A stretch of DNA of 64,000 nucleotides from Octopus sinensis (taxonomy: Eukaryota), in contig NC_043011.1 of the NCBI RefSeq assembly GCF_006345805.1, positions 53,208,464 through 53,272,463 of the forward strand. Reading direction: 5' to 3'. The notes beneath the pieces were generated by a model. It did no database searches. It was not told the origin of the DNA and saw only the letters and a list, made by a program, of their open reading frames with translations. Position 1 is the first letter of the stretch; each line of letters opens with the position of its first letter. Positions 1 through 64,000 of this stretch are shown here, piece by piece. A program made the translations under genes and the position numbers.

Positions 1-110
1 CGGAAAAGGTAGTTTTTGTATGTGACAGATGTGCAGGAAATATAAACACAAAGAGCATATGGGAATCAAATTTTCTCGAATGTCCAGGAGGGTCCCTAGA
101 GGTTATGGAT
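1..110 (+). mobile_element. RTE-clade LINE fragment (RT C-terminal region)
   Basis: Frame 3 reads EKVVFVCDRCAGNINTKSIWESNFLECPGGSLEV, the Cys-rich segment that precedes the 'V..F.YLG' motif of RTE reverse transcriptases. Truncated by the window edge. Confidence 0.65.
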
Positions 111-249
111 GGAGTATCCATCTGTAGAAACCATGCTTGTCAAAGAAGTGTATGATACAGTTTGTAAGAGGTGCCAGATCCCATTGAACTGTCCAAGCCA
201 TGCCAGCCAGGAGCATGGATGTTAAATGATGATGAGATGATGATGATAA

Positions 250-597
250 AACATAGGTTGATAGATTGCATGGCACCTTGGGCAAGTGTCTTCTACTATA
301 ACCTCGGGCTGACCAAAGCCTTTTGAGTGGATTTGGTAGACAGAAGCTGAAAGAAGCCCATTGTATATATGTATATATATGTGTGTGTGTGTTTGTGTGT
401 CTGTGTTTGTCCCCTCCCCCCCCCCAACTTCGCTTGACAACCAATATTGGTGTGTTTACGTCCCCATAACTTAGCAGTTTGGCAAAAAGAGGCTGATAGA
501 ATAAGTACTAGGCTTAGAAAGAATAAGCCCTGGGGTCGATTTGCTCGACTAAAGGTGGTGCTCGAGCATGGCCGCAGTCAAATGACTGAAACAAATA
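250..597 (+). mobile_element. tRNA-derived SINE family A, 5'-truncated
   Basis: Contains ggcaccttgggcaagtgtcttctactatagcc...cagcatggccgcagtcaaatgactgaaac, repeated more than 10 times in the window. Confidence 0.85.
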
Positions 598-598
598 A

Positions 599-631
<33 letters not shown>

Positions 632-1095
632 CAGGCAAATAGATATACAGACAGACAGACGGACAGATAGAAAGATAGATAAATAGTTGTATAGACAGAC
701 AGACAGATAGATAGATAGATATGTTTCTTTATTAGCCACACAGGGCTGCACACAGACAGGACAAATTACAAAGTAGAGCTTTTCTTTTGGGGGTAAAAAA
801 AGGCGATTTGGTTTTCGATCAAAAGGGATCGTAAAGGGAAGAAAGAGGACAAAAAAGGGGGGAATAAAATAAAATTAAAAAGGGGGGGGGGAATAAAGGA
901 AAGGAAAAAAAATTGATCAATAGGGATCGTTATCACAGAAAGTCAATATGAAGTGTTAAAGGGGAGGACAGGTGAGGTTTACCCTTGAAAGAAAAGCCTA
1001 CGGAAAAGACCACGGTAACCCGCGGTCAATGAAGTCACATGTTATATTTCTTTTTTTTTTAGATAGATAGATGATAGATAGATAGATAGATAGAT

Positions 1096-1126
<31 letters not shown>

Positions 1127-1209
1127 TAGATAGATAGATAGAGTGATAGATAGATAGATAGATAGATATAGATAGTATATAGATAGATAGTAGATAGATA
1201 GATAATAGC

Positions 1210-1260
<51 letters not shown>

Positions 1261-1310
1261 GTAGGTAGATAGATGAGTAGGTAGGTAGATAGATGAGTAG
1301 GTAGGTAGTT
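598..1310. repeat. (GATA)n/(GACA)n microsatellite interrupted by a ~340 bp insert (~722-1060), possibly a LINE 3' end
   Basis: Tetranucleotide arrays visible on both sides of a non-simple sequence. Confidence 0.8.
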
Positions 1311-1659
1311 AGACTTCTCACACCTCTGACACAAGCATGTAACTTAACTTTTTTTCTCAATTGTTGTCGACGAGCAATAAAAGTACAGATTATTACAAGA
1401 AAGTCATTCATTGCTGCTATGGCCGCAACTGTTGTGAAGTTGTTAACGCTGTTGTTGTTGTTGGTGGTGTTGTTGCTGCTGCTGCAGTTGTTGTTATGAA
1501 TGTTTTTGTTATTGTTGTTGATACTACCGTTGCTTTGTTATTATTCTTATCGTTGTTGTCGTTGTTATTGTTGTTGTTAAACAGCTGTTGGTAGAAAAAA
1601 AGAAACAAAAAAAAGAAGAGAAAAACTTCGATAGATGTTTCTGAAGCCACGTAGAGGAG

Positions 1660-2320
1660 GCGTGAGTGTGTATGTGTGTGTGTGTGTGTATGGGTGTGTA
1701 GATGCGTGTGTAGATGCGTGTGTAGATGCGTGTGTGTGTGTGTGTGTGTGTGTGGTTGTATGTGAACCTGTGCACATGTCTGTTAATGACTGTGTTTCTA
1801 AGTGCCTGCACGTGCAAGCGTGAACATGTATGAGTGGTGTGTGTGTGTGCATACGCATGTGCGTATATGTATGGCTATATATATAAGTGCGCATAGATGC
1901 GTCTGTATATGCGTGCGTACGTGTGCGTGTGTTTGTGTGTGTGTGTGTTTGTGTGTGTGTTTTTGTGTGTGTGGTGTGTGTGTTTGTGTTGTGTGTGTGT
2001 GTGTTGTGTGTGGTGTGTGTGGTGTGTGTTATGTGTGTGTGTGTGTGTGTGTGTTGTGTGTGTTGTGTGTGTCTGTGTTTGTTTGTGTGTGTGGCGTGTG
2101 TGTGGTGTGTGTGTGTGGGTGTGTGTGTGTGTTGTTGTGTGTGTGCGTGTTGTGTGTGTGTGTGTTGGTGTGGTGTTTGTGTGTGTGTTGTGTTTGTGTG
2201 TTTGGTGTGTTTGTGTGTGTGTCTGTGTGTGTATGTGTGTGTGTGCGTGTGGTGTTTGGTGTTGCGTACGTGTGTTGTGTGTGTGTTTGTGTGTGTGTGT
2301 GGTGTGTGTGTGTGTGTGTG
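1660..2320. repeat. Degenerate (GT)n microsatellite
   Basis: Directly visible; source of the Cys/Val and His/Thr pseudo-ORFs. Confidence 0.95.
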
Positions 2321-2566
2321 CTTGTAGTGAAAGGTAGGGGGTGAGGCTGGTCTTATTACGGAAGTATTAGAAACCCCCCACAACACAAAATACAATTAAA
2401 TTCTTCTGAAAGAGGAAGAAACAAAGGGTGTCTGTCTGTCTGTCTGTCTGTCTGTGTGTTTGCATGCGGCCGGGGAGGGGTAGGTGCTGGTGGTTGGAGG
2501 GGGGGGGGCAGGAAATATTGTCAGCTATTTTTAGAGACCGTGTCTATTTTTACAGTTTAACTTCAG

Positions 2567-2593
2567 CATGTAGAGTGGAGTGCATTGCTTAAG
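2567..2593 (+). other. Candidate microexon A (HVEWSALLK)
   Basis: cttcag|CATGTAGAGTGGAGTGCATTGCTTAAG|gtgaca; 27 nt, open frame; paralogous to 3047-3079. Confidence 0.25.
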
Positions 2594-2598
2594 GTGAC

Positions 2599-2644
<46 letters not shown>

Positions 2645-2679
2645 GGAAATATGATGATGATATGATAACAATAACAATA

Positions 2680-2716
<37 letters not shown>

Positions 2717-2754
2717 ATGATGAAAATATGTGATGATGATAATAATACAATAAC

Positions 2755-2807
<53 letters not shown>

Positions 2808-2893
2808 CTATAAAAAATATAGTCATTTTATATATATATATGTATATATATATACACATACATTTACATACATACATATATATATATATAGTA

Positions 2894-2928
<35 letters not shown>

Positions 2929-3046
2929 CTATATTAATATATATATATATATATACATACTATCATATATATATTTGCAGATAATTGGTGTTTGTTTGGA
3001 TATGCATTTCTTGTATGTTTTGTTCTGTTTTTGTTTTTCCTTCCAG

Positions 3047-3079
3047 CTAACACAGGTAAAGTGGAGTAATTTGCTTAAG
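3047..3079 (+). other. Candidate microexon B (LTQVKWSNLLK)
   Basis: Long polypyrimidine tract, then ttccag|CTAACACAGGTAAAGTGGAGTAATTTGCTTAAG|gtgaca; 33 nt, open frame. Confidence 0.3.
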
Positions 3080-3719
3080 GTGACACCATCACCATATATT
3101 AAGGTATCTATTTTCATAGTTGTGGATTTCTTTGGCTTTGATGCATTTGTTTATCGGTAAGAGCCAGTGGTGTTATGGTTTTGTTGTTTTTTTTTGTTGT
3201 TCTTTTGTTTGTTTGTTTTTCGCTCTCCCACATCTGAGGTAAGTCGAGTGCCTTGCTTAAGGTCATATGATAAATACCATGTGCAGTATCATCTCTAATT
3301 TAGCAGTTGTTAATTTCTCAAGGTGTTTTCTCTCGCCAGTTTCCCTCCCTCACCCCCATCCAGCCACATCTGAAGCAAACAGAATTTTCTTGTCTTCTAT
3401 AACTTCATTCATATCAAGCCGTCACTTAGCGGTTCGGCAAAAGAGACCGATAGAATAAGTACTGGGCTTACAAAAGAATAAGTCCCGGGGTCGAGTTGCT
3501 CGATTAAAGGCGGTGCTCCAGCATGGCCGCAGTCAAATGACTGAAACAAGTAAAAGAGCATACATTATAGGAATATTAAATCAACCCCCAGAATGTAACT
3601 GGTACTTCAGTTATTGGTTTCAACTTATGGCACAAGACCAGCAACCTTGCAGGTAAAGGATAAATGTGTAGTCGATAATGTTTACAACAATGGCTCTGCT
3701 TTCAAATTCATAAGTGCAG

Positions 3720-4316
3720 TGAGATGGCAGAAACATTAGCATGCGGGGCGAAATGCTTAGTGGTATTTCATCTGCTGTTACGTTCTGAGTTCAAATTCCA
3801 CCGAGGTCGACTTTGCCTTTCATCCTTTCGGGGTTGATTAAATAAGTACCAGTTACGAACTGGGGTCGATATAATCGACTTAATCCATTTGTCTGTCCTT
3901 GTTTGTCCTCTCTGTGTGTAGCCCCTTGTGGGTAGTAAAGAAATAGGTATTTCATCTCCTGTTACGTTCTGAGTTCAAATTCCACCGAGGTCGACTTTGC
4001 CTTTCATCCTTTCAGGGTCGATAAATTAAGTACCAGTTACATACTGGGTTCAATGTAATCGACTTAATCCATTTGTCTGTCCTTGTTTGTCCTCTCTGTG
4101 TTTAGCCCCTTGTGGGTAGTAAAGAAATGGGTATTTTGTCTCCTGTTACGTTCTGAGTTCAAATTCCACCAAGGTCGACTTTGCCTTTCATCCTTTCGGG
4201 GTCGATAAAGTAAGTACCAGTTACACACTGGAGGTCGATATAATCAACTTAATCCATTTGTCTGTCTTTGTTTGTTCCCTCTATGTTTAGCCCCTTGTGG
4301 GCAATAAAGAAATAAG
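3720..4316 (+). mobile_element. Head-to-tail trimer of SINE family B (Nin-domain-like core)
   Basis: Three ~180 bp units of acgttctgagttcaaattccaccgaggtcgactttgcctttcatcctttcggggtcgataaattaagtacc...gccccttgtgggtagtaaagaaat. Confidence 0.85.
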
Positions 4317-5329
4317 TGAATTTAATCATCAGTGCATACCAGCAAATGGTTATTTCACTATTTAAATATAGTCATAGATTGGCAATTTGCTTCATCCCTG
4401 GTTCGGTTGATGTAAGTGACGTTCATAAGTCACAAAAATGGTAGAATATCAGCGTCCATCACTCCTGAATGGGATTGGAGGCAAGTTGTCTCACCTATGT
4501 CCATGATGTTCGGGTGTTTTAACACCCAGTGCTATGAGGGAGTCGTCTCCAAAGTGCTATACTGCAGCATACCAGCAAACAAGTGAAACAAATAGATTGA
4601 GTATGTGCAGTTGATAATACACACACATGCGTGTATGCATACACACATGCATGCTTACACACACACACACATGCATGCACACACACATGCACACACACGC
4701 ATACACTCAGACACACACAAACATATGCACACACACACACATATGCACACACACACACATATACACTATTACCTGAAAAATAGTGCTTCTCCTTATTTAT
4801 ATAATGCATTTATATAGTTATAGGAATATTTATGTATCTATATGCTATATAACTATACGTTATTACATATAGGTATTTATATACTTATAAGTATATTTGT
4901 ATAATATATTTATATGACCATAGTATGAATTTATATACTTGCAGTTGCATAATGCATTTTCTTTTACACATTATGTAAAGCATTTAAATGCACTAAATTG
5001 TTCTAATTGCCATCCATCAAATGTGACACTGACCAAAATGCTATCTGTAACGTGTATTTTGATAATGTGTTATAGCATTGATAGCAAGAATAAATTATGG
5101 AAACCAGTTTGAATATTTCAGAGGAGATCATTGGTTTTGTCCTCTGTATTAGCAAAAAAAAATTGCACAATCCTCTGTCATCATAAAATCAGTAGTAAAT
5201 CCCTTTCTATAGCCAAACTATTAGCTTGTGCAGAGTTAAACACTTTCTTCATTATTACATCAACAACTATATTGAATAACAAAGGTTAGAGGACATAACA
5301 TTAACTAACTCCTAGTCAGATTGGAAAAT

Positions 5330-5590
5330 AGTATTATATTAGATCTTGGATCATATCTAGAGGAAAACGAAATTGTTGTGTAATTGGATATCGAAAATAG
5401 AATTGCTTTAGCTTCTCCAGTCTTTGGTCTCTTTAATTGGTGCATTTGGAAACATCAGAACATCTCATTGCACAATGAAATCCACATCTATATTGATCAG
5501 TTTGTATTGCTTGTATTGTTGTATGGTACTGTATAGACATAGGCATTATTCTGGAGTTATTTGACTATGTTTGTAGTCTTTCGAGCAGGA
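5330..5590 (+). pseudogene. Decayed LINE (RTE-like) reverse transcriptase C-terminal fragment
   Basis: Translates as LGSYLEENE..LDIENRIALASPVFGLFNWCIWKHQNISLHNEIHIY...VLLYGT, with stops and frameshifts. Confidence 0.6.
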
Positions 5591-5744
5591 TGAAGTCAGT
5601 GAATCATCTGAGTATTGTAAATTAGTAAATTAGCTTCTGCAGAATGGCTACGTTTGAGAAAAAATGTTTTTATCAGACAACGATTTACATATATATACAT
5701 GTATGTGTGCGTGTGTGGTGTGTGTGTGTGTGTATCCTCATCTT

Positions 5745-5790
<46 letters not shown>

Positions 5791-5884
5791 TATAATAACT
5801 TAGAATAACTTAGAAAGGTTTGGGCCAGTGTTGGCCCCGGCCATGTCTAACTTAATAGCACCACCTGGCTATTATATATATATA

Positions 5885-6060
5885 TATAACGGGAAGGTTT
5901 ACGAAAATAAACAAAAGATGAAGGCAGTACAAACAAACAAATGTATTAGTATGGCGCTCAGGAATAGAAATAGAACAAGTCTTTTACGTTTCGAGCCTAC
6001 GCTCTTTGACAGAAAGATACACAGAAAAAAAACAAGGAGAGAAGCAAGGAGAGGAAAAAT
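5885..6060 (-). mobile_element. Penelope-like element terminal fragment in (TA)n, with degenerate hammerhead at 5981-6016
   Basis: Minus strand reads cttt-CTGTCAA-a-gagc(gtag)gctc-GAAA-cg-TA-aaag. A related end lies at 37699-37761 in the opposite orientation. Confidence 0.6.
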
Positions 6061-6317
6061 ATACATATATATATATATACATGCAATAGTGTGGTAAAAC
6101 GTTTGCTTCCAACCACATGGTTCCATGTTTAGTCCCACTTCATGGCACCTTGGGCAACTGTCTCCTACATTAGCCACAGGCTGACCAAAGGCTTGTGAGT
6201 GGATTTGAAACTGAAAGAAGCCCATTATATATATATATATATATCAGGATTAAATGAAAAGACAACAAACGGAAAATATGACATACCTATATATGTAACT
6301 AAAAAAAAGAACCGGTA

Positions 6318-6722
6318 TTCTTTTATTCTTTTATTTGTTTCAGTCATTTGACTGCGGCCATGCTGGAGCACCACCTTTAGTCGAGCAAATCAACCTCAGG
6401 ACTTATTCTTTGTAAGCCTAGTAGTTATTCTATCAGTCTCTTTTGCCGAACAGCTAAATTATGGGGATGTAAACACACCAGCATCGGTTGTTGAGCGATG
6501 TTGGGGGGACAAACACAGACACACAAACATACACACACACACACACACACACAAATATGACGGGCTTCTTTCAGTTTCCGTCTATCAAATCCACTCACAA
6601 GGCTTTGGGCGGCCCGAGGCTATAGTAGAAGACACTTGCCCAAGGTGCCACACAGTGGGAATGAACCCAGAACCATGTTGTTGGTAAGTAAGCTACTTAC
6701 CACACAGCCACTCCTGCGCCTA
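6318..6722 (-). mobile_element. SINE family A, near full length
   Basis: Reverse complement of the family A copy at 33100-33490, including the tRNA-like head ggcgcaggagtggctgtgtggtaag. Confidence 0.85.
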
Positions 6723-7105
6723 TGTGAACGTTAGTATATATTTTAGTATAGGTTTGATTCTAAGTTGTTACCGCATGAATATGTACGAATACATGTCTAG
6801 AGATATATATGCATATGTGTATGAGTATATCTCAAAATTATGTATGTGTATATATGTATATATAATATATTTTATTGATATATATTAATATATATAAATG
6901 TATATATATATGTATATATGTATGTATATATGTATATTTGTAAGTGTTTGTATTTTGATGAGTGTGCATATATGTGTTTGTATACGTTTGTTTTTTTTGT
7001 ATGTATATAATGTTTATATTTACATGTCACATGTTTGAGTGGAAACACCCGTGTCCATATAAATACATTTCATTTTGTAGGACTTTCTTTTTCAGTTAGC
7101 ATGTT

Positions 7106-7215
7106 TTTTTGATGAGCTTGTTATCATAAACCTCCTAAAGAGATTGGTACACTGCTGGCCATTATGTATCCTACCAGACATTTTGGAGTGCACCCGTCGA
7201 AACATATGTAGAAGA
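7106..7215 (+). ncRNA. Decayed hammerhead-ribozyme-like motif
   Basis: TTGATGA...gtc-GAAA-catatg-TA-gaaga. Stem III is palindromic; C3 and stem II are degraded. Confidence 0.4.
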
Positions 7216-7266
7216 CTTCATGACATCAATGGATTAACAACATCTTGAGTGTTCGTCTCCTTTTTA

Positions 7267-7298
<32 letters not shown>

Positions 7299-7344
7299 AA
7301 TAACAAATGAAAGACAGAAGTTGGAATATATGAGAATATATTAT

Positions 7345-7446
7345 TAATCACAACAATTGTTTCGACACATCGACTCCTCTTGTGGGATACACAAAAACTG
7401 GTTCAGGAGCATCCGGTGGTGCAGACATATCTCGTCGGGTGATAAA
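7345..7446 (-). ncRNA. Type I hammerhead-like motif with long stem II (U4>C variant)
   Basis: atcac-CCGACGA-gatatgtc...gatgtgtc-GAAA-caattg-TT-gtgat. Stem I is 5 bp, stem II 8 bp, stem III palindromic. Confidence 0.65.
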
Positions 7447-7844
7447 TAAATAAAAAATCTCGTTAAAATGACTGTTCCATAATGCACCTTTCCATTTTGC
7501 AGGGAGAAAAACAGCCAGACGGAGGAAAATTCTTCATATATATGGAAGATCCAAAAATAAAATTGTAGAAGACAAAAAGAGAAACGAACACTTAATCCAT
7601 CGAGAAAAAGTATTGAAAATAACCGTTAACCGATATGGATGTATAAACGCCCTGGGGCAAGAAGCATGGCATGAGGTTTACAGTTATTCAACTATCTCTT
7701 TCACATTCATATATTAACAATTTGGATCTTAATTATAAAAAAAATATGAAACCATTATTCTATGCTAATTTAATTAATTTTGTCAAGCTCCCTTTTCTGT
7801 TTGTAATTGTTTTTTTTAATTTTTATAGGTACTGTGAAGTGTGA

Positions 7845-8211
7845 GCCATGGCAAACAATTTAAATCAAGAGCAAAGAAAGTGGATACTAAAGCAGTATTG
7901 GAAGCCTGAAAATGCCGAGCAGGTGTGCACAGCATGACAAGAAGCCTTTTGCAACTCCTCCACCTTCACACCAGACAATTTATCAGATAAGAAATAAATT
8001 TGATACCACAGGTTCAGTGAGTAATGTACCAAAATCTGGATGCTGTAAGACTTCTGGGACTGAAAAAAAAATGAGATGTTAGTGGCTACATTTGTGAACA
8101 GTCCAAAGAAGTCCATGCTAGAACTATCCATACCAAGAACATCAATGTAATAAAATGTTTTAAAAGAAATTTAAAGTGCCTACATGATAACTGTAAATCT
8201 ACTTTTGGGCC

Positions 8212-8218
<7 letters not shown>
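7845..8218 (+). mobile_element. Tc1/mariner-superfamily remnant (N-terminal HTH of transposase plus TIR-like end)
   Basis: MANNLNQEQRKWILKQYWKPENAEQV...PPPSHQTIYQIRNKFDTTGSVSNVPKSG with a stop and a frameshift. Ends acttttgggccaccc|ta. Confidence 0.6.
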
Positions 8219-8248
<30 letters not shown>

Positions 8249-8472
8249 TCATTTAGCGTCCGCTTTCCATGCTAGCATGGGTTGGATGGTTCAACTGGGG
8301 TCTGTGAAGCCAGAAAGCTGCATCAGGCCCAGTCTGATCTGGCAGTGTTTCTACGGCTGGATACCCTTCATATATATATATATATACTCAAAATAAGCAA
8401 CAAGAATGACTCTGGTAATTTGGTACGATCGTTTGATATGAAAATTTTTGTATTAATGGAAAACCTCTATAA

Positions 8473-8558
8473 TTGGCTGATGAGTGCTCAGCATTTTAAA
8501 ACTGTTGTAATACTTACAACATTTAATAAAATGATGTAGTACGAAACGATCGTACCAA
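8473..8558 (+). ncRNA. Type I hammerhead ribozyme (Penelope-like-element type), intact core
   Basis: ttgg-CTGATGA-gtgct...agtac-GAAA-cgatcg-TA-ccaa. All conserved core nucleotides are present, with a G10.1-C11.1 pair, a GUA cleavage triplet and palindromic stem III. Confidence 0.8.
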
Positions 8559-8937
8559 ATTCTTGTTGCTTATTTGGATTCTTGTTGCTTATTTGGATTA
8601 TAATCATCCAACGGATTTTTATGGATAACACCATACAGAATTCTGGTGCATCTAAATTAAGTACCATATTCATTTGAATCTAATTTTTTGCTGAACTTAT
8701 ATATATATATATAGGGAGAGAGAGAGAGAGAGAGGAATAAGAAAATGGAGGGGATCAATAGGTGGTATTCATCAACTTTTAGACATTATATTATGTCAAT
8801 GTATTTATTTATTTACTAAAATGACAATTACAACAATATACATACATGTATAACATATTATGCTTTACATATATAATATATAAAGATACCAGTAATTATT
8901 AAAATATATAACATACAGGAATAGAAATTGGGATAAT

Positions 8938-9061
8938 ATCTTACAGCTGTTTCAGCCAAGATGCAAAAATACCTCATTCTACCTTTATTCCTCCAGTAGA
9001 CTGAAGTAATTAGTGAATGAAATTGAGACACTTGGGTGTTTCTGTAGGCTTCGTCAGAGAT
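8938..9061 (-). ncRNA. Type I hammerhead ribozyme (Penelope-like-element type), intact core
   Basis: Minus strand: atct-CTGACGA-agcc...ggct-GAAA-cagctg-TA-agat. GUA cleavage triplet, palindromic stem III, ~90 nt insert in stem II. Confidence 0.8.
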
Positions 9062-10503
9062 TTTAGAAAGTACATAAGGTTATGTGTGTGTGTGTGTGTG
9101 TGTGTAAATATGATAATTAAGTAACCAGATGATGGATTTTTTTTTTTTTTTGCTCAGTAAGTGTTATTTCCTATTTGCTTCTACCTCGAAATCAAAGGAA
9201 ATGACTACTATTCCCTTCAAACTTTGCTTTTTGTGACCTGGACATCAATGTTTTGAAACTGACCTATTTTCCATTACATCTCAGACAGACTCAGAGCTGA
9301 GTTGCTGAAGCAGAAATATCATTATTGCAAATATTCTGCACAACACCACAGATTTGCTTGTTGCTTGCTTGACCATAACTACTTGAGCATGTCCCTTAGG
9401 GACTGACAATATGAGCGTTTCTGATCATGAGAATGAGTAGTGAGAGAGCATTATAGCAATGTGTTGAGAGGGATTCTACCAAGTTTGAATAAATCTAACA
9501 AAAGCAGAGTTTGAGGGAAATATTAACCATTCTTCATACTTTCTAGGGATAAGCAAACGGGAAACAGCAGTTGCTACCCAAGGACAAGGATCATGATACC
9601 TAATGCAATCTGGACGTAGATTTGATAATGTGGTCCTAAATGCTATGCATGCCTGAAAAAATAGCGGAGACATGACGGGCATAACTGGAACTTGTTTAAT
9701 TGTGTGTCTGCATGAATAATGGCTGAGATGAAGCTAAGTAACAACAACAACAACACAACAACAACAACAACTGCAATATTTTTTCTGTACATATAAACTC
9801 TACTAACCCATTTACGTGTGTTGTAGAGATCAAAGAAGCTTTATGAAAAAAAATCATGTTTGTGTACCTGAAGGTAAAAATATTAAAAAACATTGAATAT
9901 TTAGAATGAGATTAATAGAAAAAAACAATAATGGATGAAATACAATGTCAAGGTTATGTGTTGTTTTTGAAAACAAACAAAGTTGGCGGCGGCAGGGGGG
10001 TGGGGGTGATGTAGGGAAATAAAAACAAAAGATAAAAAACGGAAGAAAAATAAATCTACATTTCCAAGAGAGAAAAAAATGTACAAAAAAAAACAATGGA
10101 AAGCTAAGAACGGAATCGAATCATGCTTCCTTCCATTGTAAAGTAGTTTTAAGTAATTTGAAATAACCAAAACCAATTATTTGGATGATGTTATTAAAAG
10201 AAAGAAAAGAATGAAGACTATATAATAAAAAAAATCTTGGTAATAATGATGATGATTATGATAATAATAATAATAATGATAATAATAATAATAATGATAA
10301 TAATAATAATGAATGATAATAATCACAACTTATTGATTTTGTTTGTGGTGTGTTTTTCAGTTTTCTATTTGTGTGTGTGAATGTTACGTGTTATGTCCGT
10401 ATGATGTGTGTGTGTGTGTATGTGTGTATATGTGTATGTGTATGTATATGTGTGCATATTTGTATATATGTATGTATGTATGTATGCATGCTATATATAT
10501 ATA

Positions 10504-10584
<81 letters not shown>

Positions 10585-10624
10585 TTGTATGTATGTATGT
10601 ATGTACAAGTGTGGCTGTGTGTGG

Positions 10625-11190
10625 AGGAGTAGGTGTAGCAGTGTGATAAGAAGCTTGCTTCCCAGGCAAAATGCTTAGTGGTATTTCGTCTCTCGTTACG
10701 TTCTGAGTTCAAATTCCGCCAAGGTCGACTTTGCCTTTCATCCTTTCAGGGTCAATAAATTAAGTACCAGTTGCTCACTGGGGTCGATGTAATCGACTTA
10801 ATTCCTTTGTCTGTCCTTGTTTGTCCCCTCTGTGTTTAGCCCCTTGTGGGCAATAAAGAAATAACAAGCTTGCTTCCCTACCACATGGTTGTAGGTTCAG
10901 TTCCTAGCGCATGGCACTTTCAGCAAATGTCTTCAACAAGTGCCTCATACCGTCCAAAGCCTTGTGAGTGGATTTGGTTGACAGAAGCTGAAAGAAGCCC
11001 ACTGTGTGTGTGTCCCATCACCACTTGACAACCGGTGTTGGTGTGTTTACATCCCTGTAACTTAACAGTTCACCGAAAGGGATCAATAGAATAAATACCA
11101 GGCTAAAGGCTTGATTCATTCGACAAAAATTCTTCAAGGCAGTGCCCCAGCATGGCCACAGCCTACTGACTGAAACAAGTCAACGATAAA
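10625..11190 (+). mobile_element. SINE A with a nested 5'-truncated SINE B (10664-10865)
   Basis: 13-bp direct repeat aagcttgcttccc at 10651-10663 and 10866-10878 flanks the SINE B body; SINE A resumes afterwards. Confidence 0.8.
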
Positions 11191-11399
11191 ACATATAGTT
11201 CCCTCTATTACTTGTGTCAGTAACTGGACTGTAGCCATGCTGGAGCACTCATTTGAAGGGGTTTTAGTCAAACAAATTAACCCCCATGCTTATTTTATTC
11301 TGTCAGTCACTTTTGCCAAACTGCTAGATTATAGGGGACATAAACAAACCAACATTGATTGTCAAGTGATTGACAAACACAGACACAGAGACACACATA

Positions 11400-11574
11400 T
11401 ATAGTAGTAACAGTAGTAGCAGTAATAACAGTAGCAGCAGTAGCAACAGCAGTGGCAGTAGTGTTAGTGGTAGTTGTGGTGGTAGTAGTGGTGGTAGTAA
11501 TAGTAGTAGTAGCACCACCACCACCACCACCACCACCAACAGTTGTAGCAGCAGCAGTGGATGTGGTGGTGGTG

Positions 11575-11617
<43 letters not shown>

Positions 11618-11950
11618 AAGTAATGGTGGTGGTGATGATGGTGGTGGTTGTAGTAGAAGTGGTGGTGGTGGTGGTCATGGTAGTTGTAGAAGCAGCATCC
11701 TCATCACCGTAAGTAACATCAATAGAGTTAGTAACCATAGTGGTGGTGGTGGTGGTGGTGGTATTAGTAGCAGCAGCAGCAGCAGCAGCAGTAGTAGTTG
11801 TAGTAGTAGTAGTAGTAGTAGTAGTAAAGTATAGTAGTAGTAGTAGTAGTAGTAGCAGCAGCAGCAGTAGTAGTAGTGGTGGTGGTGGTAGTTGTGGTGG
11901 TGGTGGTGGTGGTGGTGGTGGTGGTGGTGGTGGTGGTGGTGGTAGTAGTC
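11400..11950. repeat. Compound trinucleotide microsatellite (AGT/GGT/AGC)
   Basis: Directly visible. Confidence 0.95.
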
Positions 11951-12404
11951 TGCTGCCGGTTATGGTTGCATTGTGTGCTGCTTAAAAAAAGAAAGCAGTT
12001 GCTGGTTGTAATTGTTGTCTATGTTTTACAATTTCACTGTTAATTACCAGTTGCGCTGTAAGATGGCCACGCACAGCTTGGCTATGATTATTATCTGTTA
12101 TTATTGCAGTGGCTGTGGTTGTCGTCATTGTTGTCACTGTTGTTTAGCCCCAGGCCAGCTCTGGTCAGCTGTTTGATCATCAGGGACAGGAATGGCTATG
12201 TGGTTAAGAAGCTTGTTTTGCAACTAGATTGGGTTCTGGTTCAATTCTCCTCTGCAGTACTTTGGACAAGTGTCTTCTACTATAGCCCCAGGCTAGCCAG
12301 TTCCTTGTGAGTGAATTTGGTAGACAGAAAAAGTATGAAAGTGTGTAATATATGTATATATTCATGATGATCCATACACACACACACATATATGTATGTA
12401 TCTA

Positions 12405-12732
12405 CTGAGACCCCCTTCGGTCATGACTGACCATGGGATTGCACCCTCCCAGGCACAAGTCCGGGCAAGGTTGTTTATGGAAGGCCAGCAGTCGCCCATG
12501 CATACCGGCTTCCCCTCTCCATGCCACCAGTGTTATCCAGGGGAAAGACAAAGGGGCTGATACAGCTTGGCACCTGTGATGTCGCAACTCATTTCTACAG
12601 CTGAGTGAACTGGAGCAACGTGAAATGAAGTGTCTTGCTCAGGAACACAACATGCAGCCCAGTTCGGGAATAGAACTCAAAACCTCACAATCGTAAGCTT
12701 GACTCCCTAACCACTGAGCCATGCACCTTCAC
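12405..12732 (-). mobile_element. tRNA-derived SINE family E
   Basis: Minus strand has an A-box-like tggctcagtggttag and a B-box-like gagttctattcc, then gagcaagacacttcatttcacgttgctccagttcac. Related copies at ~20230-20570 and ~32715-32925. Confidence 0.75.
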
Positions 12733-12776
12733 ATGTATGTATATGTATATATAATATATATATACATATACAGGCA

Positions 12777-12819
<43 letters not shown>

Positions 12820-13620
12820 AGTAGTTAGCTTCCATTACCAAGGTGACTAAGTCAGTAGTAGAGGTGGATGCTCCAAGAGTGTAGCTGCTAGAAAAAGAAT
12901 AGGCTGGGCAAAGTTCAGAGAGCTCCTACCTCTGTTGGTAACAAAGAGCCTCTCTCTCAGAATCAAAGAATGAAAGGTAGATTGTATGATGCCAATATAT
13001 GAACCACCACGCTACAAGGCAGTGAAACATCAGGCATATGTAGGCACTGGGGACATGCGTAAGCTTGAAAGAAATTATGCTAGCATGCTTTGCTGGATGT
13101 GCAATGTCAGTGTGCATGCACGACAGAGTGTAAGCATCTTGAGAGAAAAGTTGGGCATAAGAAGCATCAGATCTGGTGTGCAAGAGAGAAGACTGCACTG
13201 GTATGGTCATGTGATGCATATGGACAAGGACTGCTGTGTGAAGAAGTGCTGAACTCTAACAGTGGAGGGAATCTGTGGAAGAGGTAGATCCAGGAAGACA
13301 TGGGACGAGGTGGTGAAACATGATCTTGAAACGGTGGACTTCATGGAGGCAATGACAATATGCCATGCTTGAGAAGACTCGTCAAGCCAAGTGCAATCGT
13401 CATCATGGCTGTTGCCAGTGTTGCGTAATTGGCATGTAAAAAGCACCCTTGAATGCTGGGTGATATGCTACGCTTGAGAAAACCCTTGAAGCCAAGTGAA
13501 ATCCTTGTTGTGACTGGCACCCATGTTGTATGACTGGTACATAAAAAGCACTGTTTGAACGTTGGGTCTCATGGAGGCAGTGACAAGTGATTGAGACCTT
13601 TGGCAATACATCATGCTTTA
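12820..13620 (+). mobile_element. RTE-clade LINE 3' fragment (RT C-terminus plus repeated 3' UTR)
   Basis: GGCSKSVAARKRIGWAKFRELLPLL...KLERNYASMLCWMCNVS...LREKLGIRSIRSGVQERRLHWYGHVMHMDKDCCVKKC*...GRGRSRKTWDEVVKHDL. Confidence 0.85.
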
Positions 13621-14273
13621 AGGTGGCACGCTGGCAGAAACGTTTGCATGCCGGGCAAAATGCTTAGTGGTATTTTGTCTGTCTTTACGTTCTGAGTTCA
13701 AATTCCGCTGAGGTCAACTTTGCCTTTCATTCTTTCAGGATTGATAAATTAAGTACCAGTTGCATACTGGGGTTGATCTAATCGACTGGCCCCGTTCCCC
13801 AAAATTTTGGGCTCGCACACCTACCCTAGAATGTCATTCTAAAATAAACAATCACATCATCAAAATCTCGAAGCTATGAGCTAATGTATGGTTCATTCAA
13901 AACAATGTGAATAAATAAGCATGAAAAGAGTAATCTGAATGCTAAAGAGTTAAACTAACAAAGAGCGGATTACTCCACCGCTCAAACCCACCTGGTGCAT
14001 TCTCTTTTTCCTCTCTACTTTCACCTAAATTACCTCCCCTCATTTTCTGCTGAATCGTCAGATACATAGATAATTTATTATGGATAGTGGGTGAATAAAA
14101 CCTAGAATAAATCCGTACTCAATGTCTTTCTTAATTCATTGAACTTGTATAAAAGCTGTTTCTAAAATATGCTCCAAATATTTTATTTCAACATATATGT
14201 ATATATGGACACATATGTGTATGTATGTATAAGAATGCGAGTGTGTGTGTGTGTGTGTGTATGTGTGTGTGCA

Positions 14274-14304
<31 letters not shown>

Positions 14305-14665
14305 TGTGTGTATGTGTGTGTGTGAGTGTGTGTGTTACTTTAAAGTATGTGTACAGTAAAATCTCAACAATTTCGAGTTGGTTCATCTATCAATTTTATC
14401 AACTTCAAAAGAATCTTTAGATGTTCTCACAATATTTCTAAATTCCTCAACCACACCACCAGCATCACCAGCCTCCACTCCCACCACCATCACAAGCCCC
14501 AGCACACAAACCAGCCCACAACCACCAGCACCTACTACCATCAGCATCCACCACCACCACCACCATCACCATGCTTTGCAGTTTGAAAATTCACACACAC
14601 ACATGCAAACATATTATGCATATACACTTAACTCCTAGAGATAAACGCACACACATACACACATG

Positions 14666-14697
<32 letters not shown>

Positions 14698-15039
14698 TAA
14701 TCATGCACATATACAACACACATGTATATCCTTACAGTAATGCATACTGACACATACTTTTACATATATATATATTATTTACACAAATATATGCTATCAT
14801 ATACAATTTTGTTATTTTGAAGTTTGATGTATATTTTGGAATAAACTTTTATTTAACTATGTTCATGTAATATACCATATCGAACTAAAGATTTCAGTCT
14901 ATTGATTTGTACTGATAGTCCTGCTCCTGCTTTCACTCTTGCTTATTTCAAGTTGCCAAATTAAAGATGGAAAAAATAAATTACAAAATTTGAGCAATCT
15001 TAGTATTAGAATTCCATATGGAATGCAAAACAGTTTAAA

Positions 15040-15350
15040 ACTACTAGTAATAACTGCTTACAATGTCAACCAAGTGTTTGACCACAAGACCATCAATGAA
15101 TGTATAGCCGTCTGTTGGTTCCAAAAATTTCCAAAAAGCAATGAGAATTTAAAGACAAGGCAAGTTCTAAAAAAATAAAGTTCTCAACACTTCTTCCGTC
15201 ATCATTGCAGTGCTTGGATCCAATTGGTGAAGAGGCTTTTATCCTGTTGGTTAAAAATGTCATCAACAGCAGACACGACATCAACATCACAGCAATACTG
15301 GTTCTCAGCCAAGTGTTTTTTCATGTTGGAGAACAGACGATAGTCAGATG
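15040..15350. mobile_element. Rearranged mariner transposase fragments
   Basis: Plus strand has an HTH-like segment (NVNQVFDHKTINECIAVCWFQKF); minus strand has the C-terminal DYRLFSNMKKHLAENQY..DVDVVSAVDDIF. Confidence 0.65.
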
Positions 15351-15674
15351 TGTTGAAAATAAACATCATTTGGTGACATTCCAAATGGTCAGCCTAGGAA
15401 CTTTTCAGCTGACCCTTGTATATGTAATGGGCTTCTACTCACAAGTTTTGGTTGGCCAAAGGCTATAGTGGAAGATATTTGTCCAGCATGCTGTGTAGTG
15501 GGACTGAACCCAAGACCCTATGGTTAGAAAGCAAGCTTCATGACCACACAGCCATGCTTGAAAAGAATGGTTAAATGGTTATTGTCACTGTTTTACATAC
15601 ATACTTACATATATACATATTTACACACACACACACACGTATATACATATATATATGTATGTATGTATGTATGT

Positions 15675-16323
15675 CATCATCATCATCATTTAGCATCCGT
15701 TGTCCATGCTGGCATGGGTTGGATGGTTTGACCAGGGCTGGCAAGCTGGAAGGCTTCACCAGACCCCAGTCTGATTTGAAAAGGTTTTCTACTGCTGGAT
15801 GCCCTTCCTAACGCCAACCATTCTGAGAATGTAATGAGTGCTTTTATGTGCCATTGGCATGGGTGCCATTTGCATGACCCCGGTATCTGCCACGACTGTG
15901 ATTTTACTTGGCTTCATGGATTTTTTTCTCAAGCATAACATAATACCAAAGGTCCAAAGGAGCTTTTCATGTGCCACCGGCATTGACCTGTTTGCCTCCA
16001 TGAAGCCCAATGCTTGAAAGGTGCTTTTTACTTGCTACAGGCACAGGTGCCAGTTATGTGACACCAGCATCAGCCACGACTATAATTTCACTTGGATTGA
16101 TGAGTTCTGAAGCACAGCATATCACCAAAGGTCTTGGTCACTTGTCAATGCTGCTGTGAGGCCCACAGTTCAAAGATAATTCTTCACTAACTCATCCCAT
16201 GTCTTCCTGGGTCTACATCTACCACAGGTTCCCTCTACAGTTAGAGATCAGCACTTCTTTACACAGCTGTCCTCATCCATATGCATCACACATGACCATA
16301 CCAGCACAATCGTCCCTCTTGCA
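15675..16323 (-). mobile_element. RTE-clade LINE 3' end with (ATG)n tail
   Basis: VQEGRLCWYGHV/MHMDEDSCVKKC...GRCRPRKTWDE, homologous to the LINE at 12820-13620. The tail appears as catcatcat at ~15675. Confidence 0.8.
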
Positions 16324-16324
16324 C

Positions 16325-16501
16325 ACATAAATACATACATATACACACACACGCATACATACATACATACACACACACATACATACTTACATACACACAT
16401 ACATACATATATACACACACATACATACATACATACATACACAACACACATACATACATAATAACATACATACACACATACATACATACATACATACATA
16501 C

Positions 16502-16532
<31 letters not shown>

Positions 16533-17250
16533 TACATACATACATACATACATACATACATACATACATACATACATTACATACATACATACATACGTAC
16601 ATAAATACATACATACATAAATACATACATTAATACATACATACATAAATACATACATACATACATACATACATGCATACATACATACATACATACATAC
16701 ATACATACATACACACATACATACATACATACATACATACATACATACATACATACATACATACATACGTACATAATACATACATACATACACACATACA
16801 CACATACATACATACATACATACATACATACATACATTAATACATACATACATAAATACATACATACATACATACATACACACATACACACATACATACA
16901 TACATACATACATACATACATACATACATACACACATACACACATACATACATACATACATACATACATACATACATACATACATACATACACACATACA
17001 CACATACGTACATTCATAGACACGTACATACATACATACATACATACATACATACATACATACATACGTACATACATACATACATACATACATACATACA
17101 TACATACATACATACATACATACGTACATACATACATACATACATACATACATACATACATACATACGTACATACATACGTACATACATACATACATACA
17201 TACATACATACATACATACATACATACATACATACATACGTACATATACG
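16325..17250. repeat. ~0.9 kb (TACA)n microsatellite
   Basis: Directly visible; source of the MYVC pseudo-ORFs. Confidence 0.97.
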
Positions 17251-17793
17251 TATATACATGTTCAAAGCAAACACAGACATAGGCAGACAAACAATAGTAC
17301 ATGCTTGAACGTATGTATCTGTGTATGTTACTAGTGTGTGTGTGTGTGTGTGTGTGCGTGTGCGCGTGCATGTGTGACCTCCTACTCCCCCCACCTCCAC
17401 CACCGCTAAAGATATTTCTCATTCAATTAACTCGCAATTACTTTAATCGCATCAAAAGATTAATAATAAAGCGATAAACAATACATTTATTGACCCTCAC
17501 CATACCACCACGCCAACCTCCTACTTTTACCCCACACCACACACACACACACACACACTACACACACAAAGTCTCTAGCCTACCCTCCCTTCACACTAAC
17601 TACTCATACCATCACCAACCATCTCCAGCCACCACCAGCCACCACCACCACCACCACCGCCACTACCGCCATTGCTGCAATAATCTCATTTAACGGTTAT
17701 AAAGTAAGGTTTCAGATCTTAAGCAATAATTTCACCAACAGAAACCTCACTCGTGCACTTTTGTTGTTTCACAGAGACAGTTGTGTTTTTCAG

Positions 17794-17852
17794 ATTTTTC
17801 TTCTCTCGGCACTGGCTCTTGCCAATCAGTCATGTGCTGCGTAGAGTGGAAG
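17794..17852 (+). other. Candidate small exon
   Basis: gtgtttttcag|ATTTT...GTAGAGTGGAAG|gtaaga; 59 nt, open as (D)[19 protein letters not shown], in a non-repetitive island. Confidence 0.3.
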
Positions 17853-17874
17853 GTAAGAAGTGTGGAAAATATTG

Positions 17875-18415
<541 letters not shown>

Positions 18416-18843
18416 GAGGGTGAGATACATAACTCCACCTCAACCAAGGTTTTGCCAGTAGAGTTTTGTTCCAGAATATTTTTGTTTACAAAATTAACTG
18501 ACCATGACATATTCTTCCCTCCAGGTTATGTACCGCTGGCCATTTGAGTCTGGTCAGTCATCCATACAGCCAAGTGCTTTATAGGTGCAAAACAATTGGT
18601 CATTCTCCAACCAACCATAACAAACAACTTTCTAAATATATTCTTTTATTCTTTTACTCATTTCAATCATTTGACTGTGGCCATGCTGGGGCACCGCCAT
18701 TGAAGGGTTTTAGTCACACAAATCAACCTCAGAACTTATGTTTTAAAGTCTGGTACTTATTCTATCGGTCTCTTTTGCCAAAGCGCTAAGTTATTTATGG
18801 AGATGTAAACACACCAACATTGGTTGCCAAGTGGTGGCGGGGA

Positions 18844-18884
<41 letters not shown>

Positions 18885-19056
18885 TCTGTCTACCAAATTC
18901 ATTCACAAGTCTATAGTAGAAGACACTTGCCCAAGGTGCCATGCAATGGGACTGAACCCAGAACCATGTGGTTGGGACGCAAGCTTCTTGACTACATGGC
19001 CATATTTGCAACTCCACTTCTCAGCCATAATCATCATCATTATCATCATCATTTAA

Positions 19057-19277
19057 CCCTTTAGCATTTAAACCGGCCATATCCGGCCAAAAGTATTCTG
19101 CCTGTTTTATGTTCAAACTGGCCAGATCTGGTCTCTCGTACCAACCCTACAATATCATTTTAAAAATTAACAGCTACCTCATCAAAATCTCATAGCTACA
19201 AGATAATGCATGATTAGTTCAAAACAATGTGGATAAAAAAGGATTAATTTTGGCAGAATAATGTGAACACTAAAGGG
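19057..19277. mobile_element. piggyBac-type MITE
   Basis: TTAA|ccctttag...ctaaaggg|TTAA (TSDs 19053-19056 and 19278-19281), inserted in the TTAA of an RTE tail. Confidence 0.8.
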
Positions 19278-19639
19278 TTAATGTCTGTTGTCCATGCTGG
19301 CATGAGTTGGACAGTTTGACCAGAGCTGGCCAGCAGGAGAGCTGCACCAGGCTCCAGTCTGCTTTGGCATGGTTTCTACAGCTGGTTACCCTTCCTAATG
19401 CCAACCACTTTACAGAGTGTGCTCAGTGCTTCTATGTGGCACTGTACAAGTGCCTCTACATTGCATGGGCACAAGTGCTCTTTACATGTGCTGGGCTTTT
19501 GCAGGCTAATCCTCTTTGCCAAGATGGCAGCACTGACTACTGACAGCCTGGCAGAACAGTCATTATTACCGATTTTGACTAAGTCCATCTTGACCTGCTG
19601 CAATGTTATCATTACTGGAATCTCCAAACATAAAAAAAA

Positions 19640-19790
19640 AAACTAACTTTTTAAATCAAAGCTGGACATCTTCCTGTCGAGAGTCCCAGATGAACCTACC
19701 TCACGGCAAGAGGTGCAAATGAGGGTAGCTATATCAAACTCCATTCTTCACCAAGTGCCACATATTAGAGGAAGATCTCAGTAATAACAG
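19640..19790 (+). mobile_element. CR1/L2-group LINE 3' coding fragment
   Basis: FKSKLDIFLSRVPDEPT...SNSILHQV, a typical terminal motif. Confidence 0.65.
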
Positions 19791-21559
19791 TGTAGCAAAA
19801 CGGTGGTGCATCAGCTTGGCCACAGCTCTGAGCTGATACTAGAGAGAAAAAAGAAAAAAAAAAACTGGACAGTTGAAGTTCTGCAGCATTTTCAGAGTGC
19901 ATCACTGCATCGCAGATGATAAATCGCTGCATATTAATGTGCAAAGTGTATTTCTCAATAAGGAAAAGACAAAGTTTGGTTATCAGATAAATTCATTCAT
20001 TTTTGGACTAAGTTTTTCGACCTTATTCATCAGGTGATATGTGACAGTATGATGAGAGCATCCCATCTGTTGAGCTGATATCCTAGAGAATTGGTGCAGA
20101 TCCTTGTGGATGAGCTGATACAATTGATCCTCACTGAATAGAACAGACTGGCCAGAATGCAGAATGCCTGTGAAGTTAAATTTCCCTTCTTTAGTTCATG
20201 GAAACCATTCCTGTACAAGTCTTTCAGTAACTGGTACTCTTCGGTTTATGATGACAATGGTTCCAGTTGATCTGACCAACGGAACAGCCTGCTTATGAAA
20301 TTAATATGCAAGTGGCTGAGCACTCCACAAACATGCACATCCTTTATGACCCTTAATGTAGTTCACAGGGAGAGTCAGTGTGACACAGAATATGACGTGG
20401 CCAGCTTTTTGAAATACAGGTACCACTCATTTTTGCCAGCTGAGTGAACTGAGCGATGTGAAATAAAATGTCTTCTTCAAGGACACAATGTGCCACTGCA
20501 GCTGGGAATTGAACTCATGACCTTACGATCATGAGCTGAGTAACCTAACCACTAAGCCATATGCCCTCATTCTTTCAGTAATAGTGCCTTCTCCATACAC
20601 AGCACAAATGTCTTGAGTCACTTTTGGCAGTTTTGGAACCTTGAGTGAAAGCAAAGAGATGCAGATGTCGAAAATGATGCCCCAGCATGGCCACAATTCA
20701 ATGACTGAAGCAATCAAAAGATAAAAGATTAAGACATTATGTCATGTGACTCAACCTAATGGTCAGGTGATCAATACGAGTTAACATGGCTATCAGTATG
20801 ATGTAAAAAGATGAAATTTAGTTGAATAAATCTTCTTAGAAGTGAAGCAACTCTTGTGTCTACAGTTTTATGTGCATATATGTTTTACTTTGGAATATGA
20901 TTGAGCTGTTTTTTAAATGTTTACAAAGCAATTAATGTTGGCCTGCTCGCTTAACCGGTTGGGTGGTGTCATTTGAAAGCTAAAACAATGCAAAAGTGCA
21001 TTGTGACCAGCAATATGTAACAACAGTTGATAGTCAGTCTGGTCAGTCATGTGGTCATGTAATATAGGTTATCTATTAAAAAAATTTAGATAATTTAATA
21101 ATGACATAGACAGTTAAGCCTGGCGCAGTCTTCTGCCTAGCCGGCTCCTGTCAAACCATCCAACCCATGCCAGCATAAAAAGTGTACATTAAATGATGAT
21201 GATGATGATGATGATATGAATGTATATGATACATATATAATACAAAACCACATTCAAATACAAATCTAAAACTAAAAAAATACACGAGCGAAGAAAGGAA
21301 AAAAACATCAATTCAACACTAAGTACCCCAATTGATCACACACCACAAGGTTCAGTGGAACCTGCTGAAGTCACCCAACACATTCATGGCATTAATATGA
21401 GTGAAGGTGAGGCTAAAGCGTAGGAGCAGCCAAACACCCTCATGGGCATTGCCTGCCATCTCAATAAGGCAAGCTGTCAATGATGAAATATCTTACTTGA
21501 CTCATTATAAAGTAGATAAAGACAAGGTACCACAGCAATGAATGTCACATCTTCACCAA

Positions 21560-21990
21560 GGAAAATGACCCATGCTTACAGGAATAAGCTCAATAAACTG
21601 GAAGTGGAATTTGAGATTTCTGCAACAGAGGACAACAGAAAAGAAGCAATCTTGCTGTTTATTGCAGATTAAGCTCTTTCTTGAATTTATCGTACAATAA
21701 ATGACAACAAACTAACATTATACATATTGTAATACTTGGGGATGTCAGTTAAACACACGCTATATATTTGGTCCTCACTTCAGCTTTATTATTATTATGA
21801 TTTTAGTGTCTTTGTCTAAGGTCTTTCATCACACATCTCGCAACCTCTTCGGCGACTCTTTATCCCATGTGTCTCTTCTTGTTCTGCTTATTCCATTTTG
21901 TCTGAAGAGGTCATTGGATGTGTGACAAAAGAGCTTTGACAAAGAGACTAACGTAATAATAGTAAAGCTAAAGTAAAGACCAAATATATA
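21560..21990 (+). mobile_element. Decayed Penelope-like element with dead hammerhead (21897-21943)
   Basis: tttgt-CTGAAGA-g-gtca(ttggatgtg)tgac-AAAA-gagctt-TG-acaaa. Upstream KEAILL..IKL resembles a GIY-YIG C-terminus. Confidence 0.4.
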
Positions 21991-22442
21991 GTGCATGTGT
22001 TTAATAAGCAATAAATGACAATATTTGTTTCAACAGACAATTTCACATCAAGAATCTGGCAAAACCAGTACATAAACGTAATAATATTATACAGTTTGTG
22101 CCAAGTAGTAAACAGGTCTGACCTAACATATGTGGATATTTATCAATGGCTGGATGCCAAATGGTCCCCTTAAAACATACTTTACTGTTTATGAAAGTTG
22201 TAAATCTTATATTATAAAAGAGCTGATCTTCTTTCTGTGTGTAACAACATCTGTGTAGAGAGAAGGAAGAAGGAGAGAAGAAGCAATTGTTGTTGCAAGA
22301 GAAATCCAGTTAGAGAGAATGAGAGAAAGTGTGAGAGATAGATAAACAGGTAGTGTTGTCACCTTAGTAATAAGATTTGATTTAAAATGCGAGAATTTTA
22401 AGTGCAAGTCTGTCAACACAATGCAACAAAGACTTCAAATAA

Positions 22443-22479
<37 letters not shown>

Positions 22480-22485
<6 letters not shown>

Positions 22486-22670
22486 CATATAATTAGGGGA
22501 GTTGTTTGTTTGTGTGTGTGTGTGTGTGTGTGTTTCTATATGTCTTTCAACATATAGACAATGCAACACAGACTTTAAGAAAAGACTTTCACTTAGAAAA
22601 ATTTATGGAGGTATGTGCATGATTAACAAATATTTTTTCCAGAGCAGCGTAGCAACGGGTAACGACCTAG
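22480..22670 (+). mobile_element. Non-autonomous Helitron-like element
   Basis: Internal GT repeat; ends in a GC-rich subterminal segment (gcgtagcaacggg) followed by CTAG|T. Confidence 0.5.
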
Positions 22671-22934
22671 TAAAGAATGAAAGTGAAATATTTGCTTATC
22701 TTTGACTCCTCATGAAACTCCAGGAATTCAATGATCTTCCTCTATCTCACCTGATTTCTATATCAGCAGTTCTTTCTGTTTTTATGTTTGTGTGTATCTG
22801 AAGAGGAGGATGACAATGATGATGATGATTATAGTGTTACTTAGAAGCTGAGAATTATGATGGTGACTATGAAGTCATAAAATTAAGAAGAAAAAAAAAG
22901 GACATACATGAGCAGCAGTGGGGATTTCACACAT

Positions 22935-22977
<43 letters not shown>

Positions 22978-23499
22978 CAACCACACACGTATATATAGCA
23001 GGAGGAGGAGGATAAGAAGGCATACAATAATGAGGAACATGATTATAGTGTTATGTATAACATGCATAATATATGTGTGTGTGTGTATGTTTATATGCAT
23101 GTAAATATATATACATATATGTATGCATATATATGTGTATATAAGGACATATATCCATGTGTGTGTGCTTGTGCATGTAAGTATGTATGTTTATATGCAT
23201 GTAAATATATATATACATATACATCTGCACATATATGTGTATATAATGACATATATCAATGCGTGTGTGTATGCTTGTGTAAACATATACACGTGTATGT
23301 ATATATGGGGATGTAGTAGATATGTATGCATATAAACATACATATATACATGCATAGGTGTGTGTATATGTATATATGTGTGTGTATGTGTGTGTGTGTG
23401 TGCGTTTGGATGCATATATGTGAATGTGTAGATACTTATGTGTATGAGTGTGAGTGTGTGTATATAAACATGTATAATGATATTGCGGTTTCGTTTCTT

Positions 23500-23636
23500 T
23501 CAATAAAGAAACTTGTGATGTAATTAGGATTGGTTTTCTGCCAAAGAAAACCATTCCGACTTATATCTCCTCCCACTCTTCTTCCCCCCAGTATCCCTTC
23601 TGCCATATTTTCTCATGTCTCTCCCTTTCTTCCTCT

Positions 23637-23669
<33 letters not shown>

Positions 23670-23727
23670 CACCACTACCACCACCACCACCACCACCACC
23701 ACCTCCACTCTCATTCTTATCCAACTC

Positions 23728-23765
<38 letters not shown>

Positions 23766-23807
23766 GTGTCTGTCTATCCATCTATCCATCTATCTATCCA
23801 TCTATCC

Positions 23808-23863
<56 letters not shown>

Positions 23864-23879
23864 GCCTGTCTGTCTATCC

Positions 23880-23941
<62 letters not shown>

Positions 23942-24020
23942 TTGTCTGTCAGTCTATATGTCTATCTGTCTGTCTGTTTATCTGTTTGTCTGTCTGTTCA
24001 TCTATCTATCTATCTGTCTG

Positions 24021-24075
<55 letters not shown>

Positions 24076-24080
24076 GTCTG

Positions 24081-24136
<56 letters not shown>

Positions 24137-24550
24137 CCGTTCCTCTGTCTGTCTATCAGTCTATCCTTCTATCCATCCATCCTGCTGCAACTGATGGTCT
24201 TGCACCTTCTTAAGAGGATTTACTCATGGTTGCAGTCTAAGACACACTCAAGTTGATTGCCGGAATCTTACCAATTCCATATTCTGGCAGCAACAACAAC
24301 AGCAGCAGTAACAGTTAAGAATCTATCATGTCAAAGCAATAATTTTTAACTCCAGTATTGAATCACTTCTCGTCAATAATGGCAGCAAAGATTAAAATTT
24401 TGGTAGCATGCCCCATCTCATCTTCCAATCTAATAAGGAAGGCAGCAGAGGAATTAATTCTTCAATGGTAAAATGGTGGAAAGGTAAACTCTTAGAGGAT
24501 GATGTTATGTAAATTTGGATGATTTCTAACACTGTTGCCTTTTGGTACAA
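23500..24550. repeat. Triplicated conserved module, copy 1
   Basis: Blocks cttgtga..ttctgccaaagaa / ggtcttgcaccttcttaagaggatttactcatggttgca..ctaagacacactc..gattgccggaatcttaccaattc / gtcaaagcaataatttttaactccagtattgaatcac, shared with the other two copies. Confidence 0.85.
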
Positions 24551-24659
24551 TTCTTTACATTTAGATTTGAGAACAATCCCATACTGCACTGAAATTCAAT
24601 GAAGTAGCAACTTGATCATCTCACATGCTAAAAATAATAGCCAAACCTCAATCTACCTC

Positions 24660-25334
24660 TGTTATGATGTGGTGTTTTCCACAGTTATAATGTGTGGCCA
24701 CGTTTGTGACTGTGGCTGCTGTATCTTCTCTAGAAGCCACAGTATTTTCTTGGTATCGGATACAACGTATCTCTTCTATTCTGGTGTCATCATTGTTCGA
24801 CCGTGGTCGAGACAATGGAATTTACCATGCTACGCCAGACTTCACGGTCCATCATGGCATTACGGAAATCCTGTTGCTGGATGCCTGTATCCCTGGAGAT
24901 TACATCAGGGTAGGAGAGTGTGCGCCCTCTGGTATTGCGAGTAGATGGCTTCCAGAGGAGAAGAGTAGAAATTACCTCTTTTTCAGCTCTACAACAATGT
25001 CCAGCAAACTGGACTCTCCTACCTTTCACAAGAGATGACACAGGTGGTAGTTTCCAAAATGTTTGCATATTCTGGTATGTTAATACACTGCTTTATCTAT
25101 CGTGCTATGCTATTGCTGATAGTTCTGCAAGACACCAAATTTGAACCGTCTACCTTGACTATGACTCGAACTCGACTCTAACATGAAACTGACACTTAAC
25201 TCCAACTGAGATCTTGTACAGCGACTCTACAATGACTGACACATGACTCCCTGTACTGGTTGATGTCATCTCATTTTATATTGGCTGGCTCATACTACTA
25301 GTCTTGTGGGAGGGGGTGTACCATTTCCACTACA
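24660..25334 (-). mobile_element. Probable solo LTR (TGT...ACA) with nested LINE
   Basis: Begins tgttatg (24660) and ends cactaca (25334). Minus strand has a CCAAT+TATAAAA motif (agccaatataaaatg, ~25272-25287). The flanks acctc/acactc are only an imperfect TSD. Confidence 0.5.
24786..25067 (-). mobile_element. 5'-truncated RTE-type LINE insertion with 9-bp TSD
   Basis: ORF ..GRRVQFAGHCCRAEKEVISTLLLWKPSTRNTRGR..YPDVISRDTG..AMMDREVWR; TSD tattctggt at 24777-24785 and 25068-25076. Confidence 0.85.
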
Positions 25335-25663
25335 ACACTCTGTGTCTTTTTTTTAAGATCTGAAAGCAGCTGCAGAAATGCGAAAGTGAAAACAAAGAGA
25401 TTTCTAGATTTCAAAAATTTTTTTAGTCTTTGACTTGTGTCAGAACTCCTGGAATTTAATGACACGACTAAATGTGATTTCATTACCATTACCAGAATTG
25501 TCTCTATTCATTGTATGTTAGTGATGATGATGATGATGATGAAGATGATGAGTAAGAGGGAGGAGGACAATAATGATGATGACAATGCAGCTGATGGTAC
25601 TCATGCACAAATACACGCACACATGCACGCATGCACACACACACACAACACACACACACACAC

Positions 25664-26030
25664 AGAGGGTGCAGTGAATGAATGTTTATCTAAATTAAGC
25701 AAAAATGAAAATAACACTGACATCTCATTTTAACAGATATATTTACAAAAATTACATTAAAATATCTTGAAATACTAAGAGTAAATTTATTCAATAAAAT
25801 CGCCATTGGCTTCAACCATGACATCCAGACGACTTCGGAATTTCCTGAAGCTCTTCTGGATGGTCTCCTTGTTTAAGTTGGTGAATGCTACCATAATCCT
25901 TGCCTTCAGTTCATCTTTGGTGTTACAAGGAGTTTTGTTGGTCTCTCGCTCAACTGTACCCCACACATAATAATTAAGGGGTTGTAATGCGGGGTGTTAG
26001 GTGGCCAGATGTTAGGGGTGATGTGGCAGT
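25664..26030 (-). mobile_element. Tc1-like transposase C-terminal remnant
   Basis: PNTPHYNPLNYYVWGTVERETNKTPCNTKDELKARI...FRSRLDVMVEANGDFIE. Confidence 0.75.
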
Positions 26031-26034
26031 AGAA

Positions 26035-26332
26035 ATTGCCAAACTGCTAAGTTACAGGGACGTGAACACACCAACACCGGTTGTCAAGCGATGGTGGGGG
26101 GACAAACACAGGCACACAAACATACACACACACACACACACACACACATATGTGTGTACATATATATACGACTGGCTTCTTTCAGTTTCTGTCTACCAAA
26201 TCCACTCACAAGGCTTTGGTCGGCCCGAGGCTATAGTTGAAGACACTTGCCCAAGGTGCCACGCAGTGGGATTGAACCCAGAACCATGTGGTTGGTAAGC
26301 AAGCTACTTACAACACAGCCACTCCTACACCT
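26035..26332 (-). mobile_element. SINE family A (5' part)
   Basis: Matches the family A head and core. Confidence 0.8.
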
Positions 26333-26335
26333 ATA

Positions 26336-26429
<94 letters not shown>

Positions 26430-26919
26430 ATATATCATCATCATCATGCTGATATATTGTTTTCATGCCAGCATGCGTTGTACAGTTAGACAGGATCTGT
26501 ACAGCGAGTGCTAATGTTAGCTTTGGCATGGTTTCTATGGCTGGATGCTCTTCCTAACATGTCCAGTGTGCCACATAATGGAATTGAACCTGAAACCATG
26601 TGGCAGGGGTGCATGTATGTGTGCTTGTGCTAGTCTCTCGTGGGTGCTGGTTTGTTTGCATCCCCACAACAGCAATTTGGTAAAAGGCGACTCATCAAAT
26701 ATGGAAAAGACTTCAAAAATATGTATTAGGGTCGTTTTATTGACTAAACCTTTTTTAAAATGGTCCCTCGGCTGTCCGAAGATTGAAACAACTAAAAGAA
26801 TACAGAATAAAGAAAAATATTTTGTATACATGCATACACACATATATGAGTGTGTGTGTGTGTGTGTGTGCATGTGCACATGTGTGTGTATGTGTTTGTA
26901 TTTATCTATAACTTTACAC

Positions 26920-27520
26920 TTTTCAGTGAGTCTTGTGAAGTAATTGGAATCAGTATATTCTGTCAAAGAAAGTCGTTCTAACTCTAACTCTTCCTCTTCT
27001 ACTTCCCCTACTTCTCTTACTCCCCTTCTTCTTCTCTCCTCCACACCTTTCTTCCTCTGTCTCCTGCTATTTTCTTTTTTTGTCTCCCCCTCTCCTTCTA
27101 CCTCCTCCTCACTCATCCTTCTCTTTCTCCTATCTGTCTGTCTTGCTGCGACTCACGGTCTTGCACCCACCTCTTAAGAGGATTTACTGATGATTGCAAG
27201 ATTGCAATCTAAGACACACTCTAGCTGATTGCCAGAATCTTACCAATTCCACATGACAACAACAACAACAACACCAACAACAATGGCGTTTTGGAATCTA
27301 TCACGTCAAAGCAATAATTTTTAACTCCAGTATTGAATCACATCTCGTCAATAATGGTAGCAGAGATTAAATTTCAAGAGTCTGCCCCATCTCTTCTTCC
27401 AATCAACTGTAGAAAGCAGCAGAGAAATTAATTCCTCAATGGTACTTGATAGTAGAATGGTAAACTCTTGGAGAGTGATAGGTGGGCGGTGTTCTATAAA
27501 GTTGGGTACCTTCTGACATT
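26920..27520. repeat. Triplicated conserved module, copy 2
   Basis: Same ordered blocks as 23500-24550. Confidence 0.85.
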
Positions 27521-27946
27521 GCAACAGTTTAATAGTGCTATGTAGTAAACATTTAATTAACAAATTAATTAATGTATGAATTAATTAATTAATTACTTCA
27601 GGTTGCCAGCTTATGCAGCATCCTCATCATCATTTGATGTCTGCTTTCCGTGCTGGTATGGACTGGATTGTTTGTCTGGAGCTGGCAATGTCAGGAGCCA
27701 CACCAGGCTCCATTGTCTATTTTGACATGGTTTCTATGGCTGGACGCCCTTCCTAATGCCAACCACTCCATAGAGTGTACTGGGTGCTTTTAATGTGGCA
27801 CCAGTACTGTTATGCAAATTATATAAATTTAGTTCTGTCTGTGTCTCTGTGTGTAAATAGCTTTAAGCTACTATTCTCTGTTGAAAGAGTATTTTTCTTT
27901 TACCTCTTAGGGAAGGAGTGGTATTGGCCATGACCTTTAATTTTTT

Positions 27947-28212
27947 CAGGGTCTCTGAGACTGGTGGAAAGAAGGACAGATGTTATCCTCAATTGATGAC
28001 CTGATCCAAATTCTTTTAGTAGAATAAATTCCAGCAAAGACTCTCAGGGACCAGGGTGGAGTGATAATAAACCAAATGACAGTCTGAGTCTATCATCCAA
28101 GAACTCAGAACACACAAAAAAAAGGACCAAATACCACAAGGTATTTTGCTCATTGTTTTAACAATACTGCCATTCCATTTCTGGAATTTTATCAATCCCA
28201 GAAGGATGAAAG
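27947..28212 (-). repeat. Left arm of a ~265 bp inverted duplication (partner 31132-31398)
   Basis: Its reverse complement is nearly identical to 31132-31398; the ORF track shows IKFQK.NGSIVKTMSKIPCGIWS on opposite strands. Confidence 0.9.
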
Positions 28213-28581
28213 ACAAAATTGATCTTGGTGAGATTTTAAACTCAGAACACAAGGAGCTGGAACAAATAAAATACCACAAGGTATCATCTTTGACCCTCCA
28301 ACAAGTTCACCAGTCTGTTACCCTAGGCCGGTCCTTTATTTTATTGACCCTGAGAGGCTGCATGTTAAAGTTTCCTGACACCCAGCTTGTGGGGAAACGG
28401 AAATGAGTGGGCAGGGAAATGAATGACACCACACACACACAGGCTTTTTCTTAGTTTCTATCTATTGAATCCACCCACACAGGCTCTGTTTGGCCTGGGG
28501 ACAATAGTATAAGACTCAGTAGGATTGAACCTGAAACCATGTGGTTGAAAAACAAATTTCTTAACCATGCAGTCATACCTG

Positions 28582-28745
28582 TGTGTGTGTGTGTCTTGTG
28601 TGTGCACGTGTGTGTGTGTGCATGTGTGTGTGTCTTGTGTGTGCACGTGTGTGTGTGTGCATGTGTGTGTGTCTTGTGTGTGCACGTGTGTGTGTGTGCA
28701 TGTGTGTGTGTCTTGTGTGTGCACGTGTGTGTGTGTGCATGTGTG
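28582..28745. repeat. 39-bp GT-rich minisatellite, ~4 copies
   Basis: The unit translates as [13 protein letters not shown], repeated. Confidence 0.85.
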
Positions 28746-29094
28746 TGTGTATTGTGTGCATGTGTGTGTGCATGTGTGTGTATTGTGTGTATTGTGTGTG
28801 AAGACATATGGTTAAATGGTTAGGTTAGTGGAGTATGTATGCATGTACATGTATGTGTGTGTGCACGTGTGTGTGCATGTATGTGTGTGCATGTATGTGT
28901 GTGCATGCATTCGTTTTAGTTTGTGTGTGTGTATTGTGTGTGTGAAGACGTATGGTTAAATGGTTAGATTAGAGGAGCGGAGTATGTATGCTTGTATGTG
29001 TGTGTGCATCTATGTGTGTGCATGCATTCATTTTAGTTTGTGTGTGTGTGTGTGTGTGTGTGTATCTATATGCATCTATAATGAAGTTAGGATT

Positions 29095-29429
29095 TCTCTT
29101 CTTTCGATAAGACACTTGTGAAATAGTTGGAACCAGAATATTCTGCCAAAGAATGCCATTCTAACATTTTCCACCGCCTCCTCCCCTTCCCCTCCTCCTC
29201 CTCCTCCTTTCGTCTGCTTCTCTTTCGTCTACTTCTTCTACCTCCTCGTTCTCTTCTCTCCCTTGTATCTTCCCATCCTGCCGTGGCTCATGGTCTTCTT
29301 GCACCTTCTTAAGAGGATTTAGTCATGATTGCAATCTAAGAGACACTCTAGCTGATTGCCAGAATCTTACCAATTCTGCATTCTAGACAACAACAACAAC
29401 AACAACAACATCATCATCATCATCGTCGT

Positions 29430-29463
<34 letters not shown>

Positions 29464-29660
29464 TGTTTTGGAATCTTCCACGTCAAAGCAAAGATACTGA
29501 CTGTAGTATTGATCCACATCTCGTCATTAGTGGCAACCAAGATTAACTTTTGATAGTCTTCTCTTCTCAATGGTGAAACGCCTTAATGGTAAAATGGTAA
29601 GATCTTTTCCAGTGATGGTGTATAAAATTGGAGGATTTCTAGCATTAGCTTTTTGGCATC
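29095..29660. repeat. Triplicated conserved module, copy 3
   Basis: Same ordered blocks as copies 1 and 2. Confidence 0.85.
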
Positions 29661-30088
29661 AGTTAAATAAATATATGGAACTGTTCTTAAAGTATCATGT
29701 GAATGTGAACTCCATATGAAGACTGGTTTAGTTCTAATAATGCTCTCTTGCCATTCTGCCAACCAACTGTCCCTTGCTATTCTGCCAACCAATTGCTACA
29801 CTAATAACCAATTGTCTTCTACAATATTAGATTCAATTTTTGGCACAAGGCCAGCAATTTTGGGGGAGGGTAAATTTATTACATTGATTCCAGTTCTCAA
29901 CTGGTGTTTATTTTATTGACACCGAAAGGATGAAAGGCAAAGTGACCTCAGTAGAATTTGAAATGCTACTAAGCATTCTGTACAGTGTGGTAAAGAATCT
30001 GCCAGCTTCCTGCTATCCAATGAAGCTAATAGTGGTTTCATATTTTGACACAGGGCCAGCAATTTTGGGGGAAGGGATAAGCCATTTA

Positions 30089-30630
30089 TTGGGTTGTCAA
30101 GAAAGTTCATGCCGATTTATAGTAGCTTACCTTTCAACTTATTTTAGAACATGGTTGAGTCCATAAAATAGGATTTGACTACACCTCCATTTAGAGCACA
30201 GTTTAAGCTATCTTTTCATGGAAGAAGGTTTTATGTCCCTATAACCTGTGTTAATTCTGTAACCCTTTAAAATGGAAGATAAGAAAGTTCATTTTCGGCA
30301 CTTGATGCTTTGGGAACCAGACAAAAATTGCTGCAGCTCCATATTCACCAGATATTGCTCCTTTGGATTTCCACTTATTTAGGTCTCTGCAGAATAGTCT
30401 TAATGGTAAAAATTTCAATTCCTTGGATGACGTAAAAAGATACCTTGATGAATTCTTTGCCATGAAATGACCTCAATTCTGGGAAGAGGGTATTTTCAAG
30501 TTAAAGGAAAGATGGAGACGCATTGTGCAACAAAATGGTTCATATTTGGTTGATTAAAAATGTAATGGCAAGTGTTTATTGACCTTTTTCTTTCCTTTAA
30601 AAATTGGCACAAACTTTCTGGACAATCCAA
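30089..30630 (+). mobile_element. Internally deleted mariner element
   Basis: TA|ttgggttgtc...gacaatccaa|TA with ~30 bp TIRs; internal PYSPDIAPLDFHLFRSLQNSLNGKNF...GIFKLKERWRRIVQQNGSY. Confidence 0.9.
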
Positions 30631-31131
30631 TACATCAACCCAAATGCTTAGCTAGTACTTATTTTATTGATATTGAATGGATGAAAGGCAAAGTCGACCT
30701 CAACAGCATTTGAACTCAAAATGTAAAGATGAATGAAATGCAATTAAGCATTTTGCCTGGTGTGCTAATGATTCTGCCAGCTCAGCGCCTTATGTCTTTT
30801 GCAATATTAACAACTAATGCAAGGCAGTGAGCTGGGAGAATTGTTAGCATGCCAGGCAAAATGCTTAGTGGTATTCCGTCTGCCATTATGTTCTGAGTTC
30901 AAATTCCACCAAGGTCAACTTTGCCTTTCATCCTTTTGGGGTCGATAAATAAAGTACCAGTTACACACTGGGATCTATATAATTGACTTAATCCGTTTGT
31001 CTGTCCTTGTTTATCCCCTCTGTGTTTGGCCCCTTGTGGGTAGTAAAGAAATAGGTATTCAGTCTGTCTTTACGTTCTAAGTTCAAGTTCCACTTTGCCT
31101 TTCACCCCTTCAGGGTAGATAAATTAAGTAG

Positions 31132-31398
31132 CTTTCATCCTTCAAGGATTGATAAAATTCCAGAAGCGGAATGGCAGCATTGTTAAAACAATGAGCAAAA
31201 TACCTTGTGGTATTTGGTCCTGTTTTTTTGTGTGTTCTGAGTTCTTGGATGATAGACTCAGACTGTCATTTGGTTTATTATCACTCCACCCTGGTCCCGG
31301 GGAGTCTTTGCTGGAGTTTATTCTACTAAAAGAATTTGGACCAGGTCATCAGTTGAGGATAACATCTGTCCTTCTTTCCACAATTCTCAGAGACCCTG
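31132..31398 (+). repeat. Right arm of the inverted duplication (partner 27947-28212)
   Basis: Nearly identical to the reverse complement of 27947-28212. Confidence 0.9.
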
Positions 31399-33099
31399 GG
31401 TCGAACTATGACAGCCCCCCCCCCCTCCTCAAAATTTTGGGCCTTGTGCCTAGAGTAGAAAAAAAATATTAACAACTTATTGTCTTTTGCTAGACTGCCA
31501 ACCAATAAGATTGTTTGTACGTGGTTATTTGAACTGCTAAAAATAGCAGCTAATTCTTTCTTTGTATCACACTAACCGGTCAACAACATTTAGATTTGGT
31601 AAATTAATACACAAAAGTTACAAGAAATGGAAAACAAGGAAGGAGATATAAATTGACTTTTGCCTTTGATCTTTTGTCTTTGATCTTTTACTCACATCAG
31701 TCATTGGACTGTGGCCATACTGGAGTATCACTTTGATGGGTTTAGCTGAACAAATTGACCATAGGACTTATTTTTTAAGCCTGGTACTTAATCTATCGAT
31801 CTGTGTGTGTATGTGTGTGGGTGCATGTGTCTGTGTGTGCATGTACATGTGTGTATGTGTGTGTCTGTGCATGTGTGTGTGTGCATGTGCATGTGTGTGT
31901 ATACATGTGTGTGTGTATATGTACATGTGTGTGTATGAGTGTATCTGTGTGTGTATGTGTATGTGTGTGGGTTCATGTGTGTGTGTGTGTGTATGTGTGT
32001 GTGTGTGTGTGGTGTGTGTGTGTGTGTGTGTGTATGTGTGCATGCGTGCATATATGTATATGTGTGGATGTGTGCGCCTGCAACTATATTTGTGTTTTCC
32101 TGTGTAAACCAGTGTAGTGAATTATGTCTCTTAATTAAACATGTAACTTAGCAATTCGATAAATAGAGATCAATAAAATAATTACCAGATAACTGGAGTT
32201 GACAGAATCAGTGACATAATCAGCTAAAACCTTTTGAAACCAATAAAAGACTATGAAAGCAATATATTTAAAACTGTCTCGCTATTGAATGAATCTCAGA
32301 GAACAACGACCTAGGAACAATTTTTTGTAATGCAGTCAGTCGTTTCTACTTTCACTTTTGCTAGTAATTTGTTAATGGTTGTCAAACTAATATGTCTGTT
32401 ATATCATTTTTTTTGTCTAAACTATAAGTATTCTCTGCATGGCTGTCAGTTTGTCACAGTTGTTCTAGTGGCACAGGTACTCTGCCAGTTACAATGACAA
32501 AGGTTCTAGCTGATCTGAAATTAATGGGCCACTGGCACATTAATTGAGAGAGAGAGTTCAAATTCCACCGAGGTCGACTTTGCCTCTCATCCTTTCGGGG
32601 TCGATAAATCTAGTACCAGTTATGCACTGGGGTCGATGTAATTGACTTAATCCCTTTGTCTGTCCTTGTTTGTCCCCTCTATGTTTAGCCCCCTTGTGAA
32701 CAATAAAGATATAAGCCTGCTTGTGAAATTAATGTGCTAGTGGCTGAGCACTCCACAGGCACATGTACCCTTAATGTAGCCCTCAAGGATATTCAGCATG
32801 ACATAGAATATACTAGCTGAGTGGACTGGAGCAATGTGAAATAAAGTGTCTTACTCAAGGATTCAGCGCACTGCCAGGAATTGAACTCACAACCTTAAGA
32901 TTACAAAGCTATGCACCTTCACCGTTCTGGTAACAGCAAAGTTAAATAATTGCTGAACAACGTCTGAATAATGCTTACAGTCAGATCAATATTTGCATTG
33001 TGAAAGGCATCAATCTGGCAGAATCGTTAGGATACCAGGCAAAATGCTTAGTGGCATTGTATACAGTGTACTACAATTCAGCACTATATACAATAAGTA

Positions 33100-33490
33100 G
33101 GGAGTGGCTGTGTGGTAAGTAGCTTGCTTACCAACCACATGGTTCTGGGTTCAGTCCCACTGCGTGGCACCTTGGGCAAGTGTCTTCAACTATAGCCTCG
33201 GGCTGATCAAAGCCTTGTGAGTGGATTTGGTAGACGGAAACTGAAAGAAGTCCGTGGTATATATATATTTGTGTGTGTGTTTGTGTGTCTGTGTTTGTCC
33301 CCCCCAACATCGCTTGACAACCGATGCTGGTGTGTTTACGCCCCCGTAACTTAGCATTTCGGCAAAAGAGTCCAATAGAATAAGTACTAGGCTTACAAAA
33401 AATAAGTCCAGGGGTCGATTTCATCGACTAAAGGCAGTGCTCCAGCATGGCCACAGTCAAGTGACTGAAACAAGTAAAAGAGTAAAAGAG
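33100..33490 (+). mobile_element. SINE family A, full length
   Basis: Head gagtggctgtgtggtaag...gggttcagtccc (A/B-box-like), core, and tail aagtaaaagagtaaaagag. Confidence 0.9.
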
Positions 33491-34480
33491 TATACCCACT
33501 AAAATTGCTGGCCTTGCACCAACATTTGAAATTATTATTGTCGTTTTATCATTATTATCATCTACTTTATCCAATATGTCCTTCTTTTCTAAGACAGTAG
33601 AATGTGATTAGAGGTGAATGCAGATTAACTGTTATTTCTAACAAGTCAAACAACTGTGCAGAGGCTCTTCTTCGTCAATGCTGCTAAATTCTAAACAGAA
33701 TATACAAACCTTATTTGGTTCATTACCCAGAAGTTTCATTCTGTAAGTGATTAATCTTCCAGTCTTAATTTTTATCACCTTTAATTAACTTCACACCTGT
33801 CAAAGCCATTTTTCTTCTCATTTAATTTAACCCAACTGCTTTCATGCATGTCAATGAGTACATAATTATTCTTCATGTCAATAATGGTATTTTCCCTTAA
33901 TTCCTCACTACTTTCTTACCTACCCATTGACTCTTAGCTCACCTGTCACTGTCTCTCAATGCACCTGTCTTCTGATTTCTGATTCTCAGTTCTACTCATT
34001 ACTAACATGCTCAACTCACCAGTTACCAACTAAATGACTTTTTTCTTATGTATTCACCTCAATACCACATAGCTTTGTCTCACTTGTCAATAATGAATTT
34101 TCCTGTTCAACTATTCAACTGTGAATTCTTAGTTTCTCACCTGTCTACTGTTATTTCTCACCTTCACAAAATAGCATCTCAATACTAGACATCTCTTTCA
34201 CCTGTTTTGCCAGTAATTGCTCCTCTTCAACAATTCCCTAGCATATTTCATCAATGACTATATTTTACCCATCTTTACTTTGATCTTTCCAACATCATTT
34301 GTGTTTTCCTCTCTTCACAAAATTTAGGAACCCCACTACACACATTACTTGTATATTTAGTGGTGGGAGTAGGGAGTACTCGACCCCATTTCTTGTAAGA
34401 ACTCAATACTGTTACATGTTATCACTTTCCACAGAGATTTACTTTTTGCCTTTCTCTCTCTCTCTCAATTTCTCCATCTT

Positions 34481-34712
34481 ATTTCTTTATTGTCCACAAG
34501 GGGTTAAACATAGAGGGGACAAACAAGGACAGACAAAGGGATTAAGTCGATTACATCGACTCCAGTGCGTAACTGGTACTTAATTTATCGACCCTGGAAG
34601 GATGAAAGGCAAAGTCGACCTCAGCAGAATTTGAACTCAGAACGAAACAGCAGACGAAATACCACTAAGCATTTCACCCAGCATGCTAACGTTTCTGCCA
34701 GCTCGCTGCCTT
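34481..34712 (-). mobile_element. SINE family B
   Basis: Family B sequence flanked by a ccatctt direct repeat. Confidence 0.85.
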
Positions 34713-35053
34713 ACACCATCTTGCATCGTCATCATCGTGATTGTCACCATTGTCATCATCATCATCATCGTCGTCGTCATCGTCATCATCATCACTACCT
34801 CCTAGAGACCAGTGTAATTCAGTGTGCTGAATGGCATCTCTTTTAGTTAAACCTGTAATGTAGCAATTTGCCAAATAGAGATCAACAAAATAATTACCAG
34901 AACACAAAACATGTCTCTAGGAAAACGTTACTCTGATACAAAACCAGAACTGAAGATAATGGCATTTGACATTCTGGGGTCTTTTGTTTTCACTTGAGAT
35001 CATGGCACTTCCACATACCTGAACCTATATCACATTTTGGCACTGGATATCTT

Positions 35054-35282
35054 ATTTCCTTATTGCCACAAGGGGCTAAACACAGAGGGGACAAACAAGG
35101 ACAGACAAAGGGATTAAGTCGATTACATCGACCCCAGTGTGTAACTGGTACTTAATTTATTGAACTCGAAAGGATGAAAGGCAAAGTTGCTCTCGGTGGA
35201 ATTTGAAATCAGAACGTAAAGACAGACGAAATACCGCTAAGCATTTCGCCCGGCGTGCTAATGTTTCTGCCAGCTCGCCACC
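35054..35282 (-). mobile_element. SINE family B with 17-bp TSD
   Basis: ttggcactggatatctt at 35037-35053 and 35283-35299. Confidence 0.9.
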
Positions 35283-35916
35283 TTGGCACTGGATATCTTG
35301 CCTTGGCTTGTCTCTGGATCATGCCAATTGGATGGAGAGGGCCTTTGAGGTGCTGTGCAAGCCTTATTGAACCAAAAATTCAAGATTGTATGATCACTGG
35401 TGAGACGACTTTCCAATTCCCACTTGAGTAGGAGGGTGCCGCAGCAAGCTTGGAAGCCACAAGCACCTGCCTGAGTTAAGCCAGCTTCAGGTGCAATAAC
35501 CTCATGCATAGGCATTGCTGTCATTTTGCGTGAGCAATGGTCAGTGATGGTCATCTTTGGTCAGGAGTGAACGGCTATCATATGTATATTCTTTTATTCT
35601 TTTACTCGTTTCAGTCATTTGACTGTGCCCATACTGGAGCACCACCTTAAAGGGTTTTAGTCCGAAGAAATTGACCCCAGGACTTATTCTTTGTAAGCCT
35701 AGTACTTATTCTATCAGTCTCTTTTGCTGAACTGCGAAGTTACAGGGGCATAAGCACACCAACATCGATTGTCAAGTGGTGGCAGGGGTGGGGAACAAAC
35801 ACAGACACACACACACACATACACACATAAATACACACACACACACACACATATACATGTATTGTTGGCGATTTTCTTCCTCCGTCTTCTCTTCCTTGGA
35901 CCTTTCCTTTTTCTAT

Positions 35917-35951
35917 GTTTCTGACGAAGAGCTCCGCTCGAAATGTTGAAT
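35917..35951 (+). ncRNA. Minimal hammerhead-like motif in a Penelope-like fragment (~35860-36055)
   Basis: gttt-CTGACGA-a-gagc(tcc)gctc-GAAA-tg-TT-gaat. The core is intact; stems I and III are weakened. Confidence 0.6.
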
Positions 35952-36089
35952 CCTCTTTCTTTTCTTTCCTTTCCTGAGCGTCCAATAACACTATACTTGT
36001 TCCACATCTTCGTGTTGTGTTTTCTCTTTGTGTTTTCATGTTTGGATTAACTACATACAAAACAAATCAAAATAGATGAACATCAATGG

Positions 36090-36539
36090 AATTTGTATCT
36101 TTGTGGCACACAAGAAAACCATCCGAGCGTAACCATAGCCAGTACCGCATCGACTGGCCTCCGTGCTGTGGGCACGTAACAAACACCATCCGATCGTGGC
36201 CGTTCACCAGCCTCATCTGGCACCTGTGTCGGTGGCACATAAAAAACACCATCCGAGCGTGGCCGTCTGCCAGCCTCGTCTGGCACCTGTGTCGGTGGCA
36301 CAAAAAACACCATCCGAGCATGGCCGTTCGCCAGCCTCGTCTGGCACCCGTGTTGGTGGCACATAAAATCACCCACTACATTCTCGGAGTGGTTGGCATT
36401 AGGAAGGGCATCCAGCTGTAGAAACACTGCCAGATCTGACTGGCCTGGTGCAGCCTTCGGGCTCCCCAGACCCCAGTTGAACCGTCCAACCCATTCTAGC
36501 ATGGAAAGCGGACGTTAAATGATGATGATGATGATGATG

Positions 36540-36540
<1 letters not shown>
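36090..36540 (+). mobile_element. RTE 3' UTR with ~60 bp tandem repeat and (ATG)n tail
   Basis: About 4 copies of aaacaccatccgagcgtggccgt..gccagcctcgtctggcacctgtgtcggtggcac, then ...ggacgttaaatgatgatg. Confidence 0.75.
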
Positions 36541-36592
<52 letters not shown>

Positions 36593-37385
36593 TTTCTTTC
36601 AGTTTCCATCTACCAGATCCACTCACAAGGCTTTAGTCGGCCTGAGGCTATAGTAGTAGAAGACACTTTCCCAAGATGCCATGCAGTGGGACTGAACTCA
36701 GAACCATGTGCTTCTGAGTTCTTACCACACAGTCACACTTGTGCCTATATATATATGTGTGTACTCATTTCTTGGCCTGCTTGCCAAGCCAGTGGGGTAA
36801 CATCATTTGAAAGCCACAACAATGCTATGAAGCATATTGTAACCAGCATTTAATAACAACATCTCACAGTCTGGTTCATATGTCAATTCAGTGATATTCA
36901 TTTTCACTTGACATCTGCCACGATTCTTAGTTATTATTATTTTTTGTCCTTCATCACTAAACGATAGGTATCACCTGAGATGTCAGATTCTCTTCTTTGT
37001 CTTCCTTTGGTGTACTGAGCTTCATTGTACACATCTTTGGTTAAATTTTTGCTTTATATTTCTACGCTTTTCAGGAACGTATTTTTTTTGCTTGTCCAAC
37101 TCAGTATAGTATTTTTTTCTGTTTTTTTTTCTTTCACTCAAATTTTATTCATGTTTTTTGATTGACCATAACAACTGCATACACACACACATGCACACAC
37201 ACACACACACACTGCACAAAAGCAGAAGAGACAGGACTCAATACAGATATCTGTAACAATATACAGAGCAATATATTGCAATATATAAAAATGTTTTCTA
37301 TATTGCAATGAAATCTTTTTCATCTTACTGATGACATTGTTAATTCAATAGGAACTTGCTGAGATCTGATAACCAGTTATTTGTG

Positions 37386-37417
<32 letters not shown>

Positions 37418-37534
37418 TGTATGTATGTGTGCGTGTGTGCATGAGTATGTGTGTGAATGAGTATGAACGTATGTATATGTTTGTACACATACATGTGTGT
37501 ATGTATGTGTGTGTCTATATATACATATGTGCAT

Positions 37535-37573
<39 letters not shown>

Positions 37574-37641
37574 AACATATATATACATATATATATATAT
37601 ATTACACATATATATACATTATATATATATATATACAACAT

Positions 37642-37675
<34 letters not shown>

Positions 37676-37759
37676 ATATACATATATATATATATATACA
37701 ATTGTTCGTCTGTTTTCCACCTGCCTTCGTCTTTTGTCTATTTTCATAAAGCTTCCCGT

Positions 37760-37790
<31 letters not shown>

Positions 37791-38199
37791 GTATTTATGT
37801 GCATATATATGTGTGTATATGTAAGTGTGTGTGTGTATGTTTAATTTAAATGTAATATATACCTTTATATATAGATATAATTATTGTTTTCTTTGTTTTA
37901 TCATAGCTAACATCATAGCCTTCATATACTCAATAAACGCAGTTTTATACAACCCCCCTCACCCTCTCTCACTCAATCTGTTTATCTTGTCCTTTCTCTC
38001 CTCCTCCTCTTTCTCTCTAAGTGTACTGGATATCAAACTAAATTCACCCCCACCCCCACCCCCACTTTCATTACAGACCTTCCACCATTATTGTTCCATG
38101 TTTCCTTGTCTTGCATCACTGGTCCTTTGCACCTGTTCTACCTTCACTATTACCTATGTGCAATATTGCAATAAATTTGCCACGTGCAATATTATCTCG

Positions 38200-39500
38200 G
38201 CACATGAAGTACACATTCTCTCCAATCACTGCTGAACATCTACATTCACAGCCCAATATTTCACAACCATGTGGTTTCACATTTCTAACATATCCAATAG
38301 ATACTTGCTCACTGCTTCCTGTTTCATCATCATGCAGTTTTGAATCTCTGACACATTCATCGTACAGCTTCTCCAATGACTGCGGAATCTCTTCATTCAC
38401 TGCTACATGTTTCACTGTCATGTGGTATCACATTTTTGACATATACATCATTGTAGTCCCTCTAATCACTGCTAAACCTCTACATTCATTGATCCATGTT
38501 TCATGGCCATACAGAATTAATTTGTGACTTTACACATATATCGAACAAACTCTCCTATTTTCAGAATTTCACTGCTACATGTTTTACAATCACATAGTAT
38601 CACATTTTTTATCCATACCTCTACATTCACTGCTTTATGCTTCATGACCATACAGTATCAAATTTGTGACTTTTAAACAGAGTATGATATATAAACACAC
38701 AATCCCTCCTATAACTCTGGAATCTCTACATTCACTGCTACATGTTTAACTGTCATGTATCACATTTCTAACACATATATTATGCAGCCTTTCCATTGAG
38801 TGCAGAATCTCCACATTTATGGCTACAGCTGGCAGAAACGTTCAAATTCCGCCGAGGTTGATTTTGCCTTTCATCCTTTCGGGGTCGATTAAATAAGTAC
38901 CAGTTACGCACTGGGGCCGATATAATCGACTTAATCTGTTTGTCTGTCCTTGTTTGTCCTCTCTGTGTTTAGCCCCTTGTGGGTAGTAAAGAAATATATA
39001 TTTTTGACACATGCCTCTACATTCACTGATCCATGTTTCATGAACATACAGTATCAAATTTTTGACATCATACGGTCTCTCTAATCACCGTAGGATTTTT
39101 TCATTCACTGCTACATGTTTCACTGTCATGTAGCATCACATTTTCAACACATCTTTATACTTCCTCCAATCGCTTCCAACCCTATGCTCACTGCTCCACC
39201 TCACATGGTTATAAGATCTCTACACATATATCATGCAGTCTCTCCAATCACTGTCAAAAAACCCACTACATTCACAAATACATGTTTTACTATCAAGTAG
39301 TATCACATTTCTGATGTACATTATACAGCCTCTTCAATGACTTCAGAATCTCTACACCCATTGCTACATGTTTCACTGTTATGTAATACAGCATTTTTGA
39401 CACAAACATCTTTATAGTCCTTCAAATCACTGCCAAACTTCTCCATTCATTGCTCCACGTTTCACAGCCATAACGTAACGAATTTGTGACATATACGCAT
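38200..39500. repeat. Old diverged tandem repeat, interrupted by SINE B (~38830-38995)
   Basis: Recurring tctctacattcactgctacatgtttcactgtcatg..gtatcacatttttgaca motif. Confidence 0.75.
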
Positions 39501-39927
39501 ACATCATACATCGTAAAATAAGCTTCCTAGCTTGCATATCCCTCATCATTCAAAAAGAAACCAAACTGATACGCAATCCTAACCACAAGAAATGCTTTAT
39601 GAATGGCAAGGAAATAACATTGAAATTGTTATTGTGAAATGGAATTTATATCCATTCTTCCAAATACCGAACGTTGTTTGGACATTCCAATATTCAGAAG
39701 CAAACACACACACATGTATGCATCTGCTCCTCAGTGCAAACACAACTGAGCTGATATTGTTGGAGACAATAGCACCATACACACACACACACACACACAC
39801 ACCATGTATGTGTAAAATAAGAACATCTATAAGAAGATAATTTAGAAACCTGCTGGTCCTGAAGTTAAACTATAGATTCACACTTACACACATATGTGTA
39901 TTACCACCACCATCATCATTGCTGTTG

Positions 39928-40008
<81 letters not shown>

Positions 40009-40129
40009 ATCATCAATATATCATCAATACACAACATGACAGCCACCATCATTGTTACCACCACCACCACCACCGCCACCACTACTGCTGCTGCCACCAC
40101 CACCATCATCATTATCATTACCATCATCA

Positions 40130-40620
40130 TACTGTCTCTATTGTATCAACATCTACACACTGCTATCTCTCAACATTTACACTCTACTATCTCTCAACAT
40201 CTACACTCTACTATCTCTGTCAATGTCTACACACTGTCAATATCTACACATAGTCAATATCTACACACTATCTGTCAACATCTACACACTTTCTTTCTCC
40301 ACATCTACAAACTATCTCTGTCAACATCTACACACTGTCAATATCTACACACTATCTCTGTCAACATCTACACACCATCTCTGTCAACATCTACACACTG
40401 TCAATATCTACACACTATCTCTGTCATCATCTACACACTGTCAATATCTACACACTACCTCTGTCAATTCCTACACACTGTCAATATCTATGCACTATCT
40501 CTGTCAACATCGACGCACTACTTTATCTGTCAACATCTACACATTGTTTCTAATAACATCTACTGTCTAACCTGTCAACATTTACACACGTTGTCTAACT
40601 TGTCAACATCTAAATATACT
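40130..40620. repeat. Minisatellite of 20/24-bp units
   Basis: Recurring ctgtcaa(c/t)atctacacact(atct). Confidence 0.9.
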
Positions 40621-42446
40621 GTATTTATTTAGCCCATTCTGTAGCCACCAGCCACTCACTGTCCAAGTTTAGTTGATATATTCACAACATATGTCTGCAG
40701 AATTAAAAAAACTCCATTTACTGAGGCATGCTTTGTTCTCATATTAAAATAAAGATATTTCCGATCCCAATAAATTCAGAGCAGTATTAGCTGACATTGC
40801 TCTCAGGCTAATATTCAAGTCTTCATCACAGAAAGTCTGTCTATATACTACCGATAACGGTAATTCCTTTTCAAATATGGACAAATTAATAATGAAAGAA
40901 CATCTGAGACAGCTTAACATTCATTCTTCCATCCTCCTTGTTTCTGTCTTGGAGACAGAAATAAAACTGAATGGAAAAATAGTTTGGAATTTTCAACTGC
41001 CCGCGTCTGTATATGTGAGAATGTGAGTATGTGTCTATGTGTGTGTGTGTGTGTGTGCATGTGCATGTGATTGTGTGTGTCTGTGTGCAAGTGTGTGTGA
41101 GTGTGTGTATGTATGCAAGTTTGTTTGTGTGTCTGTGTGCAAGTATGTGTGTATGCAAGTGTGTCTGTGTTTGTGTGTATTTATATGTATGTGTAAGCAC
41201 ACATATTCACACACGTGCATGCACACACACACGTGCATGCACACACACACGCTAGAGATGTACCAATTTTGTCTTAACAATAAGAAAGCACAAATGCTAC
41301 TCATTTCATGAAAATGTCATCACACCATACACCTACCCCCACCCTCCTTCTCACACACCTAATTATGACCGACACTCATCTTCGCAACCACTCCACTTGC
41401 TGGGTTTTACTGTCACCAAAGAGCTTTATCCTCGTAAAAGCAGATCCTCAAAATCACCACATTCTAAGAATTGACCCTCAGAGCTTCAAGATACTTTGTC
41501 CTCCCACCACCACCACAACAACAACAACAACAACAAAATTTAGGAACAGGGACACTCTACAAAGCTCAGGTGAAAACCACAGTGGAATAATATTTGAATA
41601 CGAGCTGGCAGAATTGTTACTGTGGAATTTTTGTTCATCCTTACATTCTAAGTTCAAATTCTGCTGAAGTCAGCATTGCCTTTCATCATTTCTCATCATC
41701 ATCGTTTAACGTCCACTTTCCATGCTAGCATGGGTTGGACGATTTGACTGAGGACTGGTGAACCAGATGGCTTCACCAGACTCCAATCTGATCTGGCAGA
41801 GTTTCTACACTCTGAGGGTGTTGTGGGTGCTTTTACATGCCATCAGCATGAAGGCCAGTCAGGCGGTACTGGCAATGGCCATGCTCAAATGGTGTTTCTT
41901 ACGTGTCACCTGCACAGGTGCCAGTCCAGTGGCACTGGCAATGACCTCACTCGAATGTTTTTTCACATGCCACCAGCACAAGTGCCAGTAAGGTAACGCT
42001 GGTAATGATCACGCTCGTATGGTGCTTTTTACGTGCCACAGACATGGAAGCCAGTTAGCTGCTCTGGCAACAATCACGCTCTTAGGGCTCCACTAGCACA
42101 GATGCCAGTCATCAAATTTGATTTCGATTTCTCAGTTGATAAAATAAGTACCAGTTGAATACTGGGGTTGATGTAATCAATTGTCCCTCCCCCAAGGGAA
42201 AATTTGAAACCATTATCTAAATACACAAAAATAAGAAAAAAAGAGAGATAAGAAAGGAAAAGAAAGAAAAGAAAAATGGAGGGTAAAGCAACAGAAGATA
42301 GAGAGGGGTGATGGGCCACACACCTTGGAACAAAAGGTATACTCAGCCATGCCCCATGGTAATGGCTGTGATGGCATTTCTTCAGAGAATGGCCAGTGAC
42401 ACTCGCTGCAGCTGCTCTTATCCTGATTTTGTGCAGGAAATTGGTA

Positions 42447-42768
42447 CTCTTTTACTCTTTTATTTGTTTCAGTCATTCTATTGGTCTCTTTTTGCCGAAC
42501 CACTAAGTTACGGGGACATAAACACACCAGCATTGGTTGTCAAGTGATGTTGGGGGGGGACAAACACAGACACAAAAACATATACACACACACACACATA
42601 TATATATGACAGGCTTCTTTCAGTTTCCGTCTACCAAATCCACTCACAAGGCTTTGGTCGGCCCAAGGTTATAGTAGGAGACACTTGCCCAAGGTGCCAC
42701 GCAGTGGGAATGAACCCGGAACCATGTGGTTCATAAGCAAGCTACTTACCACACAGCCACTCCTGCGC
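42447..42768 (-). mobile_element. SINE family A
   Basis: Family A head and core, with an internal deletion. Confidence 0.8.
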
Positions 42769-43090
42769 CACTGCATACAGCCACTTCTAGCTTAGGATTT
42801 GAGAACACTTCATGCCTCAATGATGACTGGCACAAACTGGCAGTGGCCAGTCAGACGCCTGTATTGATTTTTCTCTCCTCTGTGTTATGGATAGCAACAC
42901 CCAATTTTTCTGCCAACCCTGCAAGATTGGAGTTGAAGAACATGTTGCTGCAAGTCGCATCCTAATGAAATATTGCTTTTATATCTGAGCTGGTGCTGTT
43001 GCTGTACATACAGACGTCTTGGAATTCAACCAGAACAGGACCATCTGGGTGATTGGTATAAAGTTACTCAAAGACACAGCCCAACTTCTG

Positions 43091-43170
43091 GCCTGCTATA
43101 AGCACTGCCTGCTATAAGCACTGCCTGCTATAAGCACTGCCTGCTATAAGCACTGCCTGCTATAAGCACT
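43091..43170. repeat. Perfect 16-bp x5 tandem repeat
   Basis: (gcctgctataagcact)5. Confidence 0.95.
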
Positions 43171-43171
43171 G

Positions 43172-43407
43172 AAGGCGGTGAGCTGGCAGAAACGTTAGCA
43201 TGCCAGGTGAAATGCTTAGCGGTATTTCATCTGCCGCTACTTTCTGAGCTCAAATTCCGCCGAGGTCGACTTTGCCTTTCATCCTTTTAGGGTCGAAAAT
43301 TAAGTACCAGTTACGCACTGAGGTCAATGTAATCGACTTAATCCGTTTGTCTGTCCTTGTTTGTCCCCTCTATCTTTAGCCCCTTGTGGGCAATAAAGAA
43401 ATAAGAA
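43172..43407 (+). mobile_element. SINE family B, full length
   Basis: TSD ataagcactg at 43162-43171 and 43408-43417. Confidence 0.9.
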
Positions 43408-43448
43408 ATAAGCACTGTCTCCTCATCATGCTTTTTTCTACCATATAC

Positions 43449-44803
43449 ACAAGGTAATGTCAAAAGGTTCCCGAACTAATTATGTTATTAAAAAAAGTGA
43501 AACAGTCACCTTGCTCAGCAATACACCAGACCCAGTGTCTCTGCCACTTTTGGAATCCAGCCTGGAAGTTATTTTCCATAATCGAGTCAAGGCCCTTCTG
43601 CGATTTGCTCTGGATTTTGACAATGGTGTTAAGATGGTGGCCATTGACCTGCCTTTTTTATCTTGGGGAAGAGATGGAAGTCTGCTGGTGCTAAATCTGG
43701 TGAATGGGGCAGGTGCAGAAACGATACCATGTTGCTTTTTGGTGAGAAACTCACGAGTATGGAGAGCTTGGTAAAGAATCCGATTCTTTGTGCTCCGCAG
43801 ATCTGGTCGTTTTCACTGAATGTCCTCCATCAAATACTTCAAAACGGTGCCATAGAACTCTTGATTGACGGTCTGGCCCTGGGGGACAAAATCTTGATGC
43901 ACAATACCATATTTCTGGGAGTGACACTCATGGCAGATCTTCCAGATCACTCGTCATCTTCCAAGGACGTTCTTCCACTTTTGAAGTACCTGTGTCATTC
44001 GAAACATTGCATACGACCCATTGCCTCTTCACCATAAATCTTGCTGAAGCATGTTCAATGTCTTTGAAGCAGATTTCTCAAGTTTAACGTAAAATTTCAA
44101 AAATTACTATTTTTAAATTTCACAACATGAGATATTCAGCAACAGTTCTTTGTAGTAAAGATTGTTTGCTAACATAACATGGCAGTCCTGGTCTAGGACG
44201 AATGTTGCTGTAATTTAGCTCCAGGAGACATTGTATCCAGCTGGCAATACAACACAATCTGTGTAAGCTTCTAATTTATAAATCAGTGATTAGTTGTTGC
44301 TTTGAAGACTATATGTTTTGAACTGGAATTTGGTAACATTGCCTCTAACCGAACAATTATTCCGTGCTGATGAAGAGAAATAACCCAGAAATCATGATAC
44401 ACAGATATTGTTTTGAGCTGAGTGGGAGTGCTAGGTTCCCTTGTTCAAAAATATAAAGACACAGATCATGTCATATAGCCAGCTGGAGACGATGTCTCCT
44501 GGGGCTAAATTACAGCACCATTAGTCCTAAACCTGGACTGCCATGTTGGCAAACAGTCTTTACTACAAAATTTCAAGCTGGTTCTTTGTTCCAACTTTCT
44601 GTCCATGACAAAAATCACAGACTACAGTATACATGTGATCACAAAAACACAAATTTCAAAACTCACAAAGTAAACACAGCAGTGACATGTGGCACACTGC
44701 CACATGAAGGTCACTTCTAGATCTCACTGTGCATGCAGCCGTATGCTGCCATCTGTTGGTGGGCTACAGAACCAGTCTGGGAACTTTTTGATACCACCTC
44801 ACA
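43449..44803 (-). mobile_element. Mariner element (decayed transposase) with nested insertion
   Basis: Minus strand reads KLEQRTSLKFYVKLEKSASKTLNMLQQ..YGEEAMGR and PHSPDLAPADFHLFPKIKRQ; imperfect TIRs at both ends. Confidence 0.8.
44101..44566. mobile_element. Penelope-like foldback insert with central hammerhead-like motif (44362-44404)
   Basis: 10-bp TSD aaaatttcaa (44091-44100, 44567-44576); ~115 bp inverted arms; ccgtg-CTGATGA...GAAA-tcatga-TA-cacag. Confidence 0.7.
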
Positions 44804-44949
44804 TAACAGCCTGTCTCAGGCATTGTCTCTCCTTTTCCAATCATCCCTATTGTGTCCAAACCCTAAACCCTACCCCACCTTGGCCCAGGGCTAATTTCCA
44901 TGTTCAGTCCTTCTTTCCTTACTAGAATGTTGGCCCTCTGGTGTGATGA

Positions 44950-44963
44950 TGCTGGTGTTTGTG

Positions 44964-44996
<33 letters not shown>

Positions 44997-45505
44997 TAGT
45001 AGTAGTAGTAGTAGTGGCAGCAGCAGCAGTGGTGGTGATGGTGGTGATGGTGGTAGTGGTAGTGGTAGTAGTAGTAGTATAGTAGTAGTAGTAGTAGTTG
45101 TTAATTCAAATGAGCAGCGGCAGCTGTGAAGATGATGGTGGTGAAGATGATGATGGTGAAGATGATGGTGGCGATGATGATGGTGGTGAAGATGACGGTG
45201 GTGATGATGATGGTGGCGATGATGATGGTGGTGGTGGTGGCGATGATGATGATGATGGTGGTGGTGGTGGTGGTGGTGATGGTTATAGTGCTGTTGGTGG
45301 GTGATGACGGTGATGACAATGATGATAATGACGATGATGATAGTGGAGGTGGTGGTGTTGGTGATTTTGCTGCTGCTGTTGTTGATGGTGGATGTCGCAG
45401 TATTCACTGAATCGGTGGTGTTGGGTGGAGGAAAGGGTCAACGAAAAGTGATGATGACAGCAGCTGCGGTGTTGCTGGTGGTGGTGGTGGTGGTGGTGGT
45501 AGCGG
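44950..45505. repeat. Compound trinucleotide microsatellite (AGT/GAT/GGT)
   Basis: Directly visible. Confidence 0.95.
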
Positions 45506-45629
45506 TGGAAGAAAGAGTCATTAGTGGTTTGTCATCCAAACTATGATAGTTCTAAATCTAACTTGAAAATATTTGATGCCAAAATATTGTTTCCCTGATT
45601 CATGTTGACATCTTTATTTCACATACACG

Positions 45630-46525
45630 CATGTGTGTGTGTGTGCATGCGTGTATGTGCGTGCGTGTATGTGTGTGCGCGTGTGTGTGTGTGTGTGTGC
45701 ACGTGTGTGTGTGTGATCGTTTGTATGTGTGTGTGATCCTGTGTGTGTGTTTGTGTATGTGTGATCATATGTGTGTTTGTGTGTGTGTATGTATTGCAGG
45801 TGTGATTGTGTGTATGTGTTTGGGTGTGTATGTGTATATGTGTGTGTGTGTTTATGATTGTGTGTGTGTTGTGCTTGTGGTCGTGTGTATGTATATTTAT
45901 AAGAGTGTGTGTATGTGTTTACATGTGTATATGCGTGTGTATGTGATAGTGTGTATGAGTGTTTCTATGTGTATATGTGTGTGTGTGTGTGTGGATGTTA
46001 TCATGTATGTGTATTTATGTATATATGTGTGTATATGTTCATGTATATGTATGTATGCATCTGTATGTGTATATGTATGTGTGTGTGTGTGTTGTGTGTG
46101 TGTGTGTGTGCACGTGTGTGTGTGTGTGATCGTTGTATGTGTGTGTGATCCTGTGTGTGTGTGTTTGTGTATGTGTGATCATATGTGTGTTTGTGTGTGT
46201 GTATGTATTGCAGGTGTGATTGTGTGTATGTGTTTGGGTGTGTATGTGTATATGTATGTGTGTGTGTGTGTTTATGATTGTGTGTGTTGTGCTTGTGGTC
46301 GTGTGTATGTATATTTATAAGAGTGTGTGTATGTGTTTACATGTGTATATGCGTGTGTATGTGATAGTGTGTATGAGTGTTTCTATGTGTATATGTGTGT
46401 GTGTGTGTGTGGATGTTATCATGTATGTGTATTTATGTATATATGTGTGTATATGTTCATGTATATGTATGTATGCATCTGTATGTGTATATGTATGTGT
46501 GTGTGTGTGTGTGTGTGTTTGTGAT
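45630..46525. repeat. GT-rich degenerate microsatellite containing a ~415 bp tandem duplication
   Basis: Distinctive interruptions (gtgatcctg, attgcagg, tataagagtg, ggatgttatc) each occur twice, ~415 bp apart. Confidence 0.85.
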
Positions 46526-48403
46526 TCTGTCTGAAACCACCCCCTGCACCTTAAACACCTACCCATCCCAACTCACCCATCCAGTCCCCTTCTTCTCACC
46601 ACCCTTTCCTCTTTCTCTTATCTCTGTCTTGCCAACCCCCCCAACCCCACCACCACTAACTTCTCTCTCTTCTCTCATCACATATGACTAGAAAATGTCT
46701 CTTCTACTTTCACTTTCACATTCTTCTCTTTCTATCACAATTCTCTTTTTCATTTACCTCCCCCATACACACACACACCACAACACCCTACCCACCCTGG
46801 TCAGCCACCACCAAAACCACCACCACCACCACCTCCATCACCACCACCATCACCATGATTACCACCTCCACCACCATGATCGCCACCACCATAGCACTCC
46901 CTCACCACCACCACTACCACCTCATCCATCCCCATATTACCCCTGGCAATCCCCACCCATCCTCATTCCTTGCATTGTTTTTTGTTAATAGTGTTGTTGT
47001 TTATATTTTTATGTTGTTATTCCTGTTTATTTGTTTTATAGATTTTGTTTATTGTATTTATTTTATTTTTTAGATTGTTTATTATAGTTTGTTTTGTTGT
47101 GTTATTTTTTGCTTGTTTTTTGTTTTTGCTAAAGCTCACCCCCAACTTTTGCCCTGCTCTACCCCCAAACACACATATTCATGTGCCCACACACACATCC
47201 ACACACACACACATACACACATGCACAGATATTTGCATGTACGTGCACGCACGCACACTCAGTCGCACTTGCTCACATACACATACACACATCAACACAC
47301 TCGCACGCTCTCATTTTCACACATATATACACACACACACATGCACACACGTTTGCTCACAAAGACACACATATCTGCACACAGCCATGCATTCACACAC
47401 ACACACACATACGTGCGTCTCTTCCAATCTTCAGACTCACTTATTAACACTCCTCTTCCACTCCCTTCACCTCATCCTTTTTTTCTTTTTCACACTGTAT
47501 TTTATTTTGCTTTATTTTTATCTTTTAATATTTTTTTTTCTCAATTTTACTATTTAATTTATTTTCTCTTCTTCATTTCATTTGTCATTTAGCTAATTGC
47601 GACAAAGAAGACAAAAAAAAAAAACGTAAAAGAAAATGGCATTGGAACGAGGGTGGCAAAGGAGGAAGTTACTTCAATATTTTTCAGAAAAAAATTTTTG
47701 ATGGCGATGGGCTTATACTTTCTAAATTATTTAAAATTATTTATTTTAGTTGCCGCTGAAACTCTTGCTGTCTGCTGCAATAAAATAAACTTTGCCATTA
47801 TTGTACTAAACAGTTCAAGATTTGAAAGGTGTGTGCTGTAATGTATTATCAGTTTGCAACAAATATTGGCCGGTTAAGAAGATTGCAGAGAGCCAGGGGT
47901 GGATTAAGATTTAAATTGTTGGCCATAAGGTCAAAGGTTTTATGTCGTGTCATTGGCCATGTACCGAGAGAGAGGTCACAGTAGCAATGTACTGAGTTGA
48001 TGTCCATGGCACTTAGAGTTCTCCGCGCTTCGGTTAAACTAACTATAAATTACAACAAATTAGTAATGAAAACATCTAAAGTAATGTATTATTTATGATA
48101 CTGTGGTGCTAAAATTCAGTTTTTGTTGTGGCTAAAGTGTGGCAATAGATGTGCTCTGTGTGGTTTGTTTATGCTTAATTCAATGGTTGAAGGCAAAGTT
48201 TTCATCAGTACTTAAATAACCTTCCAACTGGTTTGTTTTTAGTGCTTAATTTTTAAAAATTTTTATTTGCTGGGTCAGAGTGGAATGAGACAACTAGGCA
48301 CGGCTGTTTGGATGGTGGCCGTTGGGCACAGCTGATTGAACTTTCAGCCTGTTTTGGCGACTGTGCTTCTTGGCGTTGGTGGGAAGCACACTCACACATG
48401 AAC

Positions 48404-48474
<71 letters not shown>

Positions 48475-48623
48475 AGTGCAGAAAGTCATACATGCAGGTA
48501 GAGAAAGTGAGAGAGAGAGAGAGGGGAACATTACACTTTATTAATTAAACGCAATTAATATAAACACTTTCCTTCTCCCCAGACACATAAAGAGAAAGGT
48601 TCTCACAGATGCATAAACAGAGA

Positions 48624-48663
<40 letters not shown>

Positions 48664-49194
48664 GTAGGGGAGAAATTGGGAGAAAATAAGAGAAATATTG
48701 AAACATGAGAAATGTTAAGAGAAATGTCAAATAAGTCAGCATCAAATCAATGATTCCAAATAGCAGTGCCAAAATGGCTTTGCCAAAATAGCTATGCCGA
48801 AATAGCCATGCCAAAACAGTTCTTGGTCATCTACAGAAAGTGTGGTACTCATGGCCTTTGTAGACCCTCCAAGATTGCTGTTCCATTTTAAACTATTACC
48901 AGTCAACATCTGCATGGCAGGTATGAAGTGAGAATTCCAGGTGTGGTGCAGGTGGGGTGGAGGTGTAATGTTCTTGGGAAGAAGGTCTGAATGCAGTTGT
49001 AGTTAGTGCAAAATCTAAGGGCAGGTGGTGGACACAATATGGGTGATGAGAGAATGAAAGATGAAAGGTGTAGTCAATTTTGTCATTTGCCCTTTTAGAG
49101 GTCAATTAAATAAAGTACCAGTCATATATTGGGCTTGATGTAATTGTCTGAGCCTCTCAGAAAATTAAGTGTTTGTTTTAAAATTTGAGTTTAC

Positions 49195-49325
49195 ATAGAT
49201 AGTATTTTACATAGGATATGGGCAGTTCCCATGAGCGCTATCTTTTGAATTTCTGCCATTTTGGGGTTTCCTGGTATCTGAGCTAGGTAGCAATCAGCCC
49301 CTTTTGCTATCATTCCTAGGATGTT
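49195..49325 (-). mobile_element. R4/Dong-like (RLE) LINE 3' fragment
   Basis: GMIAKGADCYLAQIPGNPKMAEIQKIALMGTAHILCKILSM; homologous to 54690-54832. Confidence 0.75.
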
Positions 49326-49528
49326 GTTGTTGTGTTGTTGTTGTTGTTGTTATCATTTTACCGGGTATGATGGAAAGTGTCATCTGTCCACAGCCAGCAG
49401 ACTAAGGTGACACTTATTTACTGGTCTTGCATCAAGAGCCCTGCAAAGAATTCTTGCAGTTCCAAGCAATGCTGATTTTTGTAGGTGTCCTACCTTCACA
49501 CTTGCACCAATCTAGTGATATTATTATT

Positions 49529-49584
<56 letters not shown>

Positions 49585-49834
49585 ATCATCATCATTATTT
49601 TTAAGGGAATAAGATGGTAGAATTTTTAGTACACTAGACAAGATGCCTAACAGCATTTCTTCCAGGTTTATGCTCTGATTTCAAATGCCATCATGAGTGA
49701 CTTTGCCTTTCATCAGCTGTCCTTAGTATAATTGACTATTTCCTTTTCCTTACAAATGTACAGCCTTGTACCTTTATAAGACACATCTATCACCATCTTT
49801 ATTATACAAGACCAGACACTGTAACAGCTTAGGT

Positions 49835-50000
49835 TTCAAGGACCCACAGCTCTTCAAGGACCCACAGCTCTTCAAGGACTCACAGCTCTTCATGGACCCA
49901 CAGCTCTTCAAGGACCCACAGCTCTTCAAAGACCCACAGCTCTTCAAGGACTCACAGCTCTTCAAGGACCCGCAGCTCTTCATGGATCCACAGCTCTTCA
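49835..50000. repeat. 18-bp minisatellite, ~9 copies
   Basis: (ttcaaggacccacagctc)n. Confidence 0.95.
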
Positions 50001-50809
50001 GAGACCTGTAGTGGGTGGAAGTAGGTGTCTTCAAACCAAAACTGGATCTTCTCCAGTCAAGAGTTCCAGACGAGCCTATATCACACGACAGGACACACAG
50101 ATGAGGGCAGCAGCATCAAACTCCCTCATTCACCAAATGCCACATATATCAAAGGAGTTTTTCAAGTAGTGAAGGTGCAGCAAAAACTGATGGCAGTGCC
50201 CCAGCATGGCCTCAACTCTCAAACCGAAACTAGTTAAAGAGTCAAAGAGAATCATGTCAGAAATACATTAAGCAATTTCTTTCTTACATAAAACAAAAAA
50301 AAAAAAGAAAATGGCTACATGTTGCAAACATGTTTAATAATTGTCCAAGGTCAACAAATATTTGGTAAGAATGCATTACGTCTCTCTCTCTCTTCTCTCA
50401 TAATATTTACACATTACGATATTGCTGCTTTCTGAATCATACCTCCAGGTAATCTGTCAATGTCTTTATATTAATGTTTGTGTATCACTGCCAGTTGTTC
50501 TAATTACAATCATTTGATAAACACTGTTTATATGGGTTTTTTTTTTAGCTCAACAGCAACAACAACTTAAGTCAGTGTAATTCCTTTGCTTTTCAGCTCT
50601 GCTCTTCTATGCAAACAGTCGCTCAATAATAATGCTATGCTGATTATTAACGATGATGGTTATGATGGTGGTGGTGGTGGTGGTGATGATGATGATGGTG
50701 GTGATGATGATGATGAGGATCATGATCATGATGATGGTGAGATTGTTGTCATTTCTGCCATGGAAAGTGATGTCAGGCTTGTATTGTCAACTTGATGGTG
50801 GTTTGTCCG

Positions 50810-50815
50810 TATGAC

Positions 50816-50847
<32 letters not shown>

Positions 50848-50852
50848 ACACC

Positions 50853-50906
<54 letters not shown>

Positions 50907-50913
50907 ACTGCTG

Positions 50914-50949
<36 letters not shown>

Positions 50950-51095
50950 ACACCACCACCACCACCACCACCACCACCACCACCACTACTACTACTACTT
51001 ACTACTACTACTGCTGCTGCTGCTGCTACTGCTGCTACTGCTGCTACTGCTGCTACTACTACTACTTGCTGCTGCTGCTGCTGCTACTACTGCTG

Positions 51096-51131
<36 letters not shown>

Positions 51132-51308
51132 ACACCACCACCACCACCACCACACCACCACCACCACCACCACTACTACTACTACTACTTACTACTACTG
51201 CTGCTGCTGCTGCTACTGCTGCTACTGCTGCTACTGCTACTACTACTACTTGCTGCTGCTGCTGCTACTACTGCTACTACTGCTGCTACTACTACTACTA
51301 CCACCAAC

Positions 51309-51350
<42 letters not shown>

Positions 51351-51386
51351 GCTGCTGCTACTGCTGCTACTGCTGCTGCTGCTACT

Positions 51387-51422
<36 letters not shown>

Positions 51423-51575
51423 GCTGCTGCTACTGCTGCTACTGCTGCTGCTGCTACTACCACCACTACTACTACTACTACTACTACTGCTGCTGCTACT
51501 GCTGCTACTGCTGCTACTGCTGCTGCTGCTACTACCACCACCACCACCACCACCACCACCACCACTACTACTGTA
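50810..51575. repeat. Compound (CTA/CTG/CCA)n microsatellite
   Basis: Directly visible. Confidence 0.97.
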
Positions 51576-52467
51576 GTCAACATTGTCTTCCACTTTTATC
51601 TGTCTGGGACTGACAAAGTAAAGTACTAATCTGGTCCTGGAGGTTAACGTACTCTACTCGCCCTCCCATCCCCCTCAGGATTGCTGGTTGAGTACCTAAA
51701 TAAAGGACAGCAAGTGGATTGGCTGAATCATTAGAGCATAATGCAGAATTTCTGGTTCTTTACATTCTGAGTTCAAATCCAGATGAGGTCAGCTCTGGCT
51801 TTCATGCTACCTGGGTCAATGAAGTACCAGTCAAATACGGTGATAGTGGTGGTGGTGGGGGGTCAATATTATCAACTAACCTTCTTCCCCCTAACAAAAT
51901 TGCTGGCCCATTTGAGCAACTGGGGGCCAATGTAATCAACTTAACCCCTGCCCTGAAATTTCTGGCCTTGTGCCAAAATTTGAAATCATCATCATCATCA
52001 TCATCATCATCACCATCATCCTCATCATCATCATTATTATTAATGTGGTGAGGTGGCAGAATTGTTAGCATGGTGGACAAAATGCTGATTCTGAGTTCAA
52101 ATGTCACCGAGGTTGATTTTTGCTTTTCATCCTTTTGGGGTCGATAAAACTGAAGTAATTGATTAGCCACTCCACCCCCTCCAAAATTTCAGGCCTTGTG
52201 CCAATAGTAGAAAGGTTTATTATTATCATTGTTATCATTGTTATTATCAAGGCAGTGTGCTGGCAGAATTGTTAGTATGCTGAATGAAATGCTTAGTGGA
52301 ATTTTGTCCGTCTTTATGTTCTGAGTTCAAATTCCATTAAGGTTCATTTTGATTTTCATTATTTTGGGGGCCAATAAAATGAGTGCCAGTTGAGCACTGG
52401 GGTCAATGTAATCAACTTACTCCCTCCCACAAAATTCCAAGCCATGTGCTTATAATAGAAACGATTA

Positions 52468-52518
<51 letters not shown>

Positions 52519-52527
52519 TATTATTAA

Positions 52528-52564
<37 letters not shown>

Positions 52565-52777
52565 GTTATTATTAGGTGGCGAGCTGGCAGAATCATTAGC
52601 ACACCAGGCGAAGTGCTAAGTGGTATTTCGCTTGTCGCTTTGTTCTGAGTTCAAATTCCACTTAGGTTGATTTTACCTTTCATCCTTTCAAGGTTGATGA
52701 AATAAGTACCAGTCAAGCACTGGGGTCAATGTAATCAACTTATCCCCTCCCCAAAAATTCTTGGCCAATTAGAAAGG

Positions 52778-52812
<35 letters not shown>

Positions 52813-53176
52813 TATTATTATTTCCTTAGTCTTGTGTTTATCATATGCTTTCACTGCACAACAGAGCTGCAGTTCTCTTTGTCTTGAGAATATGGTAAGT
52901 TTTGTTTTTGCTTTTTTTTTTTTGTTTTTTGTGGGGTTTTTTCTATTATCAACAATACTCTATGTAATAAATGTGCAATACAGTTTTTATCTGAAAATAA
53001 TGCTGTATCCTGTCTGTTGTGTATATGTATGTTTGTGCATACATTTGTGTGCATGTGTGTAAGTCTTATTGTTCTGGTTATATTATTTTATTATTATTAT
53101 TATTATTATATTATTATTATTATTATATTATATTATTATTATTATATATTATTATTATTATATTATATTATTATTA

Positions 53177-53259
<83 letters not shown>

Positions 53260-53264
53260 CATTA

Positions 53265-53590
53265 GCCCACATCTCTTTTTCTCATTCCCGTGGCAAATAT
53301 TGTTATAGGGATTGCTTCTCTGTCCAATCCCCATATTCTTGTTTCCTGTATATTCCAATCTTTATATTTGGATAATTTTTCCATTTCTTTCAGGGGTATA
53401 TTGTCATCTTTTGGAATTGGTACATCAATTAGATGACATTTCCTTTTTTCCGATGGAATTCAGCAATAATATCCAAACAATTTTTCCTTAATCTCCTTCT
53501 CTCTATAAATTGACATATCCCAGAGTCTGATCACTTTGTTATTCTTTGAGACCTTTTTTGGTGTGTGTTTGTGCTATCTCTTTTTCTGCA
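53265..53590 (-). mobile_element. R4/Dong-like LINE RLE-domain fragment next to (TAA)n
   Basis: HTPKKVSKNNKVIRLWDM...KCHLIDVPIPKDDNIPLKEMEKLSKYKD, frameshifted. Confidence 0.75.
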
Positions 53591-53929
53591 TGTATTATTA
53601 TTAGGGGACGGTGAAAGGGTGGCGAGTCGGCACATTCATAGAGTATTGGAATAAATTCCTCGTGGTATTTCTTCTGGCTCTTTGTGTTGTAAGTTCAAAC
53701 CCTGCTGAAGTCATTTTCATTTTCCATTCTTTCTGGGGTGATAAAATTAAGAACCAATCACAGTTGTGGGGGTCAATTGTAACTATTAACCCCCTTCCTC
53801 CTAAAATTGCTGGCCTTGTGCCAAAATTTGAAACCATTATTATTTTGGCTTGACTCAGGTTTGGTCTTATTCCTGGTAGGAATTATGTGAGTATCGGGTT
53901 ACTGCCTGTAACCTTAAGTAACCCCAAAT

Positions 53930-54152
53930 TTTCAGTAGCCTTTCAAGTGCTTAGAACCCTCCTGATAATCCTTGCTGCCCCTAAGAGACAAATGTTCTGC
54001 AGGAGCTCTACCAAGGATTCTATTCCAATCTCCTTCAGCCCATTTGTTCATATCTTCGCTTACTATTCCCAATGTACCAATTATTATAAGCTTGACCTTT
54101 AATGTTTGCATGCTCCAAATTCTTCCTATTTCAAATTTTAAGGGATTGTATT
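53930..54152 (-). mobile_element. R4/Dong-like LINE C-terminal fragment
   Basis: KKYNPLKFEIGRIWSMQTLKVKLIIIGTLGIVSE... Confidence 0.75.
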
Positions 54153-54178
54153 TTTTGTTGTTGTTGTTGTTGTTGTTG

Positions 54179-54216
<38 letters not shown>

Positions 54217-54479
54217 TATTATTATTATTATTATTATCATTATTATTATTAAGGCAGTGAGCTGGCTGAATCATTAACATGCTGGATGAAATGCTTAGGG
54301 GTATTTCACCCATTGCTACATTCTGAGTTCAAATTCCGCAGAGGTCAACTTTGCCTTTCATCCTTTTGGGGACAATAAATTAAGTACCAGTGATCAACTA
54401 GTCCCCTCCTCCAAAATTTCAGGCCTTGTGCCTTTAGTAGAAAGGATTATTATTATTATTGTTATTATTATTATTATTC

Positions 54480-54639
54480 TATGTTTGACTTTTGCTTTAT
54501 GTCTGTACAAGTTGGCTCCAAGTCTCACCCAGAGACCTCAAGAGACAACAGGTTGGAAGTTCTGTGCCATATATTTGGAGTTTTTTTTTTTTTTGGTGTT
54601 GTACTAGTGAATGTCTAATACATAAAAATAAAATTAAAA

Positions 54640-54670
<31 letters not shown>

Positions 54671-54832
54671 AAAAAAGTTTGTTTTAAACCTTGGGATTAC
54701 ATAGAGAGTATTTTACGTAGGATATGAGCAGTTCCCATGAGCACTATCTTTTGAATTTCTGCCATTTTGGGGTTTCCTGGTATCTGAGTTAGGTAGCAAT
54801 CAGTCCCTTTCGCTATCATTCCCAGGGCACCT
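54480..54832 (-). mobile_element. R4/Dong-like LINE 3' end within (TAA)n
   Basis: IGALGMIAKGTDCYLTQIPGNPKMAEIQKIVLMGTAHILRKILSM* plus 3' UTR. Confidence 0.8.
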
Positions 54833-54851
54833 ATTATTATTATTATTATTA

Positions 54852-54886
<35 letters not shown>

Positions 54887-54904
54887 GTTATTATTATTAT
54901 TATT

Positions 54905-55225
54905 CAGTAGTTTTATTTTTATCACGTGCTTTCACTTCACTACCGAGTGCAGCTCTGTGTGCCTTGGGTATGTGCTGTGATTTGTTGTGATGCTCTTATG
55001 GTTACTGTATTGAAAGTGTTTTGCGTAGAATGTGTGCAGTGCCCAGTAGTGCAATTTTCTGTATGTTGTATATATTTGTAAGTCCTGGTGTTTTTGCTAT
55101 GTATTTGTCTGAATATTTTTTTATCATACCTAATGCGCCTACTATGATAGGAATTGCTTCTGTCTTTAGATTCCACATTCGAGTTACCTCTATTTCCAGG
55201 TCTTTGTATTTTGAAAGTTTCTCCA
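54905..55225 (-). mobile_element. R4/Dong-like LINE 3' end within (TAA)n
   Basis: MEKLSKYKDLEIEVTRMWNLKTEAIPIIVGALGMIKK...IQKIALLGTAHILRKTLSIQ*. Confidence 0.85.
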
Positions 55226-55243
55226 TTATTACTGTTGTTGTTG

Positions 55244-55281
<38 letters not shown>

Positions 55282-55315
55282 GTTGTTGTTGCTGTTGTTG
55301 TTGTTGTTATCATCA

Positions 55316-55370
<55 letters not shown>

Positions 55371-56059
55371 GGTGGCAAGCTGGCAGAATCGTTAGCACAC
55401 TGGACAAATGCCTTAGCAGCATTTTGTTTGATTATACGTTCTGAATTCAAATCTTCTGAGGTCAACTTTGCTTTTCATCCTTTCAGGGTTTATAAAATAA
55501 GTACCAGTTGCATACTGGGGTCCATGTAATCGACTTACTTCCTTCCCCGAAATTGCTGGCCTTGTGCCAAAATTTGCTACGAAGCATTTTGTCCGGCATG
55601 CTAAACTGGCGACATCTACAATTTCATGGAGCTTGACGTGTGTTTTCATGCGTAGCAAATCATGTATGTATGTTGTCATATATGTAAGTATGTGTATCAT
55701 CATCATCATCATCATCATTTAGCGTCCGCTTTCCATGCTAGCATGGGTTGGACGGTTCAACTGGGGTCTGTGAAGCCAGAAGGCTGCATCAAGCCCAGTC
55801 TGATCTGGCAGTGTTTCTACGGCTGGATGCCCTTCCTGTCATTATTCAATTTCATTTCAAGATTTCTTGCCAAAAGAGAAAGAGCTGGTTTCTAATCTAG
55901 ATCCAAGGCTCCTTCATTGGAATTTCACCAACATCAACAGGGTATTTGTGTATATATGTGTATATATGCAGTATTTGGAGTCAGTGCATGTGCAGATTTA
56001 TATGTTTCGTTTTATGTATGCATTCTCGTGCACATAATTGCATGTCTAGACATGCGCAT

Positions 56060-56295
56060 ATATACTTAAATGATAAACTGGAAAGTTTTACAAATGTTTA
56101 CAGCACTAATAATGGCTTGGATCTGTAGTCTTTGAATCAGCTTTCTCGTTTCTGGTTTTGAGAAGCATAATTTCTCGAGATTGGTGCATAGGCAGTGTGT
56201 TACATTTACCAGTGCCCCAATAATTACAGGTATAAACCTGAACTTGTAATCCAGGCAGAGTAACTGTAAATTTCTCCAAAAGTTCAGTATAAGTG
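56060..56295 (-). mobile_element. RLE-type non-LTR retrotransposon C-terminal fragment (second family)
   Basis: RNLQLLCLDYKFRFIPVIIGALVNVTHCL..LEKLCF..LIQRLQIQAIISAVNICKTF. Confidence 0.7.
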
Positions 56296-56671
56296 CTTTC
56301 TTTATGTATGCATGTATGTATGAATGTATATCATCATCTGTGTACATGCTCATGCATATATGTGTGTGCACGTGCACGTACATGTGGCCATGTGTGTGCA
56401 CATGCACTCAAAGTATAAACTTAGAGTAGCAAGAGACTGACTTAACCAAAATAGAAATAAAATTAATCTCTTCTGTGTTACTGAGCATTCTTCACTTTCA
56501 CAGTTCAACATTAAACTAATATATATATATACATATACACAAACACACACATATATATATGTATGTATGTGTAAATATATGTATATGTATATATGTATAT
56601 AAATGTATGTATATGTGTGTGTATATATATGTATATATATATGTATATGTGTATGTATATGTATATGTATA

Positions 56672-56711
<40 letters not shown>

Positions 56712-56834
56712 TTATATATATATAATATATATATATATATATTTATAATGTGTGTGTGTATGTATGATGTATATGTATATGTATATATATATATGTGTGT
56801 ATATATATATAATATAAGATGTAGAGCAGTATTA

Positions 56835-57048
56835 TTAAAAATGGGGAAGGCTAGGTTGATGGATTACCTCAGGTTTCCCGTCCATAAATAATTTAGCTTT
56901 ATAGCATATCATCAGATCCCAAAAACCTGTTGGCCCACGTGGTCATGGGCCAACAGGTTTTTGGGATCTGATGATATACCATAAAACTAAACCCTTTATG
57001 GTTGGGAAACTTAAAGTAATTCCATGAACTGGCCTTGCCCATTTTTAA
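56835..57048. mobile_element. Palindromic Penelope-like fragment with a hammerhead-like motif in each arm
   Basis: Perfect 32-bp stem 56906-56937/56946-56977. Minus: ggat-CTGATGA...GAAA-cctgagg-TA-atcc. Plus: ggat-CTGATGA...GAAA-cttaaag-TA-attcc. Confidence 0.7.
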
Positions 57049-57049
57049 C

Positions 57050-57122
<73 letters not shown>

Positions 57123-57436
57123 TCTTTTATTCTATTATTTGTTTCAGTCACTTGACTGCGGCCATGCTGGAGCACCAACTGTAGTTGAACAAATCAACCC
57201 CAGGACTTATTCTTTGGAAGCCTAGTACTTATTCTATAGGCCTCGTTTAGTAAACCGCTAAGTTACGGGGACATAAACACACCAACATCAGTTGTCAAGT
57301 GATGTTGGGGAGGACAAATGCATATACATATATATATATATTTGTATATATATATTTGTATATATATATATATATATACATACATGTGTGTGTATGTGTG
57401 TATGTATGTGTATATAAGTGCATGTATGTGTATATA

Positions 57437-57596
57437 CAAGGTGGGCCAAAAGTCATGCATAAAATGATTTCAGTACACTCCAGAATTGTCAAAGACATAC
57501 CTCAATTTTTCTAAAATTGAATAAAATATATAAAATAATGATAAATACACATACTTGTACATGATGAACAATAATAATAATAATAATAATAATAAC

Positions 57597-57646
<50 letters not shown>

Positions 57647-57707
57647 TGATGATGTGATGATAATGTAAATAAAATGTCAAATGTTTTGGTGTGTGACTTT
57701 TGGCCCA

Positions 57708-57712
<5 letters not shown>
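57437..57712. mobile_element. Tc1/mariner-type MITE with internal (TAA)n
   Basis: TIRs gtgggccaaaagtca / tgacttttggcccac. Confidence 0.7.
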
Positions 57713-57746
<34 letters not shown>

Positions 57747-57946
57747 CACCCATGCCATCATGAAAAATGGACATTGAAGGACGATGATGATGATATATAG
57801 ATATATGGTTTGTGTGTGTGAGCGTTAATATGTATATCTGTGTGTTCGTACTTTTGTATATTTGTGCGTGTGTCTCTGCATGCACCTATCTATGTGTGTT
57901 TATCATTATGCATTTATCTATGCACACACACACACATAATATATAT

Positions 57947-57993
<47 letters not shown>

Positions 57994-58084
57994 TCTTTGT
58001 GTGTTTGTGAGAGAGTTTGAATGTGCATATGTGCGTGTGCATTGTGGTGAGTCATTAGACTTGTAATCCCTGAGGTTGTTGGCG

Positions 58085-58330
58085 AAGGTCAGAGTGACAT
58101 CGAGAGCAATGTTTACATATTATGCTCCCACAGGAAACGGGGTTAAATGAGGAATGTAACGATCACCATTAGGTTTAGTGGCCTTATCACAGTTACCGCA
58201 AAGGAATTCAATATCAGCCCTGCATAACTCTTCTGGGACCTTTCTTAATTCTTTTCTTATGTCTCCGTGGAAGCAGATGAAAGACAGCTCTGCCTTCCAG
58301 ATCACAGAACATATTAGATTCAGTACCTGC
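58085..58330 (-). pseudogene. Decayed RTE LINE fragment
   Basis: ..ADIEFLCGNCDKATK.. resembles the FVCDRCAG segment at the window start. Confidence 0.45.
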
Positions 58331-59047
58331 CCTGAGATTCACAAAAAAAAAAAAAAAAAAAAAAAATTAAGGATCTGTATTTGCACTGATATTGAACTCA
58401 CAAACTAATAGGCTGGTAGACCAAAACCTTATGCACTCAGCCATATCATTTTGTTCTCTACATATAAATATGAGTGTGTGTGCCTCTGTATGCATATGCA
58501 CATATATAGATATGTATGTATATATGTATAGCTAGCTTGCTGGATCAATAGATACAGACATACATAATATGTATGTATATAAATATATATATATCCATAT
58601 GTGTATACACGCATCACACATGCACGCACACACACATATGTAGTTATATATATGTGCGTGTGTGTGTATGTATGGATATATATATATATTAATAAATTTC
58701 AGGGTAGCAAAAAAAAATTATTTAGAAATTTTTTTGCTACCAGTGGTCTAAGCGTGAAGAAAAAAACTAGTCAATAGACTATATATTATTCATATAAAAA
58801 ACAGTGTACATTTAAACACATAAGAGATGGCCATAATACTACTCCTTCTAGCAGGTTAGATGTCCTATTATGGCCATCTCCTATGTGTTTAAATGTACAC
58901 TGTATTTATATATATATATATAGATGACAAAACAACAAAAAAGCATCCGCTTCCAGATTTGTAGAGAAATCAAAGAAATTTTCTGTAAACTTATGTCTAA
59001 AGAGACTTGGTAAATGAGACAAAAGTGCTAATAAAGAATTTCCCACG

Positions 59048-59447
59048 TGGCTGTGTGGTAAGTAGCTTGCTTACGAACCACATGGTTCTGGGTTCAGTCC
59101 CACTGCGTGGCACCTTGGGCAAGTGTCTTCTACTATAGCCTCGGGCCGACCAAAGCCTTGTGAGTGGATTTGGTAGAACGAAACTGAAAGAAGCCCGTCG
59201 TATATATATGTATATATATATGTGTGTGCGTGTATGTTTGTGTGTCTGTGTTTGTCCCCCTAGCATTGCTTGACAACCGATGCTGGTGTGTTTATGTCCC
59301 CGTCACTTAGCGGTTCGGAAAAAGAGACCGATAGAATAAGTACTGGGCTTACAAAGAATACATCCCAGGGTCGAGTTGCTCGATTTAAGGCGGTGCTCCA
59401 GCATGGCCGCAGTTAAATTACTGAAACAAGTAAAAGATTAAAGATTA
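59048..59447 (+). mobile_element. SINE family A, full length
   Basis: Matches 33100-33490. Confidence 0.9.
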
Positions 59448-59507
59448 TTAAATTCTGAGTACCTCCTTTTTCTTAATACCCCCCCACACACACATACACA
59501 CTAGCTA

Positions 59508-60053
59508 CAAGGGTGAATCAAAAAGTTATGCCATTTTGTTTAGGACAGGTATAATTACCAACACAGGGACATGTATCATACATCAAAATGAAGCTGGTCC
59601 TCTGTGGATCACATCCCTACTTCTCAACATAGTCACCGTTTCTCAAATGCAATGTTCCACCTTTGAATGAGAGCATATATCTCTTGCCCCGTAAAATTCT
59701 GTTGACTTTTCTTTGAGCCACTTCTTCACTACAGTTTTCACTCCTCGTCACTGGACTATCATCTCTTCGGCCCCATGAAAGAGGGTTTGAGAGGCAAGCA
59801 TTATTCCAGTGACGAGGAAGGGAAAACTGTGGTGAAGAAGTGGCTCAAAGAACAGTCAATAGAACTTTACGGGGAGGGATACATGCTCTCATTCAAAGGT
59901 GGAACATTGCTATTGTGAGAAACGGTGACTATGTTGAGAAGTAGGGATATAATTAAAAGAGGACCAGCTTCATTTTGATGCATGATACATGTTCCTGTTT
60001 TGGTAATTATACCTGTCCTAAACAAAATGGCTTTACTTTTTGACTCACTCTTG
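59508..60053. mobile_element. Mariner-derived foldback element
   Basis: TA TSDs; ~248 bp inverted arms (59508-59755/59805-60053); DYHLFGPMKEGLRGKHYSSDEE..GIHALIQRWNIAIVRNGDYVEK*. Confidence 0.9.
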
Positions 60054-60516
60054 TATATTACTTTCAATGGTGTAGCTAGTGTGTGTGTGTCTTCCTGGGT
60101 GACCCTTGATTTTGCTGCACCCCTTCATCACCCTGTGTTCATACAGGCTTTATACAGCAAACCCAAAATTCCACCCCAGTATTCTGTTTCATTTCACTGA
60201 TGGAACTTATGCCTCTCCTTTGCTGCTGCACCAGAATCTCTAAGTCTAGTCAGAACCTTGCAAAGTGATTATCCCACAAGCCCCCAGCAACCCTCTTTTG
60301 CTGGTTCACTATAAACCCACCAATCTAGACCTCTCCTGGTATTTAGCAAGTTTTCTCAAAGCCTGATCATTTTTTCCTTTCGCTTTTATTGTGTTTTCTT
60401 GATAATCATTTTACACAAAACAAAATTATTTTCATTATAAATGTAAAATATTTATACCTCTAATTACTGTAACAACTCATTTGTGCAAATTAGTTTTTAA
60501 CCCTCTTGCTGCCAGT

Positions 60517-60815
60517 GGAGGTGCAATGGCCCAGTGGTTAGGGCAGCGGACTCATGGTTGGAGGATTGCGGTTTCGATTCCCAGACCGGGCGTTGTGTGT
60601 GTTTATTGAATGAAAACACCTAAAAGCTCCACAGGGCTCTGGCAGGGGGTGGTGGCGACCCCTGTTGTACTCTTTCACCACAACTTTCTCTCACTCTCTT
60701 CCTGTTTCTTGAGTAATGCTGCGATGGACTGGCGTCCTATCCAGCTGGGGTGAACACATATGCCACAGAAACCGGGAAACCGGGCCCACGAGCCTGGCTA
60801 GGCTTGAAAAGGGCA
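60517..60815 (+). mobile_element. tRNA-derived SINE family D
   Basis: A-box tggcccagtggttag, B-box ggtttcgattccc, body gcgatggactggcgtcc. Confidence 0.85.
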
Positions 60816-61071
60816 ACGTTTTACCTTTTGCTGCCAACCCATCTGAGATAACCGCTAGTTGTATGACACAAACTTTTCTATATTAAATTAAAACCTCCCA
60901 TCAAAATTTATGTTAATTTATGTTCCAAACATCAGCTTCATAATGAGAAAGTTATGATACTAAATTCTTAGCAAAATAAATTTAAACAAAGGCAGGTGTT
61001 TTAGTAGAAATATGGTAACTAAAGTGTCAAAGTGATGTAAATTAAAACTTTCCATCAAAATTTCATGTTAA

Positions 61072-61291
61072 CCCTTTAGCATTCATATTACTCTGTCAAA
61101 TGTAATGCTTATTTATTTACAGTGTTTTGAAATAATCATCTATAATCTCATAACTTCAAGATTTTGGTGATGTGACTGTATATTTTTAAAATGACATTGT
61201 AGAGTAGGTATAAGAGGCTAGATCTAACAAGTTTGTACTTAAAACATGTAGAATATTTGGGCCAGATATGGACGGTTTAAATGCTAAAGGG
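61072..61291. mobile_element. piggyBac-type MITE
   Basis: TTAA|ccctttagcatt...aatgctaaaggg|TTAA. Confidence 0.85.
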
Positions 61292-61508
61292 TTAAAGGAT
61301 GTTCCAAATGTCAGCTTAACCCTTTAACAGTTAATCCTTTTGATACCAACCCAACTGAAACTGCCACTGACTCTGTAGTACAAATGTTTTGTTTTCATAA
61401 GTTTTGAATTAAAATCTTCCACCAAACTTTAGTCACGATTTGTGCTCTTAACTCTAGCTTAATGATAACTAAATTTATTTTACTAAATTCTTTGTTATAT
61501 TTAAAAAT

Positions 61509-61805
61509 GGAGGTGCATTGGCCCAGTGGTTAGGGTAGCGGACTCGCGGTCGGAGGATCATGGTTTCGATTCCCAGACCGGGTATTGTGTGTGTTTATTT
61601 ATCAAAAACACCTAAAGCTCCATGAAGCTCTGGCAGGGGGTGGTGGCGACCCCTGTTGTACTCTTTCGCCCCAACTTTCTCTCACTCTTTCTTCCTGTTT
61701 CTTGGGTAACGCTGCAATGGACTGGGGTCCCGTCCAGCTGGGGAGAACACATAAGCCACAGAAACCGGAAACTGGGCCCATGAGCCTGGCTAGGCTTGAA
61801 AAGGG
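61509..61805 (+). mobile_element. tRNA-derived SINE family D, second copy, nested in a TTAA-flanked MITE (~61332-61886)
   Basis: Direct copy of 60517-60815; surrounding ends ttaatcctttt...aaaggattaa. Confidence 0.8.
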
Positions 61806-62271
61806 TACATAAATAAAAAAAATATATTTAAAATTAATTGAAAGAAACAGAGCATCTCAAAATAAATACGGTAACGAAAGGATTAAACAGACCATACCCA
61901 GCCAAAAATACTCTACCTGTTTTACATCCAAACTGACTAGATTCAGCCTCTTACACCTATCCTACAATGCCATTCATTCTAAAACTTAACAATCACATCA
62001 TTGAAACCTTGAAGCTAAAAGACAATGCATGATGAATTCAAAACTGTGAATTTGATAGAGTAAAGTGAATGCTTAATACTGGACACAGATATTTTACTGC
62101 ATTCTTCATTCTTTTCACTATTAACTGGGACAAAGGCAGCGTATTTCAATAGAAATATGGTAATGAAAGGTTTGATTCTATTTTTAATGTTAATTTCAAT
62201 GATTCTGACATTCTTGGAAAGTCTTTTGCAAAACAAATGGTGCCTATTTTGAGATCTTTGGTTTTTCAACT

Positions 62272-62479
62272 ATTCTTTTACTCTTTTATATGTTTCAGTC
62301 ATTTGACTGTGGCCATGCTGGTGCATCACCTTTAGTCAAAAAGATCGACCCCCCACCCCACAAAGACTTTTTTTTTTTTGTAAGTCTAGTATTCTGTCGG
62401 TCTCTTTACGAGCCACTAAGTTACTGGGACATAAACACACCAGCATCGGTTGTCAAGCAATGGTGGGGTGACAAACACA

Positions 62480-62538
<59 letters not shown>

Positions 62539-62670
62539 CAAGTGGCTTCTTTCAGTTTCCGTCTACCAAATCCACTCACAAAGCTTTGGTCGACCCAAGG
62601 CTATAGTAGAAGACACTTGCCGAAGGTGCCATGCAGTGGGAATGAACCCGGAACCATGTGGTTGGTAGCA
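62272..62670 (-). mobile_element. SINE family A
   Basis: Reverse complement of the family A sequence. Confidence 0.85.
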
Positions 62671-62788
62671 ATGTTGCCCAGCAGGATGGCATCATTCATA
62701 TATATATACTATATATATATATTTTTTATTTTATAGAAGGAGCTTCTACAGGACTATAACTGTTCATTCAGATGAAATCTTCATCGAA

Positions 62789-62837
62789 GCTTCCTGAAGA
62801 TTCATCTGAATGAAACAGTTTCTAGTCCTGTAGAAGC
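62789..62837 (+). ncRNA. Compact type I hammerhead ribozyme inside a 62726-62854 palindrome
   Basis: gcttc-CTGAAGA-ttca(tc)tgaa-t-GAAA-cag(tttctagtc)ctg-TA-gaagc; perfect 5-bp stem I and a GUA triplet. Confidence 0.7.
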
Positions 62838-62942
62838 TCCTTCTATAAAATAAATTACTTTACTCTGCTATGTATTGAGTACCTTATTTACTGTGGTTAA
62901 CCCCGACTCAACCCGGGACCTACATATATATATATATATATA

Positions 62943-62993
<51 letters not shown>

Positions 62994-63008
62994 ATATATA
63001 TATATATC

Positions 63009-63053
<45 letters not shown>

Positions 63054-63504
63054 ATATATATATAATATATATATTAGTTTTAGTCATCGCCATACTAATA
63101 TGGCATCTTATAAAAATAAGAATAAAGCTGACCGCGTATTAGCTCCATGAGGCCATCGCCTAAGTTAGCTATTTGATACACAAACTGTATCCATATAACT
63201 TAGGAGACTTAGTAATTTAATATTTCTATTATATATATACATATACATCAAATCAAATTCACAGCATGATTGCTGCCAGAGCAGCTGACTGGCTTCTGTG
63301 CTGGTGGCATATAAAAAGTACCATTCAAACGTGATTGTTACCAGCGTTGCCTCACAGCCACTCAAGGCTTTTGGTCAGCCCAAGGCTATATATAGTAGAA
63401 GACACTTGCCCAAGATTCCACGCAGCAGGAGTGAACCCAGGACCATCGTGGCTGGGAAGCAAACTTCTTAACCACACATCCATGCCTGTACCTATTTTCT
63501 TATA

Positions 63505-64000
63505 TCATATATATAAAAAGAACTATAGTTGTGTGAGTGTCTGTCCCTCGATTTAGATTCCTAACTACTCCCACATTTTGCGGTGCAGTTTAACCAAAAC
63601 CGGGTATCTTATAGTCGTGATTCATATCGAGCCCGTCTGTTATTAGCGCGCGTCACGATTGTCTTACGATTTTAAAAATAGTTTTAACATCATTTTTTAT
63701 CCCATTTTAATGCATAATTTTTTCGTGTGTCGATGGCGGCGGAGTTGGCATCCATGTCACACCTGCACCTGTGTTTTGCTTCTCCCCCTTCTTCCCTCCC
63801 TCGTGAAGCGTGTGGGGAAGGAGTGTAAGGAAATCAACGTCGTAAAGCGTTGTCAAGGAGACCAGCGTTCTTTTAGAACAACGACTTCATGGCTTGAAGA
63901 CACCAAAACAGAAATGGCTAAGAAAGCCCGAATTGGCTTCTATAAGGGAAATAACTCTCTAAAAATGCTTATATAGTTATTTCCCTTACAAACCCGAGCA
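63505..64000 (+). mobile_element. Probable non-autonomous Helitron-like repeat, truncated by the window end
   Basis: Starts tatatataaaaag..gtgtgagtgtctgtcc with a CpG-rich, young-looking body. The diagnostic 3' CTAG is not visible in the window. Confidence 0.45.

What the first reader, a model, noticed from the sequence alone, without database searches (positions are those of the whole stretch)
5981..9061. Cluster of five sequence-distinct hammerhead-ribozyme motifs in 3 kb
Seen: type I topology (stem I-CUGANGA-stem II-GAAA-stem III-UH-stem I') at 5981-6016(-), 7106-7215(+), 7345-7446(-), 8473-8558(+) and 8938-9061(-). Each has a different palindromic stem III (acgt, acatatgt, acaattgt, acgatcgt, acagctgt) and lies next to (TA)n tracts. 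Known: Penelope-like retroelements carry minimal hammerheads with palindromic stem III, proposed to cleave as dimers. Inference: several unrelated Penelope-like or retrozyme-like families piled up at one AT-microsatellite hotspot, leaving self-cleaving sites on both strands of whatever transcript crosses it.
Basis: partly seen in the sequence, partly recalled or inferred. Interest (0 to 1): 0.75.

Follow-up and report, generated by a model that had tools for sequence, protein, structure and literature searches.

The report
Pile-up of Penelope retrotransposon hammerheads
Five truncated tail ends of five different Penelope-like jumping-gene families, each with a hammerhead self-cutting RNA motif, lie within 3 kb beside TA repeats, likely from separate insertions; two copies carry a damaged core and the others would likely cut only as pairs, so the cluster is likely inert, though the families carry unusual hammerhead variants.

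Summary
The five motifs are real. Each belongs to its own high-copy repeat, and a hammerhead descriptor finds 4 in 3.2 kb against a mean of 0.02 in shuffles. Only H4 and H5 have a canonical CUGANGA core. H3 has U4C, as does most of its family. H1 carries G8A. All five trace to Penelope-like elements (PLEs): H2-H5 to Hydra-type and H1 to Neptune/Nematis-type GIY-YIG endonucleases. They are 5'-truncated 3' ends, and two pairs sit tail to tail at shared TA tracts. About 60,000 such motifs are estimated genome-wide, so roughly 1-20 clusters like this are expected without any function. None is a retrozyme, no two could form a mixed dimer, and no host exon was found. Two family-level oddities remain: helix II is 57-97 nt in H2-H5, and H1's family has a fixed A6U core (14,893 exact copies against 172 canonical) while N7 and H17 vary freely. 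The scan noted both oddities before on other DNA. Cleavage is untested.

The parts
5870..5889 (.). (TA)n tract at the 3' end of element 1
   Evidence: sequence; family homology ends here
5890..6059 (-). Element 1: 5'-truncated 3' end of a Neptune/Nematis-type PLE
   Evidence: extent; endonuclease ORF upstream on the same strand in L139 and L345
5980..6017 (-). H1, minimal type I hammerhead: core CUGUCAA (family A6U, plus G8A in this copy), extra A after A9, 4-bp helix II, stem III ACGU, H17 at 5985; likely inactive copy
6089..6725 (.). Two very abundant interspersed repeats (6089-6244, 6316-6725), likely SINEs (label recalled), between elements 1 and 2
   Evidence: 65-85 BLAST hits per position among the 145 non-self loci
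6721..7266 (+). Element 2: 5'-truncated 3' end of a Hydra-type PLE (oldest; 89% to nearest copy)
   Evidence: endonuclease upstream in L342 and L343
7131..7214 (+). H2, type I hammerhead: true core 7135-7141 CUAAAGA (G5A in this copy), 57-nt helix II region, stem III ACAUAUGU, H17 at 7210; likely inactive copy
7267..7302 (.). (TA)n tract shared by the converging 3' ends of elements 2 and 3
7303..7675 (-). Element 3: 5'-truncated 3' end of a Hydra-type PLE
   Evidence: endonuclease ORF upstream in L071/L153, L084/L159 and L075
7347..7443 (-). H3, type I hammerhead: core CCGACGA (U4C, majority state of the family), 68-nt helix II region closed by 8 bp, stem III ACAAUUGU, H17 at 7352
8386..8434 (-). 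Inverted 5' piece of element 4, starting at the family's shorter 3' end (PLE-type inversion and tail signature)
8433..8697 (+). Element 4: 5'-truncated 3' end of a young Hydra-type PLE
   Evidence: 128 nt identical in 15 listed matches (two overlap as one inverted pair); DKT-RT-endonuclease upstream in L341, RT and endonuclease in L340
8473..8558 (+). H4, type I hammerhead: canonical core CUGAUGA, 59-nt helix II rod (z -4.2), stem III ACGAUCGU, H17 at 8554
8698..8735 (.). (TA)n(GA)n tract shared by the converging 3' ends of elements 4 and 5
8730..9085 (-). Element 5: 5'-truncated 3' end of a Hydra-type PLE
   Evidence: linked to an endonuclease ORF by overlapping copies L309/L318/L313 to L211/L210
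8938..9061 (-). H5, type I hammerhead: canonical core CUGACGA, 97-nt helix II region, stem III ACAGCUGU, H17 at 8942

Best explanation
The 3 kb holds five 5'-truncated 3' ends of five Penelope-like retrotransposon families, each carrying its family's hammerhead motif, likely inserted one after another at TA microsatellites, and the cluster is likely inert. Shown: family membership, link to GIY-YIG endonuclease ORFs, ends at (TA)n, tail-to-tail pairs, core states. Inferred from known PLE biology: the endonuclease nicks AT-rich DNA, reverse transcription starts just 3' of the hammerhead and usually stops early, so only the hammerhead-bearing tail is copied. Each insertion leaves TA tracts that can be targeted again. 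In the intact element the hammerhead would cut as a homodimer through the palindromic stem III, possibly with help from the element's protein. Here two copies are damaged and the other three lack a partner, so little or no cutting is predicted.
For: Five separate high-copy families. Endonuclease ORF upstream on the same strand: H1 in L139 and L345, H2 in L342 and L343, H3 in L153, L159 and L075, H4 in L341, L340 and other loci, H5 by overlap. First (TA)4 lies within 105 nt of the motif in 26 of 29 H1 loci, within 138 nt in 29 of 30 H4 loci and within 69 nt in 22 of 30 H3 loci; from random points 13.5% fall within 120 nt. 5'-to-5' inverted partners in 8 of 29 H4, 4 of 29 H2, 3 of 29 H5, 2 of 29 H3 and 0 of 29 H1 loci. 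Ages differ: H4 identical over 128 nt to other copies, H2 89% at best. Genome density is 15 descriptor hits in 650 kb (about 63,000), giving 3.6 expected clusters of 4 or more in 3.1 kb under a uniform rate (1.3 from the first 450 kb, 10-19 using the flank rate). Published: Hydra PLEs carry hammerheads and insert in (TA)n, including one from Octopus bimaculoides (PMC8557442); PLE hammerheads are mostly single motifs on truncated copies, inactive as monomers and weak as dimers (PMC4209133); a purified PLE cuts AT-rich DNA and its hammerhead needs the protein (PMC11167929).
Against: The cluster is an extreme tail: 0 of 138 index loci had 3 or more other hits in about 3 kb, and only one had 2. 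Clumping is weak (14 hits in 396 kb of flanks against 15 in 650 kb of random DNA), so the expected number rests on small counts and does not subtract false positives (0-2 per 450 kb of shuffles). TA-end enrichment is weaker for H2 (7 of 13) and H5 (8 of 17). H5's endonuclease link is by overlapping copies, not in one locus. Order of insertion and empty sites in relatives were not seen. No cleavage or expression data.
Confidence: 0.85

Rival explanations
1. The cluster is a kept, two-strand RNA-cleavage trap that cuts or terminates transcripts crossing the locus.
For: Three of five copies keep their family's core (H3, H4, H5). Both strands are covered. The density is far above the genome mean (about 4e-7 for a fixed 3.1-kb window).
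Against: G8A in H1 and G5A in H2 arose in these copies or close kin. The hammerhead fold lies 4.0-5.6 kcal/mol above the minimum for H2-H5 monomers. Same-strand mixed dimers fail at stem I (0-1 pairs for H2/H4 and H3/H5). No host exon among 147 ORFs. H4 is too young to show retention.
Confidence: 0.06
2. Some motifs are non-coding retrozyme units that make circular RNAs.
For: Type I hammerheads with palindromic stem III also mark metazoan retrozymes (PMC7229834); unchecked notes report retrozymes elsewhere in this genome.
Against: No hammerhead-bearing tandem unit in the window. All five families lead upstream into endonuclease ORFs through long 3' UTRs. Only one H3 locus pair shows a 350-nt head-to-tail repeat (L087/L088).
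Confidence: 0.04
3. The motifs are chance matches in AT-rich repetitive DNA.
For: No Rfam hammerhead hit. Whole-motif folding z-scores are unremarkable for 4 of 5. Covariation in H2 rests on 2 pairs, each one event, and the number of such pairs does not exceed shuffles (464 of 500).
Against: 4 observed against 0.02 in shuffles. Five different sequences keep the same core and three stems. In H2, pairs are kept in 92.8% of cells against 31-47% for slid controls. In H1's family only N7 and H17 vary. The position at PLE 3' ends is the published one.
Confidence: 0.02

Closest known systems
Hammerheads of Hydra-clade PLEs (Craig et al. 2021, PMC8557442; seen: passages, section 11, supplement part 2 with the Hydra sheet and File S2, search hits in the supplement)
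   Same: Sense-strand type I hammerhead near the 3' end, (near-)palindromic stem III, (TA)n targets, endonuclease with CxCX5C linker, CxxC and CxH motifs and no CCHH, DKT motif. An octopus member (Hydra-1_Obim) is listed.
   Different: Region between A9 and G12 is 57-97 nt here against about 9-26 nt in the Hydra rows of File S2 (my count by eye). 3' UTRs are 0.4-2.7 kb and the H4 element is about 4 kb although truncated, against <3 kb. H3's family has U4C. None of the five has the Hydra-1_Obim motif.
[quoted passage not shown]
   Same: H1: no real helix III (GAAAC-GUH), extra nucleotide after A9, G10.1-C11.1 pair, 5-bp helix I, thousands of single copies on truncated elements.
   Different: Position 6 is U in 14,893 of 15,065 exact matches. 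The paper's passages name only U3-A8 as a core variant. Helix II is 4 bp against 7-8.
PAc Poseidon PLE in vitro (Frangieh et al. 2024, PMC11167929; seen: parts 1-2 of 4)
   Same: AT-rich target cleavage and two internal initiation sites giving a 'tail'; H4's family has two 3' ends about 107 nt apart. G8C abolishes cleavage there, which bears on H1's G8A by inference.
   Different: Different clade. The tail there is 30-40 bp. Protein-assisted cleavage is untested for these families.
Metazoan non-LTR retrozymes (Cervera and De la Pena 2020, PMC7229834; seen: passages)
   Same: Type I hammerhead, low GC.
   Different: Retrozymes are 150-450-bp non-coding tandem units with canonical loop-loop hammerheads; these are single tails of coding elements.

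Membership tests
Type I hammerhead ribozyme | Core C3-U4-G5-A6-N7-G8-A9 | tested here: inconclusive
   Met for H4 and H5; not met for window H1 (A6U, G8A), H2 (G5A) and H3 (U4C, a known natural variant per PMC3088659 passages)
Type I hammerhead ribozyme | G12-A13-A14, A15.1-U16.1 pair and H17 not G | tested here: met
   5 of 5
Type I hammerhead ribozyme | Stems I, II and III around the core, ends in stem I | tested here: met
   4 of 5 window copies with 4 or more bp in stems I and II. H2 at family level: 92.8% of cells paired, 2 compensatory pairs in 25 of 30 loci aligned. Stem III is 2 bp as a monomer (1 bp for H1).
Type I hammerhead ribozyme | Self-cleavage after H17 | not testable with these tools
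   No assay; indirect only (N7/H17 pattern)
Penelope-like element (EN+) | RT followed by C-terminal GIY-YIG endonuclease upstream of the hammerhead | tested here: met
   RT plus endonuclease in one locus for H1 (L345; the family's RT in L344 hits RVT_1, E 2.8e-7) and H4 (L341, L340). Endonuclease only for H2, H3, H5. Pfam GIY-YIG was weak (E 0.014 for L139) or absent; the call rests on motifs and on 39-50% identity of the H4 RT to full-length RT-EN proteins.
Penelope-like element (EN+) | 5' truncation, inverted 5' piece, optional tail | tested here: met
   window H4 has all three
Hydra clade (H2-H5) | CxCX5C linker before the GIY-YIG motif | tested here: met
   H4 and H5; region not read for H2 and H3
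Hydra clade (H2-H5) | CCHH absent; CxxC before E and CxH after N | tested here: met
   CxxC in all four; CxH intact in H2 and H4, degenerate in H3 and H5; no two Cys between GIY and YIG in H4 and H5
Hydra clade (H2-H5) | DKT and RWK motifs in the RT N-terminus | tested here: inconclusive
   DKT in the H4 element; RWK region truncated; both present in the homologs P0002 and P0004; RT not recovered for H2, H3, H5
Hydra clade (H2-H5) | Insertion into (TA)n | tested here: met
   (H4 14 of 14, H3 14 of 20, H2 7 of 13, H5 8 of 17 counting (CT)n)
Hydra clade (H2-H5) | Placement in the RT phylogeny with named Hydra families | not tested
   No tree built; only a by-eye likeness of the L341 RT to Hydra-1_Obim in the supplement snippet
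Neptune/Nematis PLE (H1) | CX2-5CxxC linker plus CCHH, endonuclease C-terminal | tested here: met
   CX4CxxC linker intact in L139; CCHH partly decayed; RT upstream (definitions). Neptune and Nematis not told apart.
Non-LTR retrozyme | Non-coding tandem units of 150-450 bp, each with a hammerhead | tested here: not met

The most novel reading that the evidence does not exclude
The H1 family is a natural hammerhead variant with U at the 'invariant' position 6 that is still selected as a ribozyme. It spread to at least 14,893 exact copies with U6 fixed, while only the two free positions of a hammerhead vary (N7 in all four states; H17 as A, U or C, never G). A6U would then be a working, probably dimeric and protein-assisted core. 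The Hydra-type families would add a second class with a 57-97-nt helix II arm that standard descriptors miss.
Probability: 0.45. Interest if true: 0.55.

Novelty: new variant of a known kind. Interest (0 to 1): 0.36.

Why it matters
The cluster itself matters little: it is a by-product of microsatellite-targeting retroelements in a genome with tens of thousands of these motifs. The families matter more. What PLE hammerheads do is open (PMC8557442 calls it unclear; PMC11167929 found cleavage dispensable in vitro). A lineage that spread massively with A6U, and one with U4C, make a direct test possible: if the variants cut, the core consensus is wider than assumed; if they do not, the fold is kept for another role such as protein binding. 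The long helix II arms and core variants also mean published descriptors and Rfam undercount hammerheads in this genome.

Tried and rejected
Rfam scans gave no hammerhead family. An antisense ORF upstream of H4, H2 or H5 was looked for and not found. The endonuclease in L101 first looked like H2's, but it belongs to another PLE nested in H2's 3' UTR. My first labels ('Poseidon' for H1, 'Neptune' for H2-H5) were dropped after checking motifs against PMC8557442. Mixed dimers in cis were rejected by stem I mismatch (H1's 3' stem I strand could pair 3 bp with H5's 5' strand, but the stem III lengths differ). Long helix II as a conserved rod: supported for H4 (z -4.2), marginal for H5 (-1.9), not for window H2 and H3 (-0.4, -0.1). 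Host gene search: 0 of 147 ORFs hit Pfam (147 of 158 filtered ORFs sent), so a long intron is not excluded. Sequencing runs: no RNA holder listed; no evidence either way. No reads were laid, so expression, cleavage ends and empty sites in relatives stay open. Luense et al. 2017 (PMC5785218) is not held and may already describe core variants. Paper searches 'hammerhead + A6U', 'octopus + hammerhead ribozyme' and 'hammerhead + octopus + Penelope' listed nothing on these variants; I saw listings only, except PMC8557442. PMC13282606 (passages) has no 'hammerhead' occurrence. Supplements of PMC4209133 and PMC3088659 were not read and may list A6U or long-arm cases. GAAAC-palindrome halves at 38413, 39121 and 39374 belong to a degenerate repeat with no core.
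Full report
Setting. The window is G000:C15:53,208,464-53,272,463 in a 2.72-Gb, microsatellite-rich animal genome. It is likely an octopus: a homolog search with an RT from this genome returned an 88%-identical stretch that a source names from Octopus. I call the five motifs H1-H5 from left to right.

Observation. All five GAAA-palindrome-UH halves are present. A strict core is found for H4 (8477-8483, +) and H5 (9057-9051, -) only. H3 has CCGACGA. H1 has CUGUCAA followed by an unpaired A, as in published minimal PLE hammerheads (PMC4209133). Alignment of the 30 best copies puts the core at 7135-7141, where the family has CUGAAGA or CUGAUGA and this copy CUAAAGA. My descriptor (up to 2 core changes, stems I and II of 4 bp or more, palindromic stem III) finds 4 of the 5 in 3.2 kb, against a mean of 0.02 and a maximum of 1 in 200 shuffles. 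It misses H2 in the window and in 27 of 27 H2 loci. Rfam does not see them.

Families. Each motif is a separate dispersed repeat. Core tallies among best-scoring copies, which are biased towards the window copy: H4 CUGAUGA in 29 of 29; H5 CUGACGA 16 and CUGAUGA 3 of 29; H3 CCGACGA 15 of 29, with U4 in only 2; H2 CUGANGA in 16 of 29, G5A in none of the 29. In H2, 25 of 30 loci were aligned (five left out: a duplicate, deletions, truncation). 92.8% of cells pair, against 31-47% for slid controls, with two compensatory pairs (stem I U-A/C-G, helix II G-C/A-U). Each is one change between two subfamilies, and the count of such pairs does not exceed shuffles.

What they belong to. Walking upstream through longer copies reaches GIY-YIG endonuclease ORFs on the same strand. 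H1: L139, and RT-endonuclease-H1 in L345. H3: about 0.4 kb upstream in L153, L159 and L075. H4: about 1.3 kb upstream in L341, L340 and others, with a DKT-bearing RT further up in L341. H2: about 1.5 kb upstream in L342 and L343. H5: by overlap, with the same endonuclease-to-UTR order in L309 and L318 (partly L313), joining L211 and L210, which carry H5. By the motif definitions in PMC8557442, H2-H5 are Hydra-type and H1 is Neptune/Nematis-type. No tree was built. That paper lists an octopus Hydra family with (TA)n targets and a short-armed hammerhead, so the association is known.

Anatomy of the locus. (TA)n - element 1 (-, 5890-6059) - two abundant repeats - element 2 (+, 6721-7266) - shared (TA)n - element 3 (-, 7303-7675) - transposase remnant - repeat - (TA)n - inverted piece 8386-8434 - element 4 (+, to 8697) - shared (TA)n(GA)n - element 5 (-, 8730-9085). 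All five lack their ORFs. Family 3' ends meet (TA)n far more often than random points. The region has 15 TA tracts in 3.4 kb against 21 per 10 kb on average. H4's family has two 3' ends about 107 nt apart, and the window copy uses one at each end, like the PLE tail explained by two initiation sites (PMC11167929; the match is my inference).

How unusual is the cluster? 65 evenly picked 10-kb stretches hold 15 descriptor hits (54 with none, 8 with one, 2 with two, 1 with three), or about 63,000 per genome. False positives are not subtracted (0-2 per 450 kb of shuffles). A uniform rate predicts 1.3-3.6 clusters of 4 or more in 3.1 kb; the rate in flanks of known copies (14 in 396 kb) predicts 10-19. 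Against this, 0 of 138 index loci had three or more neighbours, and the clumping ratio of 1.5 rests on few hits. The cluster is a real extreme, of a size expected a few times per genome.

Would it cut? Shown: core states; stem III of 2 bp as a monomer (1 bp for H1); self-duplex energies of -6.4 to -11.1 kcal/mol for the 8-nt palindromes; the hammerhead fold 4.0-5.6 kcal/mol above the minimum for H2-H5. Published: such motifs do not cut as monomers and cut weakly as dimers (PMC4209133), and one needs its protein (PMC11167929). Inferred: a dimer swaps both stem III and stem I partners, and same-strand pairs here give 0-1 stem I pairs for H2/H4 and H3/H5, so no cis dimer forms. G5A and G8A likely inactivate H2 and H1 (G8C abolishes PAc cleavage; the need for G5 is recalled). 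No host exon was found. The cluster is therefore likely inert.

Family-level variants. (1) A6U. Exact 25-nt patterns find 14,893 copies with CUGUNGA and 172 with CUGANGA, and 0 for the reversed controls. A scan that ignored the core found 20 further H1-like rows. After dropping three (the window copy, an index copy, one row shifted by a deletion), 17 of 17 keep C3, U4, G5, U6, G8 and A9, while N7 is A 4, C 4, G 5, U 4 and H17 is A 9, U 7, C 1, G 0. The GAAAC-GU part was fixed by the anchor, so it is no evidence. This pattern suggests selection on a hammerhead fold among source lineages, with U6 fixed. Against activity: A6C gives less than 0.1 per minute (PMC3088659 passages), and PAc does not need cleavage in vitro. 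(2) Long helix II: 57, 68, 59 and 97 nt in H2-H5, against about 9-26 nt in published Hydra rows; one non-Hydra row marked as deviating has a 35-nt loop. Only H4's arm folds clearly better than shuffles. Similar arms turned up in random stretches (L253, L270). (3) U4C in H3's family is a known natural variant with reduced in vitro activity. Unchecked notes of this scan report long arms and A6U on other DNA; I saw them after reaching both readings and do not count them as support.

Verdict. Observation partly confirmed; interpretation partly supported. The cluster is a pile-up of known PLE tails (confidence 0.85). The families are new variants of a known kind. Interest 0.36. The most novel open reading, a selected and working A6U core, has probability 0.45 and interest 0.55.

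Noticed in passing
window 7848-8070 (+): Broken transposase N-terminus (one stop, one frameshift); both pieces hit Pfam DUF4817 weakly (E 0.034 and 0.0009, below the curated cut-off). Likely a Tc1/mariner-type remnant (label recalled).
   Followed up: partly
window 6089-6244, 6316-6725, 8245-8372: Very abundant interspersed repeats, also bounded by TA tracts, present in many fetched loci; likely SINEs (recalled, not tested).
   Followed up: no
L101:345-1190 (G000:C2, near 59.281 Mb): A sixth, Hydra-type PLE with an open endonuclease frame, an inverted 5' piece and its own short-armed canonical hammerhead, nested in the TA-rich 3' UTR of an H2 copy.
   Followed up: partly
L344 (G000:C5:107,034,000-107,043,000): An H1-family RT-endonuclease fragment abuts the 3' UTR of an H5 copy; L341 has an H1 copy next to the 5' end of an H4 element, and L342 an H4 copy just behind an H2 copy. 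PLE-on-PLE neighbours recur.
   Followed up: partly
L270:2470-3287; L253:5066-5144; L035; L140; L107: Further long-armed hammerhead families (47-63 nt helix II region), one an inverted pair with U4C.
   Followed up: no
window 8559-8599: The window's H4 copy lacks 9 nt just after stem I and has a 19-bp tandem duplication; the core is unaffected.
   Followed up: yes
window 38300-39500: Degenerate repeat with recurring GAAAC-palindrome halves but no hammerhead core.
   Followed up: partly
L288, L289, L293 (neighbouring 150 kb): Four more minimal hammerheads at up to one core change, including a 5'-to-5' inverted pair in L289.
   Followed up: no
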